A model generated the notes under the pieces. That model did no database searches, was not told the DNA's origin, and worked only from the letters and a program-made list of their open reading frames with translations. From the NCBI GenBank assembly GCA_963704725.1, contig OY969934.1, positions 2,592,001 to 2,656,000 on the forward strand: a DNA stretch of 64,000 nucleotides. The letters are read 5' to 3'. This stretch comes from an uncultured Actinomycetes bacterium. GTDB lineage: Bacteria; Actinomycetota; UBA4738; HRBIN12. Numbering within the stretch: the stretch's first letter is position 1; every line of letters starts with the position of its first letter. The position numbers were made by a program, and so were the translations under genes. Below, piece after piece: positions 1-64,000 of the stretch.

Positions 1-732
1 GATGGGCTGGGCCGGGGGTGACGATCCCAGGCTCACCAGCCGGAACTCGTCCTGCCACTGGAGCCAGTAGCCGCCGGGCGGCCAGGCGAAGTAGATGTCG
101 CGATACACGCCGTCGACCCGCACATTGATCTCGGACGCGCGAGCGCCGTCCCCGCTCAGGAGATGGACTTCATCACCAGGCCTGACCCCGAGCTCGTTTG
201 CGATCAGCTCAGGAAGCCAGACGCCGTCGCCGTCGACCCCGGAGAGGCGCTCGACATGAGCGAGCACGCCGGGCGATGCGAACAACCGGCCCGCCTGTGT
301 TCCCGCTCGTCCCTCGAACGACAGGGCGACAGGGTCACCCAGCACTGCAGCGAGCGGGCCTCCCAGTACAGGACTTCCCGAAGCAAGCCGGCCGAAGGCG
401 TCGTTCAACTCGCGGACTGCGGGCGTTTGAAGCCCGTCATTCACACGAACCGGATCGAGCGGAAGGCTCTTGAACGTGTAGGTCAGGCCGGCCAGGTACC
501 GCGTGATGTTCGGCCGATCGATCGCTCCCCTGATCAGATCGCTGGAGGTCGCCGACAAGAACAGCGGGTAAGCCGCCGCCGCCAGCACAAGGAGTAGCGC
601 CCCCGCCACAGCGGCGGCAAACAGCGCTGGATACCTAAGCTGCACGAACGGGGCCCGCCGCCAGATCGCACCCTTCCGGCGAGGCGGACGCCGGACGCGG
701 GCCTGCGAACGGGCGGCTGCGGCCCCGCTCAC
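1..732 (-). CDS. FtsX/MacB-like ABC transporter permease, N-terminal part (truncated by window edge)
   Basis: Missing from the ORF track because no stop falls in the window. Read manually from GTG 732: VSGAAAARSQ...WRRAPFVQLRYPALFAAAVAGALLLVLAAAAYPLFLSATSS...GVWLPELIANELGVRPGDEV...VRVDGVYRD. One N-terminal TM, and the 'A..LGV.PGD.V...V.GVY' pattern typical of FtsX-family extracellular domains. Confidence 0.65.
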   Translation of the reverse strand, partial: MSGAAAARSQARVRRPPRRKGAIWRRAPFVQLRYPALFAAAVAGALLLVLAAAAYPLFLSATSSDLIRGAIDRPNITRYLAGLTYTFKSLPLDPVRVNDGLQTPAVRELNDAFGRLASGSPVLGGPLAAVLGDPVALSFEGRAGTQAGRLFASPGVLAHVERLSGVDGDGVWLPELIANELGVRPGDEVHLLSGDGARASEINVRVDGVYRDIYFAWPPGGYWLQWQDEFRLVSLGSSPPAQPI

Positions 733-955
733 TGCAGCCGATCTCTCAAAGGGCTATGAAGGCCAGTCCCAGGGTACTGACACGTACCCCTTCGATGGCC
801 GACGTGTGTCGGTTCTCGGCACAGGCCACCTGAGGTCAGGTCGCGCCGAGGCCCCCCAACTCGGCGCGGAGACACGCCCCAGGCGGACAGCCACGTCAGG
901 CCGACCCCGTGGACCCTGGCCACCACGAAGTCCAAGAGGGCCACTCGTGGGCTGA

Positions 956-1207
956 TCAGCAGGGGACCGTGAAACACTGCCCCACATTGGTGTTGCAGAT
1001 GCAGCCCGGATTACACCCCGTGCACGTGTATGCGACGGTGCCGCCAGAACAGCTCTTGCAGCTCGATCGGCAACACGTCGTGGCAGCCTGAGCGGGCACC
1101 GCCTGCGACAAGATGCCAAGTCCAGCCCCCACCGCCGCGATTCTCCCTGCGAGGCGAAGGAACCGCCTGCGACTTGGTGACGCGACGCCATCGTCATCTG
1201 CGGCCAC
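956..1207 (-). CDS. Tat-signal, cysteine-rich secreted peptide precursor (83 aa; predicted 42-aa mature peptide with 10 Cys)
   Basis: Strong RBS AAGGGAGGT before GTG 1207. SRRRFLR twin-arginine motif, hydrophobic stretch, AQA|A cleavage site. Mature sequence ATTCCRSSCKSCSGGTVAYTCTGCNPGCICNTNVGQCFTVPC. Confidence 0.85.
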   Translation of the reverse strand: MAADDDGVASPSRRRFLRLAGRIAAVGAGLGILSQAVPAQAATTCCRSSCKSCSGGTVAYTCTGCNPGCICNTNVGQCFTVPC

Positions 1208-1233
1208 GATCGACACCTCCCTTCCTGCTCCGA

Positions 1234-1833
1234 TCACGTGAGGGCCCGCACGTCGTCGCCTCCGATCTTCACCTCCTCTCCGAAGGCCACACCGACAAGC
1301 CGGGCCAGTTCCGACACGGTGTTCGGGAATCCCTTGCTGGCAACCATGCCCCCTCGATCAAAGACAAAGGCATGAGGTGTCGATGACGTCTCGAGGGCTC
1401 GTGAAACATCTCCGTCATCCTGATAGAGGACTACGGCGCCCGTCCGCTGGAGCAGCGCTTCGTCTGTTTCGGCAAGATGGCCCTCTGAAACGACAAACGT
1501 GGAGATGGGGAGACCATCCGCGTCGGTTGACTGGATCTCCCCGATGAGCTGTTTGCACGGCCCGCAGGAGGGATCAACAAGCAAGAGAACGCCGCGCTGC
1601 GCTAGCATTCTTGAACTCTCGAAACGCCTTCCCTGCCGGTCGCGGACGCTGAACCTCGCAATTCGGCTCCCAACGGATATGCCACCAGCTGCGGATGCGG
1701 CGCTGCCTTTGATGAGCCTCTCTGCCGCCTCAAGAAGCTGAACGCTCCGGCGGAGGACGCCCGCAGTGACGAAGGCGTTCAGGCAAGTGACCAGCGCAAG
1801 GAGTGCGAACGCGACGATCCACGGCCAACTCAT
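1234..1833 (-). CDS. MauD/TlpA-like membrane-anchored thioredoxin-fold protein
   Basis: ATG 1833 overlaps the upstream stop (ATGA), RBS GGAGG. N-terminal TM, VDPSCGPCKQL (CxxC) and TPHAF cis-Pro loop. Confidence 0.8.
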   Translation of the reverse strand: MSWPWIVAFALLALVTCLNAFVTAGVLRRSVQLLEAAERLIKGSAASAAGGISVGSRIARFSVRDRQGRRFESSRMLAQRGVLLLVDPSCGPCKQLIGEIQSTDADGLPISTFVVSEGHLAETDEALLQRTGAVVLYQDDGDVSRALETSSTPHAFVFDRGGMVASKGFPNTVSELARLVGVAFGEEVKIGGDDVRALT

Positions 1834-2414
1834 GACGCCTCCAATCCCTGCGAACTCCTGGCCCGGCGGTGGGCGCTCAAGAACGCGCCGGTCGCCAAGG
1901 CGAGCCGCCACAGGCAGATCGTCAAGAGTCCGGACAGAGCGACGCCCAGGAAGTCGGTGCCGGGAAGAGCCTCCCCGGCTGGACTCCGAAGTGGGGCCCA
2001 AAGCCCCACGTCGTTACGGGTGGCGAACACGGCAATCGCCGCAGCAAGTGCAATCAAGCCGAGGTTTCGACTGACGGTCCACCAGCTGATCAACCTTGAA
2101 GAATCACCGAAGCAGCCGCAGGGAACCCTCTCGCCCCGACGGAGGACGATCACGACCGCACCCGTGAAGCCCAGGAGAATAGTCGTGGTCAGCACCGCCA
2201 CCCATGGGACCGCGGCCCCCAGCAGCAGTCCGAAGCCCAGGAAGACTTCGGAAGCCGCGACGGCGAGCGCTACCCCGGGAACGACTCTGGCCGGGACGAG
2301 CCGATATCGCCAGACCGCCTCGCGGTACGAGGCGCGGTCCAGCAGCTTGATGGCGCCCCCGGCCACCAGGAGGCCGCCGAGGACCAAACGACCTGCGAGC
2401 AGGAAGCCTTGCAT
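1830..2414 (-). CDS. MauE/DoxX family redox-associated membrane protein
   Basis: RLVLGGLLVAGGAIKL start, several TM segments, and the PCGCFG...VSRN motif characteristic of MauE. Confidence 0.85.
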   Translation of the reverse strand: MQGFLLAGRLVLGGLLVAGGAIKLLDRASYREAVWRYRLVPARVVPGVALAVAASEVFLGFGLLLGAAVPWVAVLTTTILLGFTGAVVIVLRRGERVPCGCFGDSSRLISWWTVSRNLGLIALAAAIAVFATRNDVGLWAPLRSPAGEALPGTDFLGVALSGLLTICLWRLALATGAFLSAHRRARSSQGLEAS

Positions 2415-3344
2415 GCTCCCCCACCGCGACGTACGAAGTGCCGATGAGGGTTGCACACCTGAGCATCGAGGCGCAACCCACTCATTCGACCTACGTCGGG
2501 CCCAGGCCGCCCGCCTGAGCAAGACCCGGCACCCTCCGGGTTAGGCAGTCGGCTCTGTCTCCACAGAATCTCCCCCTTGTCCCCGCCCGGCGACACGCCT
2601 CCTCGTCGACTCGCCGTGCTGCCGGTCCGAACAATCCGGTTAAGGGCCACGGTCCCCACCCCAGTCCCCCCGCGCTTGCCGAGACTCCACGATTTCTCAC
2701 CCCCTCGAGAGACGGTCCTCGCCTTAGCTCCAGGCACGAAGGGGGACTCGATGGGGAGTGAATGGGGAGTCGGACCCGACAACATCGGCTCGACAACCGA
2801 AGAGGTCTCGGCGATCCACTGGTTCGCCGCGAGCAGGCTCCGAAGGCGACGGCACGCTCGCCACCGGCGGTCGGTTCGGGCAGATGAGCGGAGATGCGCG
2901 GCAGCACCGGCGCGACGGTCAGGGACGCGAGCCGGACGAGCGAGCATACGGCCCCGAACCCGGGCACCTCATGGCGAGGCGCGCTCGAAGAAGACGGAGG
3001 CCGGACGAACGCTCGGACGGCGAGCGGACGGACCGGAGCACCCGGTGGGCCCGTGGAGGTCCGCGGAGTGATGCCCGCGCCGGATGCCGAACGGCGAGCT
3101 CGGCCGGCGGCTGAGGAAGCGTGCACGGCGGCGATGAAGGAGGTGAGCACGGGCACGAACTGGAGATCCGTCGACCTGACGGTGAGTGCGCTTGCGCCCT
3201 GGCGCGGCGTCGCGCTTCCCCATAGCCGTGGAAACGGCGCGTGGGCGGCGCGACGGCGCCGGGTGCGGGAGCGCAAAAGGCCAGGTCACGGGGCCTCTTT
3301 GCCGAAGGCCACCCACCGAAGGAGGGGGGAGCTGTGCCCAGAAT

Positions 3345-4331
3345 ATGGTTCGAGCAGAACGAAACGACCTTCACCGCGTGGTCTCGCTCGATGAACGAGA
3401 CCACGCGATCTTCCTCAGCCTGCTCGAGCACAAGGTCCTCACCACCTACCAGATCAAGAACCTCTACTTCCGCTCCTTCAGACGAGCCCAGCACCGGATG
3501 AAGGAACTGAGAGATCTTGATCTGGTCTCATCGTTTCAGGTGGGGAGGGGTTTCGGGGAGGGGAGGCCGCCAGCGTGCTGGTACCTCACCAAGCCCGGCC
3601 TCGTCGAGATCGCCGACGCCAAGGACGTCCGGGTCTCCGACCTGCCCTGGGTCCCCGATCACAGCTACCGGACGAACAAGATCCTTGCCCACCGCCTCGG
3701 GGTCAACGCGTTCTTCTGCGCCCTCGCCGAGGCCTCCAGAGCCCACGAGGGTCACTGTCTCGTCACCTGGCGGCCCGAACACTGGGTCCGCACCAGGGCC
3801 GCGGAGGTCAAGCCGGACGGGTTCGGGCGGTACCTGCACCCGGGCGGCGCTTGCGAGTTCTACCTGGAGTACGACCGGGGCACCGAGGCGTTCGGCGCGC
3901 TGTCGCGAAAGCTCGCGGGCTACCTCCGGCTCGCGGCGGGGTGGACGAAGGAGCAGGAGCTTCCGGGCCTTCCGAACCTCCTCATCATCGTCCCGGAGGG
4001 GGTGCGCGAGGGGGAGGTCGGCTCGGCCTTCCGTCACGCCACCGGGAGCCTGCACGTCTCGGGCCCGCTCGCGACCTCGTTCCCGCTGTACGTGGCGAGC
4101 GAGGACGTCCTCACTGAGCTCGGCGTGCTCGGGGCCGTGTGGAAGCACCTGCCCACCGACGGCGATCGCCTCTTGCTCCTCGACCTGCCGGCCCAGCCCC
4201 GCGACCTCCACCAGTCCGCTCGATGCCTCGGCCGGCACTTCACAGACGCTGACGCCGGCCAGCGTCGTCGGATCTCCCCTGTCTCGACCACACCCCGATT
4301 CCGCGCCCTGCCGCCCCGACATGCCCCTTGA
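3345..4331 (+). CDS. Replication-relaxation family protein
   Basis: DERDHAI..LEHKVLTTYQI wHTH-like start, HRLGVNAFF, and VKPDGFG...FYLEYDRGTE..KLAGY (PD-(D/E)xK-like) motifs. Confidence 0.85.
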   Translation: MVRAERNDLHRVVSLDERDHAIFLSLLEHKVLTTYQIKNLYFRSFRRAQHRMKELRDLDLVSSFQVGRGFGEGRPPACWYLTKPGLVEIADAKDVRVSDLPWVPDHSYRTNKILAHRLGVNAFFCALAEASRAHEGHCLVTWRPEHWVRTRAAEVKPDGFGRYLHPGGACEFYLEYDRGTEAFGALSRKLAGYLRLAAGWTKEQELPGLPNLLIIVPEGVREGEVGSAFRHATGSLHVSGPLATSFPLYVASEDVLTELGVLGAVWKHLPTDGDRLLLLDLPAQPRDLHQSARCLGRHFTDADAGQRRRISPVSTTPRFRALPPRHAP

Positions 4332-4573
4332 CCCCGCGCCGCGCGAATGCGCGCGGGCTCGAGGACGACCACGATCGCCGTCGCGACGGGATCACCCCGG
4401 CATCGGCCGACGAGCACGACGCCCCGGGAGCGACACCTGCCCGGACTACGCTTGCGCGTTCGGCGACGGGACGGCCGGAGCCACCCAAGCCAGGAGCTCT
4501 TCGACCCTTGGCCCGAGCCCTGGTCGACCTGGCACTGGCACTGGATCACGAGAACGAGGAGGACGAGCGATGA
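4328..4573 (+). CDS. Small hypothetical protein coupled to both neighbouring genes
   Basis: TTGA overlap with the relaxase stop and ATGA overlap with the recombinase start. C-terminal amphipathic helix LARALVDLALAL. Confidence 0.4.
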   Translation: MTPRRANARGLEDDHDRRRDGITPASADEHDAPGATPARTTLARSATGRPEPPKPGALRPLARALVDLALALDHENEEDER

Positions 4574-6150
4574 ACGCGGTGATCTACCTCCGGGTCTCGA
4601 CCAAGGAGCAGGCCTCCAACGACGAGGCCGGCGAGGGGTACTCGATCCCGGCCCAGCGGGAGGGGTGCCTTCGCCACATCGCCGAGCGAGGGTGGAGCCT
4701 CGCCGGGGAGTTCACCGACGCCGGCGAGTCGGCCCGCACCGCCGACCGTCCGCAGCTGAAGGCCATGCTCCGCCGAGTGGCCGAGGGCGGGATCGGAGCC
4801 GTCGTCGTCCACAAGATCGATCGGCTGGCCCGCTCGATGGAGGACCACGTGGCCATCAGGGCGGCGCTGCGTCACGCGGGGGTCCAGCTGGTGTCCGTGA
4901 CCGAGAACATCGAGGAGACGGCCTCTGGGCGCCTCGTGGAGGGCATCCACGCGCTCATGGCCGAGTTCTACTCGGCCAACCTGGCCGGTGAGATCCGAAA
5001 GGGCATGACCCAGAAGGCCAAGATGGGCGGCTGGCCTACCAAGGCACCGATCGGCTACCTGAACGTCCGGGAGAAGACGGCCGGCAAGGACATCGCCAAG
5101 GTGATCCTCGACCCCGAGCGAGCCCTGCTCGTCCGAGAGACGTTCCGGCTGTACGCCACAGGCGACTACTCGCTTCCCGAGCTGCAGGCGGTGATGCACT
5201 CCAAGGGGCTGACGTCCCCGTACGCGAGGAGGCCGGGCGCTCCGGTCTCGATCTCCAAGCTCGCCGAGCTCCTGGCGAACCCCTTCTACCTCGGGGTCGT
5301 GCAGTGGGGAGGCGCCCGGTATCCCGGCCAGCACAAGGCGCTCATCCCCCAGAGCCTGTTCGACCGGGTCCAGGAGACTCTGCGGGCTCGCGACGTCGCC
5401 GGGGTTCGCCAGCGGCGCCACGAGCACTACCTGAAGGGGCTGCTGCACTGCGGGGAGTGCGGGAGGCGCCTGTCGCTCACGCTCGCCAAGGGCAAGTACC
5501 TCTACTTCTACTGCCTGGGCCAGCGAGGGACCGCGCGCACCGGATGCCGCCAGCCGTACATCCTGGCCGGGGACGCAGAAGCGCTCGTGGAGGACCTGTA
5601 CGAGAGGATCCAGCTTCCGCCCTCCTGGGTGAGCCGGCTCACCGAGGAGCTGGAGGCCGAGATCGTCGAGCGGCAGGCCGAGGCCTCGGAACGCCGGGTC
5701 CTCCTCACGAAGACGCTCGCCAAGGCGGCCGATGAGCGCGGCAAGCTCCTGCAGGCTTTCTACGCGAACGCGATCCCGCTCGATCTGTTGAAGACGGAGC
5801 AGGACCGCATCGGCATCGCCGAACACGCCGCCAAGGACGAGCTCCAGTCGGCGGAGGGCGACCTCGAGGGCTGGCAGGACGTGCTGGGGACCGCCATCCG
5901 GCTCGCCGGTAACTGCCACGCTGCCTATCTGAAGGCGCGACCCTCGGTGCGACGACGCTTCAACGACGCCGTACTCGAGGCCGTCTACATCAAGGATCGC
6001 AAGATCGGCCGGGCGGAGTTCTCTGAGGTCTTCGCGCCTGTCTTCTCTCGGCCGAGTTCGAATAAGGCACTGAAAGTGGAGGCGGGGGGAATCGAACCCC
6101 CGTCCTCGGGCGTCCACTCGGGTCTTCTCCGGGCGCAGCCGGCGGGTTGA
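4570..6150 (+). CDS. Large serine recombinase (integrase)
   Basis: RBS GAGGAGG. YLRVST catalytic motif, KIDRLARS, recombinase domain, zinc ribbon LLHCGECG...YFYC...C, and coiled coil. Confidence 0.95.
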   Translation: MNAVIYLRVSTKEQASNDEAGEGYSIPAQREGCLRHIAERGWSLAGEFTDAGESARTADRPQLKAMLRRVAEGGIGAVVVHKIDRLARSMEDHVAIRAALRHAGVQLVSVTENIEETASGRLVEGIHALMAEFYSANLAGEIRKGMTQKAKMGGWPTKAPIGYLNVREKTAGKDIAKVILDPERALLVRETFRLYATGDYSLPELQAVMHSKGLTSPYARRPGAPVSISKLAELLANPFYLGVVQWGGARYPGQHKALIPQSLFDRVQETLRARDVAGVRQRRHEHYLKGLLHCGECGRRLSLTLAKGKYLYFYCLGQRGTARTGCRQPYILAGDAEALVEDLYERIQLPPSWVSRLTEELEAEIVERQAEASERRVLLTKTLAKAADERGKLLQAFYANAIPLDLLKTEQDRIGIAEHAAKDELQSAEGDLEGWQDVLGTAIRLAGNCHAAYLKARPSVRRRFNDAVLEAVYIKDRKIGRAEFSEVFAPVFSRPSSNKALKVEAGGIEPPSSGVHSGLLRAQPAG

Positions 6151-6426
6151 TCTCACCTCGAGGCTCCCGCCGGCGGAGCACCTCTCGGCCAGCCCGGGTG
6201 CGATGTCCGGCGGCGGCCCCCGGGCGGAACCGTCTCCGTAAGCCTGCTCACGACGCCCGACCCCGAGTCGCAGGCGGACCTGGGCGGACGGCTGCCTAAC
6301 TCAGTTAGGCGGCGAGCGCGTAGTTATCGGCGCTTGTGTTGATCCCGGCTTTTCACGAGGCATCCGGGGACCTCGGCCCGCTTCCCCCGAGCGGTTCATC
6401 GCTCGAGTCGAAGCCAGTACACCCCC
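6077..6426 (-). ncRNA. ssrA: tmRNA
   Basis: 5' GGGGGTGTACTGGCTTCGAC and 3' GGGGGTTCGATTCCCCCCGCCTCCA form an Ala acceptor stem with G3:U70 and a T-arm. Internal tag ORF present; gene lies directly downstream of smpB. Confidence 0.95.
6305..6331 (-). other. tmRNA proteolysis tag reading frame (A)ADNYALAA*
   Basis: GCC GAT AAC TAC GCG CTC GCC GCC TAA, ending in the canonical YALAA. Confidence 0.85.
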
Positions 6427-6444
6427 ATATGCAGTTGTTCACCG

Positions 6445-6450
6445 AGTATA
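6445..6450 (-). promoter_or_regulatory. Probable -10 box (TATACT) of the ssrA promoter
   Basis: TATACT about 19 nt upstream of the mature tmRNA 5' end. Confidence 0.6.
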
Positions 6451-6456
6451 CGGCGG

Positions 6457-6931
6457 CTACCGACGCCGCCCCGCCTCGCGCAGCATCTCGCGCTCGTGCT
6501 CGCGCTCCGCGAGCGCCTGGCGCTTCTCGTACTGGCGCTTGCCACGCGCCAGCCCGAGCTCCATCTTGGCGATCCCGTGGACGAAGTAGACGCGCAGCGG
6601 CACCAGTGCCAGTCCGCGCTCCGCAGTCTTCCCGATCAGGCGCTCGATCTCCTTGCGATGCAGGAGCAGCTTCCGAGTCCGGATGGGGTCGTAGACGCGC
6701 TTGTCCATGGCCTGCTCGTACGGCGGGATGTGCATCCCCTCGATCCACACCTCGCCGTCGCGGACCCTCGCGAACGACTCGGCCAGCGAGCCGCGGCCCG
6801 CCTCGAAGCGACTTGACCTCGGCCCCGGTGAGCACGATGCCGGTCTCGAAGTGCTCGAGGATCTCGTAGTCGCGCCGGGCGCGCCGGTTGGAGACGACGG
6901 TTCGCTCGCCGGGGTCCGCCTTGGGGCTCAT
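6457..6931 (-). pseudogene. smpB: SsrA-binding protein SmpB with a single +1 frameshift near 6801 (true lesion or sequencing error)
   Basis: NRRARRDYEILE..ETGIVLTGAEVKSLR lies in one frame and GSLAESFARVRDGEVWIEGMHIPPY...RKLLLHRKEI..GLARGKRQYEKR in another. Length 475 nt = 3n+1. Confidence 0.85.
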
Positions 6932-6942
6932 GACGCCGGAGC

Positions 6943-7848
6943 TTAGACGTCGAGGAAGCGGCGCATCCCGACCAGGCCGGCCAGCAGCGCCACGGCGACG
7001 CCGGCGACGATCAGCCACGGGATCACGGCGATCACGTCCGAGTTCGTGACCCACGGGATGAACTGGATCGTGCCGTAGAGCGGGTTGATGAAGAAGACCT
7101 TCATCCCGAACAGGAACAGGATCGCCGCCGCCGCGCCGATCAGGCTCTCGAACACCCCCTCGACGAGGAACGGGATCCGGATCCGCCAGTTGGTCGCGCC
7201 GACGAGCTTCATGATCCCGATCTCCTTGCGCCGCGCGAACAGACCCATCCGCACGGTGTTGGCGATCAGGATCGACGCCGCGACGAGCATCACCAGCGCC
7301 ACCAACAGCACGCCGACGCGGAAGACCCTCGTCACGGAGAAGAGGCGATCAAGGAAGTCGCTCTGATCCACGAGCGTGTCGATCCCCGGCGTGGCGCACG
7401 CGTAGCGCCCCTGATCCTGCTCGCAGCCGAGGACGGCCGCCACCTCCCGGAACCGTTCCGGATCGCTGAGCTTGACCCGGAGCGAGGCGGGGAGCGCGTC
7501 GCAGTCCACGTTGTCGACGAGCGCGCGCTGGTTGGCGAACAGTTCCTTGAACCGCGCGCAGGCGTCCTCCTTGCTCTCGAACGTCACGTCGTCGACGACG
7601 TCGAGCTCGGAGATCGTCTGGGTGATCGACGCGACCCGGTTGGGGTTCACGGGGTCGCTGAGGTACACGGCGACCTCCACGTTGCCGGTGGTCGCGGAGA
7701 TCATCAGGTTCACCTGGCGGCTGATCAGGAGCGCCAGGCCAAACAGCAGCAGCGCGATGAACGTCGTGCTGATCGCGGCGAACGCGACGAGCCCGTTGCG
7801 GCGCAGGCCCGACGTCGTCTCGCGGAAGAAGTACTCGAACCCCGCCAC
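6943..7848 (-). CDS. ftsX: Cell division permease-like protein FtsX
   Basis: YFFRETTSGLRRN start, LIANTVRMGLFARRKEIGIMKLVGATNWRIRIPFLVEG; follows ftsE. Confidence 0.95.
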   Translation of the reverse strand: MAGFEYFFRETTSGLRRNGLVAFAAISTTFIALLLFGLALLISRQVNLMISATTGNVEVAVYLSDPVNPNRVASITQTISELDVVDDVTFESKEDACARFKELFANQRALVDNVDCDALPASLRVKLSDPERFREVAAVLGCEQDQGRYACATPGIDTLVDQSDFLDRLFSVTRVFRVGVLLVALVMLVAASILIANTVRMGLFARRKEIGIMKLVGATNWRIRIPFLVEGVFESLIGAAAAILFLFGMKVFFINPLYGTIQFIPWVTNSDVIAVIPWLIVAGVAVALLAGLVGMRRFLDV

Positions 7849-8525
7849 TAGCTGTAGACCCCGCGGGCCTGATCGCGGATCACGCGGCCCTTGTCGAGCT
7901 CGATCACCCGGCGGCGCATCGCGTCCACGATGGCCTGGTCGTGCGTGGCCATGACCACGGTGGTCCCAATACGGTTGACCTTGTCGAGCAGGCGCATGAT
8001 CTCGACCGACGTGCTCGGGTCGAGGTTGCCCGTCGGCTCGTCGGCCAGCAGGACGAGCGGCCGGTTCACGCACGCCCGGGCGATCGACACGCGCTGCTGC
8101 TCGCCGCCGGACAGCTCGTCCGGGAAGTTGTTCAGCTTCTCGCCGAGGCCGACGAGGTCGAGGATCTCGGGCACGCGCTGGTCGATGACGCTCTTGGGCT
8201 TGCCGATCACCTCGAGCGCGAAGCCCACGTTCTCGAACACGGTCTTGTCGGTCAGGAGCTTGAAGTCCTGGAAGACGGTTCCGATGTTGCGACGCAGGTG
8301 CGGGGTCTTCCACGCCGTCAGCTTGGCCAGGTTCTTCCCGGCGACGTAGATGTCGCCCTTCGTCGCCGGCTCCTCCTTCAGCAGGAGGCGGATGAACGTC
8401 GACTTGCCAGAGCCGGACGCGCCGACGATGAAGACGAACTCGCCCTTGTCGACCTCGACCGAGACGTCCTCGAGGGCGGTCGTGCCGTTCCGGTAGACCT
8501 TCGTGACGTGCTGAAGACTGATCAT
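7848..8525 (-). CDS. ftsE: Cell division ATP-binding protein FtsE
   Basis: [36 protein letters not shown]. Confidence 0.95.
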
Positions 8526-8624
8526 CGCCTGATTCCCGGGGAAGGTTGGGGGGTGACCGCGGCGGAGTCTAACAGAGGACCTTCGCGACCGGAACGAAGC
8601 ACGACCGGATAGCCTGGACCCCCG

Positions 8625-11063
8625 ATGGAGACCGCGACCAGGGCCGTCCCGACGCCTCCCACGACGGCCCCGAGCGCCGAGCGCCCCTCGCGCGCCCGCC
8701 GCCTCGTCGTCGCGGCCGGCGGACCGGCGCTGATCGTCGCCTCGGTGCTCGTCGCGCTTCGCGGGTTCGCGTTCCTCCCGTTGCTGACGAACCAGCACCC
8801 CGACATCCTCACGTTCTGGCTCCCCCGGTCCTGCCTGCTCGGCGACGCGCTGCGCGCCGGCCACGTCCCGCTGTGGAACCCGTTCGAGATGGCGGGGACG
8901 CCCTTCGCCGCCGACGCGCAGTCGGGATGGCTCTCGCTGCCCACGATGGCGCTCTCGTGGGCGTTCGGGTGCGGCGACGGGCTCCGCGCGCAGATCGTGC
9001 TGAACCCGATCCTGGCCGGTCTCGGGCTGTGGTGGTTCCTGCGCAAGGAGGGCCTCGGGCGCCTCGCGGCGACGGCGGGCGGGCTGTCGCTGGCGATGGC
9101 GATCGCGGCCTCGGTGGTGGCGATCTCGATGCCGTTCGCGGGGACGCTCGCGTGGACGCCGCTCGCGCTCGTCGGGGCCTCGGGGTTCTTCACATCGGAC
9201 GGCTGGCGCAGGTTCGGGTGGCTCGCGCTCTCGGCGTTCGCGTGGGGGCAGGTCGCGGCCACCCACCTGTCGCACGGGCTGCTGATCTGCACCGCGCTCG
9301 TGGGGGCGTACGTCGTCGCGAGAGCCGTTCAGGAGGTGCGCGCCGGCTCGCTCCGGGCACGGACCGCCGTCCTGATCGGGCTGGGCTTCCTCGCCTTCCT
9401 TCCCCTGGCGAACCTCGCGATCCTCGTCCCGCGCATCGTGCTGGTCGATCGCTCCAGCCTGCGGGTCGGGTACGGGGCGCTGAAGGGGACCGTTCCCCTC
9501 GTGACATCGCCGGAGGAGCGGCCCATCCCCGACCACGGGGTGTGGAGCGCGTGGCCGCTCGCGCTCGCGTCCACGCCGGGCGCGTACGTGGGGGCGGCGA
9601 TCCTGCTCGCGATCCCCCTCGCGTTCCGCGATCGGGCGCGCCGGCATCTGGTGTGGGCCGTCGCATCGGTGGGCGTCGCGTCGTATGTCCTCACGCTCAC
9701 GTTCCTCGTCGGCGCCGGATGGTTCCGGGCCGCCGTGGCCCGGCTGCCGTTCGGCGACGTGTACCTGCACAACCCGGGGCGGCTGCGATACGCGGCGTTC
9801 CTCGTCGTCCCGGTGCTCGGGGCGATCGGCCTCCAGTCGCTGTTCGACCGGCGGCCATCCTTCCCGCAGGCCCGGCGATGGCTCGCCGTCGGGGCGGGCG
9901 TGTTCCTGGTGCTGCCGCTCGTGCTCGGCGCGAAGCCGCAGCGTCTCGTCGTCTTCGCGATCGGCGTCGTGGTCGCCACCCTGCTCGTGCGGGCCCTGGC
10001 GACGGGGCGGCGATGGGCGGCGGGCGCGCTCGTGGCCGCCCTCTGCGCGGAGCTCCTCGCCGGAGCGCTGTGGTCCTCCGCCTATCACGGAGGAACCGTG
10101 TATCTCGGGCTCGAGGGCAGCGACCACCCCGCGCTGCTGCACGGCCCGGTCCGGTGGCCCGACGTCGACCTGAACGCCTACCTGCGCCCCGGGCCGATCG
10201 CTCGCGAGATCGCCGCCCGCGGCGACGGCCGGTATCTCGCGTGGATCCAGCCCGCCGCCGTCTTCAACAAGGGATACCTGTTCTCGCAGGGGGAGAACGA
10301 CTGGCCGGCCCTGCTCCTCGGCCGGGCGGTGGTGTTCGGCCTGCACGACGCGCTCGGGTACTCGCCGATCCAGGTCCAGCGGTACTGGACCTACATCCGC
10401 GCGACCGACAGGCTGCCGGTCTTCTACAACGCCGCCGTGATCCAGGAGCCGTCACTCGAGGACGTGCGGCTCCTGGGGGTGCGGTACCTGATCTTCCACG
10501 TCGGCCAGCCTGCGCTTCCGCGCGTCACGGGCGACGTCGTGGCGTCCGAGGACGGGTACCGACTGCTCAGGATCGACGGCGCCGAGCCGCGCGTGAGCGT
10601 CGTCCCGGCGTGGACGGTCGTGGCCGACGGAGGCATCGCCCTGGAGGCCGTGTTGCGGCCGGGGTTCGACCCCGCGGCCACCGCGTACGTCGAAGGCGAT
10701 CCGAAGATCTCGCCCGTCGAGGGCACGACCCCCGGAACGGCCACGTACCGCGAGGAGCGCCCAGAGGACGTCCGGATCGACGTCACGGCGAACGGCCCCT
10801 CGCTCGTCCTGGTCCGGAACGCGTGGGAGCGCGGATGGAGCGCCACGGTCGACGGGCGACCCGCGCGGCTCGTGCGCGCCGACTCGTTCCTGCAGGCCGT
10901 GCCGGTGACGGCCGGGCACCACGAGGTCCGTCTCGTCTACCGCGAGCCGGCGATCGGCGAGGGTCTGCTCGGGTCGGCCGTCGCGTGGGGGATGTTCGCC
11001 GTTGCGCTCGCCGGCGCGATCTTTTCGGCGAGGCGGGCGAGAAGGAAGGAGATGAAGGACTGA
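8625..11063 (+). CDS. YfhO-like polytopic membrane protein (putative GT-C glycosyltransferase)
   Basis: [16 protein letters not shown] motif, many TMs, C-terminal GWSATVDG....[21 protein letters not shown]. Confidence 0.75.
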
Positions 11064-11069
11064 CGCGGG

Positions 11070-12183
11070 CTACGAGCCCCGCTCCTCGGCGCGACGCCTC
11101 AGCTCGGCCTCGATCAGCTCCCCGATGTCGCCGTCGAGGACGCGGTCGACGTCGCCGATCTCCAGGCCGGTGCGGTGATCCTTGACCAGGCGGTAGGGGG
11201 CCAGGACGTACGAGCGGATCTGCGATCCGAAGTCGATCCCCTTGCGCTCGCCGCGCAGGTTCTCCAGGCGCTCCTGCTGCTGCTCGCGCATCCGCTCGAA
11301 CAGCCGCGACTTCAGGATCCGCATGGCGACGGCGCGGTTCTGCAGCTGCGAGCGCTCGTTCTGGCACGCGGCGGTGATCCCGGTCGGCAGGTGCGTGATC
11401 CGCACGGCCGAGTCGGTGGTGTTCACGGACTGGCCGCCGGGACCCGTCGAGCGGTAGACGTCGATCCGCAGGTCCTTGGGGTCGATGTCCACGTCCTCCT
11501 CGGTGGCCTCCTCGAGCAGCGGGATCACGTCGAGGTTGGCGAACGACGTGTGCCGGCGCTTCTGCGCGTCGAACGGGCTGATCCGGACGAGCCGGTGCAC
11601 GCCGCGCTCGGCCGAGAGCAGGCCGTACGCGTTCGGACCGTGGACCACGAACGTCGCGCTCTTGATCCCGGCCTCGTCGCCGAACAGCGTCTCGTCGACC
11701 TCGACGTCGAGCCCCTCGCGCTCGGCCCATCGCAGGTACATGCGCAGCAGCATCTCGGCCCAGTCCTGCGACTCCGTGCCGCCGGCGCCCGCGTGCAGCG
11801 TGGCCACGGCGTCGTTCTGGTCGTGCTCGCCGCCGAGGAGCGTCGCCAGCTCGAGCCGCTCCAGGTCCCGTTCCAGCTCGCGCACCGTCTTGGCCAGCTC
11901 GGCGGACAGGTCGGCGTCGGACTCGGCCTCCAGGAGCTCGTCCATGGCCCGCGCGTCGCCGAGGCGGCGGACGAAGGCGTCGTAGCGGTCGAGCTCTGCC
12001 TGCAGGCGCGAGAGCCGTGTGGTCAGCTGGCGGGCGTGGTCGGGGTCGTCCCAGAGCGAGGGATCGGCCGCCTGTTGCTCGAGCTCGGCCGCCTGCGCGC
12101 GCTTGCCGTCGACGTCAAAGGAACTCCTTCGCGGCGGCGATGCGCTCGGCGAGGTCCTCGAGGTGCTGGGTGTGCTCGCTCAT
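11070..12183 (-). CDS. prfB: Peptide chain release factor 2, with programmed +1 frameshift
   Basis: MSEHTQ...KEFL CTT-TGA-C, then +1 frame; SPF and GGQ motifs. Confidence 0.95.
12114..12129 (-). promoter_or_regulatory. prfB autoregulatory frameshift cassette
   Basis: AAGGAG-TTC-CTTTGAC: internal SD followed by the slippery stop site. Confidence 0.92.
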
Positions 12184-12221
12184 CGCCGGGCATCGTACCC
12201 GCCGGGTCCTATCCTGCCGTC

Positions 12222-13076
12222 GTGTCCACCCCCGGCGACCTCGCGCCCGGCGACCGCCTGGGCCCGTACCGGATCGAGGAGCCGCTCGGCCGGGGCGCCG
12301 TGGGCGTCGTGTTCCGCGCCGCGCGGGAGCCGGGCGGCGAATGGGTCGCGTTGAAGGTCCTGCGCCCCGAGCTGTCCCACGACGACGTGTTCCGGCGCCG
12401 GTTCGCGCACGAGGCGAGGGCCGCCGGGGAGGTGCGGCACCGCCATCTCGTTCAGGTCCTCGATGCCGGGGAGGCGGAGGGTCGTGCCTACCTGGCCGTC
12501 GCGTTCGTCCGCGGCCGCACGCTCGAGGAGCGGCTCGGGGTCGAGGGCGCCCTCCCCGTGGCCGACGTCGTCCGTCTCGTCGCCCACGTTGGGTCGGGCC
12601 TGGACGCGCTGCACGCCGCCGGCATCGTCCATCGAGACGTGAAGCCCTCGAACGTGATGCTCGACGAGGAGGGGTCCGCCCTGCTCACCGACTTCGGGCT
12701 GGCCAAGGGCCGCGCCTACACCGTCCTCACGCGGCCCGGCATGGTCATGGGAACCCTCGACTACCTCGCGCCCGAGCTGCTCCGCGGGGCCGAGGCCTCG
12801 CCGGCGAGCGACCGGTACGCGCTGGGGTGCCTCGCGTTCGAGTGCGCCACCGGGCGCCCGCCGTTCGCGGACCGGTCGATGGTCCAGCTCGCCTCCGCGC
12901 ATCTGGACGAGCCACCGCCCGACGCGTCGGCGCGGCGTGAGGACCTCCCGCCCGGGATGTCGTGGGCCATCACGCAGGCGCTGTCCAAGGAGCCGGCCCG
13001 GCGGCCGCCGACGGGGACGGCGTTCGCGAACCTGCTGGCGATCGGCTCCGGCGGCGGGACCCCGTCGCCGGCCTGA
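12222..13076 (+). CDS. Stand-alone Ser/Thr protein kinase
   Basis: LGRGAVGVV, VALK, HRDVKPSN, DFG, YLAPE; no TM or sensor domain. Confidence 0.9.
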   Translation: MSTPGDLAPGDRLGPYRIEEPLGRGAVGVVFRAAREPGGEWVALKVLRPELSHDDVFRRRFAHEARAAGEVRHRHLVQVLDAGEAEGRAYLAVAFVRGRTLEERLGVEGALPVADVVRLVAHVGSGLDALHAAGIVHRDVKPSNVMLDEEGSALLTDFGLAKGRAYTVLTRPGMVMGTLDYLAPELLRGAEASPASDRYALGCLAFECATGRPPFADRSMVQLASAHLDEPPPDASARREDLPPGMSWAITQALSKEPARRPPTGTAFANLLAIGSGGGTPSPA

Positions 13077-13080
13077 CCGG

Positions 13081-15120
13081 TCAGCCGCCCCGGGCGTCGA
13101 GCTCGGCGAGCCCCGACGCGGCCCGGGCACCGGCCTCGGCGTCCCCCAGCCGCTCCGCGAGCCGGGCGGCGCGGGTCCACAGCTCGCGGGCGCGCTCGCC
13201 GGCGTCCAGCTCCGCGGCCCGGGCGGCGGCCCGCTCGAGGTACACCAGGGCCTTGGCCCGCTCGTCGCTGCGATAGAAGTAGAAAGCGAGCTGCTCGAAC
13301 CGCTCCCCCACCTGAGCCCCGAACCGCTCCTCCATGGCCGCGCCCACCCGGCCCGAGAGCTCGCGGATCGCCGCCGGCGTCAGCGTCGACAACGCCGCCT
13401 CCTGCAGCAGGCCGTGACGGAACGTGCATTCGAGCTCGGGGAACCGGCGCACCTCTCGCACGATCTCGGCCCGCAGCAGCGCGGCCAGGTCGGCCTCGGG
13501 ATCCGCGCTCCCGGCGACGGCGGTCGCCACCGGCGCCGGGAACTCCCGGCCCACGACGGCCGCCACCTGCGCCAGCCGGCGCGGCCCGGGATCGAGACGG
13601 TCGATCCTGGCGACCAGGAGCGCCTCGAGCGCGGGGGGGAGGTCGGCCGCCGCACCGGGGCCGATCGTCCAGGTCCGGCGTCGGTCACCGCCGGACTCCA
13701 CCAGCGCGCGCACGAGCTCCTCGACGAACAGCGGGTTGCCCTCGGCCTTCGCCACGACCTCCTCCCGCACCGTCTCCCCGAGCAGCCCGGGCGGCACCAT
13801 GGCGTCCACCAGCGCGCCCGAAGCCTCGGGGGAGAGGGGCGGCAGCGAGAGCTCCTCGACCCGGTGCGGGTACCCGGCCTGCGCGGCCAGCCGGAACGCC
13901 CATCCCTGCGACGCGGGATCCGGGCGGAGCGTGGCGGCAAGCAGGATCGCCGAACGGTCGGTCAGGTCGAGCAGCCGCTCGGCCAGCTCGCGCGTGGTCC
14001 GGTTCGCCCATTGCAGGTCGTCGATCGCGACGACGAGCGGCCGCCTGGCCGCGACCGCCTCGGCCCACGCGACATACGCGTCGCGTTGTCGCGCCGCCAG
14101 GTCCTCGGGGGAGAGGACGAGGAGCCCGCGCTCCGACTCGGGATCCAGCCGCAGCGAGAGCACCAGGCCGAGGTACGGGAGCAGCTCGTCCCCCGCCGCA
14201 CCGAACAGCGCCCCGGCGCGGGCCCGGAGCTTGGTCCGAACGGCGACGTCGGCGTCGTCCTCGACCGCGCCGATCCACGTCCGCAAGATGTCGGCGAACG
14301 GCCCGTGGGAGGCCTCGGCTCCGTACGAGGCGCAGGCACCCGCGAGCCACGTGGCCTCGTCGCCGACGAGGTCCCGCAGCGCGTCGAGCATCCGCGTCTT
14401 GCCGAACCCGGCCTGTCCCAGGATCAACAGGGCGTGGCCCCGGCCGGTCCGGACGTCCCGAACGGAGCTGGCGAGGCGGGCAAGCTCGCCGTCCCGGCCG
14501 ACGAGCGCCGTCGAGGGCCGGGGCTCGCCCGTTGGCCGCGGACCGACCAGCCGGGACGCGGCCACGGGCTCCGCCCGCCCCTTCACGGTCAGGTCCCCGA
14601 GCGGCTCGAGGACGAAGCGGCCCGCGAGCCGCTCGGCGGTCTTGGGACCGACGGCGATCGTCCCCGGCTCGGCGGCCCCCTGGAGCCGCGCCGCCACGTT
14701 CGTCGTGTCGCCGAGGGCCACGATCCGGGCATCCCGGCCGCCGACCATGCCCACGGCGACCGGGCCGCTGTTCAGCCCGACGCGGACGTCGAACCCCTGG
14801 ATCCCCCACGCCGCCTCGACCTCCGCCGCGTACCCGGCGGCGATCCCCACGATCCGCAGCGCCGCGCGCGCCGCCCGTTCGGGATCGTCCTCGTGGGCGA
14901 TCGGGACGCCGAAGTAGGCGCAGATCCCGTCGCCCATGAACGCCTGCACGCTGCCGCCGAACTCCTCGACGGCGCGGCTCATCCGGGTGACGAACTCCCC
15001 GACCAGGGCCTTCACCTCGTCGGGCCCGAGCCGCTCCCCCAGGCCGGTCGAGCCCACGATGTCGCCGAACAGCGCCGTGATGGGGCGCATCTCGTCGCCG
15101 TGTCCCATCGGATCCGTCAC
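13081..15120 (-). CDS. Class III nucleotide cyclase fused to an AAA/STAND ATPase
   Basis: LFGDIVGST, MGDG, GDTTNVAARL; Walker A GQAGFGKT and Walker B IDDLQWA; RBS AGGAGGT. Confidence 0.88.
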   Translation of the reverse strand: MTDPMGHGDEMRPITALFGDIVGSTGLGERLGPDEVKALVGEFVTRMSRAVEEFGGSVQAFMGDGICAYFGVPIAHEDDPERAARAALRIVGIAAGYAAEVEAAWGIQGFDVRVGLNSGPVAVGMVGGRDARIVALGDTTNVAARLQGAAEPGTIAVGPKTAERLAGRFVLEPLGDLTVKGRAEPVAASRLVGPRPTGEPRPSTALVGRDGELARLASSVRDVRTGRGHALLILGQAGFGKTRMLDALRDLVGDEATWLAGACASYGAEASHGPFADILRTWIGAVEDDADVAVRTKLRARAGALFGAAGDELLPYLGLVLSLRLDPESERGLLVLSPEDLAARQRDAYVAWAEAVAARRPLVVAIDDLQWANRTTRELAERLLDLTDRSAILLAATLRPDPASQGWAFRLAAQAGYPHRVEELSLPPLSPEASGALVDAMVPPGLLGETVREEVVAKAEGNPLFVEELVRALVESGGDRRRTWTIGPGAAADLPPALEALLVARIDRLDPGPRRLAQVAAVVGREFPAPVATAVAGSADPEADLAALLRAEIVREVRRFPELECTFRHGLLQEAALSTLTPAAIRELSGRVGAAMEERFGAQVGERFEQLAFYFYRSDERAKALVYLERAAARAAELDAGERARELWTRAARLAERLGDAEAGARAASGLAELDARGG

Positions 15121-15161
15121 CGCACCTCCTGCCGGCCGAGCCTAATGGACGCGACCCGGTG

Positions 15162-15177
15162 TGTGACCGGCGTCACG
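15162..15177. promoter_or_regulatory. CRP/GlxR-like site TGTGA-N6-TCACG
   Basis: TGTGACCGGCGTCACG in the divergent intergenic region upstream of the cyclase. Confidence 0.5.
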
Positions 15178-15261
15178 CCGATCACGTGGCGCCCAGCACC
15201 GACCGGCGCCTTCGGCCCCCGTAGCGTCGGACCCCGGAACCGGCAGGAAGGGAGAGGTCGA

Positions 15262-15528
15262 ATGAGCGCCATGACGGAGAGCCTGGGACGCAGGTACGGG
15301 GCTCGCGCGCCGCGGTGGCTCGCGATCGCCCTCGCCCTGCTCGCGTTCGCGATCATCGCGTCCGCGGTCGTCAGTCTCGCGGCGGATCGCTCGCCCGCGA
15401 CGACCCGCGACCCGGGACCGAGCCTGAGCGATCCGGCCGGGCGGCGCGGCGACTTCCACCACGGAGTCGTCAAGCGCGGTTCGGTCGCGGACCAGGGCTT
15501 CCGCGGCGGACCGGCCAGGCGAGGTTGA
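15262..15528 (+). CDS. Small single-TM hypothetical protein
   Basis: RBS GGGAGAGG, ATG, hydrophobic WLAIALALLAFAIIASAVVSL. Confidence 0.55.
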   Translation: MSAMTESLGRRYGARAPRWLAIALALLAFAIIASAVVSLAADRSPATTRDPGPSLSDPAGRRGDFHHGVVKRGSVADQGFRGGPARRG

Positions 15529-15604
15529 GCAGGACGTGATGAGCACCCGTCGACGCCACGACGGGCGGCGCCGGTGAGAGAACCCCCTTCGCTCCCGGCA
15601 GTAG

Positions 15605-15632
15605 GAAGGGCCGGCCTCCGGGCCGGCCCTTC
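15605..15632. terminator. Hairpin between convergent genes (secA 3' end)
   Basis: GAAGGGCCGGCC-TCCG-GGCCGGCCCTTC, perfect 12-bp stem. Confidence 0.7.
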
Positions 15633-15670
15633 GCCTGTCCCCCGGCCCGATCGCGTGGCTGTGGCTCGGC

Positions 15671-18346
<2,676 letters not shown>

Positions 18347-18495
18347 GGGGAACCCCTTCTGGAACCGCTGGGGAGGGCCGGGTTCCTATGGTACCGGAGC
18401 CCTCCGCAATGGCTCGAAGCTGCCACGATGACGGCCGCGAGGGCACGGGCCGTCCCGTGGGTATCCCTAGCATTCGACCGCACAGGAGGGCCGCG

Positions 18496-19623
18496 GTGAC
18501 CGATGTCAGCACGGAGAGAGCGGATCCCATGATCTCGCTCCGGCACGTGTCGAAGGCCTACGACGGGACCTCGGAGGCCGCGGTGGGCGACCTCTCGCTC
18601 GACGTCCCGCGCGAGGCCACCGTGATGCTCGTCGGCCCCTCGGGGTGCGGCAAGACGACCACCCTGAAGATGATCAATCGCCTCATCGAGCCGACCGCCG
18701 GCGAGATCGTCGTCGACGGGCGGGACGTGATGGCCGCCGACCCCGTGCAGCTCCGGCGCGGGATCGGGTACGTGATCCAGCAGGTCGGGTTGCTGCCCCA
18801 CCACACGATCTTCGACAACATCGCCACGGTTCCCCGGCTCCTGGGGTGGGATCGGGCGCGCACGCGCGACCGGGTCCTCGAGCTGGCCGCGCTCCTGGAC
18901 CTGGACGAGGCGTTCCTGTCCCGCTACCCGGCCGAGCTGTCCGGCGGCCAGCGGCAACGGGTCGGCGTGGCCCGAGCGCTGGGGGCCGACCCGCCGATCC
19001 TGCTCATGGACGAGCCGTTCGGGGCGGTGGACCCCATCGTCCGCGCCCGGCTCCAGGACGAGTTCGCCGCGCTCCGCACCCGGCTGGGCAAGACGGTCGT
19101 GTTCGTGACCCACGACGTCGACGAGGCCATCAAGCTCGGCGATCGCATCGCGATCATGAACGTCGGCGGGACGGTCGAGCAGTACGCGCCCCCCGAGGAG
19201 ATCCTTCGTACCCCGGCCACGGAGTTCGTCGAGAGGTTCGTGGGCAGCGAGCGCGGGCTCAAGCGCCTCTCGCTCATCCGCATCGCCGACATCGGGGTCG
19301 AGGACGGCCCGGTCGTGGCGTCGACCGATACGGCCGAGGAGGCCCGGCGCGCGATCGACGCCTCGCCGTTCGACTGGGCCTCGGTCGTGGACCGGGGCGA
19401 GCTCCTCGGGTGGATCGACCGCGCGGCGCTCGACGGCGCCCGCACCGTGGCCGAGCTCACGCCCCGGCGGTTCGTCGCGTACGTCACGTCGTCGAGCTCG
19501 CTGCGGGAGGCGCTCGACGCCATCGTCACCTCGCGCACCCGAGTCGCCGTGGTGGCGAGCGAGGGCCAGCGCTACCTGGGGATCCTCACGATGGAGCGGA
19601 TCTCGAGGGAGATCGTCGAGTGA
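18496..19623 (+). CDS. Osmoprotectant ABC transporter ATP-binding protein (OpuC/ProV-like, CBS domains)
   Basis: GPSGCGKTT, LRRGIGYVIQQ, LSGGQRQRVG, MDEPFGAVDP. Confidence 0.9.
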   Translation: MTDVSTERADPMISLRHVSKAYDGTSEAAVGDLSLDVPREATVMLVGPSGCGKTTTLKMINRLIEPTAGEIVVDGRDVMAADPVQLRRGIGYVIQQVGLLPHHTIFDNIATVPRLLGWDRARTRDRVLELAALLDLDEAFLSRYPAELSGGQRQRVGVARALGADPPILLMDEPFGAVDPIVRARLQDEFAALRTRLGKTVVFVTHDVDEAIKLGDRIAIMNVGGTVEQYAPPEEILRTPATEFVERFVGSERGLKRLSLIRIADIGVEDGPVVASTDTAEEARRAIDASPFDWASVVDRGELLGWIDRAALDGARTVAELTPRRFVAYVTSSSSLREALDAIVTSRTRVAVVASEGQRYLGILTMERISREIVE

Positions 19624-20333
19624 CCACGCTCGCGGCCGCGAAGTTCTGGGACTGGACCTGGATCGGTCACAACCTCGACGAGATCTGGGCCCGGACGCTC
19701 GAGCACGTCGAGCTCACGGTTCTCGCCGTCGTCATCGGCTTCGCCATCTCGCTCCCGCTCGGGGTCCTGGCTCACCGGCATCGGGCGACCTACCCGCCGA
19801 TCGCGTTCGTCGCCGGCGTCCTCTACACGATCCCGAGCCTTGCGCTGTTCGTCACGCTGATCCCGCTCACGCACCTGTCCCGGACGACCGCGCTGATCGG
19901 TCTCGTGAGCTACACGCTCCTCATCCTGATCCGCAACGTCGTCGCCGGCCTCGACGCCGTACCCGAGGACGTGCGCTCGGCGGCGATCGGCATGGGGTAC
20001 GGCCCGCGACAGATGCTCTGGCGCGTCGACCTGCCGCTCGCCCTGCCGGTCATCGTCGCGGGGATCCGGCTGGCGACGGTGACCACGATCGGGCTCGTGA
20101 CCGTCACCGCGGTGATCGGACAGGGGGGGCTCGGGCACTTCATCCTGCTCGGCATCCAGCAGTTCCGGCCCATGGCCACCCTCGTCGGCTCGGTGCTCTC
20201 CGTCGCCCTTGCGGTCGCATCCGACGCCGGACTGGTCGCCGGACAGCGCCGGCTCATGCCGTGGACCCGCGGCCCGGACCGAGCTGCCGAGCCCGCCCCC
20301 CGACCGGACGCGCAGAGCAGCACGGTGGTGTGA
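19620..20333 (+). CDS. Osmoprotectant ABC transporter permease
   Basis: YTIPSLAL, AAIGMG..LWRVDLPLALPVIVAGIR. Confidence 0.9.
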   Translation: MTTLAAAKFWDWTWIGHNLDEIWARTLEHVELTVLAVVIGFAISLPLGVLAHRHRATYPPIAFVAGVLYTIPSLALFVTLIPLTHLSRTTALIGLVSYTLLILIRNVVAGLDAVPEDVRSAAIGMGYGPRQMLWRVDLPLALPVIVAGIRLATVTTIGLVTVTAVIGQGGLGHFILLGIQQFRPMATLVGSVLSVALAVASDAGLVAGQRRLMPWTRGPDRAAEPAPRPDAQSSTVV

Positions 20334-20334
20334 G

Positions 20335-21018
20335 ATGAGCGTCTGGAACTGGCTGACGGATCCGGCGAACTGGTCGGGATCGGCGGGCATCCCGACCCGG
20401 GTCACCGAGCACCTCGAGATCTCCGTCGTCGCCGTGCTCATCGCCATGGCCATCGCGCTGCCGGCCGGACTCGCCATCGGCCACACGAGACGGGGCGAGT
20501 TCGTCGCGGTCCAGGTCGCCAATCTCGGCCGCGCGGTCCCCTCGTTCGCCATCTTGTCGATCGTGTACCAGGTGGTGCTGCAACTCGCGCCGAGGTCGGC
20601 GTTCGGGTTCGTCCCCACCGTCGTGGCGATGGTCTTCCTCGCGGTCCCGCCGATCCTGACGAACGCCTACGTGGGCGTGCAGCAGGTCGACGCCGAGACC
20701 GTCGAGGCCGCACGGGGCATGGGGATGACGGGACGACAGGTGCTGCGCTCCCTGGAGATGCCGCTCGCCTCGCCGTTGATCGTCACGGGGTGCCGAACGG
20801 CCGCGGTCCAGGTGGTCGCGACCGCGACGCTCGCGGCGCTCATCGCCGGCGGCGGGCTCGGCCGATTCATCATCGACGGGTTCGCCACGCAGGATCAGCC
20901 CCAGATGATCGGCGGGGCAGTGCTGGTCGCCGCGCTCGCCATCGCGACCGAGCTGCTCTTCGCCATCATCGCCCGGCTGACGGCCCCGCGCCTGTCCTCG
21001 GCCCGCCGACGCGGGTAG
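20335..21018 (+). CDS. Osmoprotectant ABC transporter permease
   Basis: EAARGMGM, EMPLASPLI, IAGGGLG. Confidence 0.9.
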   Translation: MSVWNWLTDPANWSGSAGIPTRVTEHLEISVVAVLIAMAIALPAGLAIGHTRRGEFVAVQVANLGRAVPSFAILSIVYQVVLQLAPRSAFGFVPTVVAMVFLAVPPILTNAYVGVQQVDAETVEAARGMGMTGRQVLRSLEMPLASPLIVTGCRTAAVQVVATATLAALIAGGGLGRFIIDGFATQDQPQMIGGAVLVAALAIATELLFAIIARLTAPRLSSARRRG

Positions 21019-21188
21019 GAACGAGGCCAACCGGGGAACGCTGCCCTGAGCCCCGAGATCTTCGGGAACCGTGGAAGATGGGGGCCGCGACGGCCGTTGT
21101 CGGTGTCGTCGAGCATCATGGCTCGAACATCCCTGCGCGGCAGGGATCGGCTCGGACCAACCCGGTCCGAAGAAGGGGAGGTTGACCC

Positions 21189-22160
21189 ATGCGGAAACAC
21201 CGCAGGCTCGTCCTCGGGGCGGCCCTGCTCGCGACGGCACTCGTGCTGGCCGCGTGCGGGTCGGGTGAGGACGGAGGAGCGACCGGCTCGACCGGCGACG
21301 GCGGGACCACCGCCGCCACGGGCGCGACCGGCGCCACACAACCCGAACGGGGGACGATCATCGTCGGGGTCTCGGGCGCGTTCCCCGAGAACCAGGTGGT
21401 CGCCGAGATGTACGCCCAGGTGCTCGAGAACGCGGGTTACACCGTCGAGCGCCAGCTGGACCTGGGGACGAGGGAGATCTCGGACCAGGCGCTGTTCAGC
21501 GGCGACATCGACCTGAAGCCCGAGTACCTCGGGTTCGAGCTGCCGGCGCTCGATCCCGAAGCCGACACGACCGGCGCCGCGGACGAGATCGAACAGCTCC
21601 TCACGCCGCTCTACGCGGACAAGGGCGTGGACGTGCTCGACTTCTCACCGGCCAACAGCACGAACGCGTTCGTCGTGACGCCCGAGACGGCCGACCAGTA
21701 CGGCCTGTCGACGGTGAGCGACCTCGCGCCCGTGGCGGCCGACCTGACGCTGGGCGGTCCACCCGAGTGCCCGGACCGTCCGTTCTGCATCGTCGGGCTG
21801 AAGGACGTCTACGGGGTCGAGTTCGGCGACTTCAAGCCGCTCGACTTCGGCGGTCCGCAGACCGTGGCGGCGCTCGAGGCCGGGGCGATCGACGTCGCGC
21901 TGCTGTTCTCGCTCGACCCCACGATCAGCGACAAGGGGTGGATCTCGCTGGAGGACGACAAAGACCTCCAGGCGGCCGGCAACTTCGTCGGTGTGATCCG
22001 CTCGGACGCGAACAACGAGGAGATCACCGGCCTGGTCAACGGCGTCACGACCTCGCTCACGACCGACGGCATGCTCGACCTGGTCAGGCGGATCGCCATC
22101 GACGGTGAGGACACGGCCGCCGTGGCGACCGACTACCTCACCCAGCAGGGACTGCTCTGA
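21189..22160 (+). CDS. Glycine betaine/choline-type ABC substrate-binding lipoprotein
   Basis: Lipobox LAAC; FPENQVVAEMYAQVLE; ECPDRPFCIVGLKDVYG. Confidence 0.88.
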   Translation: MRKHRRLVLGAALLATALVLAACGSGEDGGATGSTGDGGTTAATGATGATQPERGTIIVGVSGAFPENQVVAEMYAQVLENAGYTVERQLDLGTREISDQALFSGDIDLKPEYLGFELPALDPEADTTGAADEIEQLLTPLYADKGVDVLDFSPANSTNAFVVTPETADQYGLSTVSDLAPVAADLTLGGPPECPDRPFCIVGLKDVYGVEFGDFKPLDFGGPQTVAALEAGAIDVALLFSLDPTISDKGWISLEDDKDLQAAGNFVGVIRSDANNEEITGLVNGVTTSLTTDGMLDLVRRIAIDGEDTAAVATDYLTQQGLL

Positions 22161-22202
22161 CGCTGCGGCTCCCGGGGGCGGGTCCCCCCGCTCCCGGGAC
22201 CG

Positions 22203-22802
22203 CTACCCCTGCCGGCCCAACCTTGCCAGGAGCTTCGTCTGGGCGCTCGCGCCGGGCGCCACCTCGAGCACCGGGCCGAGGGCGCCCGCGGCCCGCCACG
22301 GCCCCTCGAACGGCTCGAACGCCTCCTCGCACGCCTCCACCAGCTCCTCGGGGAGGTCCTCGTCCGCGCCGAGGGCGCGGGCCAGGTCCCACGCGTGACA
22401 GAACACGTCCACGAACCGCTCCTGCGCGTACAGCCTCGCCGGCACGTCGCCCCAGGACAGGTTCACGAGGCGGTCCAGCGCCCCGGCCTGCTCGAACGCG
22501 TCGCACGCCGCCCCCGCGGCCGAGCGCCACGCCGCCGCGGGGTCGTCGCCGAGCAGGTCGCCGTCGAACCGGTCCCCCACCTGCGCGATCGTCTCTCCGG
22601 CCACGAGCGGCGGGACCCACGCGTGGCCGGAGACCATGTGCTCCAGCAGCGCGCGGACCTCCCATTCCGTGCACGGCGTCGGGAGCGCCAGGTTCTCCTC
22701 GCGCACCCGGGCCACGACGGGCTCCGACCACTCGACCGTTCGTCGATGCGCCTGCGTCAGCTCCACCTTCGGGTCCCCCTCGTCGGTCGCGGCCCGCATC
22801 AT
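22203..22802 (-). CDS. TIGR03086-like (DinB/MDMPI superfamily) metal-binding protein
   Basis: PTPCTEWEVRALLEHM, HAWDLARA, LLARLGR. Confidence 0.82.
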   Translation of the reverse strand: MMRAATDEGDPKVELTQAHRRTVEWSEPVVARVREENLALPTPCTEWEVRALLEHMVSGHAWVPPLVAGETIAQVGDRFDGDLLGDDPAAAWRSAAGAACDAFEQAGALDRLVNLSWGDVPARLYAQERFVDVFCHAWDLARALGADEDLPEELVEACEEAFEPFEGPWRAAGALGPVLEVAPGASAQTKLLARLGRQG

Positions 22803-24391
22803 GACGTCTCGGACCGAACATCGCCGAACGCGTCCGGCGAAGCGGCGGCGGGCACGGCGACCCGGTTGCGGATCCCCGCGCCGCTGACGGCGGCGCCCGC
22901 GAGCAACAGGCCCGCCGCGATCGTCATCGCCAGGTGGAACGCGTCCGTCGAGGACTCGCGGACGGCCCGGCGCAGCTCGGACGACGCGCCGTCGGGGGCG
23001 GGGTTCAGCGGTGCGATCTCCGTGCGGGTCGACTCGTCGATCGGCACGCGCTGCCCGACCCCGGAGACGAAGCTCGCGGCCACCGCGATGAAGATCACCG
23101 CACCGGCGAGCTGCGGACCAACCCGGGAGACCGCGTTGTTGATGGCCGAGCCGACACCGGCGTTGCGGGTCGGGATCGACGTCATCACGGCGGTGGTGAG
23201 CGGCGCCACCATGAGCGTCAGCCCCGCCCCGAACACCAGGAGGGCCGGCAGCACGTCGATCAGGTAGCTCGTGGGCGGCACCCAGCTGCCGGGATCGCCC
23301 GCGTGGAGCCTCCACGCCGTGGCGTCGACCGGCGCTCGAGCGAACCACAGGATGCCGAGCGCCATGACGGCCGGGCCGACGGTCATGAACAGCCGCGGCC
23401 CGACCCGGGCGGCCAGGCCGCCCATCCTGGACGAGAACACCGCGAGGAGCGCGCTCGCCGGAACCCCCGCCACGCCCGCCGCCCCGGCGGTGTAGCCGAT
23501 CGTGCCCTGCAGGAACAGGCCGAGGTAGTAGAACGACACGTACAGCGACCCGTAGATCAACACGGTCGAGACGTTGGCCACGGCGAAGTTCCGCGACCGG
23601 AAGAGGTCCAGCGGCACGAGCGGGTTCGGCGACCGCCGCTCCAGGAACGGGAACGCCACGGACGCCGCGGCCCCGACGCCGAGCGCGACGAACGGCACCG
23701 CGCTGGACCACTCGGTCTGCTGCCCGCGGATCGCGCCGAACGCGAGGCCCCCGACGCCGAGCGCGATGGCGGCCGCTCCCAGCCAGTCGAACCCCCGCGC
23801 GGCCGACTCGTCCCGGGACTCCTCGACGTGGCGCAGCGTCGCGTACAGGCCGAACGCGACGAGCGGCAGGTTGATCAGGAAGATCGAGCGCCACGACAGC
23901 GCGTCGACGAAGATCCCACCCACGAGCGGCCCGAATATCGTGGTCGCCGCCGACGCCCCCGCCCAGATCCCGTAGGCGCGGCCCTGCGACTCCCCCTGGA
24001 ACGTGGCATTGATGAGCGCGAGCGATCCCGGGACGAGCATCGCGCCGGCCGCCCCCTGGAGCACGCGGAAGGCGATCAGGAACTCCATCGTCGGCGCGAT
24101 GGCGCACAGCAGCGACGTCGCGCCGAACGATGCGAGCCCGAGCGCGAACAGCCGGCGCCGCCCGTACCGGTCCGCCAGCGCTCCGGCCAGGATGAGCAGC
24201 GAGGACAGCGAGAGCAGGTACGCGTTGTAGACGTACGACTGCGCCTCGAGGACGCCGAGGAATCGGCTCGGCAGCTCCTGCCCGATCCGGGGCAGGGCCA
24301 CGTTCACCACGGTCGAGTCGAGGAAGACGACGCCGGAGCCCAGGACGACGGCGACCATCGTCCAGCGCTCCCGGGTCGCGCGCTCGTTCAC
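22799..24391 (-). CDS. MFS efflux transporter (DHA2-like)
   Basis: FLDSTVVNVALPRI, GALADRYGRRR, many TMs. Confidence 0.9.
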   Translation of the reverse strand: MNERATRERWTMVAVVLGSGVVFLDSTVVNVALPRIGQELPSRFLGVLEAQSYVYNAYLLSLSSLLILAGALADRYGRRRLFALGLASFGATSLLCAIAPTMEFLIAFRVLQGAAGAMLVPGSLALINATFQGESQGRAYGIWAGASAATTIFGPLVGGIFVDALSWRSIFLINLPLVAFGLYATLRHVEESRDESAARGFDWLGAAAIALGVGGLAFGAIRGQQTEWSSAVPFVALGVGAAASVAFPFLERRSPNPLVPLDLFRSRNFAVANVSTVLIYGSLYVSFYYLGLFLQGTIGYTAGAAGVAGVPASALLAVFSSRMGGLAARVGPRLFMTVGPAVMALGILWFARAPVDATAWRLHAGDPGSWVPPTSYLIDVLPALLVFGAGLTLMVAPLTTAVMTSIPTRNAGVGSAINNAVSRVGPQLAGAVIFIAVAASFVSGVGQRVPIDESTRTEIAPLNPAPDGASSELRRAVRESSTDAFHLAMTIAAGLLLAGAAVSGAGIRNRVAVPAAASPDAFGDVRSETS

Positions 24392-24393
24392 GA

Positions 24394-25770
24394 TCAGAGC
24401 CCGTACCCCTCGAGAAGCCGGAGCCACACCTCGCTCACGGTGGGGAACGCCGGCACGGCATGCCACAGCCGGTCGAGCGGGACCTCGCCGACGACAGCGA
24501 TCGTCGCCGCGTGGACGAGCTCCTGGACGTCGGGGCCGGTGAAGGTCGCGCCCACGATCACGCGGCGGTCCTCGTCGACCAGGATCTGGCTCGTCCCCGA
24601 GATGCCGTTCCCGCGCGTGTACGCGCCCGCGACGTCGCCGGTCCCGTACCGCACGGCGCGCACCGTGAGGCCGCGGTCGCGCGCCTCCGCCTCGATGGGC
24701 CCCACCGCCGCGACCTGGGGGTCGGTGAACGTGACCCGGGGGATGGCCCGGAGGTCGGCCACGTCCCGAACGTCCTTGCCGGCGATCACGTCGCCGACGA
24801 GGCGCCCCTGGTACTTCCCCATGTGAGTGAGGAGCGCCAACCCGCTCACGTCGCCGACCGCGTACAGCCAGTCGCCGTCCACGCCGCGAACGCGGAGCCG
24901 GTCGTCCACATCGACGCGCTCGAGACCTACGGTCTCCAGACCGACGTCGGAGGTGTTCGGACGCCGCCCCACCGCCACCAGGAGCTCGTCGCCGGCCACC
25001 GCCGTGCCGTCCCCGAGCGCCACGACGACCTCGCGATCGTCGTGGCGACGGACCGAGATCGCCTTCGTCCCGGTGAGGACGCGGATGCCCTCGGCCTCGA
25101 AGGCCGCTCGGAGCTCCTCGCCGGCGAAGGGCTCCTCGCGCCCGAGGAGCCGCGTCGCGCCCTCGACGACGGTCACCTCCTCGGAGCCGAGACGGCGGAA
25201 GGCCTGCGCGAGCTCGACCCCGATCGCCCCGCCGCCGAGGACGACGAACCGCCGCGGGATCGCCTTGGCCGACGTCGCGTCCCGGTTGTCCCACGCGCCG
25301 GCCTCGGACAGACCGTCGATGGGCGGGACGACCGAGGACGACCCGTTCGCGAGCACGACCGCCCGTCGCGCCGACAGGCGCCTGGTGACGTCTCCCGACT
25401 CGACCTCGACGATCCGTGCCCCGGCCAGGCGCCCGTGACCCCGCACGAGCTCGATCCCCTTCTCGTCGAGCCACGGTGTCTGCGTCCGGTCGCTCCACGA
25501 GCTCGTCATGTAGTCGCGCTGGGCCAGCGCCGCCTCCACGTCGATCGATCCCGTGACGGCCTCGGCCGCGCCGGGCACGCGCCGGGCCGCCGCGAGCACG
25601 TCGCCGGGCCGGATCATCGTCTTGCTGGGGATACACCCGTAGAACGAGCACTCGCCGCCGACGAGCCGCTCCTCGACGATCGCGGCCGACAGGCCGTTGT
25701 CCACGGCCCGACCCGCGGCGTTCTCTCCCGGCGGTCCTGCGCCGATCACGATGACGTCGAACTCGTCCAC
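24394..25770 (-). CDS. Pyridine nucleotide-disulfide oxidoreductase (dihydrolipoamide dehydrogenase family)
   Basis: VIGAGPPG, GGECSFYGCIPSK, GGGAIGVE, C-terminal AFPTVSE. Confidence 0.88.
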   Translation of the reverse strand: MDEFDVIVIGAGPPGENAAGRAVDNGLSAAIVEERLVGGECSFYGCIPSKTMIRPGDVLAAARRVPGAAEAVTGSIDVEAALAQRDYMTSSWSDRTQTPWLDEKGIELVRGHGRLAGARIVEVESGDVTRRLSARRAVVLANGSSSVVPPIDGLSEAGAWDNRDATSAKAIPRRFVVLGGGAIGVELAQAFRRLGSEEVTVVEGATRLLGREEPFAGEELRAAFEAEGIRVLTGTKAISVRRHDDREVVVALGDGTAVAGDELLVAVGRRPNTSDVGLETVGLERVDVDDRLRVRGVDGDWLYAVGDVSGLALLTHMGKYQGRLVGDVIAGKDVRDVADLRAIPRVTFTDPQVAAVGPIEAEARDRGLTVRAVRYGTGDVAGAYTRGNGISGTSQILVDEDRRVIVGATFTGPDVQELVHAATIAVVGEVPLDRLWHAVPAFPTVSEVWLRLLEGYGL

Positions 25771-25970
25771 GGAGCCTCCTCCCGCTCGCTGTGAGGAACA
25801 CCTCGTCGCCGTGCCCGATTCCCCCGGGCCTCGTTCAGACGATCCCGGCACACAGGCGCAAGCTCGGCATCCTACGAGCGGTGGCGATGGAGCGGGGCCC
25901 GGACGAGGAGACGGCGCGGGCTACGCGGGGAGGCCCGGACCGTGCGCGAACGCGCCGAGCGTGATGGCCG

Positions 25971-26666
25971 TCAACTGATCTCGATCATCTTCTCGCGAAC
26001 GGCGTAGACGACCGCCTCCATCCGCGAGTGCAGGTGGAGCTTCTCCAGGATGTTCCGGATGTGGTTCTTCACGGTGTTCTCGGAGATGTAGAGCTGCCGG
26101 GCGATGTCGCGGTTGTTGAGGCCCTGGGCCACGAGCCCCAGCACCTCCATCTCGCGGTCGGTGAGCTTGGGGGCCGGCATCTGGGGCTTCTCCCCCGAAG
26201 CCTTGCTGATGGCAGCGAACTCGGTGAGGAGCTTGCTCGCCATCGAGGGACTGATCCTGGACTGGCCGGCCCACACCGAGCGGATCGCGTCGGCGACCTC
26301 CTCGATGGGGATCTCCTTCAGCAGGTAGCCCGATGCCCCGGCCTTGATCGCCTCGTAGAGGTCGGCCTCCTCGTCCGAGATCGTGAGCATGAGGATCTTC
26401 ACGTGCGGGAGCACGTCCTTGATCTCGGTGGCGGCCTCGATCCCGGACCGCTTCGGCATCCGGACGTCCATGAGGATCACGTCCGGCATGAGCTCCTGGG
26501 CGCGCTCGACGACCTCGACGCCGTCGGACGCCTCGCCCACCAGCTCGAGGTCCTCCTCCTGGTCCAGAACCATCTGCAGGCCACGCCGGAACAGGGCGTG
26601 GTCGTCGCAGACCAGGACACGGAGTCGCTCGGCCTGCTCGGGTCGTTCGGACGTCTCGTCGCTCAC
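25971..26666 (-). CDS. NarL/LuxR-family response regulator
   Basis: DDHALFR, LMDVRMP, LTDREMEVL...ISENTVKNHIRNILEKL. Confidence 0.93.
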   Translation of the reverse strand: MSDETSERPEQAERLRVLVCDDHALFRRGLQMVLDQEEDLELVGEASDGVEVVERAQELMPDVILMDVRMPKRSGIEAATEIKDVLPHVKILMLTISDEEADLYEAIKAGASGYLLKEIPIEEVADAIRSVWAGQSRISPSMASKLLTEFAAISKASGEKPQMPAPKLTDREMEVLGLVAQGLNNRDIARQLYISENTVKNHIRNILEKLHLHSRMEAVVYAVREKMIEIS

Positions 26667-26670
26667 GCGC

Positions 26671-27066
26671 TCACCCGTCTTCCGCCTCCGGCTCTGTCGC
26701 CGGCTCCTCGCCCGTCCGCTCCGGGGCCGCTTGTGCCGATTTTACGCGACTGGCCCCCGCGATCAGTCGGGTGCGGCGCTTCTCGTGGTGGTCACGGATC
26801 TGCCGCTCGAGCTTCTCGGCGACCAGGTCGAGGGCGGATTCCACCTCGGAGGCGTCGGCGCTGGCCCGGAAGGTCTTTCGCGGCGTGTCGGCCACCGCCT
26901 CCACCCGGCGCGCGCCGCCCTGCCGCGGGTTCTTCTCCGAGATCACCTCGACCTCGAGACGTGTCAGCTTGGGGTCCATCCGTTCCAGGCGCGCCAGCTT
27001 GCGCTCGGCGGTCGCGCGGAGCTGATCGGTGATGCGGGTGCCGCGCCCGATGAGATGCAGATCCAT
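26671..27066 (-). CDS. raiA: Ribosome hibernation factor RaiA/HPF (short form)
   Basis: ITDQLRATAERKLARL...ALDLVAEKLERQIR; RBS GGGAGG; located in the comF-secA neighbourhood. Confidence 0.85.
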   Translation of the reverse strand: MDLHLIGRGTRITDQLRATAERKLARLERMDPKLTRLEVEVISEKNPRQGGARRVEAVADTPRKTFRASADASEVESALDLVAEKLERQIRDHHEKRRTRLIAGASRVKSAQAAPERTGEEPATEPEAEDG

Positions 27067-27108
27067 GCCGTCCTCCCTCGTGGCGAGCCGCCATCCGGCC
27101 GAGGCGAG

Positions 27109-27347
27109 GGGCTCGCGTCCGGCTGACCTGGTCTTTGCCCCCACACCCGCCTGCCGGGGTGATCGACGGTCATCGACCGGCTTCGCACCCTCTCCCGGCG
27201 AGGTCGCCCCCGCCGAGGCAGGACTGACATCTAAACCGCGCCATGCTCACCGACCAACTGTCGGCTTACGTGGGTCGCTTCGCCCGCGGCTGGCCTCGAC
27301 TACCGGGGAGCGATTCCCCGGGCAACCACAGACCCGGACGCGAGCCC
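27109..27347 (-). ncRNA. raiA motif structured RNA
   Basis: Closing stem GGGCTCGCGTCCGG/CCGGACGCGAGCCC. Internal blocks GGTCTGTGGTTG, AGTCGAGGCCAG, CCCACGTAAG, GAGCATGGCGCGGTTTAGATGTCAGTCCTGCC and GTGTGGGGCAAAGACCAGGTCAG match the raiA motif as I recall it. Lies between comF and raiA. Confidence 0.88.
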
Positions 27348-28033
27348 GAGGTCGAGTATAGGGCCGCCATCGCGCCGGACGCCGCACGCGCCGCCGTGAG
27401 CACGGACACCTCGCGCGCGCCCGAGGCCAGCAGCGCCTCGGCGCAGGCCGCCGCCGTGGCCCCCGTCGTGAGCACGTCGTCCACGAGCAGCACCCGACCC
27501 GGCGGCGTGCCCAGCGCCGTGAAGCGGCCGCGCATGGCCAGCCGCCGCTGCTCACCCGAACGGCGAGCCTGTGGGCCGGCGTCGGAGACCCGCCGGAGCA
27601 GCGGCACGAGCGGGACGTCCAGCCGCCGCCCCACCACACGGGCCAGCGCCTGCGCCTGGTCGAACCCCCGGCTCGCTCGCCGCCGGCGCGAGAGCGGCAC
27701 CCACGTCACCGCCTGGGCCGGCAGCTCCCACGAGGCAGCCATAGCGTCCCCGAGCGCCTCCGCGACCGGCCGCCACCCGGCGAACTTCAGCCGGTGGACC
27801 GCGGCCCGGGCCGGCCCGTCGAACAGGAACGCCGCCCGGGCATGCAGCAGGGATCGAGGCGGGCAGTGGGGGCACTCGGCGACGTCCCGCCGGGCCGGCG
27901 CTCCGCATCGCTCGCACCACGGCGCCGACAGGGGGACGAGGTCCGACCGGCACCCCCGGCAGAACGGCCACGGCCCGGATCCGCAGCCCGCGCACCGCCT
28001 GGGGAACAACGCATCCAGGAGCGCGGCGAGCAC
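27266..28033 (-). CDS. comF: ComF family phosphoribosyltransferase
   Basis: Double zinc ribbon (CAGC, CRGC, CERC, CPHC), RGFDQA, LLVDDVLTTGAT. Confidence 0.9.
   Translation of the reverse strand: MLAALLDALFPRRCAGCGSGPWPFCRGCRSDLVPLSAPWCERCGAPARRDVAECPHCPPRSLLHARAAFLFDGPARAAVHRLKFAGWRPVAEALGDAMAASWELPAQAVTWVPLSRRRRASRGFDQAQALARVVGRRLDVPLVPLLRRVSDAGPQARRSGEQRRLAMRGRFTALGTPPGRVLLVDDVLTTGATAAACAEALLASGAREVSVLTAARAASGAMAALYSTSGSRPGLWLPGESLPGSRGQPRAKRPT
27355..27360 (-). promoter_or_regulatory. Probable -10 box (TATACT) for the raiA motif RNA
   Basis: TATACT 7 nt upstream of the RNA closing stem, inside comF. Confidence 0.6.
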
Positions 28034-28068
28034 CCGACGGACCCTAGCGCGCCCCACCGACGCGCCGA

Positions 28069-31928
<3,860 letters not shown>

Positions 31929-31932
<4 letters not shown>

Positions 31933-32117
31933 CGGCGCTTTCGTCCCTGCGGCGGCTTCTCGGCCTCGTCGATCAGCATCACCGGGATCCCGTCCCGGAT
32001 CGGGTACCGATACCCGCACGACCGGCAGGCCAGGATCTGCTCCGCCTCGAGGTAGTCGAGCTCCCCGCGATCGTTCGGGCAGACGAGGATCTCGAGCAGC
32101 TCGGGATCGAGACTCAC
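31929..32117 (-). CDS. Trm112 family protein
   Basis: LDPELLEILVCP...C..C..RYPIRDGIPVMLIDEA. Confidence 0.92.
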
Positions 32118-33478
32118 GCTCCCCCTCCTTCGCTCCGGATCAGGCCGAGGACCCGATCCGTCTCGGTCCGCAGGAGCTCCTCGGTCCTGGCCTCCACGTT
32201 CAGGCGCAGCAGCGGCTCCGTGTTGCTCGGCCGCACGTTGAACCACCAGTCGTCGAACTCTACCGTCAGCCCGTCCGTGCGATCCTGGCGGCCGTCCGCG
32301 AACGTGGCGGCGATCTCCTCGATCTTGCCCGCCTGGTCCTCGACGCGGCTGTTGATCTCGCCGGAGGCCGCGTACCGCCGGTACGGCGCGAGGACCTCGG
32401 ACAGCGGTTGCTCGCGGATCGAGAGTCGCTCGAGCACCATGAGCGCCGCGATCAGACCCGAATCCGCCCGGTAGTTGTCACGGAAGTAGTAATGGCCGGA
32501 GTGCTCCCCCCCGAAGGCCGCGCCCGTCTCCGCCATGATCTGCTTGATGTAGGAGTGGCCGACGCGCGTCCGTACGGGCGTGCCACCGTGCTCCCGGATC
32601 ACCTCCGGCACGGTCCACGAACAGATCAGGTTGTACACGATCGGCGCACCGGGATGACGCTCGAGCATGGCCTCCGCCACCAGCGCCGTCACGAGCGATC
32701 CGCTCACGCCGTCGGCCCTCTCGTCGACGAGGAAGACACGATCCGCGTCGCCGTCGAACGCGAGCCCCACGTCCGCGCCGTTCGCGAGGACCTCGCGCTT
32801 CAGGTCGACCTGGTTCTTCGGGTCGATCGGATCCGCCGGGTGGTTGGGGAAGGTCCCGTCAAGCTCGGCGAACAGGTACACCAGCCGCAGGGGCAGCCGG
32901 CTGAAGACGGCCGGGGCGACCAGCCCGCCCATGCCGTTGGCGGTGTCGGCCACCACCGTGAGCGGACGGAGGCGCTCGACGTCGACGAACGACAGGACGT
33001 GGTCGGCATAGGCGTCGAGGAGGTCGCGGCGCTCGATCCGACCGGGCGCGACGGCGGGCGAGGCCTCGTCGCGCTCGGCCCGCTCCCGGATCTTCTCGAG
33101 CCCGGTCCCCTCGGCCACGGGGGTGGCCCCCGGCAGGCAGAACTTCAGCCCGTTGTAGCGGGGCGGGTTGTGGCTCGCGGTGAGCATCACCCCCCCGACG
33201 TCGAGCGAGCCCGAGGCGAAGTACAGCAGGTCGGTGGAGGCGAGGCCGAGATCGATCACGTCGGCGCCGCGTGAGGCGATGCCCTCCCGGACGGCCGCCG
33301 ACAGCGCGGGCGAGGAGAGGCGGCAGTCGTACCCGACCGCGATCGTGCGAACCCCCGACCATTCCGCGAACGCCGCGCCGATGGCTCGGGCGGCGACCTC
33401 GTCGAGCTCGTCGGGGACGACGCCGCGGACGTCGTAGGCCTTGAAGACGGAGCTGAGATCGCGAGGGGGCACGGTCAC
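32114..33478 (-). CDS. manB: Phosphomannomutase/phosphoglucomutase
   Basis: FKAYDVRG, TASHNP, DGDADR, GEHSGH, RPSNTEP. Confidence 0.95.
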   Translation of the reverse strand: MTVPPRDLSSVFKAYDVRGVVPDELDEVAARAIGAAFAEWSGVRTIAVGYDCRLSSPALSAAVREGIASRGADVIDLGLASTDLLYFASGSLDVGGVMLTASHNPPRYNGLKFCLPGATPVAEGTGLEKIRERAERDEASPAVAPGRIERRDLLDAYADHVLSFVDVERLRPLTVVADTANGMGGLVAPAVFSRLPLRLVYLFAELDGTFPNHPADPIDPKNQVDLKREVLANGADVGLAFDGDADRVFLVDERADGVSGSLVTALVAEAMLERHPGAPIVYNLICSWTVPEVIREHGGTPVRTRVGHSYIKQIMAETGAAFGGEHSGHYYFRDNYRADSGLIAALMVLERLSIREQPLSEVLAPYRRYAASGEINSRVEDQAGKIEEIAATFADGRQDRTDGLTVEFDDWWFNVRPSNTEPLLRLNVEARTEELLRTETDRVLGLIRSEGGGA

Positions 33479-33554
33479 GGCATCCTACTGAAGCGTCGGA
33501 TGGCCGTGGGTCGAGGCAGCCGCCCGTACCCGGCGGCGCCCTCGGTGGCCGAGC

Positions 33555-33752
33555 CTAGGCCCGCTGGGCGAGCACGTTGCCGATGACCGACTGGAGCGGC
33601 ACGGCCTCCCCGTCCCGGTACCACCACTTGGCCTCGCACATGTGGCAGGTGGTGAAGGACAGGTCGCTGCCGCTGACGGTCATCGTGATGCTGATGAGAT
33701 CACCGTGGTTGCACACGGGGCAGGAGCCCTGGACGTTCGATTCCATGCCCAT
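33555..33752 (-). CDS. Small zinc-ribbon protein
   Basis: CPVC...CHMCEAKWW; clean codon usage. Confidence 0.7.
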   Translation of the reverse strand: MGMESNVQGSCPVCNHGDLISITMTVSGSDLSFTTCHMCEAKWWYRDGEAVPLQSVIGNVLAQRA

Positions 33753-33899
33753 ATCCTGGGGCACGAGGCTTCCGCGGCCCATAGCACGCCACGGTCATTT
33801 GTGGTCATCCGGTGGGGTCAGGAGGTGGGTCGGTCGGCTCGCGGCATGGGTCATCACCCCGGTCTCCGCGAGCCCGGGGGCAGGGGGAGGCCGAAGGTC

Positions 33900-34103
33900 T
33901 CAGGCCGGCAGCCGGACCTGCTCCCGAACGATCCTCCAGCCCATCGGCGCCGTCAGGCCCTCGGCGTGCTCCCGGCACAGATCCACGAGGTTGGGATCGT
34001 GCTCGGGCGTCAGCTCGCCGACGAGCACCTCGCGGTCTTCATAGCGGAGGGCGGCCGTTAGCGAGGCCAGAGAACCACATCGCGGTTTCGCACACGTGCG
34101 CAC
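33900..34103 (-). CDS. DUF3499 family protein
   Basis: RTCAKPRC...DLCREHAEGLTAPMGW. Confidence 0.88.
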   Translation of the reverse strand: MRTCAKPRCGSLASLTAALRYEDREVLVGELTPEHDPNLVDLCREHAEGLTAPMGWRIVREQVRLPA

Positions 34104-34109
34104 GCGGCG

Positions 34110-34137
34110 ATGCTAGATCACACAGGTGTGATTTCAA
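34110..34137 (-). promoter_or_regulatory. Promoter TTGAAA-N16-TAGCAT with palindrome ATCACA-N4-TGTGAT in the spacer
   Basis: Read directly from sequence; GTG start is 6 nt after the -10 box (leaderless-like). Confidence 0.55.
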
Positions 34138-34167
34138 GCCTTTCCCGATCCCGCGTGCCGGTCCCCG

Positions 34168-35265
34168 CTACGGCTTGACGATGACGCGGGTCCCGATGGG
34201 GACGTGGGGATACAGCGCCTCGGAGTCCTGGACGTGCATCCGGATGCAGCCGTGCGAGGCCGCGGTCCCGATCGAGGAGTCGTCCCAGGTCCCGTGGATG
34301 CGGATCCCGGGCGCGTTCAGGTACATGGCCCGCGTCCCCAGTGGGTTGCCCGGTCCGGGCCCGATCGAGGCGGGCAAGCCCGCACCCCAAGTGTCGAGGG
34401 CGGGGTTGTACCAGGTGGGGTTCTCCACCTTGTTCACGATCTCGAACGTCCCGACGGGGGTGGGGTACTGCGGGGTGCCGGTGGCCACCCGGTACTGACG
34501 CTTCACCTTGAGGCCGTCGTAGAGCTGCAGCGTGTTGTCGGAGATGTCCACCACGATGGACTTGCCCAGGGATGCCGTCGTCACCTCGGGCGCCAAAGCC
34601 CGGGTCGGAACGTCCACGGTGTCCCCCTGGTGGGCAAGCGCCCGCATGATGACCTGCACGGCGACGCCGGACTTGAGCTCGACCCCCGTCTGCGACCGCC
34701 GGGTGACCAGCTCGCCGTCCTCGAGCACGAACCGCGCGTCCACGGGCTCGACCGCGACCTCCGTGGCCGCCTGCCGGACGAACGCGTCGACCGCCGCTTG
34801 GTCGTACGCGAACTCGAGGTCGAAGCTCCGCTCGATGGGCTCGTCGGCGATCCGGTGGTAGACGCGGGAGAACAGCGACAGGTCGTCGGCCAGCGCGAGG
34901 GCCTGGTCGACCGCCGCGTCGACGTCCGCCGACACGCCGAGGTCGGCCGCGGTGAGCTCCCACGACCGGTCTCCGGCGTGCACCGTCACCGAGCCGGATA
35001 GGCGCAGATCGGCCTGCTCCTGGACGCGGCGCATCGCGGCGTCCCGGGTCAGGTCACCGACGTCCACGCCGGCCACCGAGACCCCGGGCAGGATCCGGCC
35101 GGAGGCCGACCGGTCGTACCGGTACGCGGCGTAGGCGGTGCCGCCCCCCAGGAGCGCGAACACGCCGAGGCAGACGAGGAGGATCTTCCATCCCCGTCCA
35201 GCCCTGCGCTTGTGTCGTGCGGCCACGTGCTCGTCCCCTCGGTCGGGTCCTCGGCGAACCTCCAT
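34168..35265 (-). CDS. L,D-transpeptidase with peptidoglycan-binding region
   Basis: N-terminal TM; GPGNPLGTR, IRIHGT...ASHGCIRM (YkuD). Confidence 0.92.
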   Translation of the reverse strand: MEVRRGPDRGDEHVAARHKRRAGRGWKILLVCLGVFALLGGGTAYAAYRYDRSASGRILPGVSVAGVDVGDLTRDAAMRRVQEQADLRLSGSVTVHAGDRSWELTAADLGVSADVDAAVDQALALADDLSLFSRVYHRIADEPIERSFDLEFAYDQAAVDAFVRQAATEVAVEPVDARFVLEDGELVTRRSQTGVELKSGVAVQVIMRALAHQGDTVDVPTRALAPEVTTASLGKSIVVDISDNTLQLYDGLKVKRQYRVATGTPQYPTPVGTFEIVNKVENPTWYNPALDTWGAGLPASIGPGPGNPLGTRAMYLNAPGIRIHGTWDDSSIGTAASHGCIRMHVQDSEALYPHVPIGTRVIVKP

Positions 35266-35288
35266 GATAGGAGAGCCGAGCGATTCGT

Positions 35289-36659
35289 CTACGCCGGCAG
35301 CCAATCGTCGGGGATCGGGATCCCCAGGGCGACGGCGTAGGAAGCGAAACCCTCTCGCCCGAGGGAGTAGGACGCCGCCGCAGGCACGAAGGTTCCCGAG
35401 CTGGCGACGGCGATCACCGCTCCCTGCGGGGCGGCCTGCACGAACTCCGCCGGCGCCGTGGCCGTGCGGCCGGCGGGCACGGAGATCGAGACCTCCGGGC
35501 CGGCGGCGCCCAGGTACGTGAGCGTGACCTCCGCCGCCTCGGATCCGGGATTGGAGAGCACGAGCCCCGGGTGCGACGGCGCGCCGGCCACCGCGGGCAG
35601 GACCAGCCAGGCCGTCCCAGGCGCGGCGCCGTTCGAGGCCGCTTGGTCCGAGGTCTGGCCGAACGTCCGACGGGAGGCCGCGAGCCCGGGCGCGTCCGCC
35701 AAGAGCGAGATCGACGTGGGCCCGGACGTCGTCGAGGTGAACGTCCGTCCGGATTCGGGAGGCGGCGGCGAGTCGTCGACGCCGGCGAAGGGCCGGGCGG
35801 CCTCCTTCTCCTGCAGCTCCGCGCCGAGCGCGATGCGCTCGAGCCCGGTGTTCATGACCACGAGGTCCGTGCGGCCGGCGTCGGCGCCGCCGGGGAACGC
35901 GAGGCGTTCGGGAGGGGTGCCCAGATACCCGATCGCCGAGCGGATCCCCCCCGTCGTCGTCACGCCGAGCGTCGCGGCGGCGACCCGGCCGACCGACGCC
36001 TCGACGAGCGCCGAGACGGTTCGCTCTCCCTTCACCACGTTGAGTCGGACCACCCGGCTCCGGTAGGCCCCGATCTCCATGTCGGTGAGCCGGCCGTAGA
36101 TCACCGGTTCGTTGCGTTCGGAGTACAGGACGACCGACACGACGGCGGAGCGCGCGAAGGGGTTCATCACCACCACCGAGTCCTCGTCGGCGTCCGTCTC
36201 GGTCGTGCCGTCGGGCAGGAGCCAGCGGGTCCCGGCCGCCGGCGCGCAGGGCTCCGCCGCGACGCCGCCCTCGCCGCCGCCGGCGTGCGCGACCCATCCC
36301 ACGGCCACCCACTGGTCGAACCACTCGACCATCGACGCGCGTTCGCGCCCCTCGGCGGGCACCGGCACGCGCAGGAGGGAGCGCGGCTCGACGGTCATCG
36401 TCTGCGGCGCGGTCGGTCGCGTCGCGCCGAGCGTGCGAACGCGGATCGTCGCCGGCCGGTCCCCCGGGTTCGCCACCTGGAGGACCACCTCCCAGTCCGA
36501 CGCGCCGCCGCCGTGTGGGCAGAACCACTCGCCGGAGGCGGCCGCTGAGGGTGCGGCCGTGCCGGGGGCTCGCGGCCCGAGCTCGCGGTCGGCGTAGGCG
36601 GCGCCGCCGACGAGCAGCGCGAGGATGACGATCGCGGTGAGCACCTGGAGGCGCCTCAT
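35289..36659 (-). CDS. DUF5719-like secreted protein
   Basis: Signal/TM, WFCP, repeated 'NP' beta-sandwich motifs; coupled to the upstream GT2. Confidence 0.65.
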   Translation of the reverse strand: MRRLQVLTAIVILALLVGGAAYADRELGPRAPGTAAPSAAASGEWFCPHGGGASDWEVVLQVANPGDRPATIRVRTLGATRPTAPQTMTVEPRSLLRVPVPAEGRERASMVEWFDQWVAVGWVAHAGGGEGGVAAEPCAPAAGTRWLLPDGTTETDADEDSVVVMNPFARSAVVSVVLYSERNEPVIYGRLTDMEIGAYRSRVVRLNVVKGERTVSALVEASVGRVAAATLGVTTTGGIRSAIGYLGTPPERLAFPGGADAGRTDLVVMNTGLERIALGAELQEKEAARPFAGVDDSPPPPESGRTFTSTTSGPTSISLLADAPGLAASRRTFGQTSDQAASNGAAPGTAWLVLPAVAGAPSHPGLVLSNPGSEAAEVTLTYLGAAGPEVSISVPAGRTATAPAEFVQAAPQGAVIAVASSGTFVPAAASYSLGREGFASYAVALGIPIPDDWLPA

Positions 36660-39600
36660 GCCGAACCGGGCTTCCTCGTGATCCACAGCGCGGCGATCCA
36701 CAGCACGCCCAGCACCGACATCTCGAGCGTGCGGACCCACTGCGCCGCATAGAAGAAGGAGACCTCGCCCGGCTCGAGCGCGGCCGAGACCGCCCAGCCG
36801 AACCCCCGGCGGGGCGCGACCTGCCGGTCCCCGTCGCGCACCCGCCAGCCCGGGTCGAACTGATCGGCCGCGACGATCTCGGCCGGGGCGACGACCGAGA
36901 CTCGCTCGCCCGCATCGGGCGGGGCGATGCGTTCGACGGCCACCACGGGCCGGGCGCCGATCGCCGCCGGGTCGGTCGTCTCGGTGCTCGAGGTCCACGC
37001 CGGGTCCGTCGCCACGAACGCCGTGGGCAGCTCGGCCGCGTTCCGGTAGATCGTGAGCCCGCCGGCGGGGACGCGGTCCAGGTCCGCCTGCGCATCGAGC
37101 CGCGACTGGACGGGCCCCGGCAGGTCGCCGGCCTCCGCCACCACGAAGCGGACGCCGAGCGAGCCGAGCATCGATCCGGCGTGGGCGGTCTGGCCGGCCA
37201 CGAGCTCCTCCAGGGCGTCGTTGGCCAGGTCGTAGCCGGGACCGTAGGCGGGCCGTCCGGTGTCGAGCGCGGTGATGCCGTGCCGGTCGGTGAGGGCGAA
37301 GCGCACGCTCGCGTCGCCGGCCTCCACGATGCCAAGGGGGTCGCCCCCCGGGGCGGGGAACCGGCTCCCCGTTGGATCGCCGATCCACAGGATCCGGAAG
37401 TCGCCCGGGGCGGTCGAGTCGATGACCGGCCACGCGGGAGGGAGACCGTTCGGATGGACCTCCCATTCGGCCAACGTCACCTGAAGGGCCTGCGCGCCGA
37501 TCCCCGTGAAGAGCACGACGGCGAGCAGGGCCGACCCGAGCTGTCGCGCTCCGAAGGACTGCTGCTCGAGCCCGGTGACCAGACCCGGCGCCCCGTATGC
37601 GACGAGCGCCGCCTCGGCGAAGGCCGCCGTCACCAGGTAGACGGGGGCGTTCGACAGGAAGTCCGGGAGGTAGCCGGCTGCGGAGAGCCACCCGAGCGTG
37701 GTAGCGGCCACCGCCACCGACATGGCCCGCCAGGCCCGGCCCCGGTGCGCCCGCTCGACGGCGGCGAAGCAGATCAGGGCGGAGAGAGGAAGGAACGCCG
37801 CCAGCGCCCAGGAGCCCGGGCCGTGCCCCGGGGCGAGGCGAAGGACCGACCACGGATCGTCCGTGCCCACGACGGAGCCGAGCGACGCCCCCGGATCCGA
37901 AAGGAGATCGCCCACGACGGGGAAGACGAGCAGCGCCGCCGAGACCGCGCCCAGCACGGTTAGGCCAACCCCCCGGTCGCGCCGGCGAGCGCCGAGCACG
38001 TGGGCCGCCCCGAACAACCCGACGCCGAGCAGGAGGCCCGGCTCGAACGCGGCGCCGACCGCCACCGCGACGCCGAGGCTCACCCCGAAGCGGATCGCGT
38101 GTTCGGGCCGCCGGCGACCGAAGGCGCCGTCGAGCCGGTCCCACACCACGGGGAGCGCGGCCAGGGCCACGAGCAGGTCGATCCGCCCTTCCGAGAACGC
38201 CCACAGGGCGGCGCCCGACAGGATGTACGCGGCCGCGGCGACCACGGCGCTGGCGGGCCTGCCGGTCTGACGGACGAAGGCGCGGTACGCGAGGATCGCG
38301 GCCAGGGGCGGGAGCGCCCCGAGCACGATCTTGATCGCGAGGGCCGTGTTCCCAGCCGAGAGCCACGATACGGCGCCGAGCACGGCCAGGGACGGGCTGG
38401 CCGGCTGAGCTCCGCCCAGGACCGTGGTTCGCACACCCGACAGCAGCTCGTGGAAGAAGTCCCGCGTGGCGGGCGGAAACGCGGCGAGCGCGCCCCCGGC
38501 GAGCGTCTCGGGCCCGACGAAGTGACGCACCGCGAGGGCGCCGAGGACGATCCCCACCGTCGAGGCGATCAGGACGGGGTGGCCGATGGCTACCGAGGCG
38601 GCCCGCCGCGAGAGCTGCCGGCCCGCCTCGGGCTCCTCGTCGAGCGCGCCCTCGAACCCCTCCTCCAGGAACTCCTCGGCGCGCTCGAACCATCGCGGGA
38701 GGCGGAACGTGGAGGCCATGAACCGCCGGACCGTCCCATCGCGCACCGATCGGACGGACTGGGCCCGTACGCGCCGGCGGATCGTCCCGGGGAGGTGCAC
38801 GAGGTTCCACCCCCAGCCGGCCAGCAGGTCGAACGCGTCCTCGAACCGCCGGGACACGGCGAGGAACGCCAGTCGCGCTACGCCCAGCACGGCGTACACC
38901 GGGAGGAGCCAGATCAGCGTGAACAGGCCGTAGTCCTTGAGCATGGAGGCGAGGCCCGCCCGCTCGGCGTAGTAGCGCGTGCTGCGCCGGCGATGCTCCA
39001 CGGGGCGCTCGCCGCGCGCCGTGGCCTCGCGGTGGCGCGCCACGGCGAGCGGCGTCATCAGCACGCGAAAGCCGGCCAGCCGGGCCCGCCAGCAGAAGTC
39101 CAGGTCGTCGTGGTGGCCGGCGTATCGCTCGTCGAATGGGCCGGTGCGCTGCCAGGCCTCCCGCGAGACCAGCATCGCGCAGCTCGACACGAACAGGACC
39201 TCCAGGACCCGGTCGTACTGCCCCTGGTCGCGCTCGCCCTCCTGCAGCGGCGTGTAGGGGTGGCCGAACCGGTCGGTGGAACGCCCAACCTCGCGGAGCA
39301 GTCGGGGGTCCTCCCAGTCCACGACCTTGGGTCCGACGATGCCGACCTGCTCCACGCCGGCGATCCCCTCCGCGGCCTCCACCATCCTGGCCACGGCGTC
39401 CGGCGCGAGCGCGGTGTCGTCGTGCAGGATCAGCAGGTAGTCCGCGGCGCGCGCGGCCGAGAGCTCGCTCGCCGCGCGCATCGCTCCGGCCAGGCCGCCG
39501 TTCTCCTCCAGCCGGATGACGCGTCGCTCGCCGAGAGCCTGCTCCAGGAGCTCGCGCGTCCCGTCGGTCGACGCGTTGTCGACGGCGACCACACCGAGAC

Positions 39601-39739
39601 GCGAGTGCGATTGGTTCGCGAGCGACTGCAGGCAGCCACGCAGCCATCCGGAAGCGTCCCGCGCGACGAGCACGACGAGGACGCTCGGGTTCCGGACGGC
39701 GTCGCTGGCGGCGGGTCGTTCTGCGTGCGTCGTGGCCAT
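36656..39739 (-). CDS. Large membrane glycosyltransferase family 2
   Basis: VDNASTDGT, ILHDD, DDLDFCWRA, followed by many TMs. Confidence 0.9.
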   Translation of the reverse strand: MATTHAERPAASDAVRNPSVLVVLVARDASGWLRGCLQSLANQSHSRLGVVAVDNASTDGTRELLEQALGERRVIRLEENGGLAGAMRAASELSAARAADYLLILHDDTALAPDAVARMVEAAEGIAGVEQVGIVGPKVVDWEDPRLLREVGRSTDRFGHPYTPLQEGERDQGQYDRVLEVLFVSSCAMLVSREAWQRTGPFDERYAGHHDDLDFCWRARLAGFRVLMTPLAVARHREATARGERPVEHRRRSTRYYAERAGLASMLKDYGLFTLIWLLPVYAVLGVARLAFLAVSRRFEDAFDLLAGWGWNLVHLPGTIRRRVRAQSVRSVRDGTVRRFMASTFRLPRWFERAEEFLEEGFEGALDEEPEAGRQLSRRAASVAIGHPVLIASTVGIVLGALAVRHFVGPETLAGGALAAFPPATRDFFHELLSGVRTTVLGGAQPASPSLAVLGAVSWLSAGNTALAIKIVLGALPPLAAILAYRAFVRQTGRPASAVVAAAAYILSGAALWAFSEGRIDLLVALAALPVVWDRLDGAFGRRRPEHAIRFGVSLGVAVAVGAAFEPGLLLGVGLFGAAHVLGARRRDRGVGLTVLGAVSAALLVFPVVGDLLSDPGASLGSVVGTDDPWSVLRLAPGHGPGSWALAAFLPLSALICFAAVERAHRGRAWRAMSVAVAATTLGWLSAAGYLPDFLSNAPVYLVTAAFAEAALVAYGAPGLVTGLEQQSFGARQLGSALLAVVLFTGIGAQALQVTLAEWEVHPNGLPPAWPVIDSTAPGDFRILWIGDPTGSRFPAPGGDPLGIVEAGDASVRFALTDRHGITALDTGRPAYGPGYDLANDALEELVAGQTAHAGSMLGSLGVRFVVAEAGDLPGPVQSRLDAQADLDRVPAGGLTIYRNAAELPTAFVATDPAWTSSTETTDPAAIGARPVVAVERIAPPDAGERVSVVAPAEIVAADQFDPGWRVRDGDRQVAPRRGFGWAVSAALEPGEVSFFYAAQWVRTLEMSVLGVLWIAALWITRKPGSA

Positions 39740-39793
39740 GAGGGTGCGCGAGAGCGCGGCGGCGAGCCTAGCACGCGCCCGTGGCGGAAACGG

Positions 39794-39820
39794 GGAAGGG
39801 GGGCTGCGCGCCCCCCTTCC
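39794..39820 (-). terminator. Hairpin downstream of the histone-like gene
   Basis: GGAAGGGGGGC-TGCGC-GCCCCCCTTCC, 11-bp stem. Confidence 0.65.
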
Positions 39821-39844
39821 GAACCGTCGTTCGTGCGAGCAGGC

Positions 39845-40201
39845 CTACCGCTTGGCGGCGGTCCGCTTGCGGGCCGCCGGCTTGCGCGCGGAGGTCCGCT
39901 TCTTGGCGGTCGACTTGCGCGCCGCGGGCTTGCGCGCCGCGGGCTTGCGTGCCGCCGGCTTCCGCGTGGTCCGCTTCTTGGCGGTCGACTTGCGGGCCGC
40001 GGGCTTGCGGGCCGCCGGCTTCCGCGCGGCGGTCTTCCGCTTCGCGGTCGTCTTCTTCTTGGCGGTCGACTTCCTCGCGGTCGTCTTGCGAGCCGCCGGC
40101 TTCCGCGCGGCGGTCTTCCGCTTCGCGGTCGTCTTCTTGGCCGCCGGCTTCCGGGCGGCAGTCTTCCGCTTCGCTGTCGACTTCTTCCTCGCTGGGGACA
40201 T
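39845..40201 (-). CDS. Histone H1-like basic repeat protein
   Basis: 118 aa composed only of M,S,P,A,R,K,T; RKPAA/RKTAA/RKSTA/KKTTA pentapeptide repeats; RBS GAAGGGGG; terminator follows. Confidence 0.8.
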   Translation of the reverse strand: MSPARKKSTAKRKTAARKPAAKKTTAKRKTAARKPAARKTTARKSTAKKKTTAKRKTAARKPAARKPAARKSTAKKRTTRKPAARKPAARKPAARKSTAKKRTSARKPAARKRTAAKR

Positions 40202-40223
40202 CGGTCACCCCCTTCCCATCCGC

Positions 40224-40451
40224 TCAGGACGCCATGCGCTTCAGGCGTCTCCGTTCCCGTTCGCTCATGGCGCCCCACACTCCGTATCGCTCGTCGCGGC
40301 GGAGCGCGTAGTTCAGGCACTCGATGCGAACGGGGCAGTCAGCGCAGATCCGCTTGGCCTCCCTCGATGACCCTCCCTTCTCGGGGAAGAAGACCTCGGG
40401 GTCGTGCTCGCGGCACCGCGCCCGTTCTTGCCACGGGATGTAGTGATGCAC
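40224..40451 (-). CDS. whiB: WhiB family Fe-S transcriptional regulator (WhiB/WhiB2-like)
   Basis: WQERARC..DPEVFFPEKGGSSREAKRICADCPVRIEC..YGVWGAMSERERR. Confidence 0.93.
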   Translation of the reverse strand: MHHYIPWQERARCREHDPEVFFPEKGGSSREAKRICADCPVRIECLNYALRRDERYGVWGAMSERERRRLKRMAS

Positions 40452-40464
40452 CGTCTCTCCCCCC

Positions 40465-40488
40465 CAGAATCACACGCTTGTGATTCTG
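40465..40488. promoter_or_regulatory. Inverted repeat CAGAATCACA-CGCT-TGTGATTCTG next to the whiB RBS
   Basis: Perfect 10-bp arms. Confidence 0.55.
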
Positions 40489-40619
40489 CGGCATCCGTTC
40501 CCTCCTTGACAAGAGGGAAACCCGAGATCCGGAGCACCTCAACATGCGTTCCCCACATGAATGGAATACAGGCGCAACGCGATGTGCAAGGGCTCTCCCC
40601 CAGAAATGTCGCAGTAAAC

Positions 40620-40644
40620 GAGATTGACCAGAATGGTCAATCTC
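40620..40644. promoter_or_regulatory. Inverted repeat GAGATTGACCA-GAA-TGGTCAATCTC
   Basis: Perfect 11-bp arms in the A/T-rich region between fbiC and whiB. Confidence 0.5.
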
Positions 40645-40684
40645 ATTGATGGACTCGCCCTCAGAACGCACCGAGCGGTGCTGT

Positions 40685-43210
40685 TCAGTCGCGCGCGGCA
40701 GCGAACACGGCGCCGTCTGCGCCGATCACGGAGTCCTGTGAACTGTTGCGGTGCAATTCATACGTGGTGGTGCGTTGCACGGGGACCCTGCCGATCGAGC
40801 GGATCGCCTCGTCGAACTCGCGCGCCTCCATGCTGATCCCCCACTCCGCGCCCGCCATCCGGCTGATCGTCTCCTCCATGAGCGTTCCGCCGAAATCGTT
40901 GGCTCCGCCCTGCAGGATGACCTTCGAAGCCTCGACGCCGAGCTTGACCCACGACACCTGAACGTTGTGGATAACTCCGTCGAGCAGCACGCGGGCCACC
41001 GCGTGCATCCGGCGGCTCTCGGCGAACGTCGCCCCCGGCCGGGCCCTGCCGGCGAGGTAGATCGGCGCGTTCTGATGGACGAACGGCAGCGGCACGAACT
41101 CCGTGAACCCCCCCGTGTCCCCTTGGATGCGCGCGATGCGCCGGATGTGGAAAACCCAGTGAGGCGGCGCGTCCACGTGCCCGTACATGATCGTCGACGA
41201 GCTGCGGATGCCCAGGCCGTGGGCGGTGCGGACGATCTCCTCCCACGTGTCCGCGGGCAGCTTGCCCTTCGTCAGGAGCCACCGGACGTCGTCATCCAGG
41301 ATCTCGGCGGCGGTCCCCGGGATCGTTCCCAGCCCGTGACGACGGCACTCCTGGAGGAACTCCGCGAACGAGACGCCGAGCTTGGTCGATCCGTTCAGGA
41401 TCTCCATGGGGCTGAACGCGTGGATGTGGATATCCGGCGCGGCGCCTTTGACCGCGTCCAGGAGGTCGAAGTAGAAGGTCCCGGGCAGGTCCGGGTGGAT
41501 CCCGCCCTGCATGCAGACCTCCGTCGCGCCGACCGCCACGGCCTCCCGCGTCCGCTCCGCGACCTCGTCGAGCGTGAGCGTGTAGCTCTCCGCGTCGACC
41601 TCGCGCTGGGCGAACGCGCAGAAGCGACACCCGACGTAGCAGACGTTCGTGAAGTTGATGTTCCGGTTCACGACGTAGGTGACGGCATCGCCGACGGCCT
41701 CGCGGCGCAGGTCGTCCGCGACCCGGCACAGGTGTTCGAGCGCCGCTCCCTCCGCGCGGAACAGCGCCAGGGCCTCGTCGTCCGAGATCGCCTCGTGGCG
41801 TTCGGCCTTGCGCAGCGCCGTCCGGATCTCGTCGTCGATGCGCTCCGGCGCGACGCGGGCGCTCGACCAGTCGCGGGTTACGTCCACGCCGGCCAGGTCG
41901 CCGTAGACGACCTCCGCGTCCGCACGCAGGCCCGCCGTCGCGCCCTTGGCGAACGTGAGCTCGGTCGACCGCGGCTTCCACTGGACGTCGGGGTCCTGCC
42001 ACGGCACCGGCTCCGCCACCCTCCCCGCGACGGCGAGCCCGTCCTCGCCCATGAGCGCGGCCACCGGCGCTCGCATCTTGCCGGCGAGGAACGGATCCGG
42101 GCGGCGGGCGAAGCCGGGGTGGATCGTCAGCCGCTCCCGGAGCTCGAGGCCGCGCTGGGCCGTGCGTGAGCCGAGCGCCTCGATCGCCGGCCACGGCCGC
42201 TCCGGGTTCACGTGGTCCGGGGTGAGGGGCGAGACCCCGCCCCAGTCGTCGATCCCCGCGTCTAGGAGCCGGAGCTGTCCGGGCGGGTCGGACAGGTTCG
42301 GCGGGGCCTGGACGGTCATCCTCGGCCCGAGCACGATGCGCGCCGTCGCGACGGCCGCCAGGTACAACTCCTCCTCCGGCGGCGGCGTCCGGTGCATCGC
42401 CGTGCCGGCCTTCGGGAGGAAGTTCTGGACGATGACCTCCTGCACGTGCCCGTACCGGCGGTGGACGTCTCGGATCGCGAACAGCGACTCCGCGCGCTCG
42501 CGAGCCGTCTCGCCGATGCCGACGAGGATCCCGGTCGTGAACGGGATGGCCAGCCGCCCCGCGTCCTCGATCGTGCGCAGCCGGACGGCCGGCACCTTGT
42601 CCGGGGAGCCGAAGTGCGGCCCGCCGCGCCGCGAGAGACGATCGGACGACGTCTCGAGCATGAGGCCCATCGACGCGCTCACGTGCTTGAGGCGGGCCAG
42701 GTCCTCGTACGACATGACCCCCGGGTTCAGGTGCGGCAGGAGGCCCGTCTCCTCGATCACGCGGATGGCGACGGCGCGCACGTAATCCAGGGTCGAGGCG
42801 TGGCCACGGGAAGACAGCCACTCCCGCGCCACCTCGTACCGGTCCTCGGGCCGGTCGCCCAGGGTGAACAGTGCCTCCTTGCATCCCATCCGGCGACCGC
42901 CCTCGGCGATCGCGACGGCCTCCTCCGGCGACAGGAACGGGGCGTCGAGCCGGGCGGGGGGCTTCGCGAACGTGCAGTAGTGGCAGTGGTCTCGGCACAG
43001 CATCGTCAGGGGGACGAAGACCTTGCGGGAGTAGGTGACGGTGGTCCCGTGTCCGAGATCGCGGAGCCGCGCGGCCACCGCCATGAGCTCGTCGAGCTGC
43101 TCCCCCCGAGCCTGCAGGAGCGCCCCGGCTTCGTCGACGGACAGCGGCTTCCCGGCCTCCGCGCGAGCGATCGCGCGATGCACGGCGCGAGGGTTCGCGG
43201 GCGCGGCCAT
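40685..43210 (-). CDS. fbiC: FO synthase, fused CofG-CofH
   Basis: Two radical SAM motifs, CRDHCHYC and CYVGCRFC. Confidence 0.95.
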   Translation of the reverse strand: MAAPANPRAVHRAIARAEAGKPLSVDEAGALLQARGEQLDELMAVAARLRDLGHGTTVTYSRKVFVPLTMLCRDHCHYCTFAKPPARLDAPFLSPEEAVAIAEGGRRMGCKEALFTLGDRPEDRYEVAREWLSSRGHASTLDYVRAVAIRVIEETGLLPHLNPGVMSYEDLARLKHVSASMGLMLETSSDRLSRRGGPHFGSPDKVPAVRLRTIEDAGRLAIPFTTGILVGIGETARERAESLFAIRDVHRRYGHVQEVIVQNFLPKAGTAMHRTPPPEEELYLAAVATARIVLGPRMTVQAPPNLSDPPGQLRLLDAGIDDWGGVSPLTPDHVNPERPWPAIEALGSRTAQRGLELRERLTIHPGFARRPDPFLAGKMRAPVAALMGEDGLAVAGRVAEPVPWQDPDVQWKPRSTELTFAKGATAGLRADAEVVYGDLAGVDVTRDWSSARVAPERIDDEIRTALRKAERHEAISDDEALALFRAEGAALEHLCRVADDLRREAVGDAVTYVVNRNINFTNVCYVGCRFCAFAQREVDAESYTLTLDEVAERTREAVAVGATEVCMQGGIHPDLPGTFYFDLLDAVKGAAPDIHIHAFSPMEILNGSTKLGVSFAEFLQECRRHGLGTIPGTAAEILDDDVRWLLTKGKLPADTWEEIVRTAHGLGIRSSSTIMYGHVDAPPHWVFHIRRIARIQGDTGGFTEFVPLPFVHQNAPIYLAGRARPGATFAESRRMHAVARVLLDGVIHNVQVSWVKLGVEASKVILQGGANDFGGTLMEETISRMAGAEWGISMEAREFDEAIRSIGRVPVQRTTTYELHRNSSQDSVIGADGAVFAAARD

Positions 43211-43281
43211 CGGCTCGCGAGCGTATCACCGTACTGTCGTCGCCTTGCGCCCACCCCCGGGTGGACCGCACACTCCGGGCG

Positions 43282-44619
43282 ATGACCCCTCCGGAGACCC
43301 GGTACGCGAAGAGCGGCGACGTGCACGTCGCCTACCAGGTCTTCGGGCAGGGCCGGCTCGACCTCGTCTTCGTCGCCGAGTTCTGGAACTCGATCGAAGC
43401 CATGTGGGAGCAGGCGGACTATCGCCGCTGCCTCGAACGCCTCAGCTCGTTCGCCCGGGTGATCTGTCTCGACCAGCGAGGGACCGGGTCCTCGGACCCC
43501 GTCTCGCTGTCGGAGCTCCCCACGCTCGAGGTGTGGGCGGACGACGTGATCGCCGTGATGGAAGCCGTGGGGTCCGAACGGGCGGCGCTGCTCGGATCGG
43601 GAGGGGGCGGCGGCGTGAGCATGCTCTTCGCGGCGACCTTCCCCGAGCGCGTGCGGGCGCTCGTCCTGGTGAACTCGACGGCCCGGTACACGCGCGCGCC
43701 CGATTACCCCGTCGGGACCTCGCCCGAGTTCGAGGCGCGCATCGAGAAGGAGCTCGAGTTCGGATGGGGCCGGGGCGTGCTGCTCGAGACGGTCGGCCCG
43801 AGCGTGGCGCACGACGCCGGGTTCCGGACGTGGTGGGGCCGGTACCAGCGCCTGGGGTCGACCCCCGGCGTCGTCCGGGCCACCCGCCACATGCTGCAGC
43901 AGCTCGACGTCCGCGACGTCCTGCCCTCGATCCGCGTCCCGACCCTGATCGTGCACCGCTCGGACAACCGGCTCGTCGACGTCCGGCACGGCCGGTACCT
44001 GGCGGAGCGCATCCCCGGAGCGCGCTACGTCGAGCTGCCGGGCGACGACTACCTGTGGTTCGTCGGCGATGCCGACGCGATCTTGGACGAGGTCGAGGAG
44101 TTCCTGACGGGCTCGCGCCGAAGCCCGGGGTCGGACCGGGTCCTCGCGACCGTGCTGTTCACCGATGTCGTGGGGTCCACGGAGCGCGCGGCCTCGCTCG
44201 GGGACGCGGCGTGGCGGGACCTCCGCGCCGCGCACGACGACATCGTGCGGGCCGAGCTCGCACGCCACCGCGGCCGGGAGATCGACACCGCCGGCGACGG
44301 CTTCCTCGCCACGTTCGACGGGCCCGCCCGCGCCGTCCGATGCGCGTGCGCGATCCGCGACGGCGTCCGGGCGATCGGCCTGGAGATCCGGGTCGGGCTC
44401 CACACGGGCGAGGTCGAGATCGTCGGCGATCGGATCGCCGGCATCGCCGTCCACATCGGCGCCCGGGTCGCGGCCGGCGCCGAGCCCGGCCAGGTGCTGG
44501 CGTCGAGTACCGTCAGGGATCTGGTGGCGGGATCGGGCATCGAGTTCGAGGACCAGGGCTCGCACGAGCTGAAGGGCGTTCCCGGGGAGTGGCGACTGTT
44601 CGCGGTGACGAGGCCGTGA
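43282..44619 (+). CDS. Alpha/beta-hydrolase-fold plus adenylate cyclase (LipJ/Rv1900c-like)
   Basis: TRYAKSGDVHVAYQV, DQRGTGSSD; LFTDVVGST, AGDG, GLHTGE, AVHIGARV. Confidence 0.9.
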   Translation: MTPPETRYAKSGDVHVAYQVFGQGRLDLVFVAEFWNSIEAMWEQADYRRCLERLSSFARVICLDQRGTGSSDPVSLSELPTLEVWADDVIAVMEAVGSERAALLGSGGGGGVSMLFAATFPERVRALVLVNSTARYTRAPDYPVGTSPEFEARIEKELEFGWGRGVLLETVGPSVAHDAGFRTWWGRYQRLGSTPGVVRATRHMLQQLDVRDVLPSIRVPTLIVHRSDNRLVDVRHGRYLAERIPGARYVELPGDDYLWFVGDADAILDEVEEFLTGSRRSPGSDRVLATVLFTDVVGSTERAASLGDAAWRDLRAAHDDIVRAELARHRGREIDTAGDGFLATFDGPARAVRCACAIRDGVRAIGLEIRVGLHTGEVEIVGDRIAGIAVHIGARVAAGAEPGQVLASSTVRDLVAGSGIEFEDQGSHELKGVPGEWRLFAVTRP

Positions 44620-45557
44620 GGGTCCTCTCGCTCGCCGGCGGGATCGGCGCGGGCAAGTTCCTCCGCGGCCTCGTCCGCGTGGTCCCGCCGGCGGACGTCA
44701 CCGTGGTCGTGAACACGGGCGACGACGTCGTGATGCACGGTCTGCACGTCTCTCCCGACCTCGACTCCGTCACCTACTGGCTCGGTGACGCGTTCGACCG
44801 GGAGCGGGGATGGGGACGGCGGGGGGAGACGTTCCGGGCCACCGAGGAGCTCCGAGCGTTCGATCCCGAGCTCGCGTGGTTCAACCTCGGGGACCTCGAC
44901 CTGGCGACGCACCTCTACCGGACCAACCGCCTCGGCTCGGGGGCGACGCTCACCGACGTCACCGCGGGGATCGCCGAGCGGTTCGGCGTGGGCGCGCGGC
45001 TGCTGCCGATGTCGGATGAGGCGGTGACCACTCGCGTCACGGTGGTGAAAGACGGGGAGGAGACCGACCTCCACTTCCAGGAGTACTGGGTGCGCCGCGG
45101 CGCACGGGACGAGGTGAAGTCCGTGCGCTACGAGGGCGCACCTCGGGCCCGGCCGGCCCCCGGCGTGCTCGAGGCGATCGCGGACGCCGACGCCATCGTG
45201 CTCTGCCCCTCCAACCCCGTCGCATCGCTCGGTCCGATCCTGTCCGTTCCCGGGATCCGGGAGGCCCTGGCCCGAAGGAGCGATCGCGCCGTCGGGATCA
45301 GCGGGATCGTCGGCGGCGCTCCGCTCGCCGGGATGGCGGACAAGCTGATGCCGGTGGCGGGCGTCGAGGTGACCGCGGCCGGCGCGGCCGAGTGCTACGA
45401 CGGCCTGCTCGCGGCGTGGGTGATCGACGAGGCCGATCGAGGGCTCGCGCCGAGGATCGAGGCGGCCGGCGTCCGCGTCGGCGTGACCGACACGATCATG
45501 ACCGACGACGCGAAGGCGGAGGCGCTGGCGCGGCTCGCGCTGCAGCTCCTGTCGTGA
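44616..45557 (+). CDS. cofD: 2-phospho-L-lactate transferase CofD/FbiA
   Basis: LAGGIGAGKFL, NTGDD, SPDLDSV, HFQEYWVR, PSNPVAS. Confidence 0.95.
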   Translation: MRVLSLAGGIGAGKFLRGLVRVVPPADVTVVVNTGDDVVMHGLHVSPDLDSVTYWLGDAFDRERGWGRRGETFRATEELRAFDPELAWFNLGDLDLATHLYRTNRLGSGATLTDVTAGIAERFGVGARLLPMSDEAVTTRVTVVKDGEETDLHFQEYWVRRGARDEVKSVRYEGAPRARPAPGVLEAIADADAIVLCPSNPVASLGPILSVPGIREALARRSDRAVGISGIVGGAPLAGMADKLMPVAGVEVTAAGAAECYDGLLAAWVIDEADRGLAPRIEAAGVRVGVTDTIMTDDAKAEALARLALQLLS

Positions 45558-46843
45558 CGATCCGCGTCCTGCCCGTCGAGGGTCTTCCGGAGGTTCGGCC
45601 CGGGGACGACCTCGCGGCGATGCTCTCGCCGGCGCTCTCGGCGCTCGGCGTGCGCGAGCGGGACGTCGTCGTGGTCACGCAGAAGGTCGTTTCGAAGGCG
45701 GAGGGTCGCATCGTGCCCGAGGAGGGCGAGGGCCGGGCCGCGTGGGTCGAGCGCGAGACGCGACGCGTGGTGGCCCGTCGGGACGACCTCGTGATCGCGG
45801 AGACCGAGCACGGCTTCGTCTGCGCGAACGCCGGCGTCGACGCCTCGAACGTCGAGGCCGGCTTCCTCACGCTCCTGCCCGCCGACCCGGACGGCTCGGC
45901 CGACCGGCTCCGCTCCGCCCTGCGGGACCGGCTCGGGGTGGACGTCGGCGTCGTGGTGACCGACACGTTCGGCCGGGCGTGGCGCCGGGGCCTCGTCAAC
46001 GTCGCGATCGGCTGCGCCGGCCTGCCCGCGCTCGTCGACCTGCGCGGGACGAAGGACCACGAGGGCCGCGAGCTCGAGGTGACGGTCGTGGCGCTCGCCG
46101 ACGAGGTGGCCGCGGCGAGCGGCCTGGTGATGGGCAAGGCCGCCCGCGTGCCGGTCGCGGTGGTGCGTGGGCTCGACGTCGCGGCGCCGCCGGTGCCGGC
46201 ACGGGAGCTGGTGCGGCCGCCGGAGGAAGACCTCTTCCGCGAGTCGCCGCTGCTGTCGATCTCGGCGCGGCGCACGATCCGATCCTTCGGCGAGGGCGGC
46301 GTCCCTCGTGCGGCCGTCGAGGAGGCGGTGCGAGCCGCCGGCACCGCACCCTCGCCCCACGGCTCCACGCCGTGGTCGTTCACGGCGGTCGTGTCATCGG
46401 CGGCGAAGCGCCGGCTCGTCGCCGCGGTGGCCGAGGCGTGGCGGGCGGACCTCGAACGCGACGAGATCCCTCCGGGCGAGATCGAGCACCGCGTGGGCAG
46501 GAGCGAGGCCCTCCTCGGCGGGGCGCCGGTGCTCGTGGTCCCGTGGGTCCGGTTCGAGGCGATGCACCGCTACCCGGACGCCGAGCGGTCGCATGCCGAG
46601 CAGGAGCTGTTCCTGCTGTCATCGGGCGCCGCGATCCAGAACCTGTTGCTGGCGTTCCACGCGCAGGGCTACGGCTCTTGCTGGACGCCCACGACGTTGT
46701 TCTGCCAGGAGGAGGCGAGGGAGGCCCTCGGCATGCCGGCGGGGTGGTTCGCGCTCGGGACGGTGGCGGTCGGCCCGATGCCGAAGGGCGTCCCGCCCCC
46801 GCGACCGCCGCTCGACCTCGGGACGTTGCTGTCGGAGCGGTGA
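45554..46843 (+). CDS. cofE: F420-0:L-glutamate ligase with C-terminal nitroreductase domain (FbiB)
   Basis: VTQKVVSKAEG, ANAGVDASN, DTFGRAWRRG; RRTIRSF..APSPH..PW. Confidence 0.93.
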   Translation: MTIRVLPVEGLPEVRPGDDLAAMLSPALSALGVRERDVVVVTQKVVSKAEGRIVPEEGEGRAAWVERETRRVVARRDDLVIAETEHGFVCANAGVDASNVEAGFLTLLPADPDGSADRLRSALRDRLGVDVGVVVTDTFGRAWRRGLVNVAIGCAGLPALVDLRGTKDHEGRELEVTVVALADEVAAASGLVMGKAARVPVAVVRGLDVAAPPVPARELVRPPEEDLFRESPLLSISARRTIRSFGEGGVPRAAVEEAVRAAGTAPSPHGSTPWSFTAVVSSAAKRRLVAAVAEAWRADLERDEIPPGEIEHRVGRSEALLGGAPVLVVPWVRFEAMHRYPDAERSHAEQELFLLSSGAAIQNLLLAFHAQGYGSCWTPTTLFCQEEAREALGMPAGWFALGTVAVGPMPKGVPPPRPPLDLGTLLSER

Positions 46844-46847
46844 CCCC

Positions 46848-47789
46848 TCACTCGCGATGGAACGACGTCGCGAGCGCAGACGGCGGATCCGCCGTGAGGA
46901 ACGGGCGAAGGGCGGGATGTCGGTCCGCCAGGTCCCGGAAGAGACGGAGGTACACGAGCACCAGCGCGAAGATCATCAGCGGGAACGGCAGCAGCGGAAG
47001 GATCTGCGACAGGCCCGGGAAGATGGGTTGCAGCTTCAAAGCGGCGATCTGGAGCCCGCCGAACAGGTAAGCCCCGAACGCCACACGGACCGGATGCCAG
47101 CCCCCGAAGATCACGATCGCGAGCGCGATCCAGCCGTAGTTCGACGTGAGCCCCTCGCGCCACCCCAGCTTGACGTCGAGCGAGAACGCCGCACCGGCCA
47201 TCCCGGCCATCGCGCCGCCGGCGATCGCGTAGAGGTACCGCAGCCTATTCACCGGGATGCCCCGCGCGAACGCGGCCTCGGGGCGCTCCCCCACGCCGCG
47301 CAGCTCGAGGCCGCGCCGGGTCTTGAAGATCAGCAGGTAGGCCCCGGCGATCGCGAGGTAGCTCCCGTACACGGACAGGTTGTGACGGAACAGCACCCGC
47401 CCCAGGAACGGGATGTCCGCGAGGAGCGGGATCCGCAGGGCGGGAACGGCCGGCCCCGGCTGACCGACGTAGGGGTCCCCGAGGAAGCTGCTGAGCTCGA
47501 TCGCGAGCAGCGTCAGCACGAACCCCACCGCGATCTGGTTGAGCCGGAGCTCGATGCTGGCGAAGGCCACGATCGCCGCGATGACCATCCCGACCGCCAT
47601 CGCCGCGAGGAAGCCGAGCACCACCTGGCCCGTGACGTAGGCGACGGCGAAGCCGGTCATCGCGGAGAGCATGATGCTGCCCTCGAGCGACAGGTTCACG
47701 ATGCCCGCCTTCTCGGCGATCGTCTCTCCGACCGCGACGTACACGAGCGGGCTGGCCGCCGCGACGATGGACGCGAGGGTCGAGCCCAC
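46848..47789 (-). CDS. Nucleoside/sugar ABC transporter permease
   Basis: EKAGIVNLSLEG, GERPEAAFARG, GWIALAIVIFG. Confidence 0.88.
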   Translation of the reverse strand: MGSTLASIVAAASPLVYVAVGETIAEKAGIVNLSLEGSIMLSAMTGFAVAYVTGQVVLGFLAAMAVGMVIAAIVAFASIELRLNQIAVGFVLTLLAIELSSFLGDPYVGQPGPAVPALRIPLLADIPFLGRVLFRHNLSVYGSYLAIAGAYLLIFKTRRGLELRGVGERPEAAFARGIPVNRLRYLYAIAGGAMAGMAGAAFSLDVKLGWREGLTSNYGWIALAIVIFGGWHPVRVAFGAYLFGGLQIAALKLQPIFPGLSQILPLLPFPLMIFALVLVYLRLFRDLADRHPALRPFLTADPPSALATSFHRE

Positions 47790-47791
47790 GG

Positions 47792-48868
47792 CTACCCGTC
47801 CTCCGTGAGCTCGGTGGCTGCGGCCGGTGCGGCGATCGCGGCGCCGGCCCGTCGCGCCCGGCGAACCTGCCATCCCCCGCCCAAGATCACGAACAGGACG
47901 AGGATCCCCTGCAGGACGCCGCCGAGGGACGAGTCGAGGTCCAGGCGGAGCGACAGCTGCGTGCTCCCGACCGCCACCGCGGCGAAGAACGCGGCGATCG
48001 GCGCGGTCCACGCGGCGCGGAATCCGGCCAGCAGGACCACCAGGATCCCCAGGAACCCGTACCCGCCCGATGCGGCGGGGACGAGCTTGTGCAAGACGCC
48101 GGCGACCTGGATCGCGCCGGCCAGCCCCGCGAGCGCCCCGCAGACGGCGAACGCACCGAGCGTGTGACGCTCGGTGCGGATCCCCATGAGGTGCGCGCTC
48201 CGCGTGCTCTTCCCCACGGCCTTCAGGCGCAGGCCGAACATCGTCGAACGCATCAGGAGGTAGACCAGCACCACGCTCGCGACCGTGAGCCCGATCGCGA
48301 TCGCGGGGATCTGGGCCTTCCCCACCGTGGGGAGCCACGCCTCGGGGCGGAACAGGTCCGTGCCGCTCGTCGAGGCGATCCCGGCCCGCTTCCACGGTCC
48401 GATGACCAGGTAGATCGCGAGCCCCGAGGCCACGAAATCCAGGCCGAGCCCCCCGAAGATCTCGTTCACGCCCCCCCGCGTCTTCAGAACGCCGGCGAGG
48501 AGCGCCCACAGCGTGCCGCCGACGACCCCCGCCACCAGGATCAGCGGGATCAGCACGGGCGCCGGACCGGGCGCCTCGCGTGCGATCCACGTGCCGGCGA
48601 CGGCGCCGGCGATGATCTGGCCCTCGACCCCGATGTTCCACAGGCCGGCCGCGTACGTGACGACGAGGCCCGCCGAGGCGAGCGCGAGCGGCACCCACGC
48701 CGCGAGGGTGTCCGAGATCTTGGCCGTGCTGCCGACTGAGCCGTCCGCGAGCAGCCGCAGCGCCTCGAACGGCGGCGCGCCCGCGAGCTGCAGGAGCACG
48801 ATCGCGACGACGAACGCCAGCGCGATGGGGACGGCCAGCCCGGCGGCGGTCCGCACCCGGGGACTCAC
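47792..48868 (-). CDS. Nucleoside/sugar ABC transporter permease
   Basis: GLWNIGVEGQ, VNEI, GYGFLGILVVLL. Confidence 0.88.
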   Translation of the reverse strand: MSPRVRTAAGLAVPIALAFVVAIVLLQLAGAPPFEALRLLADGSVGSTAKISDTLAAWVPLALASAGLVVTYAAGLWNIGVEGQIIAGAVAGTWIAREAPGPAPVLIPLILVAGVVGGTLWALLAGVLKTRGGVNEIFGGLGLDFVASGLAIYLVIGPWKRAGIASTSGTDLFRPEAWLPTVGKAQIPAIAIGLTVASVVLVYLLMRSTMFGLRLKAVGKSTRSAHLMGIRTERHTLGAFAVCGALAGLAGAIQVAGVLHKLVPAASGGYGFLGILVVLLAGFRAAWTAPIAAFFAAVAVGSTQLSLRLDLDSSLGGVLQGILVLFVILGGGWQVRRARRAGAAIAAPAAATELTEDG

Positions 48869-50334
48869 GCCACCTCCGCGCCGCCGATGAGATGGCCGAG
48901 CTCCTCGCCGGTGGTGGCGCGCCCGTCGAGGACCCTCAGCACCGCGCCGGAGAAGAAGACGAGGATCCGGTCGCTGTAGCGCAGCAGCTCGTCGAGGTCC
49001 GCGGACGCGAACACGATGGCGCTCCCCGCGTCGCGGCGCTCGAGCAACCGCGCCCACACCCAGCTCGCCGACTCGATGTCGAGCCCCCGGGTGGGGTGCT
49101 CCATGAGCAGGAGCCGAACCTCGGCCGGCATCATCGCCAGCAGGAGCCGCTGCTGGTTGCCCCCCGACAGCGCGTCGGCCGTCGAGTCCGGAGAGCCGAC
49201 GATGTGGTGATCTCCGATCCTGCCCTGCGCCGATCGGCGTGCTTCGTCCCAGTCGACGAAGAAGCCGCGATCGCCGCCGGTCAGGACGAAGTGCTCGGCG
49301 ATCGTGAGCCCCGCCACGAGGCCCTCCTCGAGTCGCCCGGCGGGCAGGAAGTGCACGCCCGCTTCGAGGAACTCCCGGTAGCCCCGCCCCGTGAGATCGC
49401 GGCCCCCCACCCGCACGCGGCCCGAGACCGGCTCGAGCAGCCCCGCGCACGCGCGAAGCAGCGTTCGTTGGCCGCTGCCCTCGAGCCCGGCCAGACCGAT
49501 CACCTCGCCCTCCCGCGCGACCAGGGACAGGTCGTGCGTGGTGATCGTGGTGCCCCTGAGCGTGGCGCCCTCGAGCTCGAGCACCGGCTCGCCGGGCGGC
49601 CGGTCGGCCGGCTGGGACTCCACGAGGACCCGCCCGAACATCAGCTCGACGAGACGATCCGTAGGGCACGGCAGCTCGGCCTCGCCGACCGAGCGCCCTC
49701 GGCGCATGACGGTCACGCGCTGGCAGAGCTCAGCGACCTCCTCGAGCTTGTGCGAGACGAAGATCACGATCATCTGCATCTCGAAGGCGAGCGTGCGCAG
49801 GATCTCGAACAGCTTGATCCGCTGGCTCGCCGAGATGCCGCTCGTGGGCTCGTCGAGCACGAGCACCTTGGCGCCCAGCCAGAGCAGGCGGACGATCTCG
49901 AGCTGCTGGCGCTCGCCCACGGTGAGGCTCCGCGCCGGCGCGTCGAAGTCGAACGCGAACCCGAACTGGTCGCACATCTCGCGCAGCGCTCGCGCCCCGG
50001 CGCGCCGGTCGATGCGCACGCCGCCGGGGCCGCCGAGCAGGAAGTTGTCGAGGACGCTGAACGGCAGGAACACGAGCGGGTCCTGGTGGAGCATGCCGAT
50101 GCCGGCGCGGATGCCCTCGCGGGGGGAGGCGAGCTCGAGGCGGACGCCGTCCAGCACGATGTCGCCGGAGTCCGCCCCGATGAATCCCGACAGGATCTTC
50201 ATCAGCGTGGACTTGCCGGCCCCGTTCTCCCCCAGCAGCCCGTGGAGCGTCCCGGCCTCGACGGTGAGGGAGACGCCGTCGTTGGCATGGACGGGCCCGA
50301 ACGACTTCCGGATCGACCGCAGCTCGAGGCTCAT
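48865..50334 (-). CDS. Nucleoside/sugar ABC transporter ATP-binding protein (two NBDs)
   Basis: GENGAGKST, LDEPT, LSGGNQQR. Confidence 0.92.
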   Translation of the reverse strand: MSLELRSIRKSFGPVHANDGVSLTVEAGTLHGLLGENGAGKSTLMKILSGFIGADSGDIVLDGVRLELASPREGIRAGIGMLHQDPLVFLPFSVLDNFLLGGPGGVRIDRRAGARALREMCDQFGFAFDFDAPARSLTVGERQQLEIVRLLWLGAKVLVLDEPTSGISASQRIKLFEILRTLAFEMQMIVIFVSHKLEEVAELCQRVTVMRRGRSVGEAELPCPTDRLVELMFGRVLVESQPADRPPGEPVLELEGATLRGTTITTHDLSLVAREGEVIGLAGLEGSGQRTLLRACAGLLEPVSGRVRVGGRDLTGRGYREFLEAGVHFLPAGRLEEGLVAGLTIAEHFVLTGGDRGFFVDWDEARRSAQGRIGDHHIVGSPDSTADALSGGNQQRLLLAMMPAEVRLLLMEHPTRGLDIESASWVWARLLERRDAGSAIVFASADLDELLRYSDRILVFFSGAVLRVLDGRATTGEELGHLIGGAEVA

Positions 50335-50421
50335 GCGCGCGGACAGCTCGCGAGCGAAGGCGTCGACGACCGAGGCGGGATGGGCACGAGGCCCGCCCCG
50401 CCCCCGCCGTTCGCCGACCGG

Positions 50422-51684
50422 TCAGTCGGCAGAGCTCGCGCCCTCCATGCCCTCCAGGAGCTGCGTCTGGTACCAGATCTGCAGGTCGGTCGCCGTCTCA
50501 CCGTCGGCCAGGAACGTCGACCCGTCCTGCCAGTTCAACGGTCCGGTGTACAGGTTGATCGACCCGTCGGCGAGGCCCGCGATGAACTGGTCGAGGGTCG
50601 CCGCGTTGTCCGACGACAGGGCCGGGCCATTCTCGAACCCGACGGCGGATGTGTCCGGGTCGTTGATATCGGCCCAGTCCGGGCCGTTCCACGCGAACCC
50701 GGCCGAGAACGAATCCCCGGCGACGGAGCCGACGACGTCGGCGTAGGCCGGTCCCCAGTTGAAGTAGGGGACCCCGAGGCAGACGTTCGGGGCCTGGTCG
50801 CACGCGCCCTTGAAGTCGTACGGGATGGCCCACACGGCCTCGCCGGCGTCGGCGCGCTGCCCCGCCCGCACGAGCGCCTCGGTCGTGTCTATGCCGCTCA
50901 CGACGACGTCGGTGCCCGAGTCGAAGAAGTCGTTCGTCACCTGGGTCGGGTCGAGCGTCACGCCCGGGATGTTGAACCAGAACCCGATCCAGTTCACCGA
51001 GAACTGGAGCGCGGCAGGGTCCTCGCCCCGGTAGTTGTCCCAGCAGTACCGCGCGCCGAGGTAGACGGAGTTCGCCAGGCGCCGCGTCTCGTCGTTGATC
51101 AGCGGCCCCAGGTAGCCGATCTGGCCGGTCTGGGTGGTCAGCGCCGCCGCGCACCCGCCGATCATCTTGCCGTACTCCATGCGGCCCATGATGTTCCCGA
51201 GGTTCGTGAGGTCCGCGTGGTAGTCCTGCCCGTCCGTCCACGCGTTGTCGCCGGAGGTCCAGATCATCGGAACGTCCGGGTGCTCCGCGGCGGCGGCCAG
51301 GATGCCGTCCTTCATGTCGTCGGACGTCGCGAAGATCAGCTGGGCACCTTGGTCGATCATGTCGGAGGCGACCTGCTCGACGCTCGTCTCCGGACGATCC
51401 GACGGATTCACCTTGTCGATCACGATCATCGTGGCGCCGAGCTTGTCCTCGACGTACTTGCCGGCGTCGTAGTTCGCCTGGGACCAGCCGTGGTCGTTCT
51501 GCGGACCGACCAGGATCATCCCGAACGTGATCGGTGCTTGGCTCGGTTCGGCGCCGGTCGCTCCACCGGGTTCGGGACTCGTCGTCCCATCGCCCCCGTC
51601 GTCGCTACAGGACGCGGCGACCAGGGCCAGGACGGCGACGAGCGCCAGGAGCAACGGCAGCCGACGGCGTGCGCTTGCATCCAT
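50422..51684 (-). CDS. BMP family ABC substrate-binding lipoprotein
   Basis: Lipobox AASC; VGPQNDHGWSQA; WIGFWF. Confidence 0.88.
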   Translation of the reverse strand: MDASARRRLPLLLALVAVLALVAASCSDDGGDGTTSPEPGGATGAEPSQAPITFGMILVGPQNDHGWSQANYDAGKYVEDKLGATMIVIDKVNPSDRPETSVEQVASDMIDQGAQLIFATSDDMKDGILAAAAEHPDVPMIWTSGDNAWTDGQDYHADLTNLGNIMGRMEYGKMIGGCAAALTTQTGQIGYLGPLINDETRRLANSVYLGARYCWDNYRGEDPAALQFSVNWIGFWFNIPGVTLDPTQVTNDFFDSGTDVVVSGIDTTEALVRAGQRADAGEAVWAIPYDFKGACDQAPNVCLGVPYFNWGPAYADVVGSVAGDSFSAGFAWNGPDWADINDPDTSAVGFENGPALSSDNAATLDQFIAGLADGSINLYTGPLNWQDGSTFLADGETATDLQIWYQTQLLEGMEGASSAD

Positions 51685-51844
51685 CAAGACTCCCCCCTTT
51701 CCCCCACCTCGAGCGAGTATCGCATCGAGGCATCCGGGGCGCTCGGTGCCCGCCCCTGCTTCGGCGGGTCCAACGGCCCGGGACATCGGCGGCCATCGAC
51801 CTCGGTATCCTGAGTGACCCCAGACCCGGCGAACGAGAGACGAC

Positions 51845-52594
51845 ATGGCGAACCGGCAGGCCGGCACCAACCGCTCGACGAAGGCCGACCGCAAGGAACA
51901 AGCTCGGCAAGAGCGCCAGGAGATCCAGCGCAGGCTGGCCCGGGCCAGGCGGAACCGGTGGATCGCGCTCGGCGTGGTCGTGGTCGTCGCCGCGGGAGCG
52001 GCGGCCTTCGCGCTGACGCGGCCGAAGGCGGCCTCCGTCGACCCCGGGGGGCTGCTCGACCAGGCGGCGGCGGCGACGCAGGCCGCCGGGTGCGCCGACG
52101 TGCGGGACGTCGGCCCGTATCAGCCGAGCGATCAGGACCAGGCGCACACGTCGGACACGGAGCCCATGCCGCCGCTATCCACGTACCCCTCCGTGCCGCC
52201 GGCGTCCGGCCCGCACAATCCGACCCCGTTCGGCGCCGGCGTCTACGGCTCGGCGCCGCCCATCGACCAGGTGGTCCACTCGCTGGAGCACGGGGCCGCG
52301 ATCGTGTGGTACGCGCCGGGAGCGGGCGGCGCCCAGCTGGACCGGATCCGCGACTTCTACGGCGGCTCCGTCGGCGCTCGCGTCATCGTCGCCCCGTACG
52401 ACTACCCGGACCAGGGCGACGCCGGCCGGCTCCCCGCCGGCACCGAGATGGCGCTCGTCTCCTGGCACCACGTCGAGACCTGCGCCCAAGTGAACCTCGC
52501 CGCCGCGTTCGACTTCACCGCGAGATACTCGTTCCCGACGTTCGAGGGGCGACGGTACCTCGGGGACGCCCCGGAGGCGGGCGCCGCGTTCTGA
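51845..52594 (+). CDS. DUF3105 domain membrane-anchored protein
   Basis: Basic N-terminus plus TM; PPASGPH, VHSLEHG, APE. Confidence 0.82.
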   Translation: MANRQAGTNRSTKADRKEQARQERQEIQRRLARARRNRWIALGVVVVVAAGAAAFALTRPKAASVDPGGLLDQAAAATQAAGCADVRDVGPYQPSDQDQAHTSDTEPMPPLSTYPSVPPASGPHNPTPFGAGVYGSAPPIDQVVHSLEHGAAIVWYAPGAGGAQLDRIRDFYGGSVGARVIVAPYDYPDQGDAGRLPAGTEMALVSWHHVETCAQVNLAAAFDFTARYSFPTFEGRRYLGDAPEAGAAF

Positions 52595-52624
52595 CGCGGG
52601 CCCGAAGCGCGGAAGGAACCGTCG

Positions 52625-53461
52625 ATGGCGAAGAAGCGACGCAGGACCGGCAACCGGACACGCCCCCACCCGAACGCCCAGGGCGCCGTCGGCACCGCAG
52701 AACGCCCGGGCGAGGAGCCCCGGGCGCGTGCGGGGACGGATGCCGAGCCGGGCTCGCGGTCGCCATCGTCCCCTCGGGGCGGCGGTCCCCGGCGCACGCG
52801 GGCCGAGAAGAAGGAGCTCGCGCGCAGGCAGCGCGACGAGATCCGCCGCCGCATCAAGCGGGTGCAGCGCGCGCGCCGGCTCGTGTGGATCACCGGCATC
52901 GCGGCGGTGCTCTCGCTGGCCAGCCTGCTGCTTCTCGACCGGAACCAGGAGCTCACGCCCCCCGGCCAGCTCCCCGGGCTGCTGAAGACGCAGGATGTCC
53001 CGTGGCCGGCGAACTCGGCGCTGGTCTTGGACCGCGCCGGCGATCGCGGGCTGCCCGGCGCCGGCTCCGCGCTGCACATCCATGCGAACGTCCAGCTCTT
53101 CGTCCACGGGACGCAGGAGGAGGTCCCCCAGGGCATCGGGATCAACGGCAACGACGACGCGTCGATCCACACGCACACGGCCGACGGCGTCGTCCACATC
53201 GAGTCCGACACGCAGCGCGATTTCACGCTCGGCGACTTCTTCGACGTGTGGGGTGTTCGCCTGAGCTCGACGTGCCTGGGCGGGTTCTGCGACCAGGGAG
53301 CCGACCACGTGCAGGTGTTCGTGGACGGCACGGAGGTCACCACCTCGATCCGCGGCGTCGTGCTCGACGACCAGTCGGTCGTCGTCGTGACGTTCGGCAC
53401 CGCGGACGAGCTGCCGAGCCCGATCCCCAGCACGTTCGACTTCGGCTCGATCACGCCGTAG
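52625..53461 (+). CDS. Membrane-anchored hypothetical protein with HxH motifs
   Basis: TM; LHIHAN, IHTHTADGVVHIES, FTLGDFFDVWG. Confidence 0.75.
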   Translation: MAKKRRRTGNRTRPHPNAQGAVGTAERPGEEPRARAGTDAEPGSRSPSSPRGGGPRRTRAEKKELARRQRDEIRRRIKRVQRARRLVWITGIAAVLSLASLLLLDRNQELTPPGQLPGLLKTQDVPWPANSALVLDRAGDRGLPGAGSALHIHANVQLFVHGTQEEVPQGIGINGNDDASIHTHTADGVVHIESDTQRDFTLGDFFDVWGVRLSSTCLGGFCDQGADHVQVFVDGTEVTTSIRGVVLDDQSVVVVTFGTADELPSPIPSTFDFGSITP

Positions 53462-53465
53462 CCCC

Positions 53466-54161
53466 GTGTCCGGGACCAAGCGGCGGCGGGACCCGAGCGG
53501 TCGTCCGCCGGCTCGAACGGCCCCGCCCGCGCGGCCGCCCGATCGCGAGCGGCGATCGCTCGCGTACCGAACCGCCACGATCGTGGTGGTGGCCGTCCTC
53601 GGCTGGTTCCTCTTCCTGCGGGCGGCCGGGCCGGGCCCGATCTCCGCCGCCGCGCTCGACGCCGCGGAGGCCGCCGGCTGCGACGACCTGGAGCGCCCGG
53701 TGCTCGCCGACCCGAGCCGATCGCACCTCGACCCCGGAAGCGGCTTCGACTACCCGGACCGGCCGCCCGCGGCCGGCCCCCACGATCCCGATCCGCTGCC
53801 CCCGGATCCCCACGTCCACCCCGAGCCCGTCTCCGAGACCCGCGCCGTGCACAACCTCGAACACGCCTACGTGCTCATCTGGTATCGCCCCACCGCGGAC
53901 GGCGGACCCTCCGGCGACGCCGTCGACGCGCTCGAGACCGTGGCGCGGGCCGAGGACCGCGTGATCATGGCGCCCTACCCGGACCTGCCCGAAGGCCGTG
54001 CGCTCGCGCTCGTCGCCTGGAACACGCGGTGGCTCTGCCCTGCAGCGATCACGACCCAGCAGGCGACGACGATGGCGCGGTCGTTCATCCAGGCCTACGC
54101 CGGAACGACGAACGCGCCCGAAGCGCCTCGAGGGTTGATCGGCCGGCTGCTCTCCGGTTAG
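53466..54161 (+). CDS. DUF3105 domain membrane-anchored protein
   Basis: TM; PPAAGPH, VHNLEHA, APE. Confidence 0.8.
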   Translation: MSGTKRRRDPSGRPPARTAPPARPPDRERRSLAYRTATIVVVAVLGWFLFLRAAGPGPISAAALDAAEAAGCDDLERPVLADPSRSHLDPGSGFDYPDRPPAAGPHDPDPLPPDPHVHPEPVSETRAVHNLEHAYVLIWYRPTADGGPSGDAVDALETVARAEDRVIMAPYPDLPEGRALALVAWNTRWLCPAAITTQQATTMARSFIQAYAGTTNAPEAPRGLIGRLLSG

Positions 54162-55693
54162 CCCGTCCTGCAGGAGCTCGAGGTGCACGTGATCGTGCCG
54201 TGCTCGAACCTCGCGCGCTCGTTGCCGTTCGGCAGCCGTCGGACGTCCGAGGTGGGGAACCCCAACCGGCCGCCCGGTCCGCCCTTGCGGAGGTAGAAGG
54301 CGAGCACGGGATCGCTCAGCTCGTGGGCGCCCACGCCCTCCCGGAAGTAGATCGTGGCCCGCTCGAACGTCTGGCGCACCCCGCCGGCCACCGCCACCTG
54401 CCGGGACGTGGCGAGTCCGGCCGAGCACCCCTCCGCGTCGTACTTGGCTCGGATCTGGCCCGTGATCTGCCGGTTCCGGTCGATCCACACGCGGTCGTCG
54501 CGGAGCTCGAGGGCGGAGCGCAGAGTCGCGCCGCTGATCGAGGCGGTGCCGTTCTGGCCCCTGACCGTGACGGAGATGATCCGTCCGGACACGCCGCGCT
54601 GGGCGTCGACGAACCCCGTGACGGTGCCGATCCCCAGGGAGAGCGCTTGCGTCGCGTCCTGGGCCGGGACCGTCACCTCCCACGTGGCGCTTGGGTTGTC
54701 CAGCGTGTAGTCGCCGGGATCGCACACGCCACGCAGGTATCCGATGGGCTCTCCGCCCCACACGTTCTCGTTGTCCTCGGTGAACCCACCCGACGAGGAC
54801 ATGTAGAACGCCTGGATCGGGTCGCCGCCGTCCGCCACGACCTCGTTCGCCGTGCCGTCCACCGCGGCCACCCATCGGTCGCCGTCCGTGCCACTCTCCT
54901 TGTCCCAGCCCGCGTACACCTGGTCGAACGAGCTCGCGTAGAGCGCGCAGTCGCAGACCGGGCGATGTTGCGATGCCGCGGCCTTCGTGTACGCGTACGT
55001 CCGGGCCGCGATGGCCTGCGCCGCCAGCGCAGGCGTGGGCCAGGAGCTCGGCACCTCACCCAGCCCGTACAGGTACTCCTCCGGGCCGATCACCAGGACG
55101 AGCCGCATGGCGCACCCGTTCGTGCAGTTGTACAGGCCGAACTCGATCCAGCCTCGCGCGTAAGCGTGGCCGGCCTCGGGGATCCGGACGTGCGCCCCCG
55201 GCTCGTAGACGGCGACGAGCGGCGTGTCGGGTCCGCCGACGGTCGCCACCGTGGCCCCGCCCCCGTCCACGATGCGGTACGCGTCCTGCGACACGCGGAC
55301 GCGCCACGTCTGGCCGGCGGGCACGCTCGCCACCAGGTCCCCCGTTCGATCCCCCAGGTGGAGCTCGACGGCGCCGAGCTGCGCCTCCACCCGGACCGCC
55401 GGCACGGACTGCACGAGCCCGATGCGGAACCGTTCGGCCAGGGGCGGCATCTGCGTGACGCGCGTGCCCGAGTAGTAGTGGGTGAGGATCCGCCGCGCGC
55501 TCCAGCCGTCCCGGGCCAGCCCGAACGCGCCCCACTGGGACATCCCGAGCCCGTGGCCGAACCCCGAGCCGTAGAAGCGGAACCCCGGGATCCGGGCCTG
55601 GCGGGTTCGATCGTCGGACGCGCTCCGCGCCAGCGCGGCGGGCGCGGGAAGGACGACGGCGAGGAGGAGGAGGGCGACGAGGACTCTGCGCAT
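54158..55693 (-). CDS. SpoIID/LytB domain secreted protein with LGFP-like repeats
   Basis: GFGHGLGMSQWGA, EVPSSWP..LAAQAIAARTY, LGFPTSD. Confidence 0.9.
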   Translation of the reverse strand: MRRVLVALLLLAVVLPAPAALARSASDDRTRQARIPGFRFYGSGFGHGLGMSQWGAFGLARDGWSARRILTHYYSGTRVTQMPPLAERFRIGLVQSVPAVRVEAQLGAVELHLGDRTGDLVASVPAGQTWRVRVSQDAYRIVDGGGATVATVGGPDTPLVAVYEPGAHVRIPEAGHAYARGWIEFGLYNCTNGCAMRLVLVIGPEEYLYGLGEVPSSWPTPALAAQAIAARTYAYTKAAASQHRPVCDCALYASSFDQVYAGWDKESGTDGDRWVAAVDGTANEVVADGGDPIQAFYMSSSGGFTEDNENVWGGEPIGYLRGVCDPGDYTLDNPSATWEVTVPAQDATQALSLGIGTVTGFVDAQRGVSGRIISVTVRGQNGTASISGATLRSALELRDDRVWIDRNRQITGQIRAKYDAEGCSAGLATSRQVAVAGGVRQTFERATIYFREGVGAHELSDPVLAFYLRKGGPGGRLGFPTSDVRRLPNGNERARFEHGTITCTSSSCRTG

Positions 55694-55753
55694 GGTCGGG
55701 CCTTTCTGCGCGCGGTCGGGTTGTGAGGGTTCCCGAAGGAGCGAACGCGAATC

Positions 55754-56809
55754 CTACCCCACGGGTTGCCCCGGCCCGGGCATCCCGCCCGGATCCGCCT
55801 CGCGACCGGCCGAGACGCCGGTGTCCGCGAGCCTGGCGCCGGCCGGGACCGACGCCCCCTCGGCGAGCACGGACCCCTCGACCAGCGCCCGGGCCCCCAC
55901 GCGGGCGCGAGGACCCACGATCGAGCCCACGACGGTCGCCCCCGGCTCGACGACCGCCCCGGAGTGCACCACCGAGTCCTCGATCGTGGCCTCCGCACCC
56001 ACATCCGCCCCGGGGCCGATCACCACCCACCGCCCGAGATGCGCGCGGAGGTCGACGCGAGCGCCCTCGGCCACGTAGGGGGCGGGGTACCGGGTCTCGA
56101 ACCCCACCCGGCCCTCGAGGATGTCGAAGTTCGCCTGGAGGTACTTCTCGGGCGTGCCGAGGTCCAGCCAGTAGGCCTCGGACACGAACCCGTAGAGCCG
56201 CTCACCGGCGGCCACGAGCGCCGGGAAGATGTCGCGCTCGATCGAGAGGGTCCCGCCCGGCGACCACGACGACAGGCACGAGGGTTCGAGCACGTACGTG
56301 CCGGCGTTCACGTCCCCGGGGACGGCCTCGGCCGGCTTCTCGCGGAACTCGATCACTCGCCCGTCGGGTTCGATGGGCACGAGCCCGAACGGGCGGGCGT
56401 CCTCGACGTGCGTCAGGGCGATCGTGGCCGCCGCGCCCCGGTCGCGGTGCAGCGCCACCATCGCGGTGAGGTCGAGGTCCGTGAGGATGTCGCCGTTCAG
56501 CGCGAGGAAGGCCTCGTCCCCGTCGATCGCCGAGAGCGCATTCACGATCGCGCCCCCCGTCCCCAGCGGCTCGGACTCGGTGATCCAGGTGATCGCCGGG
56601 TCGCCCCGGCGGGCCTCGACGAAGGCGCGGAAGGTCTCCTCGAGGTACGAGCTCGAGAGCACCACCTCGTGCACGCCGTGACGCGCGAGGTGGTCCAGGA
56701 CGTGGTCCAGGCTGGCGCGGTCCATGAGGGGCACGAGCGGCTTGGGGATCGTCTCGGTGAGCGGACGGAGCCGCGTGCCCTCCCCGCCGACGAGCACGAC
56801 CGCCTTCAT
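55754..56809 (-). CDS. Mannose-1-phosphate guanylyltransferase-like NDP-sugar synthase
   Basis: GGEGTRLRPLT..PKPL, WLDLGTP, hexapeptide repeats. Confidence 0.9.
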   Translation of the reverse strand: MKAVVLVGGEGTRLRPLTETIPKPLVPLMDRASLDHVLDHLARHGVHEVVLSSSYLEETFRAFVEARRGDPAITWITESEPLGTGGAIVNALSAIDGDEAFLALNGDILTDLDLTAMVALHRDRGAAATIALTHVEDARPFGLVPIEPDGRVIEFREKPAEAVPGDVNAGTYVLEPSCLSSWSPGGTLSIERDIFPALVAAGERLYGFVSEAYWLDLGTPEKYLQANFDILEGRVGFETRYPAPYVAEGARVDLRAHLGRWVVIGPGADVGAEATIEDSVVHSGAVVEPGATVVGSIVGPRARVGARALVEGSVLAEGASVPAGARLADTGVSAGREADPGGMPGPGQPVG

Positions 56810-57669
56810 CGGGCCGCCAGTCGATCCTTCAGCGCGACGAGCTCCGCCCTGGCCCGAAGCGCGAGCCACGCGGCCGGAAGCGTGGCGCGCCGCCAGCCGG
56901 CCGACCGGTGCTTGCGGTAGTACCGATAGACGCTCATCGAGTGCATCACGTGCATCCGGCGCGAGCGGCCGGTCGAGACGGCGCCCTCGTGGACGATCTC
57001 GAGCTCGGGCGTGTAGCGAACCGTCCACCCCGCGTCGCGGAGCCGGGTGCACAGGTCGAGCTCCTCCGCGTAGAGCCAGAACGCCTCGTCGAACCGCCCC
57101 ACCTCCTCGAACGCGGTGCGGCGCAACAGGAGACAGGCGCCGCTCACCCAGTCGACGGCCCGCTCGCTCGACCGGTCCCACTCGGACTGGCGGTAGGCGC
57201 GGGTGAAGCGGTTGCCGGGGACGAACGGGCCGAGGAACGCGTGGCCCAGGGCTCGTCCCACGCCCGGGAAGACGCGTCCGCTCTCGTAGATCGACCCGTC
57301 GGCGTTGCGGACGAGCGGCCCGAGCAGCGCCGCGTCGGGATGGGCCTCGCCGACCTTCACGAACGCCGCCAGATCGCCCGCCCAGATCTCGGCGTCGGGG
57401 TTCAGGAACAGGATCCACGGCGAGTCGGTCTCGGCCGCGCCCTGGTTCCACGCCGCGGACAGGCCCCGGTTCGACGGGTTCTCGATCAGCCGCATCGCCG
57501 GCAGGGCGTCCTTCGCGGCGCGCGCGCTCCCATCCCGTGACGCGTTGTCGACGACGAGGACGTCGAGCGCGAGCCCGCCGTCGTTCGCGAACACCGACTC
57601 GACGCATCGCGTGAGGTATCCGCCCGCGTTGTAGTTGACGATCACGACGGCCAGGTCGGCGGTGGACAT
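56806..57669 (-). CDS. Glycosyltransferase family 2 (WbbL-like)
   Basis: VIVNYN, VDNASRDGS, LNPD, DWVSGAC, YAEELDLC. Confidence 0.9.
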   Translation of the reverse strand: MSTADLAVVIVNYNAGGYLTRCVESVFANDGGLALDVLVVDNASRDGSARAAKDALPAMRLIENPSNRGLSAAWNQGAAETDSPWILFLNPDAEIWAGDLAAFVKVGEAHPDAALLGPLVRNADGSIYESGRVFPGVGRALGHAFLGPFVPGNRFTRAYRQSEWDRSSERAVDWVSGACLLLRRTAFEEVGRFDEAFWLYAEELDLCTRLRDAGWTVRYTPELEIVHEGAVSTGRSRRMHVMHSMSVYRYYRKHRSAGWRRATLPAAWLALRARAELVALKDRLAAR

Positions 57670-58046
57670 CACGTGTGCGGCGTGCGCGAGACCAGGAAGA
57701 TCCCGACGGCGATGAACGCGACGCCCGCCCACCGGAGCGGCGGGACCTCCTCCTCGAGCGCGAAACGGTCGAACACGAGGATCAGGACGTAGGTCAGCGC
57801 GGCGAACGGATACGCGAACGAGAGCGAGGCGCGCGAGAGCACGACGAGCCACACGAGCGCGGAGAGCCCGAACAACGCCAGCCCCGTCCACACGAACGCC
57901 TCGCTCGAAACGGCCCGGAGCGAGGCGCCGTCGAACGAGAACGTCCCCGGCGAGAGCCGGTCGTTCACGCGGTTCATGCCGTGCTTCAGCGCGAGCTGCG
58001 CCACCGCCGCCACGGCGACGGACAGCAGGATCATCGCGATCAACAT
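57669..58046 (-). CDS. SMR/EamA-like small membrane protein (ArnE/F-like)
   Basis: AQLALKHG, LSRASLSFAYP, four TMs; RBS AAAGGA. Confidence 0.8.
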   Translation of the reverse strand: MLIAMILLSVAVAAVAQLALKHGMNRVNDRLSPGTFSFDGASLRAVSSEAFVWTGLALFGLSALVWLVVLSRASLSFAYPFAALTYVLILVFDRFALEEEVPPLRWAGVAFIAVGIFLVSRTPHT

Positions 58047-58120
58047 CGTCAGGTGTCCTTTCGTGGCGTTCGGCGCGTCGACGTCGCCCGCGGCGCCGGA
58101 TGCGCGGATCTCGCGCGCGC

Positions 58121-59302
58121 TCACAGCTCCTCGGTCTCCACCGCAACCGGCACGTCGAGGCGTTCCTGCACCTGCGGGGCGTCGACCACCTCGAACAGGT
58201 ACCGCTGGGTCTGCACGTGATAGAGGTGTCCCGTCGCCGTCGAGCTCAGGCCCACCGTCACCCAGTACTTCCCCGCCTCATACGGGAAGTGGTCGATGCG
58301 GAACCGGACCCGCCGCTTCCCGTCGACGTTGCCGAGATCGATCCCGGCGCGCGACGTCCGGGCGTCGAGCACCGGGTGGTTCGTCGCCCCGTCGAGGACC
58401 GCGACGTCCACGTCGAGATCGTCGACCGGCGCGTTCGTCCGCACGTCGACCTGGATCGTCACCGGGTCGTCGCGGAGCAGGGGCCCGGCCCCCGCCTCGT
58501 TCGCCCGGATGATCTGGACCTCGACGATCTCGGCCTCGCGCGTGCCCTCCTCCGGGACGAACCCGGGATCCGTGACGCCCAGCAGGACGTATCGCATCTC
58601 GCGGACGACGTCGTCCGGCGGCCCAAGCGCGTGCAGGAGCCCGTGATGGAGCATCGCCGCGCGGTCACAGATCTCGCGGACGGTGTCGAGCGCGTGGGTG
58701 ACGAGCACGATCGTGCGGCCCTCGCGCTGGAACTCCCGGACGCGGTCGATGCACTTGGCCTGGAAGGCCTCGTCGCCCACGGCCAGGACCTCGTCGACGA
58801 GCAGGACCTCCGGGTCGACGTGCACCGCGACGGCGAACCCCAGCCGCACGAGCATGCCGGAGGAGAAGAACTTCACCTGGTTGTCCATGAAGTCCTCGAG
58901 CTCCGCGAAGGCCACGATGCCGTCGTACACGCGATCCGTCTCCTTGCGGGAGAGCCCGAGGAACGACGCGTTCAGGTAGACGTTCTCGCGCCCGGTGAGC
59001 TCGGGGTGGAAGCCGGCGCCGAGCTCGAGCAGCGCGGCCAGGCGTCCGCGCTGGCGGACGACGCCCTCGGTCGGTCGCAGGATCCCCGCGATGCACTTGA
59101 GCAGCGTGGTCTTGCCCGAGCCGTTGTGCCCGATCAGGCCGAACGTCGATCCCTCCCGCACGTCGAGCGAGACGTCGCGAAGGGCCCAGAAGTCCTCGGA
59201 GCGCGAGTGCGCGGTGACCAGTCGCTGCTTCACCGAGGTCGGCTTCTCGCGGAACACGCGGAAGCGCTTCGAGATGCCGTCGACCTCGATCGCGGCCGGC
59301 AC
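58121..59302 (-). CDS. wzt: Polysaccharide ABC exporter ATP-binding protein with C-terminal carbohydrate-binding domain
   Basis: GHNGSGKTT, GFHPELTGREN, FSSGMLVRLGF, DEVLAVGD. Confidence 0.9.
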   Translation of the reverse strand: MPAAIEVDGISKRFRVFREKPTSVKQRLVTAHSRSEDFWALRDVSLDVREGSTFGLIGHNGSGKTTLLKCIAGILRPTEGVVRQRGRLAALLELGAGFHPELTGRENVYLNASFLGLSRKETDRVYDGIVAFAELEDFMDNQVKFFSSGMLVRLGFAVAVHVDPEVLLVDEVLAVGDEAFQAKCIDRVREFQREGRTIVLVTHALDTVREICDRAAMLHHGLLHALGPPDDVVREMRYVLLGVTDPGFVPEEGTREAEIVEVQIIRANEAGAGPLLRDDPVTIQVDVRTNAPVDDLDVDVAVLDGATNHPVLDARTSRAGIDLGNVDGKRRVRFRIDHFPYEAGKYWVTVGLSSTATGHLYHVQTQRYLFEVVDAPQVQERLDVPVAVETEEL

Positions 59303-60195
59303 TACAGCTCCTCCGCGAAGTCGCCGGACCGCGAGAAGAAGTACCGCCACGTGAGCCACAGCATGCCGAGCGACAGGACGAGCACGGCGCCGAGCACCAG
59401 CGCCAGCCACGGCAGGCTCACCTCGAACAGGACGGGGTCCGGCGCCGCGGCCGGGTGGACGACGGCGTAGAGAGCGCGGTGCATCCCCCCGAAGATCGAG
59501 GTCAGCGGGTTCGCGAAGTAGAGCGGCCACAGGATGCCGTGCGGCAGCAGCTTGTCCTGCACGAGCCACTCCGGGTACACGATCGGGGACGCCCAGAACC
59601 ACACCAGGACCGCGATGTTGAGCAGGTGCCCGACGTCGCGGTAGCGGACGTTGAGCGCCGCGACCCAGAACGTCACCGCCGTCGTGAATGCGAGCAGCGT
59701 GGCGAACGCCAGCGGCAGCAGCGCGAGCTCGGGCACGTGGAGGCCGTACCCGGTCGCCACGATGAACAGCGCGAGCACGGCGACCTGCAGCACGTAGTCG
59801 ACGAGCGCGACGCCGATCGCCGACAGCGGCAGGATCTCCCGGGGGAACGCCACCTTCTTCACGAGGTTCGAGTTGTCCAGGACCGATCGGGCGCCGCTCA
59901 GCATCGACGCGCTGAACAGGTTCCAGGCCAGGAGCGCCGAGAGCAGGTACACGGGGAACTGGGGCACGTTGTTCCCGAGGATCACCACGACGAAGGTGAA
60001 GACGATCAGGAACACCACGGGGTTCAGCAGCGACCAGATGGCCCCGAGCACGGAGGCCGCGTACTTCACCTTGAGCTCCTTGCGGATCAGGTTGATCAGG
60101 ATCTCGCGGTGCGCGGCGAGGTCGCGAAGGCGCTCGCCGACCCGAAAGCGCGGCGATTCGGAGGTTCGTTCGACGGTCTGGACGGTGACTGCCAT
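59302..60195 (-). CDS. wzm: Polysaccharide ABC exporter permease
   Basis: KELKVKYAASVLGAIWSLLNP, LVKKVAFPRE, RYRDVG, SPIVYP. Confidence 0.9.
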   Translation of the reverse strand: MAVTVQTVERTSESPRFRVGERLRDLAAHREILINLIRKELKVKYAASVLGAIWSLLNPVVFLIVFTFVVVILGNNVPQFPVYLLSALLAWNLFSASMLSGARSVLDNSNLVKKVAFPREILPLSAIGVALVDYVLQVAVLALFIVATGYGLHVPELALLPLAFATLLAFTTAVTFWVAALNVRYRDVGHLLNIAVLVWFWASPIVYPEWLVQDKLLPHGILWPLYFANPLTSIFGGMHRALYAVVHPAAAPDPVLFEVSLPWLALVLGAVLVLSLGMLWLTWRYFFSRSGDFAEEL

Positions 60196-60258
60196 GGGCA
60201 CGCGCCGGCGGCCGCACGGCCCGGCCGGACTCCGGCCGAGTCTAGCAATCGCCGCTGG

Positions 60259-61551
60259 TCACCCCCGGGATGCGGGTGTGGCGAAATCGTCGAGGGCGCG
60301 GGCGTACGACAGGCCGTAACCCTGCGCGAGCGTCTCCTCGGTCACGCCGAGATCGACGAGCGCGCCGCCCCAGCGGGCCAGGACGCGCCGCGTGGGGTCG
60401 GCCAGCAGCGCCAGCGTCCGCTCGATCGCCTCCGCGTACCCGCGAGCCGTGGCCTCCGTCCTCACCAGCGCGGCCATGTGCTCCCGCGCCGCCGCGCCGA
60501 TCCGCTCGCGCCGCTCGTCGTCCTCGAGCAGACCGCGCAGCATCGTCGCCAGCTCGGCCGGCTCGAGCCGGCCCCGCGGGACGTGAACGACCAGCTCGTC
60601 CGGCAGATCGAGATACGTCCCCGTGGCGCTGACCACCGTCGGCCGCCCGCACTGCATCGAGCGCGCCAGCGAGCCGCTCACCTCGCCCCGATGCGGGAAG
60701 CGGAGGTCGACCGCGACGTCGGCGGCGCACGTCCACGCCAGGAAGTCGTCGTCGCTCACATCCGTGCGGACGTGGACGCGCGAGCCGAGCCCGCTCGCGC
60801 GGACCACGGCGTCGAGATCGTAGGCCTCGATCCGACGCCCCACGAGCGCGACATGGACGTCGGGGGGAAGGGTCGCCGCGGCGGCGAGCACGATGTCGAC
60901 GAGCTTCGCGGCGTTCTGATCGCCGAAGACGCCGACCAGCGAACGCATCCCCATCACCTCGAGCGGCGCCCGGACGACGCGGCGCCGGGCGAGCGCCTTG
61001 CCGACGGCCTGATCGGTCTCGACCGCCGGATGCGGGACGACGAACACCGGCGTCCGGCACCCGAACCCGCGCAGGTAGCGCTCGACGAACGGCGCGTGGA
61101 CGACGATCCCCCGGGCCCGCCGGACGACGTGCGCGACCAGCGGGACCCGCAGGGGCTCGTTCACGACCGCGTCGCTCAGATCCACGAGCCCGGACGCGTT
61201 CGCCAGGCCCTCGCGGACGGCCTGGTGGCCGAGCGGATCGCCGCCGGCGATCATCCCCCGGACGAAGTCGTCCAGCGCGAGATCGTGGATCACGACCAGC
61301 CCCGGCGTCTGGATGGCGTGCCGGTAGATCGCGCGGTGGAACTCGACGTTGTTGCCCAGGTGGTACACGCCCATCGTGTGCCACGGGATCGTGCCCTCGT
61401 GCTTCGGCTCGATCGGCCAGATCGGCCGGATCCGATGGGGACCTTGGGCGAACCCGATCCGCTCCAGGCCCTCGATCACGGCGCGCGAGTAGGTGGCGAC
61501 CCCGGACCGGGCGGGCGGCATGGGCGAGAGCCAGGCGATCCGGGGATCCAT
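60259..61551 (-). CDS. Glycosyltransferase family 4
   Basis: SPMPPARSGVATYS, YHLGNNVEFH, LRFPHRGEVSG. Confidence 0.85.
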   Translation of the reverse strand: MDPRIAWLSPMPPARSGVATYSRAVIEGLERIGFAQGPHRIRPIWPIEPKHEGTIPWHTMGVYHLGNNVEFHRAIYRHAIQTPGLVVIHDLALDDFVRGMIAGGDPLGHQAVREGLANASGLVDLSDAVVNEPLRVPLVAHVVRRARGIVVHAPFVERYLRGFGCRTPVFVVPHPAVETDQAVGKALARRRVVRAPLEVMGMRSLVGVFGDQNAAKLVDIVLAAAATLPPDVHVALVGRRIEAYDLDAVVRASGLGSRVHVRTDVSDDDFLAWTCAADVAVDLRFPHRGEVSGSLARSMQCGRPTVVSATGTYLDLPDELVVHVPRGRLEPAELATMLRGLLEDDERRERIGAAAREHMAALVRTEATARGYAEAIERTLALLADPTRRVLARWGGALVDLGVTEETLAQGYGLSYARALDDFATPASRG

Positions 61552-61669
61552 CCGGTAGTCCCACCGGAAGGCACGACGGGCGGCCCCCACGATCCGATTG
61601 CCCATGGTCAGTCGTGGGGAACTACCGCTCGCCTGCAGGCTCGCTTCTTCAGCCCCCCACACCCCTCTC

Positions 61670-62719
61670 TCAGTCGGTGAGCCGGGCGACGACCTCGGGC
61701 CAGCCGGGGACTCGTTCGCGGACGAGGGCGTGGCCCGCCTCCCCCATCGCCTTCGCCTTGGGCCGGTTCGAGTACAGGACGTCGAACGCGTGGGCGATGG
61801 CCTCGGGCTCGGGCGGCGTGATCAGGCCGGTCTCGCCGTCGGCGACGAACTCGAGCGGCCCGCCGGCGTCGGTGAGCGTGACCACGGGGCGCCGGGCGGC
61901 GAACCCCTCGATCGTCACGTACCCGTAGTCCTCGTCGTAGGGGCCGTAGTACACGCCGAGCGCGCCGAGGTAGAGCTCGTGCAGGCGCTCGTCGGGCACA
62001 CGGCCCGCCAGCTCGACCCGTCCCCCGAGCTTGTGTCGGGCGATCTGCTCGCGGATGGCCGGCTCATCGGGCCCGCCGCCGATGAGGACCAGCTTCACCG
62101 GCGTCTTCACGTGGCGCATGGCCTCCACGACGAGGGGCTGGCGCTTCAGGGCTTCGAGCCGGCTGGGGAACACCACCGCGTCGCCGTACGGTCCGGGCTC
62201 GCGGCAGAGCAGCGCCTCGGCGATGGGCGAGGGATGATAGAGGACCTCGCTCGAGAGCCGGATCGAGCCCCACAGGCGGTCCTGCACGTTGCGCGAGTTC
62301 GTGAAGATGCGCTTCGCTTCGCCGAGCGCGACGCGGTCGCTCTGCACCACCATGTCGCGCAGCGCCGGCCCCTCCTCCTGCTTGGACAGGTCCGCGAATT
62401 CCGGGTGGTCCCACAGCTCGTAGGCGCTGCGGTGCTGGTGGATCAGCCACACGACCTTGCGCTCGTGCGGGACGAGATACGCCGGGAACTTCAGCGCGAT
62501 GACCATGTCGATCTTCAGCCCGTTCGACTCGGCCAGGTCGAGCGAGCGCCACACCGCCATCTGGTGCAGGAGCTCGGTCGCCGGGTACCACTTGCCGGCC
62601 ACCACGACCTCCTCGGCCTCGTGGCCGGCGGCTCGCAACGCGCGGACGAGCGCCTCGGTGTGCGTCTCCGCGCCGCCCCGGACGAACGGCGTCTGGGCGT
62701 GTGCGACGGCGATCCTCAC
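61670..62719 (-). CDS. Glycosyltransferase family 4
   Basis: PFVRGGAE, WLIHQHR, PYDEDYGYVTIE, DAGGPLEFV. Confidence 0.9.
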   Translation of the reverse strand: MRIAVAHAQTPFVRGGAETHTEALVRALRAAGHEAEEVVVAGKWYPATELLHQMAVWRSLDLAESNGLKIDMVIALKFPAYLVPHERKVVWLIHQHRSAYELWDHPEFADLSKQEEGPALRDMVVQSDRVALGEAKRIFTNSRNVQDRLWGSIRLSSEVLYHPSPIAEALLCREPGPYGDAVVFPSRLEALKRQPLVVEAMRHVKTPVKLVLIGGGPDEPAIREQIARHKLGGRVELAGRVPDERLHELYLGALGVYYGPYDEDYGYVTIEGFAARRPVVTLTDAGGPLEFVADGETGLITPPEPEAIAHAFDVLYSNRPKAKAMGEAGHALVRERVPGWPEVVARLTD

Positions 62720-63069
62720 TCGCCGCGCTCCCGCTTCAGGCGAGCCACCTCGGCCTCCAGGACCGCGACCCGGTCGGCCAGGGCGGCGGTCAGCTCGCCG
62801 AGGTCGCCCAGCAGCCGGTCGTAGCGCCAGCTGATGGGGCGGAGCAGGCGGAACAGGCGGAACTTGAGCCGCCGGCGCCACCGGGTCCGGGAGGACAGGT
62901 TTGGCTCGCCGCGCGGCACGATCTGCTTCTCGTCGTCCCGCATGAGGACGGCGAAGTCGTGCAGCGCGTCGCGGACATCCCCCGTGTCCATCCTGGAGCG
63001 GGGCGTCGCCTCCTCGGCCCAATACATCTCGCGCGCGAGCGCCTCGCGCAGATCGTTCTCGCTGGTCAT
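62716..63069 (-). CDS. Small hypothetical protein with C-terminal coiled coil
   Basis: GTGA overlap with the GT4 start; RLKFRLFRLLRPISWRY...LADRVAVLEAEVARL. Confidence 0.7.
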   Translation of the reverse strand: MTSENDLREALAREMYWAEEATPRSRMDTGDVRDALHDFAVLMRDDEKQIVPRGEPNLSSRTRWRRRLKFRLFRLLRPISWRYDRLLGDLGELTAALADRVAVLEAEVARLKRERGE

Positions 63070-63177
63070 CGGCCCCCGCAGCGTAGCATCGGCCCTCGCC
63101 GCGACGGCCTCGTTCGAGAACACCCACCCTGGCTTCGCCGATCGGATGCGCGGCGGGATGCGGCTATCGTGGCCGGC

Positions 63178-63942
63178 GTGACCGAGGATCACGTGCTCGC
63201 GAACCGCGCCACCTGGGACGCCGACGCCCCGAACTGGGTCGAACGCGGGCGGGCCTCCTGGGCCGGCGAGCCCGCCTGGGGCATCTGGCAGGTGCCCGAG
63301 TCCGAGCTCGGGCTCCTGCCCGACGTGGACGGGCTCGACTGCGTCGAGCTGGGGTGCGGGACCGGCTACGTCTCGGCCTGGCTGGCGCGCCTGGGCGCCC
63401 GGCCCGTCGCGCTCGACAACTCCGGGCAGCAGCTGGCGACGGCGAGACGGCTCCAGGAGGAGTTCGACCTGCGGTTCCCCCTCGTGCACGCCAGCGCCGA
63501 GCGACCGCCCTTTCGAGACGAGCGCTTCGACCTCGCCGTGTCCGAGTACGGCGCGGCGATCTGGTGCGACCCGTACGTGTGGATCCCGGAGGCGGCACGG
63601 ATCCTGCGACCGGGCGGGCGTCTCGTGTTCCTGGGCAACTCCTACGTGGCGATGCTCACGTTCCCCGACGTGGGCCCCGCGACCGAGACCCTGCAGCGCG
63701 ACCACTTCGGGATGCACCGTTTCGAGTGGCCGGACGCGGAGGGCGCGGTGGACTTCCACATCACCCATGGGGCGATGATCCGGCTGCTCCGCTCGTCCGG
63801 GTTCGAGGTCGAGGACCTCGTCGAGATCCGGGCGCCGGAGGACGCCCTCGGGGCGAGCCCCCCGACCGATCCGCTGGCCACGGCGGACTGGAGCCGGCGA
63901 TGGCCGATCGAGGAGGCCTGGCTGGCGCGGAGGCGTGACTGA
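63178..63942 (+). CDS. Class I SAM-dependent methyltransferase
   Basis: VELGCGTG, FDLAVSEYGA, RILRPGG. Confidence 0.9.
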   Translation: MTEDHVLANRATWDADAPNWVERGRASWAGEPAWGIWQVPESELGLLPDVDGLDCVELGCGTGYVSAWLARLGARPVALDNSGQQLATARRLQEEFDLRFPLVHASAERPPFRDERFDLAVSEYGAAIWCDPYVWIPEAARILRPGGRLVFLGNSYVAMLTFPDVGPATETLQRDHFGMHRFEWPDAEGAVDFHITHGAMIRLLRSSGFEVEDLVEIRAPEDALGASPPTDPLATADWSRRWPIEEAWLARRRD

Positions 63943-64000
63943 GACCTCGCACCGCAGGGTGGGGCGAGCGTACGTTCGGGCGCCGGCCTGCGTAGGCGAA

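Follow-up and report, generated by a model that had tools for sequence, protein, structure and literature searches.

The MauE/MauD-type pair encoded on an integrative island of an uncultured Actinomycetes bacterium appears to serve a Cys-rich mini-protein with a Tat signal, not methylamine dehydrogenase, a conclusion supported by gene content and sequence comparisons. We analyzed a 64,000-nucleotide stretch of this genome (the window), at the left end of which four co-directional genes encode a MauE-family membrane protein, a MauD-like protein, the mini-protein precursor, and an FtsX-type permease (locus G000). These genes probably form a module dedicated to the oxidative folding of a disulfide-rich, secreted peptide that would act as a bacteriocin-like competition factor, with the ABC permease protecting the producer. 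A preliminary description of this DNA had offered a similar interpretation, which overall is partly supported by our results. The idea is not wholly new, since decRiPPter had reported mauE and mauD with Cys-rich precursors (PMC7794033). The features of the cassette, numbered from the first nucleotide of the window, are as follows.

1-732, minus strand: N-terminal 244 aa of a 923-aa FtsX-type ABC permease, whose gene runs left to genome position 2589961.
956-1207, minus strand: 83-aa precursor ORF with a GTG start, read from the sequence.
956-1084, minus strand: mature domain (42 aa, 10 Cys) and stop codon, a predicted four-stranded beta mini-protein (AlphaFold2).
1085-1207, minus strand: Tat signal peptide, precursor residues 1-41, with SRRRFLR, a hydrophobic core, and an AQA site (TIGR01409 and alignment).
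1214-1225, minus strand: Shine-Dalgarno-like box GGAAGGGAGGTG, 6 nt 5' of the precursor GTG, read from the sequence.
1234-1833, minus strand: MauD-like membrane-anchored thioredoxin-fold protein, 199 aa, with CGPC (TIGR02661, below cut-off).
1830-2414, minus strand: MauE-family membrane protein, 194 aa, with an ATG start (Pfam PF07291).

The precursor carries all of the features first ascribed to it, namely, a strong ribosome-binding site, the SRRRFLR motif, and an AQA site followed by Ala, all on the minus strand. It scored 18.3 bits against TIGR01409 (TAT_signal), above the cut-off of 16.7, and cleavage after AQA is predicted from the AxA rule. With a twin-arginine signal, for which the consensus is S/T-R-R-x-F-L-K, and a host genome that encodes TatC, the precursor is a predicted Tat substrate. 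The mature peptide would have Cys at positions 4, 5, 9, 12, 21, 24, 28, 30, 37, and 42, in exact agreement with the earlier reading of a 42-aa, 10-Cys product that ends in Cys and has no Trp; these residues presumably form five disulfides. Structure prediction, which the preliminary description had recommended, returned a confident, compact small beta fold (pLDDT of 88 to 91 across precursor residues 41-80) in a ligand-free model. A fold search gave no match to a known fold and thus did not support the earlier label “defensin/knottin-like”; nor did it yield a relative that would hint at an activity. The Cys-rich part was likewise covered by no family in Pfam, NCBIfam, or PDB, and profile searches against ferredoxin and HiPIP families were empty; TIGR04117 (Cys-repeat proteins) showed a weak resemblance below its cut-off (E of 7e-4).

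An exhaustive profile search among 1.84 billion sequences recovered 99 cluster representatives of the peptide family at an E value of ≤1e-3, with 19 at ≤1e-10. Cys statistics were computed on the 95 short members (<130 aa), among which the Cys count was even in 90 (53 with 10, 30 with 12, 4 with 14, 2 with 8, and 1 with 4). A CC doublet opened the Cys pattern in 89/95, and 80/95 had an RR-type motif. Within an alignment of 66 members, R13 of the Tat motif was invariant and F16 nearly so; eight Cys residues were invariant and the C-terminal Cys nearly so, while the Cys at precursor residue 65 was offset by a single column in part of the alignment. The mature peptides of the short members ranged in net charge from −6 to +7 (median, +1). 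In two database ORF calls (P0010 and P0066), a thioredoxin-like protein with CxxC is continuous in frame with the peptide. Occurrence was patchy; hits came from 6 of 401 genomes sampled across the phylum and from 2 of 294 in the class. Judged by sequence, the family is real and so far unnamed. The preliminary description had held that its proposal would fall if the small ORF were not conserved; the ORF is kept in P0001 (81% identity to the precursor, with all 10 Cys retained) and across the 99 representatives, with the same neighbors in other genomes.

Both redox genes that had been suggested from their motifs are present. The island MauE matched PF07291 far above the cut-off of 27 bits (E of 1.4e-26 and 93.7 bits; 95 bits in the genome search) and thus qualifies as a MauE-family protein and predicted membrane thiol oxidase. 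Hydropathy indicated five hydrophobic segments, and the motif VPCGCFG places CGC (residues 99-101) in the loop between segments 3 and 4; C99, G100, and C101 were invariant in all six aligned sequences (the island MauE and cassette orthologues). MauE homologues have been reported to substitute for DsbB in Escherichia coli in a manner that requires the CXC motif (bioRxiv 10.64898/2026.03.05.709764), and the position of CGC in the same loop as in those homologues counts in favor of an oxidase. The MauD-like gene is coupled to mauE by ATGA, its ATG (1833-1831) overlapping the MauE TGA (1832-1830), and its product has the CGPC motif noted previously. Its alignment to TIGR02661 was nearly full length (protein residues 13-180; positions 12-175 of the 189 in the model) with an E value of 6.2e-10, but its 38.8 bits fall under the equivalog cut-off of 188.6, and we therefore call the protein MauD-like and not MauD proper. 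It also matched AhpC-TSA weakly. An uncharged N-terminus (MSWPW) precedes one transmembrane helix and then RR, and an alignment of nine MauD sequences showed M1, P4, W5, R28, R29, C90, P92, and C93 to be invariant. The combination of a predicted membrane anchor and a thioredoxin fold with CxxC, adjoining mauE, is that of MauD.

The preliminary description had called for a neighborhood scan, which we ran from the peptide side, examining nine peptide loci. MauE and/or MauD adjoined the peptide in seven (G000, G256, G491, G461, G407, L036, and L038) and an FtsX-type permease in five (G000, G256, G491, G461, and L036). A MacB/LolD/FtsE-type ATPase lay beside three of the five permeases (G491, G461, and L036), and no cognate ATPase was found beside that of G256, for which the synteny evidence comes from an unpublished genome. 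The order in L036 is peptide-permease-MauE-MauD, and this deviation indicates that the association exceeds shared descent of one operon. G407 has branched-chain amino-acid transporter genes after the peptide and no FtsX permease; G431, a weak match to the peptide family (E of 3.8e-7), has no MauE or MauD beside it. Two peptide paralogues and a TetR regulator occur at G461, and a PadR regulator lies beside the G256 cassette. We found no histidine kinase beside the cassettes examined, nor did these contain genes for metal chaperones, metal transport, or cluster assembly. At two further loci (L006 and L007), MauD-like proteins adjoin Trp-rich Cys peptides that carry twin-arginine signals. Recurrence of the same gene set in other uncultured bacteria indicates that the system is real.

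Several observations separate the peptide from methylamine dehydrogenase. A mature peptide without Trp could not carry the TTQ cofactor. The precursor had no match to PF02975, the MauA light chain, at an E value of ≤1, and none of the 66 aligned family members matched it at ≤0.1; in a language-model atlas, a PF02975 cluster first appeared at rank 16 (score, 0.91; 133 shared features). Genome searches with PF06433 (the MauB heavy chain) and PF02975 were empty in the control genomes as well as in the host and so carry no weight, but CCP_MauG was not found in the 95%-complete host genome, while control genomes did match it. The preliminary description had conceded that mauB/mauG or another true client just left of the window would defeat its proposal; there is no mau gene in the 16 kb to the left. 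Its central claim of a repurposed Mau pair is supported by the conservation of MauE and/or MauD at seven of nine peptide loci, by the lack of PF02975 matches among the aligned members, and by the failure to find MauG in the genome or mau genes in that flank. In decRiPPter (Kloosterman et al., 2020), three candidate RiPP families from Streptomyces were described with mauE, one of them also with mauD, and each precursor had at least 8 Cys; the authors' account is bioinformatic only and proposes that MauE and MauD modify the precursor (PMC7794033).

The permease is less firmly tied to the peptide here than at the other loci. Its ORF is intact over 923 aa (L005:13961-16732, minus strand). The whole protein gave 23.7 bits against Pfam FtsX by hmmscan (cut-off, 25.5), and a six-frame genome search gave 29 bits, above the cut-off. 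Hydropathy indicated 10 hydrophobic segments along with two large domains on the outside, a double-FtsX layout. Thus, the co-directional FtsX-type permease reported earlier is present and has its domain, but it lies 223 nt from the peptide stop and is not an orthologue of the cassette permeases: BLASTP at 1e-3 gave no match to those of G256, G491, G461, and L036, which scored 48.8 to 84.1 bits against FtsX in two stretches and have a single outside domain of ~570 aa with no MacB_PCD match. Two chromosomal paralogues align end to end with the G000 permease at 55 to 56% identity, and each has a tandem ABC ATPase (~460 aa) encoded after it. An ABC ATPase had been expected left of the window, but none was found in the 16 kb there, downstream of the permease. 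The different lineage, the gap, and the missing ATPase all make the link between permease and peptide weaker in G000. In this genome, a non-orthologous permease that lacks a dedicated ATPase appears to stand in for the one found in other cassettes; it may use the ATPase of a paralogue, or it may be inactive. One could go further and regard it as a mere neighbor, in which case the unit would be MauE-MauD-peptide, with the FtsX gene representing island cargo or the decaying remains of another transporter operon truncated by nearby IS debris. The gap, the foreign lineage, the lack of an ATPase that both paralogues have, and the IS3 transposase remnant and lowest-GC DNA just downstream favor this alternative, which we consider a serious one though less likely than not. 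Against it, the ORF is intact and matches its paralogues along its entire length, and we found no terminator-like site in the gap, whose RNA fold is ordinary (z = −1.44). Moreover, with only ~9 FtsX-domain ORFs in the 3.45-Mb genome (six-frame search) and FtsX beside the peptide at four other loci, chance adjacency is unlikely; we estimate that a random downstream neighbor would be of the FtsX type in well under 1% of cases.

Carriage of the cassette on an integrative element, which the preliminary description had supposed, is supported; the island lies next to a tmRNA gene. The island features are as follows.

3186-4331, plus strand: Replication-relaxation family protein, island backbone (Pfam PF13814; E of 7.1e-35).
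4555-6150, plus strand: large serine recombinase, island integrase (Pfam Resolvase, Recombinase, and Zn_ribbon_recom).
6076-6426, minus strand: tmRNA gene, likely integration site and right island border (Rfam RF00023, 120.5 bits; ARAGORN).

The 3' end of the recombinase gene overlaps that of the tmRNA gene, and the GC content is 61 to 68% within the island and 71 to 75% outside it. The island also holds PIN/RHH pairs, the IS3 remnant, and an HNH gene. Its left end was placed near genome position 2585000 by the GC drop alone. No direct repeat longer than 11 nt linked the tmRNA 3' region with the 20 kb to the left; serine recombinases need few shared bases. Elsewhere in the host genome are two more MauE/thioredoxin pairs, marking the island pair as an extra, dedicated copy. 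One chromosomal MauE (3291623-3292162) has four segments and a positive N-terminus, and its thioredoxin partner, with 12 Lys+Arg before the transmembrane helix and 1 after it, has by its charge distribution the classical outward-facing design.

We propose that the genes act as a self-contained accessory cassette on the island next to the tmRNA gene. The 83-aa precursor would be targeted to the Tat translocase and its signal cut after AQA, and the 42-aa domain would be oxidized to five disulfides by the MauD-like CGPC protein of the cassette. The MauE protein, through CGC, would reoxidize the MauD-like protein and pass electrons to quinone, as suggested by the tested MauE homologues, so that the relay would parallel DsbA/DsbB. 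The FtsX-type permease would then most likely shield the producer or push the peptide off the membrane, and the peptide would serve as a bacteriocin-like competition factor. The case for a putative bacteriocin with self-immunity comes from context, namely, patchy distribution, carriage on an island, and an ABC neighbor.

The side of the membrane on which oxidation takes place could differ from that in the DsbA/DsbB parallel. The CGC loop of MauE and the thioredoxin domain of MauD may instead face the cytoplasm, with the peptide oxidized inside and exported, already folded, by Tat. All nine cassette-type MauD proteins have an N-terminus without Lys or Arg (M-[ST]-x-P-W), one helix, and an invariant RR; by the positive-inside rule, this places the thioredoxin domain inside. 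The same design was seen in five of six further thioredoxin-only proteins (P0105-P0109); the sixth, P0110, likewise lacks N-terminal charge but carries one Arg following the helix, and the MauD-like proteins of L006 and L007 have uncharged N-termini and single Arg residues, with no RR, past the helix. The charge bias of MauE would put the CGC side inside as well: Lys+Arg residues numbered 13 on the side of loop 1, the CGC loop, and the C-terminal tail of G000 MauE versus 1 on the other side, and 12 on the CGC side versus 1 opposite in L036. The two orientation predictions are independent and concordant, and in P0111, a MauE-thioredoxin fusion, two membrane segments separate the CXC loop from the thioredoxin domain, which confirms a shared side for the two. 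A contrasting charge layout is seen in the chromosomal MauE at 3291623-3292162 and its outward-facing partner. Folding at the inner face would also explain why the Tat, and not Sec, signal is strictly conserved on Cys-rich clients, R13 being invariant and F16 nearly so across the family. Extended to Mau-type pairs in general, this reading would make them a natural cytoplasmic-face disulfide machine from which the folded mini-protein leaves via Tat, accounting for the twin-arginine signals on the 10-Cys family, on the Trp-rich Cys peptides encoded at L006 and L007, and on MauA itself; if so, the accepted view of methylamine dehydrogenase maturation would need revision. We hold both the inward-facing arrangement in the cassette and its extension to be tentative and, on balance, doubtful. 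The cytoplasm is reducing, a flipped core within one family would be unusual, the conserved Arg residues beside the CGC loop and those that follow the MauD helix could be functional and not topogenic, and the orientation derives from Lys/Arg counts and membrane segments given by our own hydropathy script. In addition, the two MauE homologues whose testing has been reported act on periplasmic DsbA substrates, and TOPCONS places their CXC loop in the periplasm (bioRxiv 10.64898/2026.03.05.709764).

Two other roles for the peptide were weighed. Net charge varies within the family, and many members are neutral or negative; unlike many antimicrobial peptides, the family is not uniformly cationic, which speaks against a weapon. 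The peptide might then act as a signal outside the cell or as a structural part of the envelope, with the FtsX-type transporter as a Bce-like sensor or handler. Regulators lie near some cassettes (TetR and PadR), and FtsX-family proteins often relay force or signals instead of transporting (as do FtsEX, LolCDE, and BceAB). We judge this improbable, however, since no histidine kinase accompanies the cassettes examined, and the patchy distribution, island carriage, and two G461 paralogues fit competition genes better. Less probable still, to the point of being remote, is a mini-protein that binds a metal or a cluster, in the manner of a metallothionein, a chalkophore, or an iron-sulfur protein, and that would be loaded in the cytoplasm, hence Tat, with MauE/MauD keeping or resetting thiols and the ABC system handling the metal complex. 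In its favor are the 10 Cys among 42 mature residues, the classical use of Tat by cofactor proteins, and the sub-cut-off similarity, which was confined to Cys-repeat proteins (TIGR04117). But an even Cys count in 90/95 members is what full pairing predicts, AlphaFold gave a compact beta fold without a ligand, no ferredoxin or HiPIP family matched, the cassettes examined hold none of the metal-handling genes sought, and the tested MauE is an oxidase (bioRxiv 10.64898/2026.03.05.709764). A secreted, disulfide-paired competition factor is thus the reading that we prefer.

These results define an unnamed family of predicted Tat-signal mini-proteins that have 10 or 12 Cys and whose genes accompany a dedicated disulfide-forming pair, and they would give MauE/MauD a client besides methylamine dehydrogenase. 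A compact, very stable scaffold with variable loops could serve peptide engineering and might yield antimicrobials. In addition, the cassette offers a natural test case for whether disulfide-rich proteins are folded prior to Tat export and whether every member of the newly recognized MauE oxidase family works on the same side of the membrane.

Among known systems, the mau clusters are the obvious comparison. There, MauE and MauD are both required for a small, very Cys-rich exported client (bioRxiv 10.64898/2026.03.05.709764; PMC7794033). The cassette shares with them a five-segment MauE-family protein and a membrane-anchored CxxC MauD but differs in its 42-aa client with no Trp or TTQ and no PF02975 match (0/66), in the lack of a MauG found in the genome, in a MauD far below the TIGR02661 cut-off, and in having an ABC permease as part of the set. 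MauA reportedly (Berks, 1996) carries a long twin-arginine leader. With the generalist MauE proteins, the cassette MauE shares the Pfam family, CGC between helices 3 and 4, and a presumed thioredoxin-fold intermediary and quinone acceptor; those tested are described as having four helices, a periplasm-facing CXC, and service to the whole secretome (bioRxiv 10.64898/2026.03.05.709764), whereas in the cassette protein a fifth segment is present, the charge bias is reversed, and a single client is predicted. A generalist-looking MauE copy also occurs elsewhere in the host genome. As in the decRiPPter families, described as having mauE (one with mauD), a precursor with at least 8 Cys, and, in that account, no other mau genes (PMC7794033), the pair stands apart from the rest of the mau set. 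The type VII (MacB/FtsX/LolC/BceB) ABC systems, which act on peptides at the outer side of the membrane, likewise combine FtsX permeases that have large outside domains with a MacB/LolD/FtsE-type ATPase, the latter seen at G491, G461, and L036. Unlike those systems, however, the cassette permeases have one ~570-aa outside domain and no MacB_PCD, that of G000 is a 10-segment double-FtsX protein, and no adaptor or kinase gene lies beside the permease. Among such systems, MacAB-TolC drives the disulfide-bonded enterotoxin STII out of the periplasm, and modules of the Bce type confer protection from peptide antibiotics. Among disulfide-rich ribosomal bacteriocins, halocin C8 derives from a Tat-signal prepro-protein with 10 Cys, and actifensin and laterosporulin are defensin-like; to our knowledge, none of the three has its own MauE/MauD pair. 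The peptide differs from them in Cys spacing and showed no detectable sequence or fold similarity, but it resembles them in being small, very Cys-rich, predicted to be secreted, and encoded at an accessory locus with ABC genes.

Gene calls and profile matches placed on the minus strand of the window (G000:C1:2592001-2656000 in the coordinates of the host genome, G000) the four-gene set that the preliminary description had proposed. The genes of this cassette are as follows.

1830-2414, minus strand: MauE-like gene (ATG start, 194 aa; Pfam MauE, 93.7 bits against a cut-off of 27)
1234-1833, minus strand: MauD-like thioredoxin gene, carrying CGPC (NCBIfam TIGR02661 [MauD], 38.8 bits against a cut-off of 188.6)
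956-1207, minus strand: precursor ORF (GTG start, 83 aa; SRRRFLR, hydrophobic core, AQA|A)
GTG start at 732, running out of the window, minus strand: FtsX-type permease (923 aa in the genome)

The first two genes meet at an overlapping stop-start junction, ATGA. We label the thioredoxin “MauD-like” because its alignment to TIGR02661 runs nearly end to end, but at a score below the cut-off. The box GGAAGGGAGGTG lies 26 nt past the MauD-like stop, and the precursor GTG follows 6 nt further on. The precursor signal scored above the TIGR01409 Tat-signal cut-off, and the mature part, comprising the last 42 residues, has 10 Cys, a C-terminal Cys, and no Trp; on the positions of the 10 Cys, the terminal Cys, and the absence of Trp, the preliminary description agreed exactly with the sequence. 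A 223-nt gap separates the peptide stop from the permease start, and RNA folding of this gap revealed nothing unusual. By hydropathy (own script), the host permease has 10 hydrophobic segments and two large outside domains; its FtsX match was borderline by hmmscan (23.7 bits; cut-off, 25.5) and above the cut-off in a six-frame genome search (29 bits). Prediction of a MauE-MauD complex gave a score of 0.01, which counts neither for nor against binding. DNA contigs of 151 nt from four sequencing runs within a single study matched portions of the region exactly; they possibly stem from the source campaign and have no bearing on expression or mobility.

Its sequence relatives show that the small ORF is a genuine gene, one that belongs to a family without a name. 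A word-index protein search returned a sole relative, the cluster representative P0001, which is 81% identical to the peptide and keeps 10/10 Cys, and the 294 genomes searched within the class yielded one further peptide, with 45% identity and the same four-gene order, in G256 (an unpublished genome). A family profile built from these 3 sequences (G000, P0001, and G256) and scored against 1.84 billion cluster representatives matched 99 proteins at E ≤ 1e-3, 19 of them at E ≤ 1e-10. All but four of the matches (95/99) were shorter than 130 aa. Among these 95 short members, 53 had 10 Cys, 30 had 12, and 4 had 14, the number being even in 90; a CC doublet stood at the start in 89, an RR-type motif fell within the first 40 residues in 80, and Trp occurred within the mature part in 22. 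Net charge in the short members ranged from -6 to +7 (median, +1). In the long matches P0010 and P0066, a CxxC thioredoxin-like protein and the peptide had been called as a single frame; the matches to P0006 (3637 aa) and P0081 (1173 aa) consisted of short stretches that recur. Alignment of 66 members showed 8 Cys and the first Arg of the Tat motif to be invariant and the C-terminal Cys nearly so, with the Cys at precursor residue 65 shifted by one column in some members.

Ten members checked in their source collection were nameless metagenome singletons or two-member clusters. Neither Pfam nor NCBIfam has a model over the Cys-rich part, and a sequence profile search of the PDB with the peptide found no match (best E, 0.37). 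AlphaFold2, given the 66-member alignment, modeled the mature domain as four short strands (pLDDT, 88 to 91). Foldseek comparison of this model with the PDB returned nothing at E ≤ 1e-3, which does not by itself prove a new fold; a wide VIA structural search likewise reached a best Z of only 3.2 with no known fold, leaving novelty unproven, and an atlas search returned unnamed clusters alone. Several other identities were ruled out: ferredoxin or HiPIP by the lack of a family match and the wrong Cys spacing, lipoprotein by the lack of a lipobox, and a radical-SAM or lanthipeptide RiPP by the absence of any such enzyme from every cassette examined.

To place the peptide in its gene neighborhoods, we compared nine loci with a family member, a small synteny sample.

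Gene order at the nine loci with a family member
G000: MauE, MauD, peptide, FtsX permease
G256 (unpublished): MauE, MauD, peptide, 913-aa FtsX permease; no adjoining ATPase
G491: MauE, peptide, 932-aa permease, 233-aa ABC ATPase; contig end just upstream of MauE
G461: divergent TetR, then MauE, MauD region (two ORFs), peptide, 953-aa permease, 279-aa ATPase, second peptide paralogue
G407: MauD, peptide (contig start inside the region), then branched-chain amino-acid transporter genes
L036 (metagenome): divergent ATPase, then peptide, 925-aa permease, MauE, MauD
L038 (1.1 kb): MauD, peptide
L037 (3.5 kb): peptide; short MauE-like fragment only, on the opposite strand
G431 (unpublished; weak match, E 3.8e-7): peptide adjoins TatA; no MauE or MauD

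The link between the small Cys-rich ORF and a MauE/MauD pair, which the preliminary description had drawn from the window, recurred: MauE and/or MauD adjoins the peptide in 7 of the 9 loci. An FtsX-type permease adjoins it in 5/9, and 3 of those 5 permeases have a neighboring ATPase, of the MacB/LolD/FtsE/DevA kind. In L036 the genes are ordered differently, which favors a functional link over inheritance of a single operon. The two peptide paralogues of G461 lie before the permease (L031:7803-8057, minus strand) and after the ATPase (L031:11741-12115, minus strand), and the split MauD region of that genome possibly reflects a frameshift. Upstream of the G256 cassette (L022:473-5894, plus strand) are genes with phage-tail-like domains (Tail_P2_I and DUF6519), which may represent a contractile injection system locus. 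Distribution of the family is sparse and uneven. Members occurred in 6 of 401 genomes sampled from the phylum (G000 counted) and, as a weak match in the unpublished genome G810, in 1 of 401 from the phylum to which L007 (a Chloroflexota locus) belongs; two scans of viral contigs found no member, and a scan of metagenome contigs with a 12-row subfamily alignment found only 3 loci. Unpublished data underlie the G256 synteny, the G256 rows in alignments A1, A4, A5, and A6, the G431 locus, and the G810 match; the G256 peptide has a public stand-in, the cluster representative P0003.

The permeases at these loci are of more than one lineage. Those of G256, G491, G461, and L036 share 45 to 52% identity over their full length and have a single outside domain of ~570 aa, whose model from a 4-row alignment was unusable (mean pLDDT, 42). 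The FtsX domain is all that the host permease has in common with them. Its closer kin are two paralogues in the host chromosome (L034:3644-8012 and L035:3914-8138; 55 to 56% identity), and downstream of each is a gene for a protein of ~460 aa that carries a tandem pair of ABC ATPase domains; such a single-chain ATPase is an unusual partner for a double-FtsX permease. GC3 is 0.91 (native) in both paralogues versus ~0.78 in the island permease. The region downstream of the latter contains no ATPase gene; it holds a gene for a 151-aa secreted protein, an IS3 remnant, an HNH gene, and PIN/RHH pairs. That the host permease is a mere neighbor of the peptide gene we consider somewhat improbable. The peptide-permease link is indeed weaker in G000 than at the other loci, but FtsX domains occur in ~9 ORFs of the genome, and so we read the adjacency as nonorthologous replacement rather than chance. 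On these sequence comparisons, the host permease is probably a stand-in for the cassette permease. Also near one paralogue, at L034:8358-10850 (plus strand), is a radical SAM protein split by an intein that includes a LAGLIDADG endonuclease domain (Pfam Radical_SAM, LAGLIDADG_3, and Intein_splicing).

The cassette was proposed in the preliminary description to be cargo on an integrative element, and a drop in GC content, a Replic_Relax gene within the stretch, and a serine recombinase overlapping a tmRNA gene bear this out. GC content is 61 to 68% in the cassette stretch, which reaches the tmRNA gene, versus 71 to 75% around it.

6076-6426, minus strand: tmRNA gene, bordering the low-GC stretch
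ORF end at 6150 (region 4555-6426): large serine recombinase, its 3' end overlapping the tmRNA 3' end

It thus seems that the tmRNA 3' end either comes from the island or is overlapped by it. The search for attachment repeats gave none longer than 11 nt, as may be expected with a serine recombinase; the left end of the island was set by composition alone. About 0.5 kb downstream of the permease (L005:13023-13478, minus strand), in the lowest-GC part of the island (~61%), lies the 151-aa ORF, which has a Sec-type signal, 7 Cys, and no Pfam or NCBIfam family. At L005:12320-12915 (minus strand), an ORF with an IS3-type transposase helix-turn-helix precedes a short ORF that ends in a sequence resembling the C terminus of the island PIN proteins; this segment, which separates the permease from the toxin-antitoxin genes, has the look of debris left by rearrangement. 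Elsewhere in the window, at 27114-27342 (minus strand), is a raiA RNA motif (Rfam RF03072, 141 bits).

The host is an actinobacterium that shows no sign of an outer membrane: Omp85 was not found in G000 by a profile search that recovered the expected match in control genomes, and three WhiB genes are present. TatC is present, and VKOR and CCP_MauG were not found in the genome. Searches of G000 for the light and heavy chains of methylamine dehydrogenase were empty, and their controls were likewise silent. Three MauE genes were found, the island copy and two others. The second MauE has four segments and adjoins a classical TlpA-like thioredoxin; the third is a 380-aa protein with an extra multihelix membrane domain fused in front of the MauE domain. 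It follows a MauD-like gene whose product has an uncharged N terminus, one helix, and then Arg, and no Cys-rich Tat client was seen near this pair (G000:C1:153984-156234, plus strand).

Two MauE homologues replace DsbB in Escherichia coli in a manner requiring a CXC motif, located between helices 3 and 4, and MauD or DsbA was proposed as the thioredoxin-fold intermediary, according to a 2026 preprint (10.64898/2026.03.05.709764). The island MauE has CGC in the matching loop, so the simplest reading is that the island MauE and MauD would form a private DsbB/DsbA-like pair serving one client with five predicted disulfides. The ABC system could then act in self-protection or as an extruder, and the peptide might be a competition factor; we infer the latter from the patchy, island-borne distribution, the G461 paralogue, and the kind of transporter. 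Among comparable systems, MacAB-TolC expels the disulfide-bonded enterotoxin STII from the periplasm, Bce-type modules protect against peptide antibiotics, and halocin C8 pairs a Tat signal with 10 Cys.

Which side of the membrane such a pair faces bears on when the client would be folded. We judged orientation by the positive-inside rule from hydropathy and Lys+Arg counts (own script). Taken at face value, several features suggest that the cassette pair faces the cytoplasm and that the client would be folded before Tat export. All nine aligned cassette MauD proteins have an M-[ST]-x-P-W start without Lys or Arg, then one helix and an invariant RR, and 5 of 6 further thioredoxin-only proteins (P0105 to P0109) share this design; the N terminus of P0110 is uncharged, but a single Arg follows the helix. 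The MauD-like proteins of L006 and L007, loci with a different cassette, also have uncharged N termini, with single Arg residues, not RR, after the helix. Canonical MauE is a five-helix protein. In the five-segment cassette MauE, the side made up of loop 1, the CGC loop, and the C-tail is rich in Lys+Arg (13 versus 1 in G000; 12 versus 1 in L036), and in the fusion protein P0111 two segments lie between the CXC loop and the thioredoxin domain, which puts both on one side. The chromosomal four-segment MauE, in contrast, has a positively charged N terminus, and in the thioredoxin next to it 12 Lys+Arg precede the anchor and 1 follows, a classical outward design. Tat can export preoxidized proteins, and folding before export would explain the strictly kept Tat signal. 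We nonetheless regard a cytoplasm-facing pair as unlikely: the conserved Arg residues are possibly functional rather than topogenic, and the MauE proteins tested are predicted to face the periplasm (10.64898/2026.03.05.709764). Word-index searches with MauD returned 4 and 9 relatives, none a named canonical MauD.

A different cassette was found at L006:2294-4725 (Gaiellales MAG) and L007:5998-8266 (Chloroflexota MAG), consisting of MauE, a MauD-like thioredoxin, a ~205-aa membrane protein, and then a Tat-signal Cys/Trp-rich peptide. This peptide, with 14 Cys in L006, did not match the profile of the 10/12-Cys family, and the MauD-like proteins of the two loci appear to serve other Tat-signal Cys-rich peptides. 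We withdrew a MauA-like assignment for the Cys-rich protein of three other loci (L011 to L013), which belongs to no NCBIfam family.

The closest known system is MauE/MauD/MauA, in which MauA is the light chain of methylamine dehydrogenase. Both have the same pair and a small, Cys-rich, exported client; the cassette, unlike that system, lacks TTQ (the Trp-derived cofactor), Trp, a match to PF02975, and MauG. MauA carries a Tat leader, and our literature searches found no printed statement of one. The principle is already in print as a hypothesis: the decRiPPter study describes three candidate families from Streptomyces in which mauE, joined in one of them by mauD, accompanies a precursor with at least 8 Cys, and its authors suggest that MauE/MauD modify the precursor (PMC7794033). 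What is new here is the delineation of a 10/12-Cys Tat family with a fold prediction without a known match, together with its recurrent FtsX/ABC partner, its carriage on an island, and the topology signal of its redox pair.
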